DNA from: Anaerolineales bacterium
GTDB lineage: Bacteria > Chloroflexota > Anaerolineae > Anaerolineales > UBA11858
Direction of reading: 5' to 3'
Length of the DNA: 64,000 nucleotides
NCBI GenBank assembly: GCA_041686005.1
Contig: JAWLER010000002.1
Coordinates: 59,837-123,836, forward strand
Below, in pieces: positions 1 through 64,000 of the stretch. The translations under genes and the position numbers were made by a program. The notes below the pieces were generated by a model. The model ran no database searches and was not told the origin of the DNA. It saw nothing but the letters and a program-made list of their open reading frames with translations. Every line of letters begins with the position of its first letter. The first letter of the stretch is position 1.

Positions 1-1532
1 ACCGGAGGGAGTTCCGCCATCTGGATTTCCTTTTCCAAAGGTTGGTAGCGGTGGACAGGGGTGGGGGAAGGGGATTTGGCGATTTGCTCTTCGATGGTGT
101 CTTTATGGGCCAGGATGCGTTCGGGCAGGGAGAGCGGCGTCCATTCCCCTTGGGCGGCTTTGTACGTGCTGGTCACATTGGGGGTGGCGGACCCCATGAT
201 GCAGGTGATGTCCATGAGTTGGGCATACGCGGCAGCCGTGGTCGCTGCGTGGTAAAACGGGGGTGTCTCCGCCTGGTAATAGGAATCGTCGTGGCACTCA
301 TCGACGACGATCAATCCAATATCTGGGAAAGGGGTGAAGAGGGCGCTGCGGGGACCCACCACCACGGCGATGTCCCCCCTTCTTGCCAGGCGCCAGGTAT
401 CATAGCGCTCGCCGGGCGAGAGTTCGGAATGCAGGACCCCGACTTGATCGGGGAAACGGCGGAAAAAGCGTCCCACCGTTTGCGGGGTGAGAGCGATCTC
501 CGGGACGAGGATGATGGCTTGTTTTCCCTTTTCGATGACCTGATCCACCGCCCGGAGGTAGATCTCCGTTTTTCCCGATCCGGTGACCCCGTAGAGCAAA
601 AAGACATGGGAGGCGTGCTCTTGGAGCGCTTCCTCAATCTCTTTCCAAACATCGCTTTGGGCCTGAGTCAGGGTCAGGGATTGCGGTTTTTTGGGGCTGA
701 GGTCCTCAAGAGGGTCGCGAAGCACAGTTTCTTTGGAGATGGTGAGGAGATCTCTTTTCTCCAACTGACGGAGGTCGCTGAGGTTGCTCCCCGTCTCGGC
801 GTAGATATCAGAGACGTTGACAGGGCCGTCCCGGTCCATGAGCAGGCGCAGGATCGCCTGGCGCCTGTGCAGGGCATCAGGGTAGCCTTCTTGGGCCAGG
901 CTGTCCATGTGTTGGCTGATTTCTTCGGCGGAAGAGGTGAGGGTGACGAAGCGTTCTTTTTTGGGCCGCACACTGGGCGATTCCAGCACGGAGGTGCTCT
1001 CGATCACATCGCGGCGTTCCAAGGCCCCCGCCGTCTGGCGCCAGCGTTTGTGCGGCAGCGCGCGGTCGATCTGGCGCCCCCGCAGCGGGCCGCGTTCGAT
1101 GAGCAGGTCCACAAAGCGGCGTTGGGCTTCGGTGAGTTCCTCATAGACCGGTTCGTTTCTTTCCAGTCGATCTTGGCTGGTCTGGGTGAAGCGGTACAGC
1201 GTATCCGCTTTCACACTCAGACCGCTGGGCAGCATGGCATGAAGGGTGATCCCGAGCGGGGAAAGCGTCTCTTCTGAGATATGCTTGGCGAGTTGTATTT
1301 GGTGGGGGGTGACCACAGGCTGGCGGTCGAGGATTTCTTGGATGGGCTTGGTACGGGGTACCTCGGGTTGATCCACAAATCCCAGGACGATGCCCTGGAC
1401 CCTTTGCGAGCCAAAAGGGACGATGACCAGCTGCCCTTTTTCCACCCTTCCTCTGAGACCAGGTGGGAGATGGTAATGGTAAGTCCCGTGGACGTGAGGG
1501 ACATTGACAGCGATATCGACGTATTGGGTCAT
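1..1532 (-). CDS. priA: Primosomal protein N' (helicase), 3' end runs off the window
   Basis: Open frame from ATG at 1532 (MTQYVDIAVNVPHVHGTYHY...) to the window edge; Walker A YGVTGSGKTEIY, LVPEIALTPQ, VGTRSALF-like and IVVDECHD motifs. Missing from the ORF track because it has no stop in the window. Confidence 0.93.
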   Translation of the reverse strand, partial: MTQYVDIAVNVPHVHGTYHYHLPPGLRGRVEKGQLVIVPFGSQRVQGIVLGFVDQPEVPRTKPIQEILDRQPVVTPHQIQLAKHISEETLSPLGITLHAMLPSGLSVKADTLYRFTQTSQDRLERNEPVYEELTEAQRRFVDLLIERGPLRGRQIDRALPHKRWRQTAGALERRDVIESTSVLESPSVRPKKERFVTLTSSAEEISQHMDSLAQEGYPDALHRRQAILRLLMDRDGPVNVSDIYAETGSNLSDLRQLEKRDLLTISKETVLRDPLEDLSPKKPQSLTLTQAQSDVWKEIEEALQEHASHVFLLYGVTGSGKTEIYLRAVDQVIEKGKQAIILVPEIALTPQTVGRFFRRFPDQVGVLHSELSPGERYDTWRLARRGDIAVVVGPRSALFTPFPDIGLIVVDECHDDSYYQAETPPFYHAATTAAAYAQLMDITCIMGSATPNVTSTYKAAQGEWTPLSLPERILAHKDTIEEQIAKSPSPTPVHRYQPLEKEIQMAELPP

Positions 1533-1557
1533 GATCGGTTTGAGTGGGGAAAAGGGG

Positions 1558-2400
1558 TCAGTCCTTTGTCAGCACAGCGGCCTCATAGCCGACCACGCGA
1601 GCGTTGTCGCCGGTGACTTCCCCAGAGTGCCCATGTTTCAGGTGATGGGCTTGATTTGCACCTAATTGTTTTCCAGCCCAAATCACTGCAGCCAGCCCCC
1701 CTTTGCCGCAAGCGAAACCCTCTTTTTTTCGCTCCGCTTCGTAGATCGCCTCCGGGTCCAAATCCAGGATGGCATCGATAATGGTCTGATCCAGCTGGCG
1801 GGCTTTTTCCGCGGAGTAAAAATGGGATAAATCCGTGCTGGCCACCAGTAGCCCCTCCCGGCTGGCAAGCAGTTCCCCCAAGGCTTCGCTCAGATTACGC
1901 ATCAATCCTTGATCCTGGTCCCGGATCATGAGCGGGAGAAGGGTGAATGCCGTGGGGATCACCCGCTGCAAAAAGGGGAGCTCGATCTCAACGGAGTGCT
2001 CGGTGTCGTTTTTGACGGAGGAGATATCCACCCCGCTCTTTTCTTGGAAGGCCTGCTTGACGAATGCTAGCGCTTCATGGTCCACGGGGACATCGCCAAG
2101 CGGGGTGTGGTAGGCATCATGCCCCGAGGTCAGGATGGGTTCGGAATACGGTTGGTGCATGGGAGAGGTGATGACGACCAACTCCGGTTTCAATCCCTGC
2201 AGGGCTGCAAACGCGTACCCTGCGACGGGGCCCGAATAGCGGTGACCGGCGTGGGGGGTGACGACGGCGAGGATCTCGCCGGGGATCTCTGGAAGATCTG
2301 CCTGAGACAAATACCCGTCGATGGAATCCGCCAATACCTCAGGATCAGCCGGGTACCACTGTCCGGCGAGCGGCGATGGTCGTATGTCGGTGGTGGTCAT
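1558..2400 (-). CDS. amrB: AmmeMemoRadiSam system protein B (MEMO1 family)
   Basis: IRPSPLAGQWYP, PHAGHRYSG, EHSVEIELPFLQ, ASTDLSHF, ACG and VVGY motifs; ATG 2400 with AAGGA RBS. Confidence 0.88.
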   Translation of the reverse strand: MTTTDIRPSPLAGQWYPADPEVLADSIDGYLSQADLPEIPGEILAVVTPHAGHRYSGPVAGYAFAALQGLKPELVVITSPMHQPYSEPILTSGHDAYHTPLGDVPVDHEALAFVKQAFQEKSGVDISSVKNDTEHSVEIELPFLQRVIPTAFTLLPLMIRDQDQGLMRNLSEALGELLASREGLLVASTDLSHFYSAEKARQLDQTIIDAILDLDPEAIYEAERKKEGFACGKGGLAAVIWAGKQLGANQAHHLKHGHSGEVTGDNARVVGYEAAVLTKD

Positions 2401-2577
2401 AGCTGTTGTCCTTTGATAATCTCTCTTCGATTTGATTGTAGCACAGGTGGATAATTTCTTTGAGCGACAGCACTTCATGCCCTATCGCATGTATTGGCTC
2501 TCCTCCCCGGGATGATGCCCATCCCCCCTTGTGATATACTATTTTGGAATATTTTGGACAGTCTTGAGGCTTTGACG

Positions 2578-2820
2578 ATGGCGCAGGTGCGCATCGAATA
2601 TTGTGCCGTTTGAAACTATCTCCCGCGCGCCCTCAGTGTGACGGGCGATCTTTTTGATGCCTATGAGGATCGGATCGATGCCCTGACCCTCGTCCCTTCT
2701 AGCGGGGGTATCTTTGATGTGCATGTGGATGAAGAGTTGCTGTACTCCAAATCGGAAACAGGGCGTTTTCCTGAGGAGGGGGAAATGATCGATCTGTTTG
2801 ACAAATTTATGGAGGAGTAG
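2578..2820 (+). CDS. SelT/SelW/SelH (Rdx) family selenoprotein, in-frame UGA=Sec at 2611-2613
   Basis: MAQVRIEYCAV-UGA-NYLPRA... continues in frame into the listed ORF 2638..2820 (LVPSSGGIFDVHVDEELLYSK...GRFP); CxxU motif; hairpin 3' of the UGA. Confidence 0.9.
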
Positions 2821-2826
2821 AGAATT

Positions 2827-3837
2827 GTGACGGATGAAAAGAATGGACGCGTTTTCTCCGGAGCGCGGCCTACCGGGCGCCAGCATCTAGGAAATTATCT
2901 GGGTGCTATCCAGAACTACGTGGCCTTGCAAGAAGAATACGAGAGCATCTACTGCATCGTCGATGTCCACGCCTTGACCACGGAGGAAACCACGCGGGAC
3001 TTGAAACGGAACACGGTCGAGATGGCTTTGGACTGGTTGGCTGCCGGCATGGACCCCCAAAAAAGCATCATCTTCGTTCAATCCCACGTGCCGGAGGTGA
3101 TGGAGTTTCACACCATCCTGTCCATGGTCACCCCCTTGGGGAAATTAACCGCGCTTCCCACCTTTAAAGAGAAGGTGCGTGAAAACCCCGATAACGTCAA
3201 TTACGGTCTGGTCGGGTACCCCGTCCTGATGGCGGCGGACATCCTGCTCTATAAAGCGACCACGGTCCCGGTGGGGGTGGATCAAATCCCCCATGTGGAA
3301 TTTGCCCGCGAAGTGGTGCGGTCTTTCCACCACCGCTATGAGACGGATATCCTGGTCGAGCCGGCATCCAAAGTGACCCGGATCCCGAAGGTGCTGGGGA
3401 TTGACGGGCAGCGGAAGATGAGCAAAAGTCTGGACAATCACATCGAGCTGGCAGCCTCGCCGGAGCGCACCAAAGAGCGGGTGATGGAAATGGTCACCGA
3501 TCCCCAGCGCATGCGGCTCTCCGATCCTGGGGACCCGGACGTGTGCAATGTCTTCACGCTGCATAAAATCTTCTCCAGCGAGGAAGATGTGGAGGAAATC
3601 AACCGGGCTTGCCGGGAGGCAAATATCGGTTGCGTGGAATGCAAACAGCGCTTTGCGAAATCCCTCAATGAGCATCTGGCTCCTTTCCGGTCCCGGAGGG
3701 ATGAGATAGAGAAGGATCCGGATTTCATCCGCGATGTGCTTGCGGAGGGGGCGAAACGGGCTCAAACCATCGCTGCGGCGACCATGGAAGAGGTCCGGTC
3801 CGCGGTGGGGTTTTATGAACGGGGTGGATCATCATGA
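2827..3837 (+). CDS. trpS: Tryptophan--tRNA ligase
   Basis: SGARPTGRQHLGNY (HIGH-like), YPVLMAADIL, VPVGVDQ, KMSKS. Confidence 0.96.
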   Translation: MTDEKNGRVFSGARPTGRQHLGNYLGAIQNYVALQEEYESIYCIVDVHALTTEETTRDLKRNTVEMALDWLAAGMDPQKSIIFVQSHVPEVMEFHTILSMVTPLGKLTALPTFKEKVRENPDNVNYGLVGYPVLMAADILLYKATTVPVGVDQIPHVEFAREVVRSFHHRYETDILVEPASKVTRIPKVLGIDGQRKMSKSLDNHIELAASPERTKERVMEMVTDPQRMRLSDPGDPDVCNVFTLHKIFSSEEDVEEINRACREANIGCVECKQRFAKSLNEHLAPFRSRRDEIEKDPDFIRDVLAEGAKRAQTIAAATMEEVRSAVGFYERGGSS

Positions 3838-4271
3838 AGGCCGTCGTCCAGCTTGTCAAGAAAGGGAGCGTCCGTGTCGAGGGGGAAGTGATCTCCAAGA
3901 TCTCCCGGGGAGTGGTGGTCCTCTTGGGGGTGGGTCCGGAAGACGAGGAGCGGAATGCCCGTGAGTTGGCGGAAACGATCGCCAAACTGCGCATTTTACC
4001 GGACAGAGATGGGAAAATGAACCTTTCCCTTTTAGATGTGGGCGCTGAAGCCCTGGTTGTGCCCCAATTCACCCTCTATGCGGACACAAGCAAAGGGAAC
4101 CGGCCCTCCTTTACGGATGCTGCCCCGCCGTCCCTCGCCCGTCCGTTGGTGGACCATTTTGTCCGCGAATTATCAGCTTGGGGCGTGCCTACCAAAAGTG
4201 GTCAATTCGGGGCTCATATGCTGGTTGAAATCCACAATGATGGACCGGTGACGATCACCCTGGAAAGTTAA
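3834..4271 (+). CDS. dtd: D-aminoacyl-tRNA deacylase
   Basis: MKAVVQ, PQFTLYAD..KGNRPSF, NDGPVT. Confidence 0.95.
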   Translation: MKAVVQLVKKGSVRVEGEVISKISRGVVVLLGVGPEDEERNARELAETIAKLRILPDRDGKMNLSLLDVGAEALVVPQFTLYADTSKGNRPSFTDAAPPSLARPLVDHFVRELSAWGVPTKSGQFGAHMLVEIHNDGPVTITLES

Positions 4272-4278
4272 TCGCAGG

Positions 4279-4941
4279 ATGGGGGAGAGAAAGGCTGAGG
4301 AGGGTCCCAAAGGCATGGAAGAGCGCACCAATCAAGAATGGCTGGAGGATTTACAGGGACCACACAAGGATCAAGCCATTGCGGACTTACGGGAATTCCT
4401 CATCGAAGGGCTGGGTTATGCATTGGGGAATCACCATCGCGAAAATATGGATGTGTTGATCGAGGATTTTGTCCAGGAAGCGTTGATCAAGATTTTGGAT
4501 AACCTGGATACCTTCCGGGGGGACAGTAAATTAACCACCTGGGCTCAAAAAATCGCCGTCCGCGTGGCGTTTTCCGAGCTGCGCAGGAAACGTTGGGAGG
4601 ATGTGTCCATCGAACAATTTGTCCCTGAAGAAAGCGGTGTGGATTTCACCCCGGCGATTCTGACCGATACGAAGCCCACCCCTGAAGAAATGACCACCCG
4701 GGACAGGATGGTCAGAATCATCCTGCAAAAAGTGGATCAGGAACTTACGGAACGGCAGCGAAAAGCCATCTATGCCGTGATATTGGGGGGCATGCCCATG
4801 CAGGAAGTCGCGGAACAAATGGGGACGAATCGGAATGCGCTGTACAAACTGATCTATGACGCCAGAAAAAACCTGAAGGAATCCTTGCTGCGGGAGGGCC
4901 TGACACCGGAGGAGATGTTGGCGACGTTTAAGGATGGGTAA
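4279..4941 (+). CDS. ECF-type RNA polymerase sigma-70 factor
   Basis: EDFVQEALIKI...FRGDSKLTTWA (region 2) and C-terminal HTH (EVAEQMGTNRNALYKLIYDARKNLK); alternative start 4315. Confidence 0.85.
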   Translation: MGERKAEEGPKGMEERTNQEWLEDLQGPHKDQAIADLREFLIEGLGYALGNHHRENMDVLIEDFVQEALIKILDNLDTFRGDSKLTTWAQKIAVRVAFSELRRKRWEDVSIEQFVPEESGVDFTPAILTDTKPTPEEMTTRDRMVRIILQKVDQELTERQRKAIYAVILGGMPMQEVAEQMGTNRNALYKLIYDARKNLKESLLREGLTPEEMLATFKDG

Positions 4942-4982
4942 GAGATTGCGTCCTTATTCCGTCAGTATGGCAGGAGATGATT

Positions 4983-5225
4983 ATGGAGAGGATTGATCAA
5001 GACGCGATGTACAAAATGGTCCGGGCCATAGCCGACGTTCGGAACCGAGAAATTGGGTGTGATGATTGCTTTGAACAAGTTGATCGATTTGTGGAACTGG
5101 AATTGGCAGGGGAGAGCCCTGGGGATGTCCTGCCCCTGGTGAAAGAGCATCTGGATCGCTGCCAGAACTGTCGGGAAGAATATGAGGCATTGTTGGTCGC
5201 GGTCAAAGCGATGTCAGGGAAGTGA
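4983..5225 (+). CDS. Zinc-finger (zf-HC2/ZAS) anti-sigma-like small protein
   Basis: CDDC plus HLDRCQNC (HxxxCxxC), directly after the ECF sigma; AGGAG RBS. Confidence 0.75.
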   Translation: MERIDQDAMYKMVRAIADVRNREIGCDDCFEQVDRFVELELAGESPGDVLPLVKEHLDRCQNCREEYEALLVAVKAMSGK

Positions 5226-5241
5226 GGATGGGAAAAAGATC

Positions 5242-6441
5242 ATGAACGAAGAGATGGATACGATTGTTGTCTATGGGACAACCTGGTGTCTGGATTGCAA
5301 ACGGGCGAAGCAGTTTTTTGGGGACCAGCGTATTGCATACCGTTGGGTGGATATCGAAGAGGATCCAGAGGCTCTGGCGCGTATGGAAGAGATCAACGGC
5401 GGTAAACGGATTGTGCCCACAATCCTGTTCCCTGATGGGGACCATCTCGTTGAACCCTCCAATGCGGAACTGGCTGAAAAACTGGGCATCACCAGGGAAG
5501 CGGAACATACCTATTATGATGTGATTATTGTGGGCGCCGGGCCGGCGGGTTTGACAGCCGGGATGTATACAGCCCGGGAGGGGCTGGATACGTTGATCAT
5601 TGAGAAAGGTGCGCCTGGAGGGCAGGCGGGGGTGACCCAGGTCATCGATAATTTTCCAGGTTTCGATAAGGGCATTTCCGGCGAAGAATTTGCTGAAAGG
5701 TTGACGAATCAAGCGGAACGATTTGGCGTGGAAATCCTGCAAGCCCAAACCGTGACGGAGATCCGCCTGAATGGGCAATATCGCGAAGTGCTGACAGCGG
5801 ATGGAAGCTGTTACGCTGGCAAAGCGGTGCTTCTCTCCACCGGTGCCCGGTATCGGCGTCTGGATGTCCCCGGGGAAAGCGAGTTGATTGGCACGAATAT
5901 CCACTTTTGCGCCACATGTGACGGCGCGTTTTACAAAGGGGATGAGGTGTTTGTGATCGGCGGGGGGAACAGCGGCTTGGAAGAAGGCCTTTTCCTGACC
6001 AAATTTGCAGAGCGGGTCACCATTGTCGAACGAGAGGACCGATTGGGGGCTTCCCAAATCTTGCAAGAAAAGGTGAAGCAGCGGGAAGATATGGATATCC
6101 TGCTCAACCATACCGTAGAGGAATTCAAGGAAGCGGATGGGAAATTGGAGGGGGTGATCCTCAAAAACCGGGTGACAGGTGAGACCAAGGCATATCATCC
6201 CGATGGGGTGTTTGTTTTCATCGGGTTGGAACCTAACAGCGATTTTTTACCGGAGGGCATCGAACGGAAACAGCAGGGGTTTGTGGTCACGGATTCCACA
6301 TTACAGAGCACCATGAGGGGGGTATTCGCGGCGGGTGACGTCCGGGAAGGGGCAACAGCTCAGGCGGCGTCTGCAGCTGGAGAAGGTGCGACCGCGGCTT
6401 TGATGATCCGGCAATTCTTAGAGTCCATTGGCGAGAAATGA
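5242..6441 (+). CDS. Glutaredoxin/mycoredoxin-like domain fused to thioredoxin reductase
   Basis: N-terminal YGTTWCLDC...VPTI redoxin; then GAGPAG, HFCATCDG, IGGGNSG and FAAGDVR of TrxB. Confidence 0.88.
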   Translation: MNEEMDTIVVYGTTWCLDCKRAKQFFGDQRIAYRWVDIEEDPEALARMEEINGGKRIVPTILFPDGDHLVEPSNAELAEKLGITREAEHTYYDVIIVGAGPAGLTAGMYTAREGLDTLIIEKGAPGGQAGVTQVIDNFPGFDKGISGEEFAERLTNQAERFGVEILQAQTVTEIRLNGQYREVLTADGSCYAGKAVLLSTGARYRRLDVPGESELIGTNIHFCATCDGAFYKGDEVFVIGGGNSGLEEGLFLTKFAERVTIVEREDRLGASQILQEKVKQREDMDILLNHTVEEFKEADGKLEGVILKNRVTGETKAYHPDGVFVFIGLEPNSDFLPEGIERKQQGFVVTDSTLQSTMRGVFAAGDVREGATAQAASAAGEGATAALMIRQFLESIGEK

Positions 6442-7160
6442 ACGAGCGCATTCCCATCCTGACAGTGGAACAGATGCGGGAAGTGGATCGCTTGATGGTG
6501 GAGACCTTTGGGATCCAATTAACCCAGATGATGGAAAACGCGGGGCACGGTTTGGCTGCCCTGGCCCGGGATCGTTTTTTAAGTGGGGATCCACGAGGGT
6601 CCCGGGTGCTGATCTTGGCCGGGAGCGGTGGGAATGGCGGGGGCGGGTTGGTAGCGGGACGCCGGCTCCACACTTGGGGCGCGGAGGTCATCATCTTCCT
6701 GTCCCGAAAGCCGGAGGAGATGGACGGCGTTCCCGCCCAGCAGCTGTCGATTTTGCAAGCCATGGAGGGGGTCGGTATCATCCCCCCAGGGGGTGATCAG
6801 AGTTTTCCACAGGCTGATCTGATTTTGGATGCCTTGATCGGCTACAGTTTAAAGGGCGCTCCCCGGGGAGCGACGGCGCGTTTGATCGAGCGCGCCACGG
6901 ATCACAAGGCGTCCATCCTCAGTTTGGACGTGCCTACTGGGGTCGAGGCGGGGACGGGAACGGTTCACACACCCCATATCAGGGCTGATGCGACCCTGAC
7001 CCTGGCGCTGCCTAAAAGGGGGCTTTTCGTGGAAGAAACCTGCCCCTGCGTGGGAGAATTGTATCTGGCGGATATCGGTGTCCCGCCAGAGCTTTACGGG
7101 AGGATGGGCATTTCTGTAGGGCCGATCTTTGCAGAACAGGATTTAATGCGCCTATATTAG
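6438..7160 (+). CDS. nnrE: NAD(P)H-hydrate epimerase (YjeF_N)
   Basis: MMENAG, GSGGNGGGG, DALIGYSL, SLDVPTG, ADIGVP. Confidence 0.85.
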   Translation: MNERIPILTVEQMREVDRLMVETFGIQLTQMMENAGHGLAALARDRFLSGDPRGSRVLILAGSGGNGGGGLVAGRRLHTWGAEVIIFLSRKPEEMDGVPAQQLSILQAMEGVGIIPPGGDQSFPQADLILDALIGYSLKGAPRGATARLIERATDHKASILSLDVPTGVEAGTGTVHTPHIRADATLTLALPKRGLFVEETCPCVGELYLADIGVPPELYGRMGISVGPIFAEQDLMRLY

Positions 7161-7250
7161 GTAGGGTGTCTTCGAACATAACTGTGGATCGGACTTTTTC
7201 ATCGCTGGGACGAGGCAGGGGTCATTTTTAACCCCTCCAAGAATGGGTCC

Positions 7251-8381
7251 TTACTTTTCCTTTTGCAGATAACGGTCCCAAATTTCCAGGGCTGGCTTCG
7301 AGGTTCCATCCACTCCCATGAGTCCAATGGTGGCAAATTGGCTCAGGGTCTGGGTGTCCTCTTCCGGCATCCCTTGCTCCCGCAGCATCTCGGCGGTGTG
7401 GTCCATATTGAGGTCGCTGAGGATGAGGTAAACCCAAAACGCCAATCGCTCTCCCAATTGGTTGTGGACGGTTTGCAAATACGCGGCCTGGTCGCCGGGG
7501 TCCCGGCTGGACGTAAAGCCTCCCTCCGCTACTGCGAGGGGTTTATCCGTCGCTTCGCTGAGACGCGTATAGTAATCAGCCGGGATCTCCTCCCCATGCT
7601 GGTATACGAAATACGGGTAGGAGGAGATGACCCATAGATCTAAGTAGGGTTCAAAAGCTTCCACCTGGTCCCAGTTTGTTTGGTAAGCGGGGCGGCTTTC
7701 TGACGCGCCGGGGAACATGTTGTTGAGGTCGTCCCACTGGAAAGTGACGAAGATTTGTGTATCAGGAGATCTCGCCTTCACCTCATCATACACCTCCCTG
7801 TATAAGCTGAGGTAATGCTCGCTGTCCGCGGGGTGGGCATCCATATAGGTATTGATCTCGGATGCCAAGCCCAGATAACGGGGCTCGAATTCATCCACGA
7901 TCCAGATGGTGAAATGCTCGAATGCATTTCGCACGTCGGGGTTGGCGAAATTCGCTTCCCAGCCCTCGGGAAGCCCTTTGAATTCCCGACGGTTAAGGCC
8001 GTTTAGGGGGTCGACTACGAAAACCCATTCCAGGTCATGCATCTTCGCCAGCAGGACCTGGTTCTTCAGGTCCGTCCGGCTCTGCGAGTCCCCTTGCGGT
8101 CCCTCGGCGAAGTCCAGCCAGGGGATGTTGGGTTGAATGAGGATGAAATCTGCGTGCTCTCCCAGATTGGAAAAGTGTTGCAGGACGCTCTCCTCCGTGG
8201 CATTGGGAGGGCTGGGGAAGAACCCGTAAGCGGTCTCCCCCGTTTCAAATATGGAGGTGGGGGAGACGTTCTTTTCAGGGGTGGTCTCTAAGGGGGTCAG
8301 GGGGGGATTGGCGGTCCTCTCCCCACACGCCAAGGAAGCCAGGAATAGCAGGAGAATGGGCAGGAAGATGCGGCGTTTCAT
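7251..8381 (-). CDS. Lipoprotein with putative glycoside-hydrolase-like TIM barrel
   Basis: Lipobox LASLAC; ASEIN and VAEGG (clan GH-A-like Glu positions), SSYPY; ATG 8381. Confidence 0.55.
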   Translation of the reverse strand: MKRRIFLPILLLFLASLACGERTANPPLTPLETTPEKNVSPTSIFETGETAYGFFPSPPNATEESVLQHFSNLGEHADFILIQPNIPWLDFAEGPQGDSQSRTDLKNQVLLAKMHDLEWVFVVDPLNGLNRREFKGLPEGWEANFANPDVRNAFEHFTIWIVDEFEPRYLGLASEINTYMDAHPADSEHYLSLYREVYDEVKARSPDTQIFVTFQWDDLNNMFPGASESRPAYQTNWDQVEAFEPYLDLWVISSYPYFVYQHGEEIPADYYTRLSEATDKPLAVAEGGFTSSRDPGDQAAYLQTVHNQLGERLAFWVYLILSDLNMDHTAEMLREQGMPEEDTQTLSQFATIGLMGVDGTSKPALEIWDRYLQKEK

Positions 8382-8594
8382 GGGTGTCCCTTTGGGTCGG
8401 ATTCCAAGTAAATACGAACGTTCGGTGATGCCTGTCAACCGTATCGGGGTTGATTATAGTCGCTCTGTGGCTTTGTATGCGATCCTCTGTTTGCCCCATA
8501 TCCCTTGTGAGTGGCTGGGGGGAGGGTCCCAGCATCCGGGAATGTAAGAATTTGTTAGCTGATTAAGGCATTTGAAAGTGTTAAAATGTACCGT

Positions 8595-9590
8595 ATGATA
8601 GCGGCGCGTTCTGGAGTCATTGACCGGGAATCGAAGCAGATCAGACCCTTTGATGTGCGGTCAGATTTATTAGCGGTTTCCGACTTGGTGGAGTTATGTT
8701 TCGCGGAGCGTTTATCCAGGGATGGGAAAGCGCTTCTGCGAAAGATGCGCAGATCTGCCCGCAGCAAACGCTTCCAACGCTGGGCGCATCACGTTGCCGG
8801 TCGGGTTTCCATGCCCTTTACGGGCTTCGTTTGGGAGGAAGGAGGCGAGGTGGTGGGCAATCTCAGCCTCATCCCCTATCATCTATCAGAGGGGGATTTC
8901 TATATGATAGCCAACGTTGCTGTCCACCCTGATTTTCAACGAAGGGGGATCGGGCGGGCGTTGGTGCGCCGGGCGCTGCACTTTTTGGAACCCCGCAATT
9001 TAGATGGCATTTGGCTGCAGGTGGACGAAGGCAATCTGGCTGCGGTTCGGTTGTACCAACAAGAGGGATTTGATGAGCAAACACGACGCACCACCTGGTT
9101 TTTGGAACCGGAGGGGATCATCAGGGATGGTCGCTGGCATGAAACGTCCCGTATGGCTGTGCACAGACGACAGGCAGGACATTGGGAAAAGCAAAAGCAG
9201 TGGTTGGAAGAAACCTATCCAGCGTGGGTGAGGTGGCACCTGCCCCTTAAAATTCCATACCTCCGGGGAGGGATCCTGGGCATGCTCACGCGCGCTTTCT
9301 ATGTCGAACCGGAAGTCCGGCAGTGGTCGGTTTCCACCAAAGAGGAGTTGATCGGGGTGTTAAGCTGGCAAGCTTCCAAACGCCATTCGGATTGGTTGTG
9401 GTTGGCCGCGCCGCCTGGAAAAGAGCCCATGGTCCTGGACGCTTTTTTTTCAACCAACGCACATTCGTTTCGCCGCAGGGTGAGACTTGATTATCCGGCC
9501 GGGAGGGCAAATCAAAGCCTGGAAGCATGTGGTTTTTCCCTGTCAAGGACCTTAATATGGATGAAGCACAGCGGGGGGTTGCGTGAATGA
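8595..9590 (+). CDS. GNAT family N-acetyltransferase
   Basis: IANVAVHPDFQRRGIGRAL, N..AVRLY..EGF; probable leaderless start 7 nt after TGnTAAAAT. Confidence 0.8.
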   Translation: MIAARSGVIDRESKQIRPFDVRSDLLAVSDLVELCFAERLSRDGKALLRKMRRSARSKRFQRWAHHVAGRVSMPFTGFVWEEGGEVVGNLSLIPYHLSEGDFYMIANVAVHPDFQRRGIGRALVRRALHFLEPRNLDGIWLQVDEGNLAAVRLYQQEGFDEQTRRTTWFLEPEGIIRDGRWHETSRMAVHRRQAGHWEKQKQWLEETYPAWVRWHLPLKIPYLRGGILGMLTRAFYVEPEVRQWSVSTKEELIGVLSWQASKRHSDWLWLAAPPGKEPMVLDAFFSTNAHSFRRRVRLDYPAGRANQSLEACGFSLSRTLIWMKHSGGLRE

Positions 9591-9662
9591 TGTGGGATCC
9601 GCTGGTACGGTGATTCGTTTCCATACACAGCATTTTGAGGGAGATCGATTTTTCACCGCTGG

Positions 9663-9691
9663 TTGACTTTCTTTTCAATCCAGCGTATACT
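9663..9691 (+). promoter_or_regulatory. Sigma70-type promoter for the leader/SWIM gene
   Basis: TTGACT(9663-9668)-17 nt-TATACT(9686-9691). Confidence 0.75.
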
Positions 9692-9717
9692 AGAAATAGG
9701 TTGGAGGGAAAGCCATT

Positions 9718-9804
9718 ATGCGATTCGAAAACTCCAAAAGAATAGATGTCCTGGTAAGCAAAGCACGCATTCTGAAGCCGCGTGCTTTTTCTTTTTTTGT
9801 CTAA
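9718..9804 (+). CDS. Putative 28-aa leader peptide MRFENSKRIDVLVSKARILKPRAFSFFV
   Basis: GGAGG RBS upstream; the ORF runs through the terminator hairpin at 9760-9798. Confidence 0.45.
   Translation: MRFENSKRIDVLVSKARILKPRAFSFFV
9760..9798 (+). terminator. Intrinsic terminator/attenuator in the 5' leader of the SWIM gene
   Basis: AAAGCACGC/GCGTGCTTT stem followed by TTCTTTTTTT. Confidence 0.65.
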
Positions 9805-9820
9805 CCCTGGAGGTGAAAGC

Positions 9821-10069
9821 ATGGATTCAGGAATGATCGGGAAAATCCAGAAATCAAAACAATATGCCATGGAACGGGAGCGTATTCAGATTGACAGTTT
9901 GTCGGTTACCTTTGAGGGCACGAATAACTCCCATAAGGTATCTTATAAAAATGGAACCTGGCAGTGTGATTGTGATTTTTTCAAAACCCGGGGCCGGTGC
10001 AGCCATACCATGGCATTAGAACGTATTCTTGTGCAAGATGCGGATCTCACCTTTGCTGATCCCCAATAG
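9821..10069 (+). CDS. Small SWIM zinc-finger protein
   Basis: CDCDFFKTRGRCSH (CxCxnCxH); GGAGGTG RBS. Confidence 0.8.
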   Translation: MDSGMIGKIQKSKQYAMERERIQIDSLSVTFEGTNNSHKVSYKNGTWQCDCDFFKTRGRCSHTMALERILVQDADLTFADPQ

Positions 10070-10098
10070 AATCTGACTATCAGGATAATCGCCATGGT

Positions 10099-10133
10099 AC
10101 TCCGCAGGGCATGTCCTGCGGAGTTTTCTTTTT
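10099..10133 (+). terminator. Intrinsic terminator
   Basis: ACTCCGCAGG/CCTGCGGAGT stem plus T-tract. Confidence 0.75.
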
Positions 10134-10199
10134 AAGATCCCTTTCATCTCCTGTCCGATCGCTTGACTGTAAGGGTCGAAGGGGTATACAATGTCAGCG

Positions 10200-11570
10200 A
10201 TGAAGTACTATATTTGGACCTCCGGATGTCAAATGAACGTGGCTGACTCCCGCCGGGTGGCTTCGGCGTTGGAGCGGCTTGATTACCAACCCACCGACCG
10301 GGCGGAAACCGCGGATGTGATCGTGCTTAATACCTGCGTGGTGCGGGAGAGCGCGGAGGAAAGCGCCCGGGGGCGGATCGGGTCCCTGCGGAGGATCAAA
10401 GACAAAAACCCGGATGTGGTGATCAACGTCATGGGGTGTCTGGTGGGCGTGGGCGGTCATAGGGAATTAGAGGAGGAATATCCTTACGTGGATGTCTTCT
10501 CGCCGCCCTCGGACCCCGGACCGTTGATGGCTTACTTAACCCAGGATGAGGATAAGGCATATCAAAAAGAAGCCACATCGAGACGTTTTGCGTTCATGGA
10601 TGGGGATTTGGAACTGCCAGCAGCCGATCAATTGAAGCTGTTCTCCGCTTATGTCCCTATCGTTTTGGGTTGTTCCCACGCCTGCACATACTGTGTCATT
10701 CCCTTTCGACGGGGGATAGAGCGCAGCCGTCCACTCCAAGACGTGGTAAAAGAAGTCCAGGCCCTTGTTTCGCAAGGAGTCAAAGAAATCACCTTTTTGG
10801 GCCAAATTGTAGACCGCTACGGGCTGGATCTGCCCGATAAACCGAGCTTGAGCGATCTGTTGTGGGAGGTCCATGAGATCCAGGAATTGAAGCGGATTCG
10901 GTTTCTGACATCCCATCCCAGCTGGTTCAATGTGGAGTTAGTGGACACCGTGGCGGCCTTGCCCAAGGTCATGCCCTATATCGAAGTCCCCAACCAATCC
11001 GGGGATGACGAGATATTGGCGGCCATGAGGCGTGGATACACAGCAGATGAATATCGGTCTCTCATTCATCAAATCCGGGAGCGCATTCCCGATGTGGGGA
11101 TTGCCACCGATCTTATCGTTGGTTTCCCCGGGGAAACACGGGAGCAATTTCAACGCACATACGATCTTCTGGAAGAGCTGCGCTTGGATGTGGCACACAT
11201 CGCCCGCTATTCAGCGCGCCCCAAAACAGTCGCCAGTCGGAAAATGGAAGACGATGTCAGCGAAGAAGAAAAATGGTGGCGCTTCCGCAGGTTGGAGCGC
11301 CTTCAGGAAAAGATCGCGGGGGAGATCAACGCGGCCTACAAAGGTTCAACGGTGGAGGTCCTTTTTGAGGGCCGGGATAGAAAAGGGCGCTGGCGGGGGC
11401 GAACGCCGAACCATAAACTCGTTTTTGTGGAAAGCGATCAAGATGTGAGGGGGAAGACACTCCCGGTGAACGTCACATGGGCGGGGCCCTGGTCCATGCA
11501 GGGTCAGCTTATCGCCCAGGATAACCCTGAGATGCCAATTTATCCCACAAAAGAAGGGTTGAGATCCTGA
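10200..11570 (+). CDS. miaB: tRNA-2-methylthio-N6-dimethylallyladenosine synthase
   Basis: GCQMNVADS, NTCVVRE, radical SAM CSHACTYC, C-terminal TRAM domain; leaderless start after TTGACT..TACAAT. Confidence 0.92.
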   Translation: MKYYIWTSGCQMNVADSRRVASALERLDYQPTDRAETADVIVLNTCVVRESAEESARGRIGSLRRIKDKNPDVVINVMGCLVGVGGHRELEEEYPYVDVFSPPSDPGPLMAYLTQDEDKAYQKEATSRRFAFMDGDLELPAADQLKLFSAYVPIVLGCSHACTYCVIPFRRGIERSRPLQDVVKEVQALVSQGVKEITFLGQIVDRYGLDLPDKPSLSDLLWEVHEIQELKRIRFLTSHPSWFNVELVDTVAALPKVMPYIEVPNQSGDDEILAAMRRGYTADEYRSLIHQIRERIPDVGIATDLIVGFPGETREQFQRTYDLLEELRLDVAHIARYSARPKTVASRKMEDDVSEEEKWWRFRRLERLQEKIAGEINAAYKGSTVEVLFEGRDRKGRWRGRTPNHKLVFVESDQDVRGKTLPVNVTWAGPWSMQGQLIAQDNPEMPIYPTKEGLRS

Positions 11571-11599
11571 CTTAAGACCGTTCGCTGCGAAGGGAAGTT

Positions 11600-12058
11600 A
11601 TGGGCCATACGGATGTTGAAGGGATTGATCAGGAGTACCCGGAGCCCACGGTGGGAGGATTGGTGTTCAACGCTCAGGGCCAGCTGTTGATTGTCAAATC
11701 CCATAAATGGAAGGGCAAATACACCATCCCGGGGGGACATGTGGAGGTGGGAGAGCGCCTGGAAGATGCCCTGCGGCGGGAGGTCAAAGAGGAAACCGGT
11801 CTGGACGTGCACGACATCGCGTTCCTCTGTTTTCAAGAATATATCGGGGGGGACAGCTTTTGGGAGAAGCGCCATTTCATTTTTTTCGATTTTACCTGTC
11901 AGAGCGATGAAGTGGAGGTGGTCTTGAATGAGGAGGCGCAAGAATACCGCTGGCTGGATCCGCGGGAGGCCTTGCAGTATCCCATCGATGACTACCTGCG
12001 GTATTCCCTTCACGTCTACCTTGATCAGCAAGAGCGTGAAGGGCGGCGGGGTGGCTGA
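11600..12058 (+). CDS. NUDIX hydrolase
   Basis: Nudix box GGHVEVGERLEDALRREVKEETGL. Confidence 0.9.
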   Translation: MGHTDVEGIDQEYPEPTVGGLVFNAQGQLLIVKSHKWKGKYTIPGGHVEVGERLEDALRREVKEETGLDVHDIAFLCFQEYIGGDSFWEKRHFIFFDFTCQSDEVEVVLNEEAQEYRWLDPREALQYPIDDYLRYSLHVYLDQQEREGRRGG

Positions 12059-12211
12059 TCTCCCTCATGAGAGAGGTCCAGATCCACCTCTGGGTCTTTT
12101 ATGATCACGGCCGACGCTGTGAGTAAAATCGGTGCGCCATTGTACACTTCATCTATTTATGGGTACAATGAGGGCGATTGTCCATGAATTTCATTCACAA
12201 CTGAGGTTTGT

Positions 12212-12859
12212 ATGGCAAGAAAAACCTTGCTGAGATTCGTCTCCGCAGGGGCCCTTTTGTCCTTGGCTTTATCCGCCTGCAATCTGCCCCGGGAGACTGA
12301 CGTTCCCACCCAGGCTGGTGGGGCGCTTTACACTTCCGCAGCGCAGACCGTTTCCGCGCAGTTAACGCAGGCGGTCGGCGGTGACATTGACCCCATCAGA
12401 ACCGCGACACCGGAGCGGACACCCACCTCCAGCGGGGTGCCTGAGCCCACCACACCGGTCTCCCTGACATCCCCCACAGTCACGGAAGTGCCCTGTGATC
12501 GAGCAACTTTTATCAAGGATGTCAATTATCCGGATGGCGTCGATCTCTCCCCTGGAGAGGCGTTCAGGAAAACATGGCGATTGAAGAATATTGGTTCGTG
12601 CACCTGGACATCCGGGTATTCGCTGGTCTTTGATCAGGGGGATGCGATGAAGGGGCCGGCCTCGAAACGATTGGCGAGCGAGGATGTAGAGCCGGGGGAG
12701 ACGGTCGATGTCTCCGTTGATCTTCAGGCGCCGGAAGAAGCAGGGACATACCAGGGGTTTTGGAAACTGCGAAATCCCAGCGGTCAAGTCTTCGGCACCG
12801 GTGAGGATGGTTCCAAAGCCTTCTGGGTAAAAATTGATGTCGTTGAGGGCTCCGAATGA
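12212..12859 (+). CDS. Lipoprotein with NBR1-Ig-like (FW) domain
   Basis: LSAC lipobox, P/T linker, FIKDVNYPDG..FRKTWRLKNIGSCTW..YQGFWKL. Confidence 0.8.
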   Translation: MARKTLLRFVSAGALLSLALSACNLPRETDVPTQAGGALYTSAAQTVSAQLTQAVGGDIDPIRTATPERTPTSSGVPEPTTPVSLTSPTVTEVPCDRATFIKDVNYPDGVDLSPGEAFRKTWRLKNIGSCTWTSGYSLVFDQGDAMKGPASKRLASEDVEPGETVDVSVDLQAPEEAGTYQGFWKLRNPSGQVFGTGEDGSKAFWVKIDVVEGSE

Positions 12860-13089
12860 AGTGGGTGACCGCCATTGTCCTCAGCGAAAGTCAGACATTC
12901 ACGGAATATGGATCTTCAGGTTTCCCGGGGCGATAAAAAGGCAAAATACGAGGCTTGAGGATCAGATTCGCTATCTATCCTAAAATACGGTAGAATACTA
13001 AAGCCATCCATCATCGCGCGAGGTTTTCGCATAGCCTGTTCAATGGGTGATGTTGATTGGAGTGAAGAAATTGTGAAGGGGCTGAGCCT

Positions 13090-13857
13090 ATGAGTGAAAA
13101 AGAATCTGCAAAAGATGTGATCGATAAATACCGCAAACGCCAGGCAAAAACATGGCAGACGACGCTGCTTTTCATCGGTATCGTTTTGTTGATCATTTTA
13201 GGGGCGGCGTTTTTAATTTTTTGGTTGACGGGAGCGAAATTTGATCCCCGGGCTTTATTTGCCACTGACACCCCCACCCCTACCCAGACTTGGACCCCCA
13301 CCCCCGTTCCCCCCACGGCGACGATGACCCTGACCCCCACCGAAGCGCCGCCCACGGACACACCATCCCCCTCCTTGACCCCTACCAGGTCAGGCGCAGT
13401 GCTTTATGTCGTCCAAGAAGGGGACAGCCTGTATTCCATCGCGGAAAAATTCGATGTCGATTTGTTCACGCTGGTCGTCCGTAACCGGGAGCGGGAGGAT
13501 TTTGACCTTGATCCCGTGAACCCCAACATCTATGCGGGGGATGAGATTCTCATTCCGGCCCCCGACGACTTCATTCCCACACCGACTTCGGTGATCAACG
13601 CGCCCCGGGGCATGCCGGTGGATTATACGGTTCGACCGGGGGATTCCGTGGAGTTGATCGCCAGAAAACTCAACAGCACCGTTGAGGATATCCTCCGGCG
13701 AAACGAGTTCATCGAGGAAGAACAGGACGGCGTCATCTACACCGGTCAGGTCTTAAACGTGCGGGTCAACCTGGTTACCCCGGTTCCCACCGAGGAACCC
13801 CAGGACACGCCTCAAAAGACGCCGGGTTCGATCTCGACCCTGACACCTACACCCTAA
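13090..13857 (+). CDS. Membrane-anchored two-LysM-domain protein
   Basis: TM helix, P/T linker, YVVQEGDSLYSIAEKF and YTVRPGDSVELIA. Confidence 0.85.
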   Translation: MSEKESAKDVIDKYRKRQAKTWQTTLLFIGIVLLIILGAAFLIFWLTGAKFDPRALFATDTPTPTQTWTPTPVPPTATMTLTPTEAPPTDTPSPSLTPTRSGAVLYVVQEGDSLYSIAEKFDVDLFTLVVRNREREDFDLDPVNPNIYAGDEILIPAPDDFIPTPTSVINAPRGMPVDYTVRPGDSVELIARKLNSTVEDILRRNEFIEEEQDGVIYTGQVLNVRVNLVTPVPTEEPQDTPQKTPGSISTLTPTP

Positions 13858-13886
13858 GAATAAAGTTAACCCATCTAAACCATGAT

Positions 13887-13912
13887 AGCCGGGTGGACAC
13901 GCCCGGCTTTTT
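13887..13912 (+). terminator. Intrinsic terminator
   Basis: AGCCGGGTG/CGCCCGGCT stem plus TTTTT. Confidence 0.65.
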
Positions 13913-13914
13913 CC

Positions 13915-13980
13915 TTGACAGAAGGGTAGGGGATGGTAGAATGGTGTTTGGTAATTGATAATGATTATCAATATCAATTA
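13915..13980 (+). promoter_or_regulatory. Promoter with Fur/Zur-family operator
   Basis: TTGACA-16-TAGAAT (13915-13942); perfect palindrome TTGATAAT-G-ATTATCAA at 13955-13971. Confidence 0.82.
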
Positions 13981-14451
13981 ATGATCATGAAAAGAGAATC
14001 CCCTGAACAGCGACTCCAGACTTGGAAAGCCACCCTTAAAGCCCGCGGTTTTCGACTCACCGCGACCCGCCAGACGGTGATGAAAATTTTGGCGGAAAGA
14101 CAGAAAGCCCTCACCGCCCAGGAGATATACGATTCAGCCCGGGACCAGGGTCATGGCGTGGGCATCGCCAGTGTGTATCGCACCCTGGAAATCCTGGATG
14201 AACTGGCTTTGATCCAACAAATACATCAAGGGGAAGGTTGTCATGCCTATGGGCCAGCCCTCAGCGGGCATAAGCATTTCTTGATCTGCACCGAATGCGG
14301 CCGGATGGTGGCTTTTTCAGGCATGGAAGAGGTGGAAGCCCTCTTGCAGGAAGTGGAGGACCGGAGCGGGTATGAAGTCAAAGGACATTGGCTACAGTTG
14401 TTTGGGTTATGTCAGGATTGCCGGGCAAAAGGGTCCCAGCCTGAATCATAA
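13981..14451 (+). CDS. Fur-family regulator (probably Zur)
   Basis: RLTATRQ, IASVYRTL, HKHFLICTECG, CQDC; first gene of the metal ABC operon. Confidence 0.85.
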   Translation: MIMKRESPEQRLQTWKATLKARGFRLTATRQTVMKILAERQKALTAQEIYDSARDQGHGVGIASVYRTLEILDELALIQQIHQGEGCHAYGPALSGHKHFLICTECGRMVAFSGMEEVEALLQEVEDRSGYEVKGHWLQLFGLCQDCRAKGSQPES

Positions 14452-14463
14452 GGAGCATTTTTA

Positions 14464-15444
14464 ATGGTGTTTCAACGAAAAGTACATATCTCAGTTTATT
14501 GGTTGCTCCTCTTCACTGGCTTCTTTGTGTTCTCAGTGATAGGCTGCGCTCCGCGAACGGGGGCGGTACAAAAGGATGTGGAAGATAAAGAAGGGGGTCG
14601 CCTGCGCGTGGTGGCTACCACGAATATCGTCGGGGATGTGGTCGGTGAAGTGGGAGGGGCGTGGATTGATTTGACAGTCCTGCTCCCCCCCGGTTCCAAT
14701 CCCCATGCCTACCAGCCCGCGCCCCGGGATATGTCCGCGGTTTCGGAAGCGGACGTGATCTTTGCCAATGGTTTGAAATTAGAGACCTTTTTGGAAGACA
14801 TCCTTGCCAGTGCAGGAGGTGAGGCGAAGGTCGTCATCGTCTCGGAGGGCGTGGAGGTGCGGGTCTTTAACGAAAAGCATGAGGAGGGAGAGGGAACAGC
14901 GGATCATGACCTGAAAAATCCGGATCCCCACGTCTGGTTTGATCCTCGGAATGTGATCATCTGGACGGAAAATATCGAGAGCGCCTTGGCAGCACTTGAC
15001 CCGGCCCACAGCGGCACTTATCGGAGGCGGTCTGACGCATACCGGGAGCAACTGCGTGAGCTCGATGAGTGGATCGCAGACCAGGTCGCGAAGATCCCGG
15101 AGGAGAACCGGGAGCTGGTCACCGATCACACCGCCTTCGGATATTTTGCGAACCGGTACGGCTTTGAACAGGTCGGGGCGGTCGTCCCGGCGCCGACCAC
15201 TGAAGCGCAGCCCTCCGGGAAGCAGTTGGCGCAGCTCGAAGAGAAGATCCAGGCATACGATGTCCAAGCCATCTTTGTGGGCAGGGATTTCGACCCCGCG
15301 CTCTCCGCGAGGGTAGCGGAAGACACCGGGGTACAATTGGTCCCCCTTCATTTTGGATCTTTGACGCCGCCGGATGGGGAGGCGCCCACGTATCTTACAT
15401 ACATGCGTGAGAACGTCCGCGCCATTGTCAAGGCTCTGCGTTGA
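14464..15444 (+). CDS. Zn/Mn ABC transporter substrate-binding lipoprotein (ZnuA-like)
   Basis: NPHAYQP, DPHVWFDP, TDHTAFGYFA. Confidence 0.9.
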   Translation: MVFQRKVHISVYWLLLFTGFFVFSVIGCAPRTGAVQKDVEDKEGGRLRVVATTNIVGDVVGEVGGAWIDLTVLLPPGSNPHAYQPAPRDMSAVSEADVIFANGLKLETFLEDILASAGGEAKVVIVSEGVEVRVFNEKHEEGEGTADHDLKNPDPHVWFDPRNVIIWTENIESALAALDPAHSGTYRRRSDAYREQLRELDEWIADQVAKIPEENRELVTDHTAFGYFANRYGFEQVGAVVPAPTTEAQPSGKQLAQLEEKIQAYDVQAIFVGRDFDPALSARVAEDTGVQLVPLHFGSLTPPDGEAPTYLTYMRENVRAIVKALR

Positions 15445-15541
15445 CGGGATCGCCCCCCCATAAGCTGCTTCCGTTGAGCGCCCGGGGCCAGGATCGATTC
15501 GTGTAAATTTTTAGGGATGTAGACAAAAAGAGGTTGGGCCA

Positions 15542-16393
15542 ATGGTTGATGTATTGCGAAGGTTTCGTCAGGGATCGTTGGGCCGTCACTATGCGGCTCA
15601 TCAACCCGATGCCCCCATCCTGGCTCTCGAAAACGTTTCCGTGGACTATGAGAACAGCGCTGCCCTGGATCAGGTCACCTTTGATCTCCAGGCAGGGGAA
15701 CGGGTGGCGGTTGTGGGACCGAACGGGGCCGGGAAAAGCACCTTATTTAAAGTGATCGCGGGTGTGATCCATCCTGACGAGGGGATCGTGCAAATTTACG
15801 GGCATGAGCCGGGAGGGCATGTTTGTATCTCCTACATACCTCAACGCAGCCAGGTGGATTGGCGTTTTCCCGTCACGGTGGCGGATGTGGTCATGATGGG
15901 GAGGATCAGCAAAATCGGCCCCTTGCGCATCCCCTCGCCGGCAGATTGGCAAGAAGTGGAAAAGGCCCTCCACTTGGTGGGTTTGTCTGACCTGTCAGGG
16001 CGACAAATTGGAGAATTGTCCGGAGGGCAGCAGCAACGCATGTTTATCGCCCGCTCTTTGGCTCAGGAGGCGAAGCTGATGCTGATGGATGAACCCCTGA
16101 CCGGCTTGGACGTGCCTTCCCGGGAGAGCGTCATGGGCGCCTTGGATACGTTGACCGAGAATGAGGTCACGTTGATGGTTTCCATGCATGATCTCCAACT
16201 GGCGTCAGAAAAATACGACCGGATTATGTTGCTCAACAAACACATGATCGCGATGGGTTCCCCAGAAGAGGTTTTCAAAAAGGAATATCTCTCTGAGGCT
16301 TATGAGGGGCGGATCCATTTCATAGAAGGGGAAACGGGGGAGATGGCCCTGGAGGACAGCTGTTGTGAAGGAGATCGAAATGGAATGGCTTGA
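15542..16393 (+). CDS. Zn/Mn ABC transporter ATP-binding protein (ZnuC-like)
   Basis: GPNGAGKST, LSGGQQQR, DEPLTGLD. Confidence 0.9.
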   Translation: MVDVLRRFRQGSLGRHYAAHQPDAPILALENVSVDYENSAALDQVTFDLQAGERVAVVGPNGAGKSTLFKVIAGVIHPDEGIVQIYGHEPGGHVCISYIPQRSQVDWRFPVTVADVVMMGRISKIGPLRIPSPADWQEVEKALHLVGLSDLSGRQIGELSGGQQQRMFIARSLAQEAKLMLMDEPLTGLDVPSRESVMGALDTLTENEVTLMVSMHDLQLASEKYDRIMLLNKHMIAMGSPEEVFKKEYLSEAYEGRIHFIEGETGEMALEDSCCEGDRNGMA

Positions 16394-17231
16394 GATTATC
16401 TTGGAACCCTTCCGGTATCCCTTCATGGTCCGGGGTCTGATTGCCAGCGTGTTGGCTGGAGTGGTGAGTGCCACTGTAGGGACCTATGTGGTGCTGCGGG
16501 GGATGGCCTTCTTTGGATCCGCCCTGGCCCATTCCATCCTCCCCGGTGTGGCGGTGGGTTACCTGCTCACCGGCGGGGCGAAAACCCCACTGTTTTGGTG
16601 GGGCACAGGGACGGCGATCGCGGCTTCCTTGGGCATCGGTGCCATCAGCAGAGGGGCGAAGATCAAAGAGGACACAGCCATCTCGATCATCTTTTCAGGG
16701 ATGTTTGCCCTGGGCATCGCCATCATTTCCACGGTCCAGAGTTATACTGTGGATTTGACCCATTTCCTCTTCGGCGACGTCCTGGGCGTTTCCACCCGCC
16801 AGGTGTGGTTGATCGCGGTCTTCGGCGCCTTGATTGTGTTCCTGGTATTGGCGTTTTACAAAGAGTTTTTGGTACTCACTTTTGATCCTGTGCTCGCCAC
16901 CACCTTACGCATCCCGAGGGGGTTTTTTGAATATTTCCAGTTGGTGCTCATCGCTTTGACCATCGCCGTATCTTTGCAAACGGTAGGGGTGGCATTGATG
17001 GTGGCTATGTTGGTCACCCCGGCTGCTTCTGCCTACCTTTTGACCCGGCGCTTGCCGGTGATGATGGCCCTGGGCGCGGCCTTGGCGTCCATTTCAGGGG
17101 TGGTGGGTCTGTATGTTTCCTATTACTTAAATGTGGCTTCCGGCCCAGCGATCGTCCTCACTGCGACCGCTTTTTTTGGGCTGAGTTGGGTCGTTCGCAC
17201 TGTCCGCAGCCGGGCTAACAAAGGGGCATGA
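16380..17231 (+). CDS. Zn/Mn ABC transporter permease (ZnuB-like)
   Basis: ALAHSILPG, KEDTAI, FLFGDVLG; multiple TM helices. Confidence 0.9.
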   Translation: MEWLEIILEPFRYPFMVRGLIASVLAGVVSATVGTYVVLRGMAFFGSALAHSILPGVAVGYLLTGGAKTPLFWWGTGTAIAASLGIGAISRGAKIKEDTAISIIFSGMFALGIAIISTVQSYTVDLTHFLFGDVLGVSTRQVWLIAVFGALIVFLVLAFYKEFLVLTFDPVLATTLRIPRGFFEYFQLVLIALTIAVSLQTVGVALMVAMLVTPAASAYLLTRRLPVMMALGAALASISGVVGLYVSYYLNVASGPAIVLTATAFFGLSWVVRTVRSRANKGA

Positions 17232-17246
17232 AATTCGATAGGGGAA

Positions 17247-18380
17247 TCAGCCCCACCGTTGTAGAGCCCGTTCTATTTCCCCTTTGACGTAGGGATCCTC
17301 TTCGCCGGAAGGCGCTTCTTGGAGCGCCTGTTGAGCGCCTTCCCCTCCCAATTGCCCCAGCGCCCAGGCAGCGTGCCCCCGCACCAAGGGTTCCGGATCA
17401 TGGAGGGCACCGGTGAGGGCGGGCACTGAGTCGTTTTCCCCCTCATTTCCCAGCGCGACAGCGACATTCCGCACATATCCGCGGCGCTTGGCCCGTTTCA
17501 CGGGGCTGCCTTTAAAGGTCTCCCGGAAAGCTTCCTCTGAAAGCGAGATCTCATCCCGAAGCTTGACCCGGGTGGTTTCCGGTCGGGGGCGTAAGGTTTC
17601 GATGATGTCCCTCTTCTTAGGGGGTTTCTGGTTCCAGGGGCAGACTTGCTGGCAGATGTCGCAGCCGAAGATCCATTGATCCATCTTAGGGCGCAGTTCC
17701 GGGGGGATAGGCCCTTTCCGTTCGATGGTCAAATAGGAGAGGCACAGGTTGGCGTCCAGGAGGTATGGTTCTTTAAGGCTGCCGGTGGGACAGGCGTCCA
17801 GGCAGCGGGTGCAGGTCCCGCAGTGTTCTTCCTCGAAGGGGGCATCGGGTTCCAGGGTGATACCCAAGAACAATTCTGCCAGGAAGAAAAAAGACCCCCA
17901 TCGGGGGTTGATGAGGGTCGTGTTCTTGCCAAACCATCCCAACCCCGCACGCCGGGCGAGTTCGCGTTCCAGGATGGGGCCGGTGTCCGTGTAGATGCGA
18001 TTGGGTACCGGTTTTCCGACCTGGTCTTCGAGAAATCGGACCAGTCCTCGCATTTTTTCGGGCAGCACATCGTGATAGTCTTTGTTCCAAGCGTAAGAGG
18101 AGATTTTGCCGTCCCCTTTCCTATCCTTTGGATTCGGGTAAGGCATGCCTAAGACGAGGATGGATTGGCATCCGGGGAGGATTTCCATGGGGTCAGATCG
18201 CCGCTGGAGGGCCCGTTCTGTGGCCATCCAATCCATGTCAGCATGATACCCTTTGGATATCCAATCCCGGTAGAAATCGACATGGTCAGGGGGATCGGGC
18301 AGGGTCACCCCCACCAGCGGGAACCCTGCTCGTCTGGCTTCTTCTTTTAAGGCTCGGGTGAGTTTTTTGCGTTCTTTCAT
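17247..18380 (-). CDS. queG: Epoxyqueuosine reductase
   Basis: DYHDVL, DTGPILERELA, CGTCTRCLDACPT, FGCDICQQVCPWN; C-terminal HEAT repeats. Confidence 0.93.
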   Translation of the reverse strand: MKERKKLTRALKEEARRAGFPLVGVTLPDPPDHVDFYRDWISKGYHADMDWMATERALQRRSDPMEILPGCQSILVLGMPYPNPKDRKGDGKISSYAWNKDYHDVLPEKMRGLVRFLEDQVGKPVPNRIYTDTGPILERELARRAGLGWFGKNTTLINPRWGSFFFLAELFLGITLEPDAPFEEEHCGTCTRCLDACPTGSLKEPYLLDANLCLSYLTIERKGPIPPELRPKMDQWIFGCDICQQVCPWNQKPPKKRDIIETLRPRPETTRVKLRDEISLSEEAFRETFKGSPVKRAKRRGYVRNVAVALGNEGENDSVPALTGALHDPEPLVRGHAAWALGQLGGEGAQQALQEAPSGEEDPYVKGEIERALQRWG

Positions 18381-18385
18381 AGGCG

Positions 18386-19711
18386 TCAGGGCATCCACTG
18401 CGGGTCGAAGGCGTTGATGACCAAACGGTAGTTGTCTGCGCCGTCGACCGCAATCAACCAAAGTTCAGGGCTTTCTGTAAGTTGGGCCTGGTTATAGCGC
18501 ACATACGCCAGCTGCTCCCCGTCCGGGTGCCATGCAAACGCCGTGTGGTGGTAATCCCCCGCATTTGTGAGCGGGTTTGCATCCTCTTCTCCCCTTTCCA
18601 TGATCCATAACTGTCTGCCCGGACTCCACTCTTCGGGCAGGAGAGATTTACGCCCGAAGGCCAGAAGCCCCTCCGGTGAGTAGGAGGGTGTGGCGTCTTC
18701 TAGAAAGGGATCTTGCGTGAGGTCCGTTTTGGACCCGGACTGGACCTGATATTTGAAGAGATGGCGGAAGGCGAGGTTTTCGTTGATGTCCAGGATTTCA
18801 GTGGTCACAAATGCGGTACCCTCCGGTGACCATGTACCTTGACCGCCCGTGTCATTGGCGAAAGCGATCACTTCCCCTTCTTGGGGATGCAGAAATTTAT
18901 AAGCCTGGTCGGAGCGGTCATAGAATGCCAGCCAACCCTGAGGGGACCACACCGGGTTCTCAAGGTGGTGATTCGTTTCCAGGAGTGGTTCCGTCTTCCG
19001 GGTGGGCACCGTAAGAAGGTAGATTTCAGGGTTGTGATCGGGGCTTTGTGGGATGCGCTGGTAGGCGATCCACTCCCCGTCAGGTGAGACCTGAGGATCC
19101 CTGCACAGGGCATCGGCGCAGATGAGGATAACGTCGCTCTCCCCGTTCAGGCGGTTCAGCGCGTATATCCCACTGCTTCCATCTTCATCTATCGTGCTGT
19201 AATAGATGGTCAACCCGTCGGGGCTGATGTCATAATCTAAGACGCCGTTGGGGTGACGCGTTAAGGGCCTCGTTTCCCCGTTTTCCAGGTTCAAGCTGTA
19301 GATATTGCTCTCATTGTCCGCAGGGTAGAGATAGGTAAGCAGATAAGGGCTGATTTCCAGCTGCCATGTTTGCGGGTTGAGGAGCGGCAGATGGATGGTG
19401 GACCGCGCCCCGGAGGAAACCTGTATGGTGAGTATGGTGTCGCTGGGCCAGGCTTCGCGGGGGGTAAAAGTAAGGGTTTGCCGGGACTCGTCCCACCCAA
19501 ATTCGCCTTTCTGGAGAGGTTGAGTGGCGAGAGCCTGTTCCACACTGTCCGGGTCCATGGGTCTTGTGAAGGTGATCTGGATGGGTTGCCGCCCATGGAG
19601 AGGTTCTAGGAGAGGTTGAACGCCCTTTACCCGGGGAGCATAAATCCAGCCCATGACCAGCAGGAGGAGGAGCGCCAATCCCAAAAGCGGGAGGAGTCTT
19701 TTCCAGTCCAT
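18386..19711 (-). CDS. Ig-like (Big_5) plus TolB/PD40 beta-propeller protein
   Basis: N-terminal TM, ITFTRPMD..SVE Ig motif, repeated (W/I)SPDG. Confidence 0.7.
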   Translation of the reverse strand: MDWKRLLPLLGLALLLLLVMGWIYAPRVKGVQPLLEPLHGRQPIQITFTRPMDPDSVEQALATQPLQKGEFGWDESRQTLTFTPREAWPSDTILTIQVSSGARSTIHLPLLNPQTWQLEISPYLLTYLYPADNESNIYSLNLENGETRPLTRHPNGVLDYDISPDGLTIYYSTIDEDGSSGIYALNRLNGESDVILICADALCRDPQVSPDGEWIAYQRIPQSPDHNPEIYLLTVPTRKTEPLLETNHHLENPVWSPQGWLAFYDRSDQAYKFLHPQEGEVIAFANDTGGQGTWSPEGTAFVTTEILDINENLAFRHLFKYQVQSGSKTDLTQDPFLEDATPSYSPEGLLAFGRKSLLPEEWSPGRQLWIMERGEEDANPLTNAGDYHHTAFAWHPDGEQLAYVRYNQAQLTESPELWLIAVDGADNYRLVINAFDPQWMP

Positions 19712-19863
19712 GTCGGATATTATAAACTACAACGGCGGTCCCAATGCCGGGGAAGGGCGGGTAGCCTGCTTCTCCTCGGTATCGGTCACCCACCTGGAGA
19801 CCTAATAAAAAGGAAAGCTCCTTTCATATCTACTCTCTGACCCTTCATGGTAGAATGTCCCTC

Positions 19864-20892
19864 ATGAAGCGGTGGAAGTTTTGGCTCGGTGTGCTCCTCA
19901 GCGGGGTGTTTTTATACTTCGCTTTGCGAGGGTTGAGGCTGGGGGAAGTCCTGGTGCCCCTGAAAGAGGCCGATTATTGGTGGATTTTACCTGGGGTTGT
20001 GGTGTATTTCATCGGTGTTTGGGTCCGGTCCTGGCGGTGGCATTACCTGCTTCGTCCGGTGAAAGCGATCTCCACGCCGAACATGTTCCCCATCGTAGCC
20101 ATTGGGTATATGGGAAATAACATTTACCCGGCCCGGGCCGGAGAAGTGCTCCGCGCTGTCGTCCTCAAACGCCGTCATGAAGTGCCTATTTCCGCTTCTC
20201 TAGCGACCATCATCGTGGAACGTGTTTTCGATGGCGTGGTCATGCTGGCTTTCGTCTTTCTGAATTTACCTGAGTTGGCGAACCTGACGTCTTCCTCTGG
20301 TTTCATCGGGAACATACAGACCTTGGCCCTGTGGGGCTCGGGGGCGTTTTTAGGTGCGCTAGCCGTTTTTTTGTCAGCGGCGATGTTTCCTGGCGTGGCA
20401 GAAAAGGTCCTCACTTGGTTGGTGGAGCGACTGCTCCCGGATAAATACCAGGAGAAGGTATTGGGAGTCGTCCTGCGTTTCCTGCAGGGCCTGGAGTCCC
20501 TGCGTTCCCCCCAGGAGGCTTTGATGGTTTTTGTCACCTCCGTCGTGATCTGGTTGTTGGAGACGGGGAAATATTGGTTTGTGATGCATGCCTTTACATT
20601 TGAGGTCAGTTTTTTTGCTTTGATGTTGATGAACGGCATCGTCAACCTGGCCACTACCATCCCCTCCGCCCCCGGCTATGTGGGCACATTTGACGCCCCC
20701 GGCATCGCTGTCCTCGTCGCTTACGGGGTTGCCCGTGGGGTCGCTGCGGGGTATACCCTGGTTCTCCACGTCGCCCTCTGGTTTCCCATCACCGCCCTGG
20801 GGGCTTACTACATGATCAAGGAGGGCATCCGCTGGCGGGAAGGGAAGGTGGAGGTCCTGGAAGAGGACCGGGAATACGAAGTGGATGGCTGA
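19864..20892 (+). CDS. Lysylphosphatidylglycerol synthase TM / flippase-like protein
   Basis: RSWRWHYLL, NNIYPARAGEVLR, VERVFD, PSAPGYVG. Confidence 0.85.
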   Translation: MKRWKFWLGVLLSGVFLYFALRGLRLGEVLVPLKEADYWWILPGVVVYFIGVWVRSWRWHYLLRPVKAISTPNMFPIVAIGYMGNNIYPARAGEVLRAVVLKRRHEVPISASLATIIVERVFDGVVMLAFVFLNLPELANLTSSSGFIGNIQTLALWGSGAFLGALAVFLSAAMFPGVAEKVLTWLVERLLPDKYQEKVLGVVLRFLQGLESLRSPQEALMVFVTSVVIWLLETGKYWFVMHAFTFEVSFFALMLMNGIVNLATTIPSAPGYVGTFDAPGIAVLVAYGVARGVAAGYTLVLHVALWFPITALGAYYMIKEGIRWREGKVEVLEEDREYEVDG

Positions 20893-20962
20893 ATTTACCG
20901 TTATAATTAACAAACAGAGGCCGAATGCATGAGAGTGACATTGGGCAAAGAGAGGTGTGTGA

Positions 20963-21619
20963 ATGAGTCCCTCTGAAAAAGAAGATGCCAAATACCGGGT
21001 GCTGATTGCGGATGATGTCCTGGAAACACGCCGCAACACCCGCTTGATGCTGGCCGATAATCCCATGGTGGATATCGTGGCCATTGCCCACAACGGCAAA
21101 GAAGCGATTGAATTAGCGAAAAAACATCAGCCGGATATCGCCCTTCTCGACATCAATATGCCCCAAATGACGGGGTTTGAAGCCTTCGAAGAGATGCATA
21201 AGATCTTTCCCACCATGGCCTGCATCATCATCTCGGCGGAGGACGACAACCGCTCCTTCCGCTCGGCGATGAACGTTGGGGCGCGAGAATATTTGGTGAA
21301 ACCTTATACGGTTTATGAGCTTAACAACGCGGTGAAGCGGGTGGGGGATATCGTGAAAAGCGAACGGAAAAAAGCGGAAGTCGCCGCGCGCCTTCGCCGC
21401 CAGCGAGAATCGTATCTGAAACAATTGGCCCGGGAGTACTCCAGAACCCGCCGGACTGATGATGAGGCGCTGGAAGTCTTCGAGCAGTTGGCGGCCAACC
21501 CCAAATGTGAGGTGCGGTGGCTGCGGACTCTGGCCATGCTGTACATCATCCGCAGGAAATGGCGCAGGTTGGAAGTCTTAGCGGGGCGGCTGGCGCGGCA
21601 AGATCGCAAGAAGGGATAG
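20963..21619 (+). CDS. Response regulator with helical C-terminal domain
   Basis: VLIADD, LLDINMPQMTG, YLVKP receiver motifs. Confidence 0.85.
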   Translation: MSPSEKEDAKYRVLIADDVLETRRNTRLMLADNPMVDIVAIAHNGKEAIELAKKHQPDIALLDINMPQMTGFEAFEEMHKIFPTMACIIISAEDDNRSFRSAMNVGAREYLVKPYTVYELNNAVKRVGDIVKSERKKAEVAARLRRQRESYLKQLAREYSRTRRTDDEALEVFEQLAANPKCEVRWLRTLAMLYIIRRKWRRLEVLAGRLARQDRKKG

Positions 21620-21640
21620 AACTCACGAAAGGGTTAGTAG

Positions 21641-22918
21641 ATGAAAATTGCTGTTATTGGCGCGGGTTACGCCGGCATGGCAGCCGCGTATGATCTCATT
21701 CGTGCAGGTCATGAGGTGATCCTATATGAGGCGGGGGAGAAAACAGGTGGGTTGGCTCAGGGTTTCAAAGAACCCGGGTGGGACTGGTCGGTGGAAGCTT
21801 ATTATCACCACTGGTTTGCTTCGGACGAGCATGTCTTAGGGTTGATTCAAGAACTGGGCTTGGACGACAAAGTCCGCTTTCCGCGCCCCTATACCGTCCT
21901 CCATCACAAAGGGGATTGGTATCCCTTTGACTCCATCTTTCAGGCCCTGAAATTCCCCGGATTAGGGTGGGGTATTGACAAGATCCGCTTTGGATTGGTG
22001 GGACTGTATTTGCGGTTGACGAAAAACTGGCGCCCTTTGGAGAAAACCACGGTGGACGCCTGGATGCGGAAGTGGGCCGGCGACCGCGTGTACGAGACGA
22101 TGTGGGAGCCGATGTTGAAGGGCAAGTTCGGCCCTCATTATTTAGATGTCAACATGGCCTGGATGTGGGCCAGGATCCACGCCCGCACCTCCCGGTTGGG
22201 GACTTTTGAAGGCGGGTTCCAGGCTTTCGCCGATCAGTTTGCGGACATCCTCAAGGAACTGGGCGTGATTCTCTATCTCTCCACCCCGGTAACCCATATC
22301 TCTCAGGACCTCGCTGTGAAATCTAAATTAGGGAGAGAGAAGTTTGACCGGGTGCTGGTCACCACTTCTCCCCAGTTGTTGAGTAAGATGGTTCCCGCCC
22401 TCCCGGATCACTATCATCAAGGGTTATTGCAGCTCAAGAGCATGGGGGCCATGGTGCTTACCCTGTCTTTGAAACGCCAGCTTTCCCCCCAGGGGTTTTA
22501 CTGGTACAACATCCCCAAAGAGAAAGGGTTTCCTTTCTTGGCCGTTGTTGAACACACCAATTTCCTCTCTCCGTCCTATTTCGGGGGAGATCATATCGTG
22601 TATTGTGGGGATTACCTGGTGCCGGAACATGACTATTTCGATTTGTCCGAGGAGGAGATTTTATCCATCTACCTGCCGGGCTTGGTGCGGATCAATCCGG
22701 ATTTCAACAGCACCTGGGTGAAGGGATCCTGGTTGAACCGCACAAAATACGCCCAACCCGTGCCCGAATTAAATCACTCCCAGAACATTCCGGATATCCC
22801 CACACCCCTCCCCGGGTTGTATTTTGCCAGCATGAGCCAGGTGTACCCCTGGGACCGGGGCACGAATTTCGCTGTGGAAATTGGGCGCCAGGCGGCGGAT
22901 TTGATTTTATCTTCGTGA
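21641..22918 (+). CDS. FAD-dependent oxidoreductase (amine oxidase/protoporphyrinogen oxidase-like)
   Basis: IGAGYAGMAAA, YYHHWF, YPWDRG. Confidence 0.8.
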   Translation: MKIAVIGAGYAGMAAAYDLIRAGHEVILYEAGEKTGGLAQGFKEPGWDWSVEAYYHHWFASDEHVLGLIQELGLDDKVRFPRPYTVLHHKGDWYPFDSIFQALKFPGLGWGIDKIRFGLVGLYLRLTKNWRPLEKTTVDAWMRKWAGDRVYETMWEPMLKGKFGPHYLDVNMAWMWARIHARTSRLGTFEGGFQAFADQFADILKELGVILYLSTPVTHISQDLAVKSKLGREKFDRVLVTTSPQLLSKMVPALPDHYHQGLLQLKSMGAMVLTLSLKRQLSPQGFYWYNIPKEKGFPFLAVVEHTNFLSPSYFGGDHIVYCGDYLVPEHDYFDLSEEEILSIYLPGLVRINPDFNSTWVKGSWLNRTKYAQPVPELNHSQNIPDIPTPLPGLYFASMSQVYPWDRGTNFAVEIGRQAADLILSS

Positions 22919-22984
22919 CATCGGACAGAGAAAAATGTTACGCTGTTGGCACCAAGGGAATGCTTGGTGCTTTTCTGTTGAGGG

Positions 22985-24784
22985 ATGAATATGGATGATC
23001 AAAAACACCCTTTATTAAGATTGTGGGTTTACGCCCACGGCTACCGGCGGCGGATCGTTTTCGCCTCCCTGGGTTCGATTCTGAATAAAACATTTGATTT
23101 AGCCCCTCCGGCATTGATAGGCGCTGCTGTGGACGTTGTGGTCCAGCAGGAGGATTCCCTGATCGCCCGGCTGGGGTTTCCGGATACGCGGACCCAGCTG
23201 CTGGTCCTGGCGGGACTGACGCTCGTAGTTTGGGTCCTGGAGTCCCTTTTTCAGTATTTCTACGCTGTATTATGGCGAAATTTGGCGCAAACACTGCAGC
23301 ATGAACTGCGGGTCGACGCCTACAAGCATGTGCAGTCCTTGGATTTGACCTATTTTGAGGACCGGAGCACAGGGGGGTTGATGTCCGTGCTCAATGATGA
23401 CATCAACCAATTGGAACGCTTTCTGGATATTGGGGCCAATCAAATTCTGCAGGTGTTGACCACCGTGCTCGTCATCGGGGGCATCTTTTTCTACCTTGCA
23501 CCCTCGGTCGCCTGGATGGCGGTCCTACCCATGCCCTTGATTATCTGGGGTTCTGTTCGTTTCCAACATCTGCTGGCGCCGCGGTACGCCAAGGTGCGGG
23601 AGATGGTGGGGTTGTTGAACGGCCAGCTTTCCAATAACCTCAGCGGGATAGCCACCATTAAAAGTTACACCGCGGAAGATTACGAATTGGAGCGCATCGA
23701 AAACGAAAGCGACCGCTATCGTGAAAGCAACCGCAATGCGATCCGACTCAGCTCTGCTTTTGTGCCTTTGATCCGCATGGTGATTGTGACCGGCTTCATC
23801 GCCATCATGATCTTTGGCGGTTACCTGGCTCTGGAGGGTGAGCTTGAAGTGGGAGCGTATTCCGTGTTGGTTTTCATCACCCAACGGCTGCTTTGGCCTC
23901 TGACCCGGTTGGGAGAAACGCTGGATCTTTATCAACGGGCGATGGCTTCCATCGACCGCATTTTCAACCTTTTGGATACGGAGCAGCACATCGAATCAGG
24001 CACACGACCTTTGCCGGTGAGTGAGGTGGAGGGGAACATCGAATTTCATGATGTCTCTTTTGAATATGAGGATGGGGAGGGCCAGTCCGTCCTCCATGAT
24101 CTCTCGTTGACCATTCATGAGGGGGAGACGGTGGGGATTGTGGGGCCCACGGGTGCCGGGAAAAGCACATTGGTCAAACTGCTGTTGCGGTTTTATGATG
24201 TCCAGAGGGGGCGGATTACCCTGGACGGTCACGATTTGCGGTGTTTCCAGCTTGAGGACTTGCGCAAAGCCATCGGTTTTGTCAGCCAGGACGTGTTTTT
24301 ATTCCGGGGCACGGTTCGTGAGAACATCATTTACGGCTCATTTGATGCTTCCCAGGAGGAGGTGTTAAGGGCTGCGAAAATCGCCGAAGCCCATGATTTT
24401 ATCACCGGTTTGCCTGAGGGATATGAGACCATGGTGGGGGAACGGGGGCAGAAGTTATCTGGCGGTCAACGCCAAAGGATTTCTTTGGCCCGGGCGATAC
24501 TTAAAGACCCGCCCATCCTGATTCTGGACGAAGCCACCTCTTCGGTGGACAACGAAACAGAGGCTATGATTCAGCGCTCTCTGAATCGGATCACACAGGG
24601 GCGGACGACGTTGGTGATCGCCCACCGCCTGTCCACGGTGGTCAATACGGACCGGATTTTCGTATTGGATAAAGGGAGATTGTGCGAGCAAGGGAAGCAC
24701 GCCGCCCTGCTGGAAAATGAGGGGGTGTATGCGGGGTTGTGGGCCGTGCAAACCGGTGTTGTGCAGGGTGTGGGAGGGATGTAG
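22985..24784 (+). CDS. ABC exporter, fused permease/ATPase
   Basis: TM domain, [26 protein letters not shown]. Confidence 0.9.
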
Positions 24785-24978
24785 GGGGTCATTTCCTGAA
24801 AAGGGTGATGAATGTCTCTACTTTCAAGAAGATTACCACTATCAAAGACCCCGGTTTCTTATTAAATTTAGTAATACTGTAGCACAAACCCGCACTCTTT
24901 GATCATCCAGGGATCCCCACGCCAAGGGGGAGAAACAGAGGAAATGATATCCGCATTCCATGATCGGACGAGGAATGA

Positions 24979-25464
24979 ATGGTTGCACTGTTTGTGGATC
25001 ACTTGTCGCTTATTGAAGACTTATCGGAGGAACAAATCAACCTCCTGCGGCCTTTGTTTAAGGAGGTCCAGTTCGAAGCCGGTGAGGTGATTTTCTCTCA
25101 GGGAGAAGATGCTAATTACATTTATTTTGTCGTCGAAGGCGAGGTGGCTATTCGGTTTAAACCCGATGATGGACCCCTTCTCACGGTGTCCTTGCTCGAA
25201 CATGGGGATGTCTTTGGCTGGTCTGCTGCGATCGGAAGCCGGGCATACACCTCCGGCGCTGTCTGTGCGAAAAAGGGGACCTTCTTACGTTTAGAGGGAA
25301 AAGACTTAAAGAATTTATGTGATAAGTATCCCGATACGGGTATACTTATCTTAGACAGATTGGCGGGTGTCATCGCACAAAGATTGCGGGGGACCCATGA
25401 ACAAGTGATGGCTTTGCTCCGCAATGGCCTTAATGATGAACGGGAGGTTTGTGATGATGACTGA
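24979..25464 (+). CDS. Stand-alone cyclic-nucleotide-binding domain protein
   Basis: GEVIFSQGE..YFVVEGEV..GDVFGWSA; no C-terminal HTH. Confidence 0.8.
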   Translation: MVALFVDHLSLIEDLSEEQINLLRPLFKEVQFEAGEVIFSQGEDANYIYFVVEGEVAIRFKPDDGPLLTVSLLEHGDVFGWSAAIGSRAYTSGAVCAKKGTFLRLEGKDLKNLCDKYPDTGILILDRLAGVIAQRLRGTHEQVMALLRNGLNDEREVCDDD

Positions 25465-25705
25465 AAATAAAAAAGAATACAGCCGGGAAGAACGCATGGA
25501 GATCTTGATCTCCAATATCAGCGCCTACATCGAGCAATATCATGGAGGGTCTGCGGAACTGGTTTCTTTTGAAGATGATGTCGTCAAGATCAGACTGGGG
25601 GGAGCTTGCACGGGCTGTCCGCTTTCAACCTACACGCTCAAGGGGTGGGTGGAGGGCACGATCCACCAATTTTTCCCGGAGGTGGAAGTCGTACCGGCTG
25701 ATTGA
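25454..25705 (+). CDS. NifU/Nfu C-terminal domain protein
   Basis: HGGSAELV..GACTGCPLS..TLK; GGAGG RBS. Confidence 0.85.
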   Translation: MMTENKKEYSREERMEILISNISAYIEQYHGGSAELVSFEDDVVKIRLGGACTGCPLSTYTLKGWVEGTIHQFFPEVEVVPAD

Positions 25706-25822
25706 TGAGCTTCTTTTTTGGACAGTGAGGGGGAGAGATGGGAGATGGTAAGGATAGGATAAAGCGGGACGTGTTTTTTACGTCCCGGATTGCATTTAAA
25801 AGGGCCGAGTGAGGGATATGAG

Positions 25823-26614
25823 CTAAAGGTTCAACGTCTTGTCCATCATCTCCGCTACCGCCTGGTACACGGGGGAGTCAAGGCTCAACTCAATGATGGG
25901 TTTTCCACTGAATTCGAATGTCGTCAGGGTGTCGTCGGCGGGGACAACGCCGAGGAAGGGGATCCCGATGTCATCGATGCGCTCCTGTAAAGCAGGAGGT
26001 ATTTCCCCGGGCAAGCGGTTAAGAATCAGATATGTGTTTTCGATATGGATCTCAAGTTCATCTTTGAGTTTTGCGATGCGTTCTGCCGCGATGATGCCCC
26101 GTTGGGTGGGATCGCTGACTACAAACAGGTATTCCACGTCGTTCGTGGTTCGACGGCTGAGGTGCTCCATCCCAGCCTCATTGTCAACGACCACGTATTT
26201 GTAATTTTCACTCAGGGTATCCATGATTTGCCGTAAATTATGGTTCACACCACAGTAACAGCCGGGTCCTTCGGAGCGACCCATGGCGATGAGGTCAAAA
26301 CGCTCGCTTTCCACGAGAGCGGAGTAAATTTCGTAGTTCAAGTAATCGTGTTTGGACATGCCCCCCGCTACGGATCCTACGGCTGCTCCTCCCACAGCGA
26401 CCGATTCCTTGATCTTCTTCAAAAGGTCTTCCCGAATCCCTCCCACCGTCCAACCCAATTCTAACCCCAAGACCATGTGCAGGTTCGCGCTGGGATCGGC
26501 GTCAATGGCGAGGATGGCGTCTTCCTGGTTTAAGGTCAAGTATTTGATGACCATGGCAGCAACCGTGGTTTTCCCTGTTCCCCCTTTGCCGGCTAAAGCG
26601 ATTGTCGTCGTCAT
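25823..26614 (-). CDS. cooC: CooC/AcsF-type nickel-insertion ATPase
   Basis: GKGGTGKTT, IDADP, GPGCYC, DNEAGMEHLSR. Confidence 0.85.
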   Translation of the reverse strand: MTTTIALAGKGGTGKTTVAAMVIKYLTLNQEDAILAIDADPSANLHMVLGLELGWTVGGIREDLLKKIKESVAVGGAAVGSVAGGMSKHDYLNYEIYSALVESERFDLIAMGRSEGPGCYCGVNHNLRQIMDTLSENYKYVVVDNEAGMEHLSRRTTNDVEYLFVVSDPTQRGIIAAERIAKLKDELEIHIENTYLILNRLPGEIPPALQERIDDIGIPFLGVVPADDTLTTFEFSGKPIIELSLDSPVYQAVAEMMDKTLNL

Positions 26615-26658
26615 TTTGAGACAAACTCCTCAACAAGTAAGTGTGGGTCGCGATTTAA

Positions 26659-27444
26659 TTATAATTCCTCGGGGTAGGGTTCTTCTAACTTTTTCGCCAT
26701 CTCCTGGGATGCTTCCCGGAGGGATGGTACGTGATCATAGACGGGCACCCCCAGGCGATCCGCATCCAGCACACCCAGGTCCATGGGCAATGTGCCCAGC
26801 AGCGGCAGTCCGGGAGATTCGGATTTCAGAAAGGCGATCTCCTCATCTTCCCTGATCTTGTTGCCCACCAGCCACAGGCGCGACAAGCCGATGTCATGGG
26901 CTAATTTCTTGATCTGGCGGGCGGTGCCCAAGCTGCGGTGAGTGGGTTCGATGACGATCACCATGGCGTCCACGAAATCCACGGTCGCCCTCCCCAGATG
27001 TTCCACGCCGGCGTACATGTCCAAGATCAAGACATCGTCATCTCGAAAGAGGAGGTGTGTGAAAAGGGTGTGGAGCATGGCGCTCTCCGGGCAGATGCAG
27101 CCCGACCCCCCCAGATCCAGGCCGCCCAGTTCCAGAAGACGGACCCCGCGGTGTTTAAGGCTGAAGCGCTGGGGGAGGTCGTCCACCCGGGGATTGAGGG
27201 TGAAAAATCCGCCGGAAGAGCCTGGTTTAGCGCCGGTGCGCTCTTCAATCAAGGTGTCCATCTCGGCGATGGGGCGAAGTTGCTGGCGGAGTTCCTTTGG
27301 GAAACCAAGCGCACCTGCCAGGCAAGGGGCGGGGTCCGCGTCTGCGACCAATACCTCCCGCCCTTGGTCAGCATACGTTTGGGCCAGGAGAGCAGCGAGG
27401 GTTGTTTTCCCAACACCCCCTTTTCCGCTGATGGCAATTTTCAT
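26659..27444 (-). CDS. cooC: CooC-type nickel-insertion ATPase
   Basis: GKGGVGKTT, GSGCICPE, DMYAGVEHLGR. Confidence 0.85.
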   Translation of the reverse strand: MKIAISGKGGVGKTTLAALLAQTYADQGREVLVADADPAPCLAGALGFPKELRQQLRPIAEMDTLIEERTGAKPGSSGGFFTLNPRVDDLPQRFSLKHRGVRLLELGGLDLGGSGCICPESAMLHTLFTHLLFRDDDVLILDMYAGVEHLGRATVDFVDAMVIVIEPTHRSLGTARQIKKLAHDIGLSRLWLVGNKIREDEEIAFLKSESPGLPLLGTLPMDLGVLDADRLGVPVYDHVPSLREASQEMAKKLEEPYPEEL

Positions 27445-28127
27445 AACTCACGTCCTTGGGTTTGTTTGGTCTTTCCTTGGGCATTATCCGAGGTCAGATG
27501 TCCTTTTTCCCTTAATAATTTCGAGGCGATCATGCTGCCCAGGATGGCGCATCCATCGGTGGGGAGATGATATTTCACCGTGTCTTGAAATAAGATTTGA
27601 TAGGAAGGGGAGATATCCGCGTCCCCTTTCCAGCAGGCGATAAGCGCGGCCACCTGAGGCAGGATTTGAACCCGGTAAGCGATGGAGGCGAAGGGTGTTT
27701 CCTTTCCCCCGATGTTCCGGGCAGCCTGGTGAAAAGTGGCGTAATCCCGCTTGAAACCTTGGAGGATTTTCTTGGATGTGTACCCCTGAAAGGCGGAATT
27801 ATAAAATTGCCCGTCAGGTAGTTCTGAGAATGAGATCCAACCCTGGGACGCTCCGGAACTTTGGGAATCATGAAAGTAATACAAGATCATCGCTTGATCG
27901 ATGATCCGCAACGCCTCTCGGGTGGCTTGGCGGCGGGCCACATAATCCCGGGCGGGAAGGATCGCCGCTTCCTCCCAGTAGGAAAAGTGGAATTGTCCCC
28001 GACCGTCTTCTCCGGGTTGAAAGATGGTATTCGTTTGCAGGGCGAGCTGTTCAGGCTCTCTTGATTTCAACGCTGCACGGAGTTGATCCACTCTTTTTGT
28101 AAGGGGACTTTTCTGGCTGGACATCAC
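27441..28127 (-). CDS. DUF3786 domain protein
   Basis: WISFSELPDGQFYNSAF, W.GD..., ILFQD...LPTD pattern typical of the family; overlaps the cooC start. Confidence 0.7.
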   Translation of the reverse strand: MMSSQKSPLTKRVDQLRAALKSREPEQLALQTNTIFQPGEDGRGQFHFSYWEEAAILPARDYVARRQATREALRIIDQAMILYYFHDSQSSGASQGWISFSELPDGQFYNSAFQGYTSKKILQGFKRDYATFHQAARNIGGKETPFASIAYRVQILPQVAALIACWKGDADISPSYQILFQDTVKYHLPTDGCAILGSMIASKLLREKGHLTSDNAQGKTKQTQGREL

Positions 28128-28291
28128 TATCTACCGCCGATTGTCTACCTGTTTTTCACGCCATTTCTCGTCTTGCATGCCATCGATCGGCATTTCGTTT
28201 TTCCTCTTTTCGTGGAATACTATCTTACCACGGAGCGTCCCTTCTTAAAGCTCAATATGTGGTGTCATTTGTTACCTTCTGTGCATCCCTT

Positions 28292-28328
28292 AAAAAGAAA
28301 AACCTGGGCGATTCCATAATCGCCCAGG
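28292..28328 (-). terminator. Intrinsic terminator of the small membrane protein gene
   Basis: CCTGGGCGATT/AATCGCCCAGG 11-bp stem with an A-run on the left. Confidence 0.75.
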
Positions 28329-28357
28329 AAAAAGGGGAGAAAGAAGGTTGGTTGGGT

Positions 28358-28678
28358 TTATGTGCTGGCCTTCTTGAAAAGGGAGATCAAAGCCACCACC
28401 AGCATCGCACCGGAGACGAAGGCGACCACATACCCTAAGATGTTGGTGACGAGGGAGCCCACATAGGGCACCCCTTGAAATGCGCTTGCGGAGACGTTGA
28501 GGGCGATCGCTGCGATGAGGAAGCCCTTTGTCTCTGCTTCTGTGATGTTGAAGAAACCGACCACCAGGCCCAGGACAGCGAGAACCCAGGTTGTCCAGGC
28601 TGTCTGTAAAAACAACCCTGCCACGACGGCCAGGACCAGTCCTGCGATAAATAACCAGCGTCCGATCTGTTTGTTCAT
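28358..28678 (-). CDS. Small hydrophobic membrane protein (about 4 TM); its RBS is the IS110 insertion site
   Basis: MNKQIGRWLFIAGLVLAVVAG...; AGGAGG RBS at 28685-28690. Confidence 0.75.
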   Translation of the reverse strand: MNKQIGRWLFIAGLVLAVVAGLFLQTAWTTWVLAVLGLVVGFFNITEAETKGFLIAAIALNVSASAFQGVPYVGSLVTNILGYVVAFVSGAMLVVALISLFKKAST

Positions 28679-28704
28679 GAAGTTCCTCCTCGTATGATAT
28701 GTAG

Positions 28705-29020
28705 TAGATGGAGGTACCAACCTACCTCCGGTTGACAAAAAAGGGAACTCTGGCATCCTAGGGGTTGGCCCAGGGAGGGTAGCGCTTTTTCTCCTTGTTT
28801 CACTGCTCAAAGCTGAGCAAATTCTTCTAAAGCATGCGCCCCTCGCCCTGATGGGTACTTCTGACAACGCATCTTGTTCAAACCTTCGTTGGCCGGGAAC
28901 AGCAGGTCCGGGGCACTTACCAATGCAGGTGAAGTTCTGATTGACCGCGAGGCTGTTGATCTCATCAGGGGCCAGGGATTCCCACCTCCTATGGGCAGAC
29001 GGTGTAAGTTCTTAGTGAAA
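28705..29020 (+). ncRNA. Putative bridge RNA in the IS110 left end
   Basis: 5' hairpin GGAGGTA/TACCTCC; stem 28775-28785/28836-28844 enclosing TTTCTCCT and TAAAG, which match the target; second stem CCCTGATG/CATCAGGG enclosing donor-like CGCATC and GCGAG. Ends approximate. Confidence 0.7.
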
Positions 29021-29030
29021 GGAGGTTTTG

Positions 29031-30278
29031 ATGACTAATCCATTGGTGGTGGGCGTAGACATCCACCGCAAAAACAATGTTGTCTCGATGATGGATCAGC
29101 AGGGACAACAAGCAGCCAAGGGGTTCCGGGTTGAAAACAACCGACCTGGCTGCGCCGAATTTGTGCAGCAGGTAGCCCAACAAGTCGTGCAGGGTGACTT
29201 CGATGCCATCCAGATTGGCGCTGAAGCAACCGGCTGGTACTGGTGGCATTTCTTCCAAACTCTTCGTCAAGCCCCACAACTTACTCAATGGCCTGTCCAA
29301 CTCTATGCCTTCAATCCGCGCTTGACAGCCAGTTACAAGAAGACCTTCAGTGATCTCGATCACGCCGATCCGATTGATGCCTTTGTAGTTGCCGATCGCT
29401 TACGGATTGGCCGGGAGTTACCCGTACCCTTCGAACTTGATGAGAGCTACTTCGCACTGCGATTGTTGACCCGGCAGCGTTTTCGACTGGTTCACAATCT
29501 TGCTCGTGAGAAGGCCTATTGTCTGACGGTCTTGTACCTCAAGGTCAGTGAGTATTCTCGCAAAGACAAGAAAGCCTTCTCCAATGTCTTTGGCGCTGCC
29601 AGCCGAGCTGTGCTTCAAGAGTTCGCTTCTATCGAGGAGATTGCGGCTATTCCTTTCGATGAATTGGTCGAATTCATCGATGCCAAAGGGAAACGCCGCT
29701 TTCCCGACCCCGTCAACAATACCCGCAAACTCCGTCAGATTGCTCAGGACTCCTACTCGCTGCCCAAAGCTTTGCAGGAACCCGTCAATACCGTTCTGGA
29801 TCTCAGTCTTCGTCACCTTGCCTTCCTTGAACGTCAAGAGAAACGCATCAATACTGCCATCGCTGAGTGCATCCAACCCATCCAGCATACCCTCGACACC
29901 ATCCCTGGCATTGGCCCTGTTTTCTCCTCCGGCATTATCGCTGAGATCGGAGGCATTGAACGCTTTGACTACAACCAGGCCAAAGTTGCCAAGTATGCCG
30001 GTCTCAAGTGGCGCAGGCATCAGTCCGATGAGTTTGAAGCCCAGGATACGCCAATGACACGCTCGAGAAACGTTTATCTGCGCTATCACTTCTGCGAAGC
30101 GGCTTTTGCGGTCTCAAGGTGCGACCGCGAGTATGCCGCTTACTATCAGCGCAAACATGATGAAGTCCCCAAGCATAAACACAAACGCGCCATTGTCCTT
30201 ACGGCTCGCAAACTGGTACGGCTGGTCGTTCGGCTGCTGACGACCAACCAGCCCTATCGGCCCAGGAGAAGAAGCTAA
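29031..30278 (+). CDS. IS110 family transposase/recombinase
   Basis: DEDD RuvC-like residues (VGVDIH, AEATG, DPIDA), TIPGIG, KYAGL..RHQS catalytic-Ser region, ARKLVR; AAGGAGG RBS. Confidence 0.95.
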   Translation: MTNPLVVGVDIHRKNNVVSMMDQQGQQAAKGFRVENNRPGCAEFVQQVAQQVVQGDFDAIQIGAEATGWYWWHFFQTLRQAPQLTQWPVQLYAFNPRLTASYKKTFSDLDHADPIDAFVVADRLRIGRELPVPFELDESYFALRLLTRQRFRLVHNLAREKAYCLTVLYLKVSEYSRKDKKAFSNVFGAASRAVLQEFASIEEIAAIPFDELVEFIDAKGKRRFPDPVNNTRKLRQIAQDSYSLPKALQEPVNTVLDLSLRHLAFLERQEKRINTAIAECIQPIQHTLDTIPGIGPVFSSGIIAEIGGIERFDYNQAKVAKYAGLKWRRHQSDEFEAQDTPMTRSRNVYLRYHFCEAAFAVSRCDREYAAYYQRKHDEVPKHKHKRAIVLTARKLVRLVVRLLTTNQPYRPRRRS

Positions 30279-30670
30279 CTCATCTTTTCCCTTCGCCATC
30301 CAGGACTTTTCGTCCGCTTATATCTTCTTATGTTGTTTTCTGTTGTTAATGTGCTTTTTCAACAGGTCTGTTCAACTTGTCTTCTTTACTGCTTCCTGCT
30401 GCTTATTTTTAGCCTTGACATTTCACCGCATCGCTTTAAATAGGTGTGGTTGATGTCCTTTCGCTTATATATAACAAAAAGACGGGGAGATTGTTACGGA
30501 CCTGGTCGATGGAGACATATCTCCTCCGGGACATCTCCCGGGGCAGCCAGAGGTGTTGATCTTCACCAAAAGGATCTCGGATTAGTGGTTTGGGCTCAGA
30601 AAAGAGGAATATCCCCCTTCTATTTTTGTGAATTTTGGATGATGTGGAGCATACCCCCTGACCTAGATGG

Positions 30671-30708
30671 AAAAAGACCCTCCGGAATCCCGGGGGGTCT
30701 CAGTTTTT
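30671..30708. terminator. Terminator hairpin downstream of msrB, possibly bidirectional
   Basis: AGACCCTCCGG/CCGGGGGGTCT stem flanked by an A-run and a T-run. Confidence 0.6.
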
Positions 30709-30757
30709 GCAATTTGTTAATAGCCTTTTTAAAATCAGGAACCTGGCAGAGGGGCTG

Positions 30758-31210
30758 TCACTCGAAAAGCGTCAGGTATTCCCCGTAACCCTCTTCTTCC
30801 AGGTCTTCTTTGGGGATGAATCGCAGCGACGCGGAGTTGATGCAGTACCGTTTTCCTGTGGGCTGCGGCCCATCATCGAAGACATGTCCGAGATGGGAGT
30901 CGGCACCTTGGCTTCTGACCTCGGTTCGGCGCATGCCCAGGCTCCTGTCTTCTTTCTTGATGATGCTTTCCTCGTTGAGGGGTTTGGTGAAGCTGGGCCA
31001 ACCGGACCCGGATTTAAACTTGTCATGGGAGCTGAACAAGGGTTCGCCGGACACGATATCCACGTAAATCCCCTCTCCCTTATGATCCCAATACTCGTTT
31101 TTAAACGGCCGTTCCGTGGCGTCTTGCTGGGTGACTTTGTACTGCAGAGACGTGAGCCTCTTCTTCAATTCATCCTGAGAGGGTTTGATGTATTTTTTCT
31201 TATCGGACAT
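30758..31210 (-). CDS. msrB: Peptide-methionine (R)-S-oxide reductase
   Basis: [34 protein letters not shown]. Confidence 0.95.
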
Positions 31211-31212
31211 AG

Positions 31213-31746
31213 TTATTCTCCCCATACCTTGTCAAGGAATGTATCCCGGCCTGAGTTTGACCGGTACGATTTGTAATGAGCGGAGCTCTTGAGGTAAAAA
31301 TTTTGGTGGTAGTCTTCTGCTTCGTAGAACGTGGAGGCTTCCCGGATTTCGGTCACGACGGGCTTGTCGAATCGCCCTGATCCCTCCAGCGATCGTTTGG
31401 AATCCTCGGCCAACCTTTTTTGCTCCTGGTCGTGATAGAAAATGGCTGTCTTGTACTGGGACCCGCGATCGACAAAGGACCCGCCGGGATCGGTGGGGTC
31501 GATCTGTTTCCAGAAGACGTCCAGCAGTTCCGGGTAGGAAATCTGCCTTGGATCGTATGTGACCTGCACGGCTTCGTAATGATCCGTGGTCCCGGTGCTC
31601 ACTTCCTGGTAGGTGGGGTTTTCGGTATGCCCTCCTGTGTATCCGGAGACGACGGATTTCACCCCCTCCTTCTTAAACGGTTTTTCCATGCACCAGAAAC
31701 AACCGCCGGCAAAAGTCGCTTTTTGATATTCCTCAGATTGATTCAT
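31213..31746 (-). CDS. msrA: Peptide-methionine (S)-S-oxide reductase
   Basis: [25 protein letters not shown]. Confidence 0.95.
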
Positions 31747-32098
31747 CTTTTTCCTCTTTGATTTGCGCTTATAGACTGCGTATGTACGATACCATATAGA
31801 AATGTGAACCGCATTAACGATGTATAAAAAACATCTCATTGGGATGGGGCGGTGGGGTGGGGGACCGTTTCTGCCTCTATCAAAGGGTCTAATGCCAAGG
31901 CACGGGGTCCAATTGACCTGGGACCCCGCGGATGTTACACTTTGGTTTTAGTATCTGATTCTGTTCTTGTGAGGGCAGTTTTGGAGATCAAATGTTAGGG
32001 TGATCTTTTCCAGGGTGATGGGACGACGTTTGATCCCTGGTTAAGGGGGGCGCGGATAAGAAAGGGATTCTCTGTTGGGTCCAAGAAGGAGAAGTTGC

Positions 32099-33127
32099 AT
32101 GGCAGGAGAAGCGAGAGGGTTGCCTGAGGGATATCATATCCGGCCGGCGGAAGAACATGATTTGAAAAAGGTGCTCACCTTATCCAATAAGATCTCCCTC
32201 CGTTATCAGGGGGTGCGGGACATCACCTATGATCGCCTGAAAAATGAATGGGAGACACCCGGTTTTAACCTCCGAGAAAGCATTCGGCTGGTGTTTTCCC
32301 CCCATGGGGAGTTGGTGGGAGAAGTGGAAGTCTGGGACCTCTCCCAGCCCCCTGTCCACCCCTGGGTGTGGATGGGAGTGGACCCGGATTGTTCAGAAGC
32401 CCACCGGGTCAGAGGGTATTTACTTAACTGGGGTGAGGATCGTTGCCGGGAAGCGCTGCAAAGGGTGGAACCGGGCATCCGGGTTTCCATGCGGATCTCG
32501 ATCTACCACGAAAACCAGGAGGCCGCAGATCTTTTAAAAGCGCAGGGATTCCATTTCATCCGCCACTTTTTCCAGATGCGGGTTGAGATGGACGATCCCC
32601 CTCCAGCCCCGGAATGGCCGGAAGGGATCACGCTCCGCCCTTATGACCCAGAACGTGATTCGGAAACAGTCTACCGCGTGGATGACGAGGTCTTCCAGGA
32701 TCATTTCGGATATGTGGAGGAACCGTTTGAAGAGGGATATAAGCGCTTCATGCACCATATGACGGATCCCGAAACCTATGACCCCGATTTGTGGTTTTTG
32801 GCAGTGGAAGATGATGAGATCGTCGGCATCTGCATCTGCCGCAAATGGTCCCAGGAAGACCGCGACGCGGGGTATATCTCCAGCTTGGGCGTGCGCCGCC
32901 CCTGGCGGCGCCAAGGCATTGCCCTCGCCCTCCTGCGGCATGCCTTCGGCGAGTTTTATCGGCGCGGAAAGACCAAAGTGGATTTGGGGGTGGATGCTGA
33001 AAACTTGACCGGGGCCATGCGCCTTTACCGCCAAGCGGGGATGTATGTCCATCACCAGTACGATTTGTATGAAAAGGAACTGCGCCCCGGGAAAGAGATC
33101 AGCGTTACCGGTTTGGGATCTTCGTAA
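32099..33127 (+). CDS. Tandem GNAT acetyltransferase
   Basis: LGVRRPWRRQGIALALL, LGVDAENLTGAMRLY. Confidence 0.85.
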   Translation: MAGEARGLPEGYHIRPAEEHDLKKVLTLSNKISLRYQGVRDITYDRLKNEWETPGFNLRESIRLVFSPHGELVGEVEVWDLSQPPVHPWVWMGVDPDCSEAHRVRGYLLNWGEDRCREALQRVEPGIRVSMRISIYHENQEAADLLKAQGFHFIRHFFQMRVEMDDPPPAPEWPEGITLRPYDPERDSETVYRVDDEVFQDHFGYVEEPFEEGYKRFMHHMTDPETYDPDLWFLAVEDDEIVGICICRKWSQEDRDAGYISSLGVRRPWRRQGIALALLRHAFGEFYRRGKTKVDLGVDAENLTGAMRLYRQAGMYVHHQYDLYEKELRPGKEISVTGLGSS

Positions 33128-33183
33128 AGGACATACGATACAATAAAGCGGACAAGGGAACATCAGTAAAGGGAGAGGTGGGT

Positions 33184-33798
33184 ATGATTAGAGCAGTTTT
33201 GTTTGACTTGGGGGGCGTGCTGGTGAGGACGGAAGATCCCCAGCACCGGGAAGCGTTGGCGGAAAGATATGGCATGACCTACCGTGAGATCAGCGAGTTG
33301 GTCTATCAGCGGGAAAGCGCCGTCTTGGCCACGCTGGGCAAGATCACCGCGGAGGAACACTGGCAGAACATCCAGGAGGAACTGGGTCTGTCCGATGCAG
33401 CATTGGAAGCTTTCAAAGACGAATTCTGGGGGGGTGACGTCTTGGATGACGTCTTGGTCGATTTTATCCGAGGGCTGGGGCTCCATTACACCACCGCCCT
33501 GTTGAGCAATGCCTGGGACGACCTGCGGGAGGTGCTCACGGAGGTGTGGGGCATAGCGGATGCCTTTGACCGCATTTTTATCTCTGCTGAGTTAGGCCTG
33601 GCGAAGCCGGGGGATGAGATATACCAGCATGTCATCCAGGAGCTGGGTACCCATCCGGGCGAAATGGTCTTCATCGATGACTTCCCGGAGAACGTGCAGG
33701 GGGCCCGGGAAAACGGGATCAACGCCATCCACTTCAGGAGCAGGGAGCAGGCGTTGGGAGAACTTCGTGAATTACTGGATAACCCTTTGTATCTATAA
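33184..33798 (+). CDS. HAD-family phosphatase
   Basis: FDLGGVL, LLSNAW, KP, FIDDFPENV. Confidence 0.88.
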   Translation: MIRAVLFDLGGVLVRTEDPQHREALAERYGMTYREISELVYQRESAVLATLGKITAEEHWQNIQEELGLSDAALEAFKDEFWGGDVLDDVLVDFIRGLGLHYTTALLSNAWDDLREVLTEVWGIADAFDRIFISAELGLAKPGDEIYQHVIQELGTHPGEMVFIDDFPENVQGARENGINAIHFRSREQALGELRELLDNPLYL

Positions 33799-33889
33799 TA
33801 GTTATTTTGGGGAAGGTTCCGGGCGCCTCGGCCTGTCGCGGGGGATAAGTGGTCGGGGATGATCATCCGTTGACTTAGTGGGTGGGCTG

Positions 33890-34366
33890 ATGAAAACAAT
33901 TAATCAAAATTCATTTCTGATTCTTCTGGGGATGATTTTTTTGGTCGGATCATTTTTCGTCCTCTGGGGGGGATTTACCCTGCCCCGTGTGCTGGGCGTG
34001 TTTGCACTTGCCGCTGTTTTGGGGTTGGTGTGGTACGCCGTGCGACCTCAACAAAGCCCGCAGGATGAATTGGAGCGGTTTGAGGACCAGATCGGCGGGG
34101 AAATGCCGGTCTTGCTTGAGTTCCAATCGCCCTATTGAGCGGCGTGCACAGCCATTAAACCCATCGTGGATGGGGTAGAACGCGAATTCGAGGGGGAGGT
34201 CAAGGTGATCCGGGTTAATATCCAAGATCCCAAAGGACGGGCCCTGGCGGAACAGTATGGCTTCCGATACACGCCCACATTCATTTTTTTCGATCAAAGC
34301 GGGAACGAAGTCTGGCGGACGGTAGGGACTTTGGATGTAAAGAAGATCCGTGAAAGTCTCCCTTGA
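33890..34366 (+). CDS. Membrane-anchored thioredoxin-like selenoprotein, UGA=Sec at 34136-34138 (UxxC)
   Basis: ORFs 33878..34138 and 34166..34366 share a frame: ...VLLEFQSPY-UGA-AACTAIKPIVDG...RYTPTFIFFD; two N-terminal TM helices; hairpin CCCATC-GTG-GATGGG downstream. Confidence 0.85.
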
Positions 34367-34640
34367 TGTTCAACGAGGATTTTTCTATCTCTGATATCTT
34401 CTCTTTGACACTCCTTGGAATACCGGGGTTTCCTCCCCGGAGTTGATGGCGTTTATCGTAGAACATGACCCGGGTCGTGCCCCTGCCATGGGCTGCGGGA
34501 CGGGTACGAACGCCGTCACCCTGGCTGAGGGGGATGGCAGGTAACCGGTGTGGACTGCGTTCCCAGGCCTTCGGGCAGCTCAACGAAAAGCCTAAAAAGC
34601 CGGGGTGGCAAACCTGACTGGGTTCGGGGTGGATGACGTG
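34350..34640 (+). pseudogene. Degraded class I SAM-dependent methyltransferase (TPMT-like)
   Basis: FFYL*YLLFDTPWNTGVSSPEL..PGRAPAMGCGTGTNAVTLA, frameshift near 34531, then WQVTGVD; premature stop at 34392; end approximate. Confidence 0.65.
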
Positions 34641-34715
34641 GAGGGTGCAACACGACCCGCTTTGTGGTTGATATTTCAAAAAATGGGGGGAAAACAGACG
34701 GGTGATGGGGAACGA

Positions 34716-35696
34716 TCAGGGGGAGGTCGATTTCGAGGATAGGATGTGGGCGATCATGTCTTTAAAATCCTCCGGATCACTGAGGGTCAGCAAGGTTTTC
34801 CTCGCCGCGCGGGAGAGGTGGTAGGGGGCGAGATAGTGGGTGGCAAACTTCCGGAATAAGATCAACCCCCTTTCTTCCCCGTAAAAGGACAGGGAGGAAT
34901 CCAGGTGAGTGAGCATGGTTTCCATCACCTCCTGGGGGGAGACCTGGTCGCGATCCCGCCGTGAAAAAATCCAGGGATTTCCCCTCGCGGCCCGGCCGAT
35001 CATCACCCCATCACACCCGGTGTGGTTTTTCATCCTCTCGATATCCGCTACCGTTTTCACACCCCCGTTTCCCAAGACGGGGATCGAAAGGGCGTTCTTG
35101 ACTTCGGCGATGGCATCCAGATCAGCCAACCCGCTGTGTCTGTCCTCCTTTGACCTGCCATGTACAGCGACCAGGGCCCCGCCGTTTTCTTCGATGATGC
35201 GGGCGATGAGCAGATAATTCCGACAATCCTTCCACCCCAGGCGGATTTTCGCTGTGACGGGGACCTGCAGGTGCGTTGCAAGGGTTTTAAAGATACGTGC
35301 TACGACAAGGGGACGGCGCATCAACCCCACCCCGGCTCCCCGTTGGGCGATGGCGCTGATCGGGCAGCCCATGTTGATGTCGATGGCATCTGGGTCCTTG
35401 TCCTGGAGTATAAATGCGGCATCCAATAAATGGGCGGGGTCGTGCCCGTAAAGCTGGTAGACCACGGGGCGTTCACCCTCGCTGTAGACCAACTTCTTTT
35501 GGATATAGGAGTGCCGGGTGAGGATGTCCTTATCCCTCACAAATTCCGTGTAACTTATCGCGGAGCCAAATTGACGGCAGAGCGCGCGAAAAGGGGCGTC
35601 TGAGTAGCCGTCCATGGGGGAAAGGATCAGGTCGCCCTTGATGGGGATGGACCCCACGGTGAAATGCACTTCTTCTCCGGGCATGAGTCCGGGCAT
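34716..35696 (-). CDS. dusB: tRNA-dihydrouridine synthase (DusB-like)
   Basis: LSPMDGYSD, DINMGCP, TAKIRLGW, VHGR, GNGGV, VMIGRAARGNPWIF. Confidence 0.88.
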   Translation of the reverse strand: MPGLMPGEEVHFTVGSIPIKGDLILSPMDGYSDAPFRALCRQFGSAISYTEFVRDKDILTRHSYIQKKLVYSEGERPVVYQLYGHDPAHLLDAAFILQDKDPDAIDINMGCPISAIAQRGAGVGLMRRPLVVARIFKTLATHLQVPVTAKIRLGWKDCRNYLLIARIIEENGGALVAVHGRSKEDRHSGLADLDAIAEVKNALSIPVLGNGGVKTVADIERMKNHTGCDGVMIGRAARGNPWIFSRRDRDQVSPQEVMETMLTHLDSSLSFYGEERGLILFRKFATHYLAPYHLSRAARKTLLTLSDPEDFKDMIAHILSSKSTSP

Positions 35697-35699
35697 AAG

Positions 35700-37097
35700 C
35701 TAGGTGACCAAGGCGTGTTTCAGCGCCTGGTTGAGCGAACGGGCTTCTGTGATCTGGATGCCCTCCGGCCACGCCATGTCCCCCTTGCGAAGCCGGTGAG
35801 GGATGACAGCGGATTTGAAACCCAATTTGGCCGCTTCCTGGAGGCGGTCGCTGACCCGGCTTGACATGCGCAGTTCGCCGGAAAGGCCGATTTCCCCCAC
35901 CAGGATGGTGTCCGCTTTCACCGGGACGTCCCGGACCGAAGAGGCGATAGCGGTGGCTACCGCCAGGTCAGCGGCCGGTTCGCTGATCTTCAAACCGCCC
36001 ACCACATTGACAAAGACATCCTGTTCTTTGAGCTGGATACCCGTTCTGCGGCTGAGGACGGCGGCGATCAAAAGCAGGCGGTTGAATTCAATCCCGTTCG
36101 CCGTCCGGCGTGGGTTACCAAAGGAGGTGGGATTGGTCAGGCCCTGAATCTCCACCAAAATGGGCCGGGTACCTTCCATGGTCACCGCGATGGCGGATCC
36201 CGGGGCGTTGATCATCCGTTCCGCTAGAAAAGCCTGGGAAGGGTTGGTGACTTCGATCATGCCCCGTTCCTGCATTTCAAAGACACCCACTTCGGACGTC
36301 GCGCCGAAGCGATTCTTTACAGACCGCAGCAGGCGGTACGCCTGGTATCGGTCCCCTTCCAGATAGAGGACCGTGTCCACGATATGTTCTAGGACGCGGG
36401 GACCGGCGATGGTCCCCTCTTTGGTGACATGACCGATCAAAAACACACTTGTCCCTGTGGATTTGGCGTATTCCCTGAGTTGGGAAGCGCTCTCGCGGAC
36501 CTGAGAGATGGATCCAGCAGAAGATTCCAATTGGGCTGTGTAGCTGGTCTGGATGGAGTCGACGATTAACAGCAAGGGTTCGATGTCGTCCGCATGGTCG
36601 AAGATAGCGTCCAGGTTGGTCTCGGTGACCAGGTAGAGGTTTTGGGGGAGGGGGAGAGGTTCGCCGCTCGCTGAGCGGTGCAGGCGGTCCGCCCGCATTT
36701 TGATCTGCTGCTCCGATTCTTCCCCGGAAACGTAGAGCACTTTCCCTTTTCCAGCGAGTTCCATGGCGATTTGCAGGAGCAGGGTTGATTTTCCGATCCC
36801 TGGGTCTCCACCGATGAGATTGATGGATCCGGGCACCAGGCCTCCCCCTAACACCCGGGTGAACTCATGGATTTGGAAAAGGATCCGGTCCTCCGCGTCG
36901 CTGTGAACCTCCGTGATGGGTTTCGGGGTGGAAGCCTTTGTTCTGCCCCGCTTGGTGGGAGATGTTCCCTTTGCATCGCGGTCGACGATTTCCTCTACCA
37001 TCGTATCCCACGCACCGCAGCCAGGGCAGCGGCCCATGTAACGTGGGGACGTCCTGCCGCATTCTTGACAAACGTATCGGGTGTAACTTTTCACCAT
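35700..37097 (-). CDS. radA: DNA repair protein RadA/Sms
   Basis: CQECG..CPGC zinc finger, GDPGIGKST, KNRFG; leaderless start 6 nt after TATAAT. Confidence 0.95.
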   Translation of the reverse strand: MVKSYTRYVCQECGRTSPRYMGRCPGCGAWDTMVEEIVDRDAKGTSPTKRGRTKASTPKPITEVHSDAEDRILFQIHEFTRVLGGGLVPGSINLIGGDPGIGKSTLLLQIAMELAGKGKVLYVSGEESEQQIKMRADRLHRSASGEPLPLPQNLYLVTETNLDAIFDHADDIEPLLLIVDSIQTSYTAQLESSAGSISQVRESASQLREYAKSTGTSVFLIGHVTKEGTIAGPRVLEHIVDTVLYLEGDRYQAYRLLRSVKNRFGATSEVGVFEMQERGMIEVTNPSQAFLAERMINAPGSAIAVTMEGTRPILVEIQGLTNPTSFGNPRRTANGIEFNRLLLIAAVLSRRTGIQLKEQDVFVNVVGGLKISEPAADLAVATAIASSVRDVPVKADTILVGEIGLSGELRMSSRVSDRLQEAAKLGFKSAVIPHRLRKGDMAWPEGIQITEARSLNQALKHALVT

Positions 37098-37241
37098 AGG
37101 TGTATTATAAGCCGTTCTTCCCCTCCCTGCAGGGAGGGAGATTACACTTTCTCCTTCAACCAAGGCGGGGAGAGGTTGCCCGGCTTAGAGAGGAGAAGTA
37201 CATGGGATCCTTTTTCCCCTCGACATTTCTTTCCCGGGCAC

Positions 37242-37290
37242 TTGCCAAAGCGCCACGGATCCGCTATAATGGGGGTAGAACAAATGTTCT
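37242..37290 (+). promoter_or_regulatory. Sigma70 promoter with LexA (SOS) box
   Basis: TTGCCA-17-TATAAT (37242-37270) followed by AGAAC-AAAT-GTTCT (37277-37290). Confidence 0.78.
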
Positions 37291-37348
37291 AAATGATGAA
37301 GACACCTGGGTTTTCGCCGCAGGCAGGAAACCTAGGTGGGAGGCAGCC

Positions 37349-37603
37349 ATGGATATCGGAATGCTCTGGTTTGATAAAGACCCATCGACAAGCTTTCCCA
37401 ACAAAGTGAAACGGGGGTGTGCGTATTATCAGGAAAAGTACGGCAAAGCGCCCAACATTTGCTTTGTTCATCCCGTGACAGTCCAAGACGGTGGGGGACG
37501 CAATGGCGAAACGGAGTTCAAGGTTGAGGATGTCCTCGTCCAGGTCAATGAAAGGGTCCTGCCCCATCATTTTTGGATCGGGGTCAGCAACGGGAAAAAC
37601 TAG
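37349..37603 (+). CDS. Hypothetical 84-aa protein, predicted LexA-regulated
   Basis: GGGAGG RBS; MDIGMLWFDKD...YYQEKYGKAPNICFVHP...HHFWIGV. Confidence 0.75.
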   Translation: MDIGMLWFDKDPSTSFPNKVKRGCAYYQEKYGKAPNICFVHPVTVQDGGGRNGETEFKVEDVLVQVNERVLPHHFWIGVSNGKN

Positions 37604-37607
37604 GTTT

Positions 37608-38456
37608 TTAGTTGGGGTACGTGATATAGATCTGGTAACTCCCCGGGTAGGGATCTCCAGAATCTGGCTGGCATTCTGTAATGACCACATCTGAGATCAC
37701 CAAACCGCTCTCTGGGATTTCGATGGTATACGTTACCCCCATTTCCGCTTCGAAATCCGCATACCCTTTCCCGATTTCCGGTTTTAAGCCGGTCAGGAAC
37801 CGTTCTTGGCGGTCGGGAGCCCAGGAAATGAGGATTTCCACCCCGGGCACCCCCTCTCCGTCCGCGTTGGTGGCAAACACTTGAATGAGGGGGACGGTTA
37901 TGTTCGGGTCGCAAAGTTTTGTCCGCTCCTCGACGATGAAGGGGGGCGCATCGGTCGGGGTAAAGGTGGGCGGTGGGAGCGGGGTTCGGGTCGCGTACGT
38001 ATCCGTTCCCTCTGGGGTGCCCCCATTGTTTCCATTCTCGGTGGAAGTGGGAGGTGTCCCCTGCTCTGCCGCCTCCTCCGGAGGTGGGGTTGGGGAGGGA
38101 GATGTCTCTTCCGGCGCGGGGGTGCGCTGCAGCGCTGCGGAAAGGTTGACGAGAATCCGGGCTGTTTCCTGATCCCCTTGTTCCGCTAGACTTCGCTGAG
38201 CCTGGGCGGCGAGGGCTTGGGCTGCGTTTTCATCCCCCAAAAGATCCAGGCGCGCTTTGGCGCGGGGCAGGTTCTGGTTGGCCTGGTAGGCACGGGCGAT
38301 TAAGGACCGGTAAACGTCTTTGTAATCCTCCCGTAAGTTCTTGGGATGGGTGTCCTCCAAACGCACCGGGGCGATCACCCATGAGATAAGGAGGCCTAAA
38401 CTCACCCCGAGGACGAGCGCTGTAATCAGGTACCAGTGACCGCGGTCAGAATTCAT
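37608..38456 (-). CDS. Hypothetical membrane-anchored protein with P/T linker
   Basis: N-terminal TM, DTHPKNLREDYKDVY..., C-terminal beta domain. Confidence 0.65.
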   Translation of the reverse strand: MNSDRGHWYLITALVLGVSLGLLISWVIAPVRLEDTHPKNLREDYKDVYRSLIARAYQANQNLPRAKARLDLLGDENAAQALAAQAQRSLAEQGDQETARILVNLSAALQRTPAPEETSPSPTPPPEEAAEQGTPPTSTENGNNGGTPEGTDTYATRTPLPPPTFTPTDAPPFIVEERTKLCDPNITVPLIQVFATNADGEGVPGVEILISWAPDRQERFLTGLKPEIGKGYADFEAEMGVTYTIEIPESGLVISDVVITECQPDSGDPYPGSYQIYITYPN

Positions 38457-38460
38457 CCCT

Positions 38461-38796
38461 TTACATGCTCTCCTCTAAAGCGTTTTTCAAGTCCCGGAGA
38501 AGGTACATATCGGGAAGCGTGTATCCTGCTTGGGAGGCGAAGGACAGGGCCTCTGTGAGACATTCGGTGGGAGAAGCGTAGCCCAGAAGCGCCAAGCGAT
38601 TCATGGCCCAGGTGATGTCCTGGTTTTCTTTATATACCTCGGCGACCATCAAGGCGTAATCTGTTTTGAAATCCATGCGCAAAGTCTGGAGGGAGGTGTC
38701 CTCGTATTGGACGGGATTTATGACCCAACCATAATACAGCCCAATGCCCAGACTGATCATCAAGACGATAAAGAACAGGGTCCAGCGAGTCATCAT
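38461..38796 (-). CDS. Hypothetical membrane-anchored protein, paralogous to the N-terminus of the next gene
   Basis: GWVINPVQYEDTSLQTLRMDFKTDY..RLALLG resembles WVIAPVRLEDTHPKNLREDYKDVY..RLDLLG. Confidence 0.65.
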   Translation of the reverse strand: MMTRWTLFFIVLMISLGIGLYYGWVINPVQYEDTSLQTLRMDFKTDYALMVAEVYKENQDITWAMNRLALLGYASPTECLTEALSFASQAGYTLPDMYLLRDLKNALEESM

Positions 38797-39003
38797 TGCC
38801 CTCGATTTGAAGTGGGTACTCACGTATTGTGCCATAGAGATGTCCTAAGGACAACCCCAGGGAGGAAAGCTGGGGTGGATCAGACTGGAAGGGGTTCTTT
38901 TCTGGAGGGGAGAGGGCAGGTTAAGGGGGCCTTAGAGGGGGATCACACCGCTTGACGGCGATTATTGAGGATGTTATCCTTTGCTCTGGAGGTAGCCAAA
39001 ACT

Positions 39004-40200
39004 ATGGATGACAAAGATCGCAGGCAGGAAAAGGACGAGGTGGGTGGGGAGCGCAAACCGCTCCTGAACAGGGCGAGGGACCTCCTGTCCCATCCAAGAT
39101 TGGGGAACACTACACGCAAGTTGGCGACTTTTGGCAGTGTGGTGGTCATCGTCGCCCTGGTCGTTTTTGGGATGAGGGTTTTTTACCTCAACACGGGTTT
39201 GTTTTCTTCCCAACCTCAGGCTGTAACGGAGGAGTCTCCTCCCCAAACGCCTTCCTCTTTTGAAGAGAAGGGAGGGAGTGGCGGTTATTTGATGCCCTCT
39301 TTTGAAGTTTCCCGGGCATCCTACACAGAGGGTCTGCGAAGGATAGCGAATCTCCACACCTCCATACCTTCCCGTCCCCGGGTCGATGTCCGCACCTACA
39401 CTGTAAAACAGGGGGATTCGGTCTTTGGGATTGCGGACAAATTTGGGTTGAAACCGGAAACGATCTTGTGGGGGAATTTTGAAACGCTGAAAGACAATCC
39501 GCACAGTTTGAGACCTGGTCAAGAGCTGAATATCCTCCCCGTAAACGGCACTTACCATAAATGGCGGGAAGGGGAAAGCCTTATCAAAGTGGCGGAATAT
39601 TACGGTGTGGACCCCATGGATATCGTCGAATGGCCGGGGAATGCCATTGATATCTACGATTTTGACATTGAAAATCCGGATATTGAGCCGGGAACCATGC
39701 TCATCGTCCCCGGTGGGGAACGGGAGTTGATCGATTACGGACCTCCTGCCATCACCCGTGACAACCCCGCCATCGCCCGAACATACGGTCCGGGTCACTG
39801 TGGGGAAATCTACCAAGGGCCGGTGGGAGTGGGCGTTTTCATATGGCCCACTATAGAACGCTGGCTGTCGGGGTATGATTACAATCCGTCTGCAAACCAT
39901 CCGGCCATTGATATTGCTGGGGATATTGGAAACAATGTGTGGGCTTCGGACACTGGCGTGGTGGTCTATTCAGGTTGGAGCAACCACGGATACGGCAACC
40001 TTGTCGTCATTGATCACGGCAACGGTTGGCAGACTTTGTACTCTCACCTGCACACCATTAGTGTCCGCTGCGGGCAAGGGGTGAACCAGGGACAACCGAT
40101 CGGCACTTTAGGGAGCACAGGCAATTCAACAGGCCCGCACCTGCACTTCGAGATGATCTATAACGGTCAAAAAGTAAACCCCTGGGACTTTCTCCAATAA
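39004..40200 (+). CDS. LysM plus M23 metallopeptidase
   Basis: YTVKQGDSVFGIA, HPAIDI, YSHL, TGPHLHFE. Confidence 0.9.
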   Translation: MDDKDRRQEKDEVGGERKPLLNRARDLLSHPRLGNTTRKLATFGSVVVIVALVVFGMRVFYLNTGLFSSQPQAVTEESPPQTPSSFEEKGGSGGYLMPSFEVSRASYTEGLRRIANLHTSIPSRPRVDVRTYTVKQGDSVFGIADKFGLKPETILWGNFETLKDNPHSLRPGQELNILPVNGTYHKWREGESLIKVAEYYGVDPMDIVEWPGNAIDIYDFDIENPDIEPGTMLIVPGGERELIDYGPPAITRDNPAIARTYGPGHCGEIYQGPVGVGVFIWPTIERWLSGYDYNPSANHPAIDIAGDIGNNVWASDTGVVVYSGWSNHGYGNLVVIDHGNGWQTLYSHLHTISVRCGQGVNQGQPIGTLGSTGNSTGPHLHFEMIYNGQKVNPWDFLQ

Positions 40201-40276
40201 AAGGGAAATGGGCGCGTTTGGGGGACCCGGCTCGCGGGTGAAAAAACAGCCCACCAACATATCCACGTGAATAAAT

Positions 40277-40305
40277 CAAGGCAAGGAGATGGTTTCCTTG
40301 CCTTG
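40277..40305. terminator. Hairpin between convergent genes
   Basis: CAAGGCAAGGA/TCCTTGCCTTG 11-bp stem. Confidence 0.6.
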
Positions 40306-40338
40306 TTGCATGAGGGGGTGATCATCGGTTGAAATATG

Positions 40339-41628
40339 TTAAGAAAGGGGGAGGGTCAGGAAAGGCACCCGCATTTCGCGCTCTGATAATCCTCCATGTC
40401 TGCCTAAGAGGTCGTTGACATCTGTAGACCACCACAGATAGGCGTCGTTTTTGGCGATCACAGACAAATCCCCAATTCGGCTTTGCCACTGGGGATGGAA
40501 GGGCGCTGGCCCGAACAGACCTGCGCTGGACAGGTCTTGAGATGGATGGCACTGAAACTGATCCGGCCAATGCTCTGTTATGTAGTCTTGCACGGCTTGG
40601 ATCTTCCCGGGCCGGACGTGGAGATAGGCAAGTCGATTCTCGCCGGTGGGCATGATGTGGAGCATATCGGTCATCGTGGGGTGATTATTTAGATCGTAAT
40701 CCGGGTTGAATGGCGTGAAAACCTGTCCGTGGTCAGCGGTGAGGATGAAGAGGGTCCCCTTCTTTGCCTGAGGGCTGAGTGCGCCCAGGCATTGGTCATG
40801 GAGGTGGTGGGTGAAGCTGTTAAATTCCGCTCCTGCCCTTTCATCGCTGGGACCAAATCGATGAAAATACCCGTCCACTGCACCCCAATAGGCGCTGATG
40901 AAGGTTTTCTTGTCGGGTTGAGATTCCAGCAGCTCGCGCACGCTGATCCACATATCAGCCGGGGTGTTGATCCCGTGCAGGGTGACGTCATGGAGGAAGG
41001 TTCGGGAGAGGCCGGAGTGAAGGATGGAATGATGCTGAAAGGCATGGGCTTCGATGCCATGGGCTTGTAAATGAGTCCCAAGCGTGGGGAGGGGGAGGAA
41101 GGTGGTGGGATCGAATCCCGTCCGCAGCAGTGTCCCCCCTCCCTTATGGAATGTGGTCGGCCCATGGACGATCATATTCACGGCCATGCTGTATTCCTTC
41201 ATCCACATCTCGTACCCGGATACGCCGTGCCGTCCCGCGGGCTGTCCTGTCCATAGCGAAGACATCGCTGCACAGGTGGTGCTCGGGGAGATGGAAGTGA
41301 TCGCCGAGAGGTCGCCGACAGAGCGCAGAGTCTCCCAAAAGGCGCTGTCACGATTTTGCGTCCATTCTTGGAAGTGATGGTAGGAAACGGCGTCCACGAT
41401 GACCAAGACCACTTTTTGGATAGGGGATTCCACCCCGGAGAGGATATTATCTTTCAATGGGCCTATGCCGAAGGTGGGGATGTCAAACCACCTGCAGACG
41501 CTGTCCGCGATATTGAGGATCGACCCCCCTTGATAGTGGGGAAGGATGAAGTCGTCTCCCAGATAGGACCTTAATGAACGATCCTGTGGTTCCTGTGATT
41601 GTCCTTTTGAAGGGTGGTGTTTGGTCAT
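40339..41628 (-). CDS. Alkaline-phosphatase-superfamily (nucleotide pyrophosphatase/phosphodiesterase) protein
   Basis: VIVDAV, SPSTT..SLWTG, D..H, TADHGQ, GRHGG..EMRVP. Confidence 0.82.
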
Positions 41629-41713
41629 CTTTTTGTATCCTTTTTGCACATCAGGCCTATGTTCTTTTGATATAATAGGATGGACGACGAAGAGAATGAA
41701 AAGGAGGTTTTCA

Positions 41714-43372
41714 TTGAACTTGAGCTTTCTCTCCGGTCGGCAAGTTCGGAGGATCCGGGAGTACATTACAGCGTATTTGATGATCGCTCCGGCGACCCTC
41801 CTGATTTTTTTGTTTGGTATTTTCCCTGTTGGTTTTGCACTCTATGTAAGTTTGCATAAATGGCGCATAAAAAGAGGAAAATTTCTAGGGTTAACGCATT
41901 ATCAAAAAGCCCTTGACAACTTAGCCTATGTCCTCCTTTTCGTCTTAGCCCTGGCCGCCCTGGTGGGTGGTTACTTTCTCATTCGTAGGATCCTGAAGCA
42001 CGTCAAAGAGGAGGGGGATAAAAAAGATTGGTTGATGATCTTCCCCGGGGCGCTGTTCAGCGCCACGATCCTGGCTTTTGTGCGTTGGACCGTGCTCCTG
42101 CTCCCAGAGATCCTGGCCATCGCGGATAAAATTTGGGGCAAAGAGAAGACGCGGGAGTTATTCATCCGGCTGTTAAGCGAAGCGTTCTCAACGCCCGACG
42201 TGCAGGGGGCTTGGCGGTTGTTCCTCATTCTCTTTGGGGCGTCCATTCTCCTATTGCTTCTTTTCTTATTCTTGATCCGCTCCGCCCGCCGTTTTACACA
42301 GGTCGTGAATTTCACGTTTGTTTGGATTATTGTACCAGTAGGATTGGGCCTCCTGTGGGTTACTTACCAGAGCATTCAATCCGTCTACCGGGAAGCGGTG
42401 GCGGCCGGGGAGGACCCCGGCGTTTGGGTTCAGGTTATCACCTTGATTGTGGGTGTACTGCTCCTGGCAGCAGCCTGGTTTCTGTGGAAGAGCGCGGGCA
42501 GGCAAACGAGCAATTTTTCCTTCCTGTGGCGGATCTTGGCGGCGATCAGTTTGATGGTCGGCGCCTGGTTGTTGATCGGGGAGCTGCCGACCGTGATCGC
42601 AGCCGGTGACGAGGATATGTGGACCGGTCTCAAAGTCACCGTGTTCTATTCTGTGGGCACCGTGCCTTTCCAGCTGGCGTTTTCCATGTTCCTGGCTATT
42701 CTACTCTTCCAAAACTTGTGGGGCTCGGATATCTTTCGCATGCTTTACTTCCTTCCCTATGTCACCCCCACGGTAGCCAGCGCCGCCATTTTTCGACAAC
42801 TGTTTTCTAACCGCTACCAGGCTCCCATGAATCAGTTGCTCTTAAAATTGGGCATGGATCCCCAGCAGTGGATCCGGGAACCCCAGGGCATATTTTCCAT
42901 GCTGGCAGAAACGGTGGGCATCAGCTTGCCGACCTGGGCCGGTGGTCCCAGCTTGGCCTTGACGGTGATCATGATCTATTCCATCTGGACCTATGTCGGC
43001 TATGATACGGTGATCTATTTGGCTGGCCTGGGGAATATTTCCACGCCGTTAATTGAGGCGGCGGAGATCGATGGGGCGGGGCCGTGGGAAAAGTTCCGCT
43101 ATATCATCTTTCCCCTGCTGTCTCCCACCACCTATTTCCTCTCCCTGATCGCCATTATCGGTACCTTTAAGGCCTTCAGCCACATCTGGGTCATGCGAGA
43201 GGCCTCCGCGCTGGGGACGACGGATACGTTCAGCGTGGTGATCTTCAGTGAGTTCTATGAAAAATTACGTTACGGATACGCATCAGCGTTGGCTTTTGTA
43301 CTTTTTGCGATCATCCTCAGTTTGACCTTGTTAAACCAGCGCATACAAGGGACACGTGTCTTTTATGGCTAA
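41714..43372 (+). CDS. Carbohydrate ABC permease with large extra TM insertion
   Basis: [22 protein letters not shown] (EAA loop), GYASALA; TTG start 6 nt after AGGAGG (alternative ATG 41696). Confidence 0.85.
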
Positions 43373-44261
43373 GGTAAAGTTGTTTCGATCAGCAGAAACG
43401 GATTCGGCAGCCACGTTTTTCGACCGCTTCCGGGATGTCTTTCAAAAGGCGATTACCTACCTCTTCTTGCTTATGGGTGTGGTCATATCCATCACGCCTT
43501 TTGTGTGGATGATCGCCACCTCCCTGATGAGTTTGGGGGAAGCGCAGGGCGTTCGCTGGATTCCCTCCTCCCTCCACTTTGAAAACTACGTCAACGCCTG
43601 GCAGGATGCCCAGTTTTCAGAATATTTTGTAAACAGCGTGATCATCACCGCCATCACCCTGGTCGGGCAGCTGACCTTCAGCGTCCTGGCTGCTTACGCG
43701 TTCGCGCGGATTGATTTTCCGGGCCGGGATTTGATCTTCACGGTCATGTTGAGCACCATGATGATCCCGGCCATGGTGATCATCATCCCCAACTTTTTAA
43801 CTGTGACCTGGTTGGGGCGGATAGGGCCCATCAAATGGATCAACAACTGGCCTGCCTTGACCATCCCTTTCATGGGCAATGTCTTTTCCATCTTTTTATT
43901 AAAGCAATTTTTCGCTCAAATTCCCGACGAGCTATGGGATTCCGCCCGCATCGATGGCGCGGGCCATCTGCGCTTTCTGTGGACGGTGGTCATACCCCTC
44001 TCCAGCGCTCCCTTGATGGTCATCATCGTCCTTTCTTTCATCGGCTCCTGGAATGCCCTGGCTTGGCCCTTATTGGTTACCAATTCACCGGAATGGCGGC
44101 CGATTGCGGTGGGGTTGAACAACTTTGTCGATGAAGCCGGCCAGGAAATCAACCTCATGATGGCGGGCGCTTTCATCACCATCATCCCCATTTTGATCAT
44201 TTACTTCTTCACCCAAAAGCAGTTTACAGAGAGCATCGCTCGCAGCGGCTTGAAAGGGTAA
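43365..44261 (+). CDS. Carbohydrate ABC permease (UgpE/MalG-like)
   Basis: [30 protein letters not shown]. Confidence 0.9.
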
Positions 44262-44503
44262 ACAAAGCGGGATGGAAAGCGTTGAAGTCAAGAAAGTGGG
44301 TTTTTTAAATTTTGCTATCAGGAGAGAGTTGATTTTTTGGTATGATATATATAAATCATTCTCAGGTTGAGATTGTAAAAAGGAGGTGTAAGGCAAGGAA
44401 AGCGAAGTTGATTGAGTTTCGTCATTTTTTGGGTCACTCCGCTTTTGAGGAGGATGTTCGAGGGGTGACCACTCATTATCTAATCTAAAAGGAGAGAAGA
44501 CAC

Positions 44504-45883
44504 ATGTCTAAAAGGACCCTTTCTATTTTTATGCTCATCGTTTTTGTGTTCTCCATGGCGCTGACCGCCTGCCAGCCGGCGGCAACGGAAGAACCAATGC
44601 CCGAGCCGGAGGGAGAAGAGGAAGAGGAAGTCATGGGCGTGAAGCTGTCTGACCTGGACGGCACCACGGTCAAGTTTTGGCACGTCTGGGGTTCGGATGA
44701 GCCTTTGGAAGGATTGACGACCATCGTGGAAGAGTTCAACGCCACCAATGAATACGGGATCACGGTGGAAGCTTTGGATCAGGGCGGCTACAGCGAATTG
44801 GAAGACGCCATGAACGCAGCCATCCAGTCCGGCGATGTCCCGGATCTAGTCGTCGGGTACGCCAATGCCTTTGCGGCTTGGTATGATGTGGACGCGATCG
44901 TCGACATGGCACCCTACATGGAAGATGAGACAGTGGGGCTTGGCGAAGAGGCCATGGGGGATTTCTTTGAAGGGCCTTTCGAAACCGGATTGACCCCTGG
45001 GGGAGAGCGGATCTCTCTGCCGTTCCAGCAGTCCGCCAACGTGCTTTTCTACAATGAAACTTGGGCCCAGGAACTGGGCTTTGACAGCCCGCCTGCCAAT
45101 GTTGCCGAGTTCAAAGAACAGGCCTGCGCGGCAGCGGAAGCCAATAACACGGACGACACCCCTGATAACGACGGCACGGGCGGTCTGGTCATCTATACCG
45201 GGGCCTCCAATGTCATGTCCTGGGTTTTCGCCTACGGCGGCGATGTGTACGATGCACAGGAGATGAGCTATGACTTCACCTCGGAAGAGGTCGTGGGTGT
45301 GGCTGAATTCTGGAAGTCATTGTGGGATGAGGGGTGCGCTTTTGAGACAGACGGCTACCCCAACCCCGAATTTGCCACCCGTCAAGCGCTGTTCACGATG
45401 AGCTCCACGGCAGGGTTACCCTACCAGATTGCAGCCTTTGATGCCGAAGATGCGACGGATGACACATGGAATTTGATCCCCTTCGTGGGACCGGATGGAA
45501 ACAAGGCGGTCAACAGCTATGTCCAGTCCTTGGGGATTGTCAACTCCACGCCAGAAAAGAAATTAGCAGCCTGGTTGTTCGTGAAGTACTTCACCTCACC
45601 TGAAGCTCAGGCCACGTGGGCTCGATACAGCCGGTATTATCCGGGACGGGAGAGCGCCGGAGATCTACTGGAAGACTTCAAGGCTGAGAATGAGAAATGG
45701 GCAAGAGGGTTGGAGTTGATCCAATACGGCCGCGCTGAGCCAACGGCAGCTTCTTGGAGCTCGGTACGACGTACGGTGGGTGATACGTTTGCAGAGATCC
45801 TGCAAAGCAGCCCGGAAGACATTCAGGCCATTCTCGAAGATCTGAACGAAACTGCAGCTGAACTGGTCGCTGAGATGCAGTGA
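44504..45883 (+). CDS. ABC substrate-binding lipoprotein (UgpB-like), acidic
   Basis: LTAC lipobox, FWHVW, LPFQQSANVLFYN, AAWLFVKY. Confidence 0.88.
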   Translation: MSKRTLSIFMLIVFVFSMALTACQPAATEEPMPEPEGEEEEEVMGVKLSDLDGTTVKFWHVWGSDEPLEGLTTIVEEFNATNEYGITVEALDQGGYSELEDAMNAAIQSGDVPDLVVGYANAFAAWYDVDAIVDMAPYMEDETVGLGEEAMGDFFEGPFETGLTPGGERISLPFQQSANVLFYNETWAQELGFDSPPANVAEFKEQACAAAEANNTDDTPDNDGTGGLVIYTGASNVMSWVFAYGGDVYDAQEMSYDFTSEEVVGVAEFWKSLWDEGCAFETDGYPNPEFATRQALFTMSSTAGLPYQIAAFDAEDATDDTWNLIPFVGPDGNKAVNSYVQSLGIVNSTPEKKLAAWLFVKYFTSPEAQATWARYSRYYPGRESAGDLLEDFKAENEKWARGLELIQYGRAEPTAASWSSVRRTVGDTFAEILQSSPEDIQAILEDLNETAAELVAEMQ

Positions 45884-46929
45884 TCGGAAAGCAGACAATC
45901 TAGTTTTTTGATGTGAGAAATAAGAGCGGGTGGGGAAAGATGCATCCAGCACCCGCTCTTTTTTTTACAGTTAAAGTCGCATGTTTAATGGTATAAGCGA
46001 TTAAGTAGTATATGAAACCCAGTGACCTATGCGATGTTCTGAGAAAGCTTTTAGATGGCAGTTGATATTCTTCCTTTTCATATCCCTTATCTCGGTCATG
46101 CTTTCGTCCTGCCGTCCTGAGAATGGGGTGAATGCAAACCCTACTTTGCCGGTGACAGTCACGGAAACCGTGACGGAAAAGGGCGGAAGCGTTCCTGCCA
46201 CTCCTGATCCCACCCAAATGTCGGAAGCCATGGGCCTGGAGCTGTCCGAGCTGGACGGCATCACGGTGACCTTCTGGCATGTCTGGGGATCGGATGAACT
46301 GTTGGAAGGTATAACGAACGTCATCTTAGCATTCGACGCTACCAATGCCTATGGGATTACGGTGAAAGCCTTGAACCAAGGGGGCTATAACGGATTGGAA
46401 GACGCCATGAACGCAGCCATCCAGTCCGGCGATGTCCCGGACTTGGTCGTCGGGAACGCCAATGCCTTTGCATCCTGGTATGCGGTGGACGCGATCATCG
46501 ATATGGCCCCCTACATGGAAGACGAGGTGGTAGGGCTGGGGGAAGGGGCCATGGGGGATTTCTTTGAAGGGCCTTTCGAAAGTGGAGTGACCTCTGGGGG
46601 GGAGCGGATCTCTCTGCCGTTCCAGCAGTCCGCCAACGTGCTTTTCTACAATGAAACCTGGGCCCAGGAGCTGGGCTTTGACAGCCCGCCTTCCAATGTT
46701 GCCGAGTTCAAAGAACAGGCCTGCGCGGCAGCGGAAGCCAATAACACGGACGACAGCCCTGATAACGACGGCACGGGCGGTCTGGTGATCTATACCGAAG
46801 CCTCCAATGTCATGTCCTGGGTTTTCGCCTACGGCGGCGATGTGTACGATGAGCAGGAGATGAGCTATGACTTCACTTCGGAAGAGGTCGTGGGTGTGGC
46901 TGAATTCTGGAAGTCATTGTGGGATGAGG
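44797..46929 (+). repeat. About 535-bp near-identical direct repeat (44797-45332 vs 46394-46929) within the two SBP genes
   Basis: Colinear at a constant offset of 1597 nt with only scattered substitutions. Confidence 0.85.
45922..45967 (+). terminator. Intrinsic terminator between the SBP paralogues
   Basis: AAGAGCGGGTG/CACCCGCTCTT stem plus T-tract. Confidence 0.8.
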
Positions 46930-47498
46930 GATGTGCTTTCGAAATGGAGCGTTACCCCTATCCTGATCTGTCATCCCCTCTCGCGTTTTCCACCCGGGAG
47001 GCCCTATTCATCATGAGCTCCACAGCGGGCTTATCCCGGCAGATGGAGGCTTTTGAAACTGAAGGAGCCACGGATGACGAATGGACCTTGATCCCCTTCG
47101 TGGGCCCTGAAGGGGAAAAGGCGGTCAATGTTTTCGTCCCTTCCTTGGCAGTTGTCAAAACAACGGCGAAGAAACAATTAGCAGCCTGGCTGTTTATCAC
47201 ATATCTTCTCTCTCCTGAAACCCAAGCGGAATGGGCTACTTTTAGTGATACGTATCCTGTCCGGATGAGCGCAGGAGAGATTTTGAAGGATGATGGGGCA
47301 GGGAGCCCGCAATGGAAGCGCGGTTTCAGCTTGCTTTCGTATGGTAAGACCGAACCCCCGGTTCCTTCTTGGCCTCTGGTAAGGCGTGCGGTCGGGGATG
47401 CTTTTGCGGATCTTTTTAGGAAGCCATCGGAAAACATACCTGCCATCCTGGAAAGTTTGGAGGACCTCGCTGATGAGTTGGTTTCCCTTAATCAATGA
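46029..47498 (+). CDS. ABC substrate-binding lipoprotein, paralogue of the upstream SBP
   Basis: LSSC lipobox; near-identical central region. Confidence 0.85.
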   Translation: MRCSEKAFRWQLIFFLFISLISVMLSSCRPENGVNANPTLPVTVTETVTEKGGSVPATPDPTQMSEAMGLELSELDGITVTFWHVWGSDELLEGITNVILAFDATNAYGITVKALNQGGYNGLEDAMNAAIQSGDVPDLVVGNANAFASWYAVDAIIDMAPYMEDEVVGLGEGAMGDFFEGPFESGVTSGGERISLPFQQSANVLFYNETWAQELGFDSPPSNVAEFKEQACAAAEANNTDDSPDNDGTGGLVIYTEASNVMSWVFAYGGDVYDEQEMSYDFTSEEVVGVAEFWKSLWDEGCAFEMERYPYPDLSSPLAFSTREALFIMSSTAGLSRQMEAFETEGATDDEWTLIPFVGPEGEKAVNVFVPSLAVVKTTAKKQLAAWLFITYLLSPETQAEWATFSDTYPVRMSAGEILKDDGAGSPQWKRGFSLLSYGKTEPPVPSWPLVRRAVGDAFADLFRKPSENIPAILESLEDLADELVSLNQ

Positions 47499-47592
47499 TG
47501 TGCCGTTTCCATGACATCCGTACAAACCGCTTTCTTAAGCCGCTTTACGTTATACTTGTTTTATCCGCTTGAATAAGCATCAAAGGACAGTT

Positions 47593-48039
47593 ATGTCGAA
47601 GCAACCTCATGTTGAGATTTACACAGACGGCGCCTGCTCCGGGAATCCCGGTCCCGGCGGTTGGGGTGTCCTTCTCCGCTACGGAAGGCACGAAAAGGAG
47701 CTCAGCGGGGGAAAAAGAAATACCACCAACAATCGCATGGAGCTGATGGCAGCCATCCAGGCTTTCCAGGCCTTGAAAGAACCCTGCCGTGTGGACCTTT
47801 ACACGGATTCTGAGTATCTGAAAAGGGGGATTACTGAGTGGATGGAGGACTGGAAAGCGTTGGGTTGGAGGCGCGGGAAACCAGGAAAGACAAAAAAATT
47901 GGCCAACGCGGACTTATGGAAGGTTTTAGATCAAGCTGTGCAAGACCACCGGGTGACATGGCATTGGATCCAGGCTCATACGGGAGATGAAAAAAACGAA
48001 CGCGTGGACAAACTGGCGCGGCAAGCCATCCCCTCATAG
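47593..48039 (+). CDS. rnhA: Ribonuclease HI
   Basis: [35 protein letters not shown]. Confidence 0.95.
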
Positions 48040-48245
48040 GGCGGAGCAGATGGGGAATGTAGGGTGGGTCCCCGGTGATATAAACTGCGGATGAAAAAAA
48101 GAGGCGAATGATCGCCCCGTACGGGATCCTCGGCAGTCTTTTTCGACACCTATAATGGATGAACTGTTCCGTTTCTCGATGGGTGTGGGATATGACTTCT
48201 TTTTTCCAAAAGAAGGATCGCCCTTCCTTACGGTATAATTTGCGC

Positions 48246-48626
48246 ATGGAAAAAAATGAGGGATGGCAGAGAAAGGTCCAACAAGAGTTAGCCATGGCCC
48301 ACCAAGCCAGAAGGGAAGGGAATGAAGGGCAGGCTCGGGTCTGTGCCCGCCGGGCGGCGGGGTTTGCAGCGGAAGCGTATTTCCAACAGCGAGGCTTCGA
48401 CCCTCCCGCTCACAACGCCTATCAACTCTTGGAACGGTTGGGAGAGGAGGGTCATTTACCCGATCCGGTGAGGGAGACCCTTTCTTTGCTCACACTGCGA
48501 GTGAACAAAGCGTTTGAACTTCCCCCCGGAGTAGACCTGATTCGAGAATCAAAAAAGTTGATCAGGGTGCTTTTCCCTGACGAGCGTTTAGATCTTGAGG
48601 TTGATCAGGGGGATGCACATGAGTAG
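48246..48626 (+). CDS. Hypothetical protein
   Basis: GNEGQARVCARRAAG; leaderless ATG 6 nt after TATAAT. Confidence 0.6.
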   Translation: MEKNEGWQRKVQQELAMAHQARREGNEGQARVCARRAAGFAAEAYFQQRGFDPPAHNAYQLLERLGEEGHLPDPVRETLSLLTLRVNKAFELPPGVDLIRESKKLIRVLFPDERLDLEVDQGDAHE

Positions 48627-48680
48627 CGCCTGGGTTTCTTTTCTATCCGGGGTGGGATGGACCCCTGTGTTTTATAGACG

Positions 48681-50234
48681 ATGGTGATCAACAAACGAGG
48701 AATGTCCGTCTATACGGCGATCTTAGCCTTCATCCTCCTTGCGGGTTGCTCAGCGAGGACCACCGCTGGTTTGGGGACGCCAGGCCCGGCCTCCACCTCT
48801 CTCCCCTCACCTACATCCACGCCTTCCCCGGCCCTTCCCACCGAGACACAGGTTCCTGGCCCGACCACACCGCCCCCCACCCCGACTCCTCAGCCGCGGA
48901 ACACCCATTATCAGATATCCGCCCAATTGGATTACGCCACACGACAGCTCTCCGTTTCCGAAACGGTTGCCATTCAAAATCCAGCCTCTCAAGAACTGAC
49001 CACCCTATCCCTGGTCGTGCCGCCCAATTGGTGGCCGGGGGTTTTCCAGTTGGAGGCGTTATCTTGGCAGGGGGGAGAGAAGATCATCGAGTATTCGCTG
49101 GAGGGTGTGCGCTTAAAGATCCCCATCCGCGAGGCCTGGTTCCCTGGCGAGATCAGGGAATTGTCCTTGACTTACACCCTTTCCCTCCCCGAGATGAACG
49201 TCATAGCAGATGTAGGCCCTAACCCCTTTGGTTATTCTCTGACTAAGGACAGTCTGGTCAAGCAGATCAACCTGGTGGATTGGTATCCTTTCCTGCCTCC
49301 TTACCAGGAGGGGAGTGGGTGGATCATTCACGAGCCTTGGATTTTCGGGGAATATTTGGTATACCCCTCCGCTGATTTTGACGTTTCTCTCCAAATTCTG
49401 AATGGACCGGAAGACCTGGTCGTGGCTGCCAGTGCTCTGGACAGCGGGGAAAAAGGGACCTACCGCTATCATTTAGAAGGTGCCCGCAACTTCGTATTTT
49501 CGATCAGCCCCTACTATCAGATCCTTGAAGAAGAGGTCAAGGGGACCAAGGTCTTGGGGTACCATTTCCCCTTTTATGAGCAAGGGGGGGAAGCGGCATT
49601 TCAGGCGACGATCAAAGCCCTTCAGCTTTACTCAGATCTGTACCATCCCTACGAGCAGCCCAGTTTGACCATGGTCCAGGCTGATTTTGACCATGGCATG
49701 GAATATGAAGGTTTATATTTTCTGAACCGTTCCTTTTTCAACAGTTATACCGGTTCGCCGGCGAGTTTCCTGATCGCCATCGCTGCCCATGAGACGACTC
49801 ACCAGTGGTGGTATGGGCTGGTGGCCAACGATCAAGCCCTGGAACCCTGGTTGGACGAAGCTTTGTGCACGTACAACGAGAAGGTGTTTTTCGAAAATTA
49901 TCATCCCGAGGCCGTGGAATGGTGGTGGGTAAACCGGGTGGATTATCACCAACCGCAGGGGGTCATCGATCGGTCCATCTACGACTATAAATTCCCAGAA
50001 TTTACAAATCCTTATTATGATTACCGGGATGCGATCTATTTGCAGGGGGCGCACTTTCTGGAAGACCTGCGGGATTTGGTGGGGGATGAAGTGTTCTTCT
50101 CCTTTTTAGCGGACTACGCGGGCACGTACGCGGGGGAGATCGCCACGGGGGAGGACTTCTTCTGTTTGCTTGAAGAGCATACGGATGCTGATTTGCAGGA
50201 TTTGCTCTCCACGTATTTTCAATCTAAACCTTAA
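48681..50234 (+). CDS. M1-family metallopeptidase lipoprotein
   Basis: LAGC lipobox, GMEY, HETTHQWW..WLDEAL. Confidence 0.88.
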   Translation: MVINKRGMSVYTAILAFILLAGCSARTTAGLGTPGPASTSLPSPTSTPSPALPTETQVPGPTTPPPTPTPQPRNTHYQISAQLDYATRQLSVSETVAIQNPASQELTTLSLVVPPNWWPGVFQLEALSWQGGEKIIEYSLEGVRLKIPIREAWFPGEIRELSLTYTLSLPEMNVIADVGPNPFGYSLTKDSLVKQINLVDWYPFLPPYQEGSGWIIHEPWIFGEYLVYPSADFDVSLQILNGPEDLVVAASALDSGEKGTYRYHLEGARNFVFSISPYYQILEEEVKGTKVLGYHFPFYEQGGEAAFQATIKALQLYSDLYHPYEQPSLTMVQADFDHGMEYEGLYFLNRSFFNSYTGSPASFLIAIAAHETTHQWWYGLVANDQALEPWLDEALCTYNEKVFFENYHPEAVEWWWVNRVDYHQPQGVIDRSIYDYKFPEFTNPYYDYRDAIYLQGAHFLEDLRDLVGDEVFFSFLADYAGTYAGEIATGEDFFCLLEEHTDADLQDLLSTYFQSKP

Positions 50235-50367
50235 GGTCCACAGTAAGATCATCGCCATCCCCTGGTCCGATCTGGAAAGGCTTCCCGGGTAAAAAGTTAC
50301 ACCCTCCTTCTGTATGTTATACTTCGCAAGGGGACCATACCAATTGATGGATAAGGAGATGTCAAGG

Positions 50368-52389
50368 ATGTCTGACCAGGATAAACGAAGGATCACAGCG
50401 GAAGATCTCTACAAATTCCGCCTTGTCAATGAAGTGGAAATTTCGCCGGACGGTGAACATGTGGTGTATCCCATCCAACGGGTGGATCAGGAAAAGGAGA
50501 AAAAGTACGCCAATTTGTGGATCCTTCCCACGGGGGGAGGGGAGCCCCTCCAGTTCACAGTGGGCGATCATGTGGACAGTATGCCTCGCTGGTCGCCGGA
50601 TGGGAGCCAGATCGCCTTTTTGTCCAACCGCGATGATGAAAAACAGTCCCAGATTTACCTGATCCCTTTTCAGGGTGGGGAAGCCCGTAAGTTGACGGAT
50701 TTGAAAGGGGAGTTCGGTTCCCTCTCCTGGTCCCCGGATGGAAAGAAAATCCTCATCCAATTTCGGAAGAAAGATCAGGAAGCCATTGAACGGGAGAAAG
50801 ACGAAACGAAAAAAGAACTCGGTGTAGTTTCCCGACATGTCGAGCGGGTATTTTATAAACTGGATGGGCAAGGGTATCTCCCTAAAGAGCGCTGGCACCT
50901 GTGGGTCATCGATGCCTCTTCGGGGGAAGCCCAGCAGCTCACAGAGGGGGATGTCTATGACGAGGTCAGCCCTCGCTGGTCCCCGGACGGGGAGCGCATC
51001 GTTTACCTCTCCAATCATGCGGACGACCCGGATCTGGAACCGGACCTGATAGACCTGTTCATCCTTCCCGCCCAGGGTGGGGAAGCCACAAAGGTCGAGA
51101 CCCCTGTGGGTCCAAAGCAGCTGCCGGTCTTCTCCCCAGATGGGAAACGGATTGCCTATTTAGGGAAGGAGGGGAGGGGGGTGGGCTGGAAAAACACCTC
51201 ACTGTGGGTTGTCCCCACTGAGGGAGGGGGGCAGGCGCGGAACCTGACCGAAGCCTTTGATGTAGACGTGTCCAATCCCACCATCAATGATATGCCGGGC
51301 GGGTTACCCATGTCCTCACCGGCGTGGTCTGAGGACGGCTCACGCCTCTTTTCCCAGGTAGCCCAGCACGGAAAAACGGAGATTGTGTCTCTTCGTGTGG
51401 AAGGGGATGGGGAGAGCTTGGAAACCGTGGTGGGTGGGGAGGGCACGCTAGGCGCCTTCTCGATGGATGATGGTCAAATCCGTATGGCGTACCTTTACGC
51501 TGACTTCACGCGCCCGGCCGAGGTGTGGGTGCATGATCTCCAAGAAGGAGAGTCCGAAAAATTATCAGGGGTGAACGATGCCTTGATGTCAGAGCTGGAT
51601 TTGGGCGAAATCGAGGAGGTTTGGTTTGAAAGTTCAGATGGGACCGAGGTTCAGGGTTGGATCCTGACCCCGCCGGGGTTCGATGACTCGAAATCCTACC
51701 CATCCATTTTGGAGATTCACGGCGGCCCTCGGACCCAGTATGGATATTTATTCATGCATGAGTTCTATTACCTGGCAGCCCAGGATTATGTGGTCTATTT
51801 CTGCAATCCCCGCGGCAGCCGAGGGTACGGTGAGGAATTCTCCAAAGCGATCTGGAACAATTGGGGGACCGTGGATCATGAGGACTTGATGGCCTGGGCC
51901 GATGTCATGGAGAAAAAACCTTATATCGATCCGGATAGAATGGGGGTCACGGGCGGTAGTTACGGGGGGTATATGACGGTGTGGATCATCGGTCACACCG
52001 ACCGTTTTGAAGCCGCTGTCACCCAGCGCTGCGTGAGCAACTGGCTCAGTATGTACGGCTCGAGCGATGTTAACTGGGCTTTCCAGCGCGAATTTGGGGA
52101 TGAAGCACCCTGGGAAAACTTTGAGAATTATTGGCGGCTCTCGCCCATCAAATACATTGGGAACGCCACCACGCCCACGCTGGTCATTCACAGTGAGAAC
52201 GATTTTCGCTGCCCCATCGAGCAGGGGGAGCAGGTCTTTGTGTCCCTCAAAAAGCAAGGCGTGGATACGGAGATGGTCCGCTTCCCCGGCGAACCCCATG
52301 GTCTTTCCAGAGGCGGGCGCACCGACCGTCGGGTGGAGCGATTGGGACACATCCAGCGCTGGTTTGACCGCTATCTCCAAGAGAATTAG
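50368..52389 (+). CDS. S9 family peptidase (acylaminoacyl/dipeptidyl peptidase)
   Basis: WSPDG propeller repeats, IHGGP, GGSYGG, D(FRC), EPHG. Confidence 0.92.
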   Translation: MSDQDKRRITAEDLYKFRLVNEVEISPDGEHVVYPIQRVDQEKEKKYANLWILPTGGGEPLQFTVGDHVDSMPRWSPDGSQIAFLSNRDDEKQSQIYLIPFQGGEARKLTDLKGEFGSLSWSPDGKKILIQFRKKDQEAIEREKDETKKELGVVSRHVERVFYKLDGQGYLPKERWHLWVIDASSGEAQQLTEGDVYDEVSPRWSPDGERIVYLSNHADDPDLEPDLIDLFILPAQGGEATKVETPVGPKQLPVFSPDGKRIAYLGKEGRGVGWKNTSLWVVPTEGGGQARNLTEAFDVDVSNPTINDMPGGLPMSSPAWSEDGSRLFSQVAQHGKTEIVSLRVEGDGESLETVVGGEGTLGAFSMDDGQIRMAYLYADFTRPAEVWVHDLQEGESEKLSGVNDALMSELDLGEIEEVWFESSDGTEVQGWILTPPGFDDSKSYPSILEIHGGPRTQYGYLFMHEFYYLAAQDYVVYFCNPRGSRGYGEEFSKAIWNNWGTVDHEDLMAWADVMEKKPYIDPDRMGVTGGSYGGYMTVWIIGHTDRFEAAVTQRCVSNWLSMYGSSDVNWAFQREFGDEAPWENFENYWRLSPIKYIGNATTPTLVIHSENDFRCPIEQGEQVFVSLKKQGVDTEMVRFPGEPHGLSRGGRTDRRVERLGHIQRWFDRYLQEN

Positions 52390-52451
52390 CTGGCCATTGT
52401 TATTTCTACATTCGACAGCTAAAAGGTTTTTGTGGCAGTATTGAAAAAGCG

Positions 52452-52479
52452 TCGGATTGGGATCGACATCCCAATCCGA
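52452..52479. terminator. 12-bp hairpin downstream of the S9 peptidase
   Basis: TCGGATTGGGAT-CGAC-ATCCCAATCCGA. Confidence 0.6.
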
Positions 52480-52855
52480 TGCCTTACTTAAGGTTATCCT
52501 TGGGCTTGAAAATCCTCACCACAGTTATTTTTTGAAGAACCGGTTGAGGCCTGGAAAGCTGGTTATGATGATTAAGCTCATCAGATTAGTCTTGGTCAGG
52601 TCAAAGGTACCTTCATAGATGGGGTTTGGAGAATCAACCTATGCATTGCCAGGGCCCCTCCTTCTGTCTCCTTCTCTTTTTCTTATCTCTCATTTATATT
52701 CCTTCAGTATAATGTCCCTCAATCAGGTGTATTTTGTTTTTTTATCCAGTGTTCTTTCGTTTGCCCGAAATAACGAAGACTTTCTCGCCTGCTGGTTTTA
52801 TTGGGCATAGAAAGTCTTTCGCAATTGTCCGGGCAGCCAAATTAGAGGTTTCGCT

Positions 52856-54166
52856 ATGAAAACAAATGCAAAAAGATTCTTTTATCCAGGGGTTGCGTGG
52901 ATGATTGGCGCCCTGATGTTAGCGGGTTTGGTCGCGTGTACGCCCCAGATGACTGGGAAGGAAACGATATCACCCAGCGCGGTCTCCACGGCTACCCGTG
53001 AGCCGACATCAACGCCTCCTCCTACCGCCACTCCCACGCTGCAGCCTACCACGGGGGTGACAGAAGAGATCCAACCCACACCAACCGAAGAACCTTCCCC
53101 GGAAAATGTGCAGCGTTTTCCCGACCCTGACTCTTACCGCTGGGCGCTGGTTGCCGATGGACTGGCTCAACCGGTGGGGTTATCTGTGGCTGGCGATGGG
53201 ACCAACCGCCTTTTTATCATTGAAAAACCGGGGCGCATTCAGATCATCCAGGACGGGCAAGTGCTGGAAGACCCGTTTTTGGATATCCAGGACCGGGTGG
53301 GGGATGAGGGAGGCGAGCAGGGTTTGTTGGGGCTGGCGTTCCATCCCAATTATGAGGACAACGGCACCTTCTTTGTCAATTACACGGATGACGATGGAAA
53401 TACTGTGGTGTCCCGATTTTCCGTCTCCGAAGATGAAAACCGTGCGGACCCCACCTCAGAATCCCAGGTGTTGACCTTCAGTCAACCCTACAGAAATCAC
53501 AACGGCGGGCATCTCCTCTTTGGTCCGCAGGGATACTTGTGGATCAGTACCGGGGACGGCGGTTCAGCCGGGGATCCCCAGGATAACGCCCAAAACCTGG
53601 ATAATCTCCTCGGCAAGCTGCTGCGCATCGATATCGACCAAGAACCCTATGCCATCCCCGGGGATAACCCATTTGGGGACGAGATTTGGGCCTACGGCCT
53701 GCGTAACCCTTGGCGGTTCAGATTCGATCCGGCTACGGGGGAGTTGTACATCGCGGATGTGGGTCAAGACAAGTGGGAGGAAATCGATTACTTGCCTGCC
53801 GGTGCACCCGGGGGGACGAACTTTGGGTGGGATTACCGGGAGGGCAGTCACCCCTATGAAGGCACCCCTCCCCCCGATGTCGAGTTGACCGACCCGGTCG
53901 CAGAGTATAACCAGGATTCCGGAGATTGCTCCGTTTCTGGGGGTGCGGTGTATCGGGGGTCCCTGCCTGCGTGGCAGGGTGTATACCTGTATGGGGATTA
54001 CTGCACGGGTGTGGTGCGCGGCTTGATTAAGTCCGAGGACGGCAGCTGGCTGAGTGAGGTCCTCTTTGATACGGACTACCTGATCCCAGCTATCAGCCAG
54101 GACGGAGCAGGCGAGGTGTTTCTGCTCGATATCCGCGGGGGCGTCTACCGTCTGAGCGAAAAATAG
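52856..54166 (+). CDS. PQQ-dependent sugar dehydrogenase (GSDH) lipoprotein
   Basis: LVAC lipobox, EQGLLGLAFHP, NHNGG, GDGG, YGLRNPWR. Confidence 0.88.
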   Translation: MKTNAKRFFYPGVAWMIGALMLAGLVACTPQMTGKETISPSAVSTATREPTSTPPPTATPTLQPTTGVTEEIQPTPTEEPSPENVQRFPDPDSYRWALVADGLAQPVGLSVAGDGTNRLFIIEKPGRIQIIQDGQVLEDPFLDIQDRVGDEGGEQGLLGLAFHPNYEDNGTFFVNYTDDDGNTVVSRFSVSEDENRADPTSESQVLTFSQPYRNHNGGHLLFGPQGYLWISTGDGGSAGDPQDNAQNLDNLLGKLLRIDIDQEPYAIPGDNPFGDEIWAYGLRNPWRFRFDPATGELYIADVGQDKWEEIDYLPAGAPGGTNFGWDYREGSHPYEGTPPPDVELTDPVAEYNQDSGDCSVSGGAVYRGSLPAWQGVYLYGDYCTGVVRGLIKSEDGSWLSEVLFDTDYLIPAISQDGAGEVFLLDIRGGVYRLSEK

Positions 54167-54192
54167 GGGTGCGGATCGGAGAACGAGGAAGC

Positions 54193-54228
54193 ACCGGGGC
54201 TAAATGGTGTATGGTCCCGGTCTTTTTT
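54193..54228 (+). terminator. Intrinsic terminator
   Basis: ACCGGG/CCCGGT stem plus TTTTTT. Confidence 0.5.
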
Positions 54229-54289
54229 ATATTCATGTGTAAACGGCTGTGCAACATACCCGGGAGGCTGCCTGGGGTCTTTTGGGGGT

Positions 54290-54961
54290 TTATCCGCGAG
54301 GGATGAGGTCGCAAAATTGGAATCGACCCTCGCGTAAGACCGTTTCTCCGACCTGGAAATCGATCCGGTGATGGAAGATGGGCCCATCATACACAAAAGT
54401 GTGGAATGCCCCGTGCTCCCCACAGGGATCAATTCCGGGGGGAAGATCCGCGAGAAGGTTTTCGTCGTACGTCCTGCCTGCGAAGCCTCCATCCAGTTTA
54501 TGGGTGTCCACGCAGACCAGTACGGCCTTGAACCCCAGGTTGAGGAAATCTTGGGCCAGCTGGCAGGTATCCATCCCCCACAGCGGGAAAACCCCTTTCA
54601 TAGCCACCTCCGCAAGCCGTTCCTCTCTGTATGACCGGATGTCTTCCAGAAACACGTCACCGAAAACGACGTCCGTCACCCCTTGGGTGAGGTGCTTTTC
54701 CAGTGTTTCTCTCATCAATGAATCGTATTCCTCGTCAGTGCAGTTTTGGGGGATGGTTAAAATCTGCAGCGGCAGGCCAAGGGAGTGGGCTTGCTGTTCC
54801 AATAGTTCCCTTCGCACCCCGTGCATGCTGATCCTGTCATAACCCGCCGTCAGTGTGGTCAGCAAAGCCTTGATGTGGTACTCACTTTTGTGGACCACCC
54901 TGTATAATGCGAGCGCAGAGTCCTTTCCGCCGCTCCAGGAGAGAAGCACATTTTTAGTCAT
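54290..54961 (-). CDS. Diphthine--ammonia ligase-like PP-loop ATPase
   Basis: SWSGGKDS, FGDVFLED, DPCGEHGAFHTFV. Confidence 0.85.
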   Translation of the reverse strand: MTKNVLLSWSGGKDSALALYRVVHKSEYHIKALLTTLTAGYDRISMHGVRRELLEQQAHSLGLPLQILTIPQNCTDEEYDSLMRETLEKHLTQGVTDVVFGDVFLEDIRSYREERLAEVAMKGVFPLWGMDTCQLAQDFLNLGFKAVLVCVDTHKLDGGFAGRTYDENLLADLPPGIDPCGEHGAFHTFVYDGPIFHHRIDFQVGETVLREGRFQFCDLIPRG

Positions 54962-55089
54962 CGTTCCCCGGGTATGTTCCTTTTTTCAATCGCTTGAAGG
55001 TGGAGATGAAGCCGGTCCCATCCTTTCCATGCCTCTTGGTACAATACATCCATCCCAAAAGGTGACAAGTAGCACTGCAAACCTAGATC

Positions 55090-55989
55090 ATGGATGTATA
55101 TTATCACGACCTGTTCACGTTTCCACTTCCCCGAGGCCACCGCTTCCCCATCCAGAAGTATGCCATGCTCCGCCAGCGGTTGGTCGAAGAGGGGATCATT
55201 CGCTTGGAAGATTTGCATGTGCCTGCCCCCGCCAGTGACGACCAGTTGTTACTGGTTCATTCTCAGGAATACCTGCACAAGTTGAAGAACGGCGGGTTAA
55301 CGGAGAAAGAGATCCGGCGTTTAGGTTTTCCGTGGTCCTTGGACCTGGTCGAGCGTTCCCGCCGTTCTGTGGGGAGCACGATCGCTGCCTGTCGATCCGC
55401 GCTGGAAAATGGCCTGGCTGCCAGCTTGGCGGGAGGGACGCACCACGCTTTCCCCGATCACGGTCAGGGTTTTTGTGTCTTGAACGATGTAGCGGTGGCT
55501 GTCCGGGTGATGCAAAAAGAGAACAGAGCGGAGCGAGCGCTCATTGTGGACTGCGATGTCCATCAGGGGAACGGCACGGCGGCGATCTTTGAAGGTGACC
55601 CCCGCGTTTTCACTTTTTCTGTCCACGGCGCGAAGAATTTCCCTTTCCGCAAATCCCAATCAGATCTGGATATCGACCTGCCGGATGGGACAGGTGATGA
55701 TGAGTATCTGGCGGCTTTAGAGGATGGGTTAGAGAAGGCGCTTGATGAGGCAGATGCGGAATGGGTCATCTACCTGGCTGGGGCTGATCCTTACAATGGG
55801 GATCGCCTGGGGCGATTGTCCCTGACAAAATCCGGCTTGGCCCAGCGGGACCGGTTGGTGTTGGAGAGGTCTCGCCAACGTGGATTGCCGGTTGCCGTGG
55901 TCATGTCCGGGGGATACGGGGAGGATGTGAATGACACGGTTGACATTCATTTCCAAACCGTCCGGTTGGCGGTGGAATTTTCGGATTAA
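55090..55989 (+). CDS. Histone-deacetylase-family protein
   Basis: HRFP, GGTHHA, GFCVLND, DCDVHQGNGT, GADP..D, GGY. Confidence 0.9.
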   Translation: MDVYYHDLFTFPLPRGHRFPIQKYAMLRQRLVEEGIIRLEDLHVPAPASDDQLLLVHSQEYLHKLKNGGLTEKEIRRLGFPWSLDLVERSRRSVGSTIAACRSALENGLAASLAGGTHHAFPDHGQGFCVLNDVAVAVRVMQKENRAERALIVDCDVHQGNGTAAIFEGDPRVFTFSVHGAKNFPFRKSQSDLDIDLPDGTGDDEYLAALEDGLEKALDEADAEWVIYLAGADPYNGDRLGRLSLTKSGLAQRDRLVLERSRQRGLPVAVVMSGGYGEDVNDTVDIHFQTVRLAVEFSD

Positions 55990-56066
55990 TTTCTGGCCAT
56001 TCCTCTCTTCCCCTTTCCATAAAAAAATATCCCGCTGTGCGGACAGCGAGACATTTCCTCTTGAAA

Positions 56067-56137
<71 letters not shown>

Positions 56138-56206
56138 ATAATTGCAAAAAGCTGATGGACAATGGCTGTCGCATGTCAGCCATTCGCCACCAGCCATTGC
56201 TTTAAG

Positions 56207-56278
56207 AGCGGGCGACGGGATTCGAACCCGTGACCTTCTCCTTGGCAAGGAGACATTCTACCACTGAACCACGCCCGC
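56207..56278 (-). tRNA. tRNA-Gly(GCC)
   Basis: GCGGGCG acceptor stem, TTGCCAA loop, GGTTCGAATCCC. Confidence 0.93.
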
Positions 56279-56285
56279 ATGTCAG

Positions 56286-56358
56286 TGCCGAGAGCCAGAA
56301 TCGAACTGGCGACACCGTGATTTTCAGTCACGTGCTCTACCAACTGAGCTATCTCGGC
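56286..56358 (-). tRNA. tRNA-Phe(GAA)
   Basis: GCCGAGA acceptor stem, CTGAAAA loop, AGTTCGATTCT. Confidence 0.93.
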
Positions 56359-56389
56359 ATTACCGTGATTCCCTCCCAGTGCATCGCCC

Positions 56390-56418
56390 ATTGTACACTT
56401 TGGGGAAACCCTTGTCAA
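56390..56418 (-). promoter_or_regulatory. Sigma70 promoter of the tRNA operon
   Basis: Minus strand TTGACA-17-TACAAT. Confidence 0.8.
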
Positions 56419-56443
56419 GCTTGAGGGGTTTCGGGGAGGTTTC

Positions 56444-56872
56444 CTAACGGGGGATGTAAAGCAGGAACCCCAGGGCGATGGTCACCTCACCGATGACCAC
56501 CCCCGTAGCCTGCCAGGGCCCGAAAAATGGGGGCGCCGGCCAGGTTTGGGTTCCGAAACCAAACACATCTGCCATGCTTGAAACGAAGGCGATGAGGAAC
56601 CCTGTGCCCACCAACCGCAGTCCAATGTCCTCCACGATGCTGGGCTCATGCTGGGGGTCTTTGGCCGCTCTCAGGCTTAAATAGCCGCCGAGACACGTGA
56701 TCGCCAACCCGGTGGAGAACGTCGCCGTTTGAACGAACCCGACCACAGGGCTTCTGTCGAGATTAAAAAGGTCGGGGTCGGCGCCCAAGATAAAGATAAA
56801 AAAGCCCACCATGGTCATGATCACACCAAATCTCAAGAGCAGGTTGTTCTGTTTGGAGGGTGATTTGGCCAT
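56444..56872 (-). CDS. Hypothetical membrane protein (about 4 TM)
   Basis: Hydrophobic ORF; ATG 56872 with AGGA RBS. Confidence 0.65.
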   Translation of the reverse strand: MAKSPSKQNNLLLRFGVIMTMVGFFIFILGADPDLFNLDRSPVVGFVQTATFSTGLAITCLGGYLSLRAAKDPQHEPSIVEDIGLRLVGTGFLIAFVSSMADVFGFGTQTWPAPPFFGPWQATGVVIGEVTIALGFLLYIPR

Positions 56873-56909
56873 CGTTACATCCTGGAGGAAGTGTATCGGA
56901 AAGAGGAAT

Positions 56910-57212
56910 TCACAACTGGAACCCCGAGCGGGCAGGGACGACTTTGTAATGAAAGTTATCCACGAAAGCGAGCAGATCATTCAGCAGGGCGGACCACTCC
57001 TGGGAGGCCATGGCCGCTTCCAAGTCCGCTTTGCTGCGGATTTTCGCGGAGACCATGATCTGGGGTTGGTCCCCATACATTGTATACCAGGCATCCACGG
57101 GGATGATGCCCAGTTTTTTAACTTCGGGGATGAATTCGCTGATCACGAATTCAAAATATTCTTGCTCCCGATTGGGCAAAATATCCCAGGTCATCAATAA
57201 CTTAACAGTCAC
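56910..57212 (-). CDS. Hypothetical protein (possible NIPSNAP-like alpha/beta barrel)
   Basis: KLLMTWDILPNREQEYFEF..DAWYTMYG; GTG start, in an operon. Confidence 0.55.
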   Translation of the reverse strand: MTVKLLMTWDILPNREQEYFEFVISEFIPEVKKLGIIPVDAWYTMYGDQPQIMVSAKIRSKADLEAAMASQEWSALLNDLLAFVDNFHYKVVPARSGFQL

Positions 57213-57241
57213 AAACGGGTCCCTTTGCTTGGCCAGGAAAA

Positions 57242-57898
57242 TTATGCTTCTTGCTCTAGAACGACGACATTCGTCTCGTTGGATGATTTGGTGCTCGTCA
57301 CCCGCAGATAAGGTCTCGGTTCGATGTTCTCCAACCCCATTTCTTTGATGAAGTTATCCAGGGGATCTAGGTCCAACTTGGACCCTTTGGTTTTGTATTG
57401 CATGGGAATGGCGTAGCTGGGTTCAAGCATGCGGATCACTTCTACAGCCTGTGAGGCGTTCAAGGCGTTCCCTCCGCCTACCGGTACTAAGGCGACGTGG
57501 ACATCACCAGCGATGGATTTGACATCGGATTGGCTGGGGACGCGGTGTAAGCTGCCGAGGTGGGCCAGGAGGACGCCTTCATAATCGAAGATGTACATCA
57601 AATTCCGTTGTTCACTTTTGGAGCTTTTTTTTCCACTGTTGGTCCGGATGGCTGTGATGAACACCTGACCGATTTCATATTCCCCGGGGCCGTTTAGGAT
57701 ATGAAGCTCGGATTTGCGTTTTTTGATCCCATCACTGTAATTATGTCCGGGGTCATCATGGCTGATGGTGACGATATCGGCGGAGAGATCCAGCTCTTTG
57801 TAGCCCACCTTCCGGTGATCGTACGGATCGGTGACCACGGTAGCCATGCCGCGTTCCTTCAATCGAAAACAAGAATGTCCATGCCAGGTGATATGCAT
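57242..57898 (-). CDS. MBL-fold metallo-hydrolase
   Basis: WHGHSCF, TDPY, SHDDPGHN, PVGG, IPMQY. Confidence 0.8.
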   Translation of the reverse strand: MHITWHGHSCFRLKERGMATVVTDPYDHRKVGYKELDLSADIVTISHDDPGHNYSDGIKKRKSELHILNGPGEYEIGQVFITAIRTNSGKKSSKSEQRNLMYIFDYEGVLLAHLGSLHRVPSQSDVKSIAGDVHVALVPVGGGNALNASQAVEVIRMLEPSYAIPMQYKTKGSKLDLDPLDNFIKEMGLENIEPRPYLRVTSTKSSNETNVVVLEQEA

Positions 57899-58198
57899 TC
57901 AGCCTCCTGTAATGCCCGATGTGCCGCTTATGCCCTTTCAGGACTACTGATTATACAATATTCCACCAATTAGTCATAGTTTACCATCATTTACATTTCC
58001 AAAGTCCTTCCTTTCAAGAAAAAAGGGCCCTTTGATCCCTGCTGAAAAAAGAGTATAAATTTCCTGTAAATGATCGGTCTCTCTTGAGCACGGGATTGGC
58101 AAGGATTGGTATAATTTCTATTCCAAGGAAGGGGAAGGCAGGCTTCGTGTGGCCATATTCGCGTTCGAAGATGAAAGAGGAATAGGTCAGTACATCTT

Positions 58199-61093
58199 AT
58201 GCAAAAGACAATCAAAGTCGTGGGCGCCCGGGTCCATAATTTAAAGAATTTAACCGTAGAAATCCCCCGGGATAAGTTTGTAGTCATCACAGGTTTGTCC
58301 GGTTCTGGAAAATCATCCCTGGCATTTGATACGATATTCGCGGAGGGACAGCGGCGGTATGTGGAGTCGCTCTCCTCCTATGCCCGGCAGTTCCTGGGGC
58401 AGATGGACAAGCCGGATGTGGATTACATCGAGGGCTTGTCCCCCGCTGTGTCCATCGACCAGAGGGGGACTTCCCACAACCCTCGTTCCACCGTGGGGAC
58501 GGTAACGGAAATTTATGACTATCTCCGTTTGCTGTTTGCCAGGGTGGGTATCCCCCATTGTCCCCAGTGCGGCAGGGAAGTGACCACGCAGTCGGCACAG
58601 GAGATCGTGGAAATCGTCGAGAAGTATCCTCCGGGGACCCGGTTTCACCTCTTAGCACCGGTGGTCAAGGGGAGAAAAGGAGAGCACGAAGGGATCTTGG
58701 AGGAGGTCGAAAAGTCGGGGTTCGTCCGGGTCCGAATCGACGGGGAAATCCGCCGTCTGGAGGAGGATATCGAGTTAGAACGCTACCGCGAACATACCAT
58801 CGAAGCGGTGGTGGACCGTCTGGTCATCCGGGCATATGAGGACGAGGAGGATGAAAAGAACTTCCGCTCTCGACTTACTGATTCTGTGGAGACGGCGTTG
58901 AAATTCGGGGACGGCTATCTCACAGTGTACGATGTCACGGACCCCGAGCAGCCTCGGTCTATCAACTTCTCCGAGCACCTGGCCTGCCCGGTATGCGGGA
59001 TCAGCATCCCGGAGATTGAGCCCCGCATGTTCTCTTTCAATACCCCCCACGGCGCCTGCCCAAACTGTGAGGGAATTGGCACGAAACTGGAAATTGACGA
59101 GAACTTGCTCGTTCCGGATAAAACGAAATCGATCTGGGAAGGGGCTATTGATGCCGGGGAGTGGGACGGTCCGCGGGAGAAAGGTGGGTATCACTGGCAG
59201 ACCTTGGTGGGTGCCGCCCGAGTCTACGATATCGACATGAAAGCGCCTTACCACGAACTCACGGATCGAGATCGGGAGATCATTCTCTACGGCACGAACG
59301 GGGAAAAAGTCCCTGTGCGTTACGTCAACGATGAGGGTAAGGAGTACAGATTCGAACGGGAATACGAGGGGGTGATCAACAATCTGGAGCGCCGCTTCAA
59401 TGAAACGAGGTCGGAATACATGCGCAACCGGATCATGGGTTACATGAACGACCAGCCCTGTCCTGACTGCGGCGGCGCGCGCCTCCGTCCCGAAGCGCTG
59501 GCGGTCACTGTCGATGACAAGAACATCATGGATGTGGCCTCCTGGCCGATCAAACGGGCCCTGGAATGGGTGACGACTTTGGCTGGGGAGGATACGCCGT
59601 TGGACAGCCGCCAGCAGATTATCGCAGAACGGGTCATCCGGGAGCTGAAAGAACGCCTGGGATTTCTGGCAAATGTAGGTTTGGATTATTTGACGCTGAC
59701 GCGGTCTGCAGGGACGCTCTCCGGAGGGGAAGCCCAGCGTATACGTCTCGCCACCCAGATCGGATCCCACTTAATGGGCGTGCTTTACGTCTTGGATGAG
59801 CCCACCATCGGCCTGCACCCCCGGGACAACAACCGCTTGTTGAGGACGTTGGAAGGCCTGCGGGATTTAGGCAACACCGTCATGGTCGTCGAACATGACC
59901 CGGAGACAATTTTCACTGCTGACTGGGTCCTGGATCTCGGTCCTGGAGCGGGGGAACAAGGGGGAGAAGTTGTGGTGGCCGGGCCGGTGGAAGAGATCCT
60001 CGAGCACCCTGAGTCTTTGACAGGGGCCTATCTGTCGGGACGGCTCAAGGTGCCTGTCCCTGAAAAGCGCCGCGAGGGCAACGGGAAAACGCTGGAGATT
60101 CTAGGGGCGAGGGAGCACAACCTGAAAGATATCGATGTCTCCATCCCCCTGGGAAAGCTGGTGTGCATCACCGGGGTGTCCGGCTCCGGGAAATCGACCC
60201 TGATGGTTGAGATCCTCTATAAAGCCCTGGCGCGGGCATTGAACCGGGCCAAAACGAAACCGGGCGATTACGACGGCATCCGGGGGCTGGAGCATATTGA
60301 TAAGGTGATTAATATCGATCAATCCCCCATCGGGCGCACCCCGCGATCCAACCCCGGTACATACACCAAATTGTTCGATTACGTCCGTGATTTGTTTGCG
60401 GAACTTCCGGAAAGCAAGATCCGCGGCTACGACAAGGGTCGCTTTTCTTTCAATGTCAAGGGCGGGCGCTGCGAAGCCTGTGGCGGGCAGGGTCAGTTGC
60501 AGATCGAAATGCAGTTTTTGCCTGATGTCTATGTCCCCTGCGATGTATGCCACGGCAAGCGGTATAACCGCGAGACGCTGCAGGTTCGCTTCAAAGACCA
60601 ATACAACATCGCCGATGTGCTGGACATGACCGTGGATCAGGCCATGGAGGTCTTTGCAAACTTCCCCTTGATGATGAAACGCCTGCAAACCTTGAAGGAT
60701 GTCGGCCTGGGGTACATCCGCATCGGTCAGCCGTCCCCCACGCTGTCCGGCGGGGAAGCCCAGCGGGTCAAACTCTCCAGAGAGCTAGCCAAGCGTTCCA
60801 CGGGATCCACGCTCTACGTCTTAGATGAGCCTTCTGTGGGGCTGCACGCGGCCGATGTCCATAAACTGATTGAGGTCCTGCAGCGTCTCGTCGATGAAGG
60901 CAACACAGTGCTGATCATCGAGCACAACCTGGACATCATCAAAGTCGCAGATCACATCATTGACCTTGGACCGGAAGGGGGAGAGGCGGGTGGGGAGGTC
61001 ATCGCCACCGGGACGCCACAGGAGATCTGCGCGAATCCTCATTCCTTCACCGGCGAATACCTCCAGCATTATATCCGGGAGAATCACAGCTGA
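58199..61093 (+). CDS. uvrA: Excinuclease ABC subunit A
   Basis: Two ABC cassettes ([26 protein letters not shown] twice) and zinc fingers. Confidence 0.97.
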
Positions 61094-61149
61094 AGGGGTT
61101 TCCGTACGGTGTGGTCCCCGGATGTGGATTGGGGGGTGAAGAGCGGCCC

Positions 61150-61482
61150 TCACTGCAGGCTGTACACCGCGCTGACCTCGGCCCGAACTGACATATGTCC
61201 CGTATTGACCGGTCCAAAGGTGAGTTGATCTTCCCCACGCCCGCAGGGACTGCGTTTTGAACGACGTTCTGGGTCCCGCCCGTACCATCCACTGTTGAAA
61301 TAAGACCAGGTGTTTTCGTTGATGCTCACCACGCACCCGGCTTCGGCGCCGGCTGCTTCGGCCAGATCCTGCGCCTTCTCGCTGGCAGCGACCCGGTCCT
61401 CGTAGTGCGCTTTGCGGAGGTTGTAGCGGATCAGATCGATCACCGCTGGTTCATCATCAACGACCAGGATCCGCGATTTCAT
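61150..61482 (-). pseudogene. Chimeric remnant: response-regulator N-terminus fused to a SIMPL (DUF541)-like C-terminus
   Basis: MKSRILVVDDEPAVIDLIRYNLRKAHYE then A.EKAQDLAEAAG..G.VVSINE ... SVRAEVSAVYSL; QNVVQNA lies in an adjacent frame. Confidence 0.6.
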
Positions 61483-61708
61483 AGCTACAGCAATCAATCC
61501 TTGATGTCAGCTTTTTGTCAGGGTAGAGGTCAATTCAGGATACGAGTCCAGGCGCTTATCGTCTGGATCCGTCAGCTTTCAGCTGGATACCACGTGGATT
61601 CATGAAGGAATCTGCAGGGCCTCCTCTGGATTTTGCAGACCGCGAATATTGAGGTGAATATCTCCTGGTGTTTATGTATAATGATCTACATAGCAAAGGG
61701 TTGTCGCC

Positions 61709-62086
61709 ATGAATGAATCATCATCGTGGATCGCTGCCTGTGGGTTGGACTGCGAGACTTGCCCCATCCGCCTCCTTCCCTTTGACGAGGAAGCTGCTGA
61801 ACGGGTGATTGGCTGGTACCGGGAGGAAGGCTGGCTGGAGGAGGACGAGGGGTTCAGTGAAGCCCTTGAACGTGGGATGTACTGCCAGGGCTGCCATGGC
61901 GACCGCGACCTGCATTGGTCACCAGATTGCTGGATCCTGCTCTGTTGCGTGGATGAGAAGGATCTCAACAACTGCAGCGAATGTGGGGAATTCCCCTGCG
62001 ACCAATTGGTGGACTGGTCCCAGGAGAGGGAAGCTTACCAAAAGGCTTTCGCGCGACTTAAGAAAATGCACACAGCGAGGTCTTGA
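61709..62086 (+). CDS. DUF3795-like Cys-rich protein
   Basis: AACGLDCETC, CQGC, CWILLCC, CSECGEFPC. Confidence 0.78.
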   Translation: MNESSSWIAACGLDCETCPIRLLPFDEEAAERVIGWYREEGWLEEDEGFSEALERGMYCQGCHGDRDLHWSPDCWILLCCVDEKDLNNCSECGEFPCDQLVDWSQEREAYQKAFARLKKMHTARS

Positions 62087-62239
62087 TAACCTCGCAATTT
62101 GTATACGGCAAAAGGTTTGAGAGGGGGTTTTTACGTTTAATAGGGGAGGGAATTTGATCAAGCCCACTGCAGCGTTCTCAGTGGGGGATATTTCTATGGA
62201 TACCCGTTTACCTTAGCAGGGCAAAAGGAGACTGTTGGT

Positions 62240-64000
62240 CTAGCGGAGCGCCATCCGGATATCGACCGCTACCGCACCTTTACCCTCCGGCAGAACCCGC
62301 AGGGGGTTGATTTCGACTTCATCGATAGCTGGGAAGTCCGCCACCAGTTGTGCCAATCTGATTAAGGTGTCTCTCACCGCCTCGATATCCGCGGGAAGGA
62401 GGTTCCTGTAACCGCGCAGTTTCGTGCCAGCCCAGGTGCTGTCCAGCATGTAATCCAGGTCTTTCTCGGTCAAAGGGGCAAGGCCGAAGGCGATGTCCTT
62501 CAACCCTTCCACTTCCGTCCCGCCGGAGCCGAACATGACCAATCCCCCGAACTGCGGATCCTGGATCGCGCCGATGATGACCTCCTGTCCAGAGGGGATC
62601 ATCTTCTGCACGTACACGCCGTCAATATCCGCTTCCGGTAAAGCGTCTTGGGCTTGTTGGAGGATGGCTTTGTATCCGCTGCGCACCGACCCTTCATCCC
62701 CCAGGTCCAGATGTACCCCCCCCACATCCGATTTATGGGGGATCTCGGCGGAGGCGATTTTCAGGACCACGGGGAGCCCCAACTCACGAGCCATCTCGAC
62801 GGCTTGTCCTTCTGACCGGGCCAATTCCGTCCTGGCAGCCCGGATGCCGTAGGCTGTAAATATGTCTTGGACGATGTCCGAGTTAATCGACCTTCCCTCA
62901 TCCAATGTGGCGAGGATGCCCCGGACCGCATCCTGATCGATGCCTTCTGGGCGAACAGGTTCTGCCCGGGCAAAGTCCAGCAAATGGGCCCGTTCGCAGA
63001 GGGCGTTGATGGCGGCTGCGGCTCGTTCGGGAAACCGGTATTCAGGGATTCGGGCTGCGCGCAGATGTTCCACCGCTTCCTGGATCAGGCGCTCTCCCAT
63101 CACGGAGACCACGACCGGTTTTTCAGACCCGTGGATGATAGGGATGATAGCCTTGGCCACCGACCCGGCGGTGTACAGGGGAGGGGTGGGATAGATGACC
63201 ATCACACTGTCCGTGTGGGGATCGTCGAGCATCAGTTTCAAACAGGTGGCGAATTGATCGGGGGTGGCGGATGCCAGTATGTCCACCGGGTTCTCAAGGC
63301 TGGCTGCGTCGGGGAGGATTTCCTGTAATGAATGCACCGTCGCCTCGGTGAAGGAGGCCATTTCCATCCCTAGTTCCTCCAAAGCGTCCGCTGCGGTCAC
63401 GCCCGGTCCCCCAGCGTTGGTCAGCACGCCCACACGGTTTCCTTCGGGGAGAGGACACCAGGCCAGGGCTCGGGCTTGATCGAACATCTCTTCACTGGTC
63501 TCCGCCCGCAGCACCCCCCCGCGCCGGAACGCGGCATCATACGCGTGTTCCTGACCTGCCAGAGCGCCGGTGTGAGAGGCTACTGCCTTTCTCCCCGCTT
63601 CGTACTTTCCCACTTTGAGGGCGATGATCGGTTTCTTTTGGACCACAGCCCGCGCTTCGGAAACAAATCTGCGTCCCGCTTTCACCCCTTCCAGATAAAG
63701 GGCCAGCACGTTGGTGTGACCATCTTCCGCGACCGGTTCCAATAGATCCGTTTCGCTGACATCCGCCTGGTTGCCCAGGCTGACCAAGCGGGAGATGCCG
63801 TAACCCTGGCCGCGGGCCCAGTCGATGGCAGCAGCGCAGATGGCGCCCGATTGGGACAGGAAAGCGACGTCACCGGGTGTGGGACCGGGTGGGGGCAGGA
63901 AGGTGGTGTCGATGGGCAGGTGCGTGTCGAGCAGACCGATACAGTTGGGACCGATCAGACGGATGCCTTCTTGGGTTGCGACCTGAAGCATGTCTTCTTC
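62240..64000 (-). CDS. Acetate/acyl-CoA ligase (ADP-forming), fused alpha/beta, 5' end outside the window
   Basis: IGPNCIG, SQSGA, SLGNQAD, SHTGALAG, NAGGPG, HKSDVGGV, EINPL. Confidence 0.92.
   Translation of the reverse strand, partial: EEDMLQVATQEGIRLIGPNCIGLLDTHLPIDTTFLPPPGPTPGDVAFLSQSGAICAAAIDWARGQGYGISRLVSLGNQADVSETDLLEPVAEDGHTNVLALYLEGVKAGRRFVSEARAVVQKKPIIALKVGKYEAGRKAVASHTGALAGQEHAYDAAFRRGGVLRAETSEEMFDQARALAWCPLPEGNRVGVLTNAGGPGVTAADALEELGMEMASFTEATVHSLQEILPDAASLENPVDILASATPDQFATCLKLMLDDPHTDSVMVIYPTPPLYTAGSVAKAIIPIIHGSEKPVVVSVMGERLIQEAVEHLRAARIPEYRFPERAAAAINALCERAHLLDFARAEPVRPEGIDQDAVRGILATLDEGRSINSDIVQDIFTAYGIRAARTELARSEGQAVEMARELGLPVVLKIASAEIPHKSDVGGVHLDLGDEGSVRSGYKAILQQAQDALPEADIDGVYVQKMIPSGQEVIIGAIQDPQFGGLVMFGSGGTEVEGLKDIAFGLAPLTEKDLDYMLDSTWAGTKLRGYRNLLPADIEAVRDTLIRLAQLVADFPAIDEVEINPLRVLPEGKGAVAVDIRMALR

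Follow-up and report, generated by a model that had tools for sequence, protein, structure and literature searches.

The 64,000-nucleotide stretch of Anaerolineales DNA analysed here (the window) carries an intact IS110 element of 1,745 bp delimited by two CT cores, the left one at 28689..28690 and the right one at 30434..30435; coordinates are those of the window and features lie on its plus strand unless otherwise stated. A left non-coding end of 340 nt (28691..29030), defined by an alignment of 38 relatives, contains a -10 box, the predicted bridge RNA and the recombinase's own ribosome-binding site (29018-29027). It is followed by the gene encoding an IS110 recombinase of 415 amino acids (29031..30278) and by a right non-coding end of 155 nt (30279..30433), where a -35 box TTGACA (30415-30420) and the left-donor sequence are found. 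Outside the element, on the minus strand, lies the target gene (28358..28678), recognised through orthologues that lack the element and encoding a hydrophobic protein of 106 amino acids with no Pfam or NCBIfam match. Upstream of this gene msrB (SelR) and msrA (PMSR) are placed on the minus strand at 30758-31839, with a terminator-like hairpin near them at 30675-30700. The region 25823-28127 holds two adjacent genes for ParA/MinD-like ATPases (261 and 263 aa) beside a DUF3786 gene; these ATPases are presumably of the CooC/AcsF nickel-insertion type.

The recombinase matched PF01548 and PF02371 with 82 and 63 bits, both above the cut-offs, and NF033542 with 198 bits (cut-off 140). Residues D10, E65, D113, D116 and S332 are invariant in all 22 aligned proteins and align with the catalytic set of IS621, namely D11, E60, D102, D105 and S241 in the numbering of PMC11208158, with just 0.7 bits scored in the N-terminal stretch. 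The residue after the catalytic serine is D in this protein and mostly A in its relatives, not G. An identical protein is present in an uncultured Anaerolineales record. A previous sequence-only reading of this DNA had proposed an IS110 element with an intact transposase frame, and both proposals are upheld by the domain matches, the DEDD and serine residues and the unbroken frame 29031-30278. Its description of a poorly sampled lineage is correct for the host, an uncultured member of the Anaerolineales, but not for the protein, which is matched by at least 3,642 proteins at E<=1e-50 and is about 40% identical to that of a named relative, ISBth166 of Bacillus thuringiensis. The IS1111 group has sub-terminal inverted repeats and an RNA that is usually located downstream of the gene (PMC11187229). 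It was ruled out here, as comparison of the end 40-mers revealed no inverted repeats (the longest exact inverted match is 4 nt) and the RNA lies upstream of the gene. Every feature of the IS110 group that can be checked by sequence is found in this element.

The exact ends had been proposed from a promoter expected at the joint of a circular form, with TTGACA at 30415-30420, 13 nt and CT at 30434-30435 on the right, and CT at 28689-28690, CG and TATGAT at 28693-28698 on the left. The letters agree at both ends. Moreover, evidence unrelated to the promoter confirms the ends: the empty allele, the junctions at a second site and the ends of the relatives all fall at the CT core. The genome contains 289,696 CT sites on both strands, with TTGACA at the matching distance in 74 and a -10 box (at least 5 of 6 bases) in 724, which gives a joint chance of about 6e-7 for the two half-patterns as the product of the two rates.

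Eight of the 23 public runs listed, four of DNA (among them X1, X2 and X4) and four of RNA (among them X8), were examined, all as contigs. X4 (depth 38.6) and X1 (depth 3.4), both of which may be runs from which this DNA derives, contain a contig in which 28688 is followed directly by 30434; 1,745 bases are missing there and two letters are shared. The core is therefore short, the empty site scarless and the target duplication limited to the core. The host gene also occurs without the element in five relatives, as found by a family search of 67 genomes. In DNA runs X2 and X4 the right end of the element enters a different flank, and in X8, which belongs to a separate study, a different flank precedes the left end; these two flanks form one site, C59:1490 in the assembly of this genome (G000), which is empty there and has a CT core too. 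A third left flank, ending at the identical point, is found in X6 and is absent from G000 by exact 17-nt match. Another assembly holds a 1,853-nt contig (L001) made up of the element and exactly 55 nt on each side, running through each CT; this is the shape of an assembly bubble and the contig may derive from the same data.

The occurrence at several sites, along with the intact reading frame and guides, bears out the earlier claim of recent mobility and candidate activity, and from its sequence the element is correctly delimited and probably active. It could instead be a well-preserved copy that is now inactive, with the allele differences due to a mixture of strains and to recombination among old copies. 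This is suggested by the single copy assembled in G000, where neither blastn, tblastn nor PF02371 detected another (the genome is 87% complete and the recombinase gene is its sole assembled IS110 gene), and by the X6 variant, which differs at 14 listed positions. The joint of a circle was also not listed in any of the eight runs; since contigs drop rare forms, this is no evidence of its absence. We consider an inactive copy very improbable, as in X2 and X4 the element enters two right flanks without extra letters, the second site is empty in G000, the reading frame is unbroken, and the catalytic residues and the four guides are all preserved. Two preprints argue that the circle arises by copying rather than by excision (10.1101/2025.10.25.684509; 10.64898/2026.08.31.748434). 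In that case the empty allele has no greater chance of being an excision product than of being an unoccupied chromosome, and it may represent an unoccupied strain.

The flanks are not balanced in every run. X2 shows two right flanks and one left flank only (an unbroken contig covers 28300-30436), and for X4 no second left flank is listed although the depth of the element (109) exceeds that of the left flank (83). This could be due to contig simplification or to a one-sided rearrangement that connected the left flank from C44 with the right flank from C59. Similarly, the related loci L071 and L073, as well as L094 and L095, have in each pair a common left flank and differing right flanks, the result either of chimeric assembly around a multi-copy element or of genuine half-junction events.

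Relatives were collected as 10 loci plus a further 80 (the best 80 of 305); the removal of L001 (same site) and L010 (distant) and the addition of the window locus gave 89 loci. The right end was found in 84 of them and the left end in 78, the 11 misses having at most 311 nt upstream, and one duplicate was dropped to leave 77 left ends. In 84/84 loci the TTGACA of the right end is followed after 13 nt by a CT, which the search pattern had not required. When the two ends are joined, TTGACA, a 17-nt spacer and the TATGAT of the left end (28693..28698, the predicted -10 box, kept in the left ends of relatives) have the geometry of a promoter, as the sequence-only reading had supposed. The pattern TTGACA-17-TATnnT is present across the joint in 73/73 relatives with both ends, a count that is partly built in because TTGACA and TAT..T belonged to the search patterns; the -10 box is TATAAT in 33 of them, TATGAT in 24 and another TATnnT in 16. 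Promoters at the joined ends of the circle have been described for IS621 and ISEc21 (PMC11208160, PMC11187229). By analogy with these two elements, circle formation, activity of the junction promoter, an RNA start near 28705 and strand exchange at CT would be expected here. Contigs of the RNA runs cover the region, with X9 beginning at 28701, X8 entering from the C59 flank and X7 spanning 28406-28761; such contigs reveal no transcript start or strand and could include DNA.

A bridge RNA is predicted at 28705..28985 (ends approximate) from covariation in the alignment of relatives. It comprises a 5' hairpin, a closing stem pairing 28744-28754 with 28971-28983, a target-binding loop and a donor-binding loop. 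The RNA alignment was made from 38 of the 77 left ends, less than 85% identical and without large insertions, and its consensus fold has 51 pairs, 39 of them changing on both sides, the structure having been derived from the same alignment. The covariation score is 0.434, against 0.07-0.14 in slid controls. The RNA of the window alone folds no better than shuffled sequences (z -0.97), and its search against Rfam gave nothing above the gathering score, with two chance-level matches only. Insertions of 25-85 nt, some of them hairpin-like, are found outside the guides in the left ends of L026, L047, L061, L066, L080, L096 and L098.

Four guides are located in the two internal loops, and their order agrees with that reported for the IS621 bridge RNA (PMC11208160, section 7). 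The left target guide TTTTCTCCT (28787..28795), identified by its match to the flank and by covariation, ends in the anti-Shine-Dalgarno word CTCCT and matches the flank at 7/9 positions here and 8/9 at the C59 site. The right target guide TAAAG (28828..28832) is the complement of CT and TTA and matches the right flank at 5/5 positions; among relatives its match at the first base after the core occurs in 65/69 (40 expected), and the association is significant over four bases. The left donor guide (A)CGCATC (28867..28873) matches the CGCATC of the right end, and its variable position agrees in 70/73 relatives (26 expected). Six bases match in this guide and the next three, core included, fail in register (1, 1 and 2 of 73), a break that might be explained by a one-base bulge with wobble. 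The right donor guide CGAG (28948..28951), the complement of CT and CG, was recognised by covariation across relatives, with a match in 77/77 at four positions and 57 expected at the variable one. The donor guides were taken from alignment columns, where L007 and L008 are misregistered and were counted as mismatches.

All four guides covary with their DNA (p=0.0002 by permutation), and for the left target guide this concerns flank positions -6 to -3 (p=0.0002, n=72, permuting DNA among loci); these permutation p-values, like the binomial ones, overstate the significance, as the relatives are not independent and two locus pairs have a common left flank. The bridge RNA that had been claimed for the left end is thus backed in the sequences by a covarying fold and by guides that covary with both target and donor. 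In L007, L078 and L088 the guides differ and the flanks match them, which is natural reprogramming. L007 and L008 form a subclade 57-58% identical, with a target guide ending in CGTCT, and sit in short repeated, palindrome-like intergenic sequence, a natural retargeting off the Shine-Dalgarno sequence. In run X9 a T to C change at 28828, the outer base of the right target guide, is the sole difference listed in the four RNA runs; it would alter the preferred third base after the core.

The target, which the sequence-only reading overlooked, is the Shine-Dalgarno sequence of the host gene. Comparison of the empty and filled states on the gene strand (minus) places the left CT core at the first AG of its AGGAG(G), and the gene reads AGGAGG-AACTTC-ATG in both states. 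The five element-free orthologues are 61-89% identical, and each has CTCC within a few bases of its start codon. In the relatives, the left target guide ends in CTCCT in 72/77, and the left flank with the core reads CTC-CT (the hyphen marking the edge of the core) in 69/77, which is AGGAG on the opposite strand. At 26 of 39 sites an antisense reading frame of 60 aa or more begins with ATG at a distance of 3-12 nt from the core, the other 38 of the 77 having been left out of this count for flanks shorter than 195 nt; 13 of the 39 are without such a frame. As controls, 858 of the 7,147 AGGAG sites in G000 (12%), 19/134 AGGAG sites within the flanks and 2/43 sites in the sense direction of the right flank precede a frame of this kind. 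A promoter directed outward to the host gene was considered from a minus-strand -10-like hexamer seen by eye 4 nt from the core, and was rejected for want of a -35 at the proper distance.

As only 12% of AGGAG sites precede genes, the guide must be supplemented by selection on survivors or by additional context. It is quite possible, without being the reading that we favour, that the guide specifies just the short word CTCCT-T at any site and that the link to gene starts comes from selection against gene-breaking copies. The 5-mer alone cannot give 67% when 12% of its 7,147 sites stand before an ATG frame; guide matches past the 5-mer are loose (38-53/72 at positions -6 to -4), and every observed site is a survivor in populations. 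Nevertheless CTCCT is common to the guides of Chloroflexota and Bacillota, whose proteins are 36-42% identical, and since the guide can change (L007, L078, L088) while the word is kept, the word itself is under selection. Moreover, a short-word guide alters how the bias arises and not what the guide reads.

The relatives in Bacillota display the same target. Among 570 plasmid records with a match, 11 were examined (6 among the best matches and 5 from Enterococcus), representing 10 distinct sites, and at 7 of these the start of an annotated antisense gene is found 9-13 nt from the core. The flanks of the 10 sites read CTC-CT in seven, CTCC-CT in two and AGTC-CT in one, and the CTCCT word is present in the left end of 8/8 records inspected for it. 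ISBth166 and unnamed IS110 elements of Priestia, Alicyclobacillus and Enterococcus are 36-42% identical to the window's recombinase over the whole protein, and share with this element the TTGAC-13 nt-CT and CT-CGTA ends, the left-end CTCCT word and the antisense gene start beside the core, but they belong to a different phylum and differ in RNA sequence. ISBth166 has been assigned to IS110, with no target given in the available part of PMC1626470. In the Enterococcus faecium plasmid NZ_LR135358.1 (L129) a relative lies between two opposite-strand sugar ABC permease genes, at the ribosome-binding site of the second one and inside an apparent operon.

A second, putative promoter-like motif, also overlooked by the earlier reading, is seen within the left end at 28732..28759 as TTGACA-16 nt-CATCCT with TG in the extended position. 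It has counterparts in 72/77 left ends of relatives, and a consensus promoter scan listed no site within the element. The working RNA might be made mainly from this motif in the integrated element, with a start near 28766 and the junction promoter being secondary. Its TTG is invariant in 38/38 aligned relatives and unpaired in the consensus fold, a distance of 16-18 nt to CA(T/A)NCT is kept in 71/77 despite a variable spacer, and both loops still fold when the RNA starts from 28760. In addition, excision of IS621 needs sense read-through (PMC13626964), and as an antisense insertion is denied read-through of that sort, an internal promoter would make sense. Against this, the -10 is weak (3/6) and goes unlisted in the scan, it lies with the spacer inside a covarying long-range stem with two-sided changes in 5/8 pairs, the 5' hairpin further upstream covaries as well, and a similar motif was not found by eye in the Bacillus left ends. 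The covarying stem and the 5' hairpin need an RNA that starts further left and favour a start near 28705, so that predominant use of the internal motif seems quite unlikely. It is conceivable, although still unlikely, that this is a cross-phylum IS110 clade with an anti-Shine-Dalgarno guide that inserts backwards before genes, leaves the ribosome-binding site untouched and has its own internal promoter for the guide RNA of excision. If this were true, the element would be a self-starting, reversible switch between gene and promoter, and would express its bridge RNA in a second manner that has not been described for IS621.

We regard it as highly probable that this is a mobile IS110 element in which a circle-join promoter expresses a bridge RNA of about 280 nt that steers the recombinase antisense into Shine-Dalgarno sequences. 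The element likely moves through a circle, whose joint would form the TTGACA-17-TATGAT promoter for this RNA. The RNA is predicted to direct the recombinase to Shine-Dalgarno sequences in antisense orientation. The crossover is at the first AG of AGGAG, with the consequence that the gene retains AGGAG, spacer and start codon, and the antisense element of 1.7 kb separates the host gene from the DNA upstream of it. The element probably benefits from a target that is abundant, outside reading frames and present in any host.

The element resembles IS621 and ISCro4 (PMC11208160, PMC11208158, PMC13626964; PDB 8wt6, 9t56) in its DEDD RuvC and serine Tnp domains, CT core, lack of inverted repeats, sigma-70 promoter sequence at the junction and left-end RNA with the target loop before the donor loop. 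It differs from them in its weak sequence similarity (E 8e-6), in length (415 versus about 326 aa), in a left end of 340 versus 191 nt with extra stems, in targeting a Shine-Dalgarno sequence and not a REP, and in the second, internal promoter-like motif. A further difference from IS621 as described is that the pairing of the left donor guide does not continue in register across the core.

A closer likeness in target and orientation is found in IS900, an IS110-family element of Mycobacterium avium subsp. paratuberculosis whose target CATG-N6-TCTCCTT is a start codon and ribosome-binding site on the opposite strand and which carries an antisense hed ORF along its length (PMC8141618). In both elements the ribosome-binding site region is targeted and the element is antisense to the gene. 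A hed-like antisense ORF is absent from the present element, the three antisense frames having 15, 22 and 28 stops. IS900 inserts between the ribosome-binding site and the start codon, the site being rebuilt by the end of the element. Here, unlike in IS900, the host gene keeps its native AGGAGG and spacer, with the element upstream. Doran et al. reportedly named this habit of inserting at translation starts in the title of their 1997 article on IS900.

In the available parts of the literature the Shine-Dalgarno targeting of this clade was not found described, only that of IS900; this holds for the accessible text of PMC7823733, PMC12892987, PMC13216065 and PMC1626470, and for that of 10.64898/2026.10.21.760802, 10.64898/2026.08.14.744561 and 10.1101/2025.10.25.684509, while ISfinder and supplementary target tables may list the motif. 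The family and a similar targeting habit are already known, IS900 being the precedent for Shine-Dalgarno targeting. As this precedent exists and the circle-junction promoter of IS110 elements is textbook knowledge, the surprise is moderate. The element is nevertheless a fully mapped and apparently mobile bridge recombinase, with its ends, core and four guides, and it belongs to a large clade distant from IS621 and ISCro4. Guides directed at the Shine-Dalgarno sequence have been retained in Chloroflexota, Bacillus and Enterococcus alike, and the position of the cut spares the translation start. Such insertions would be scored as harmless intergenic events, though they lie between genes and their promoters.
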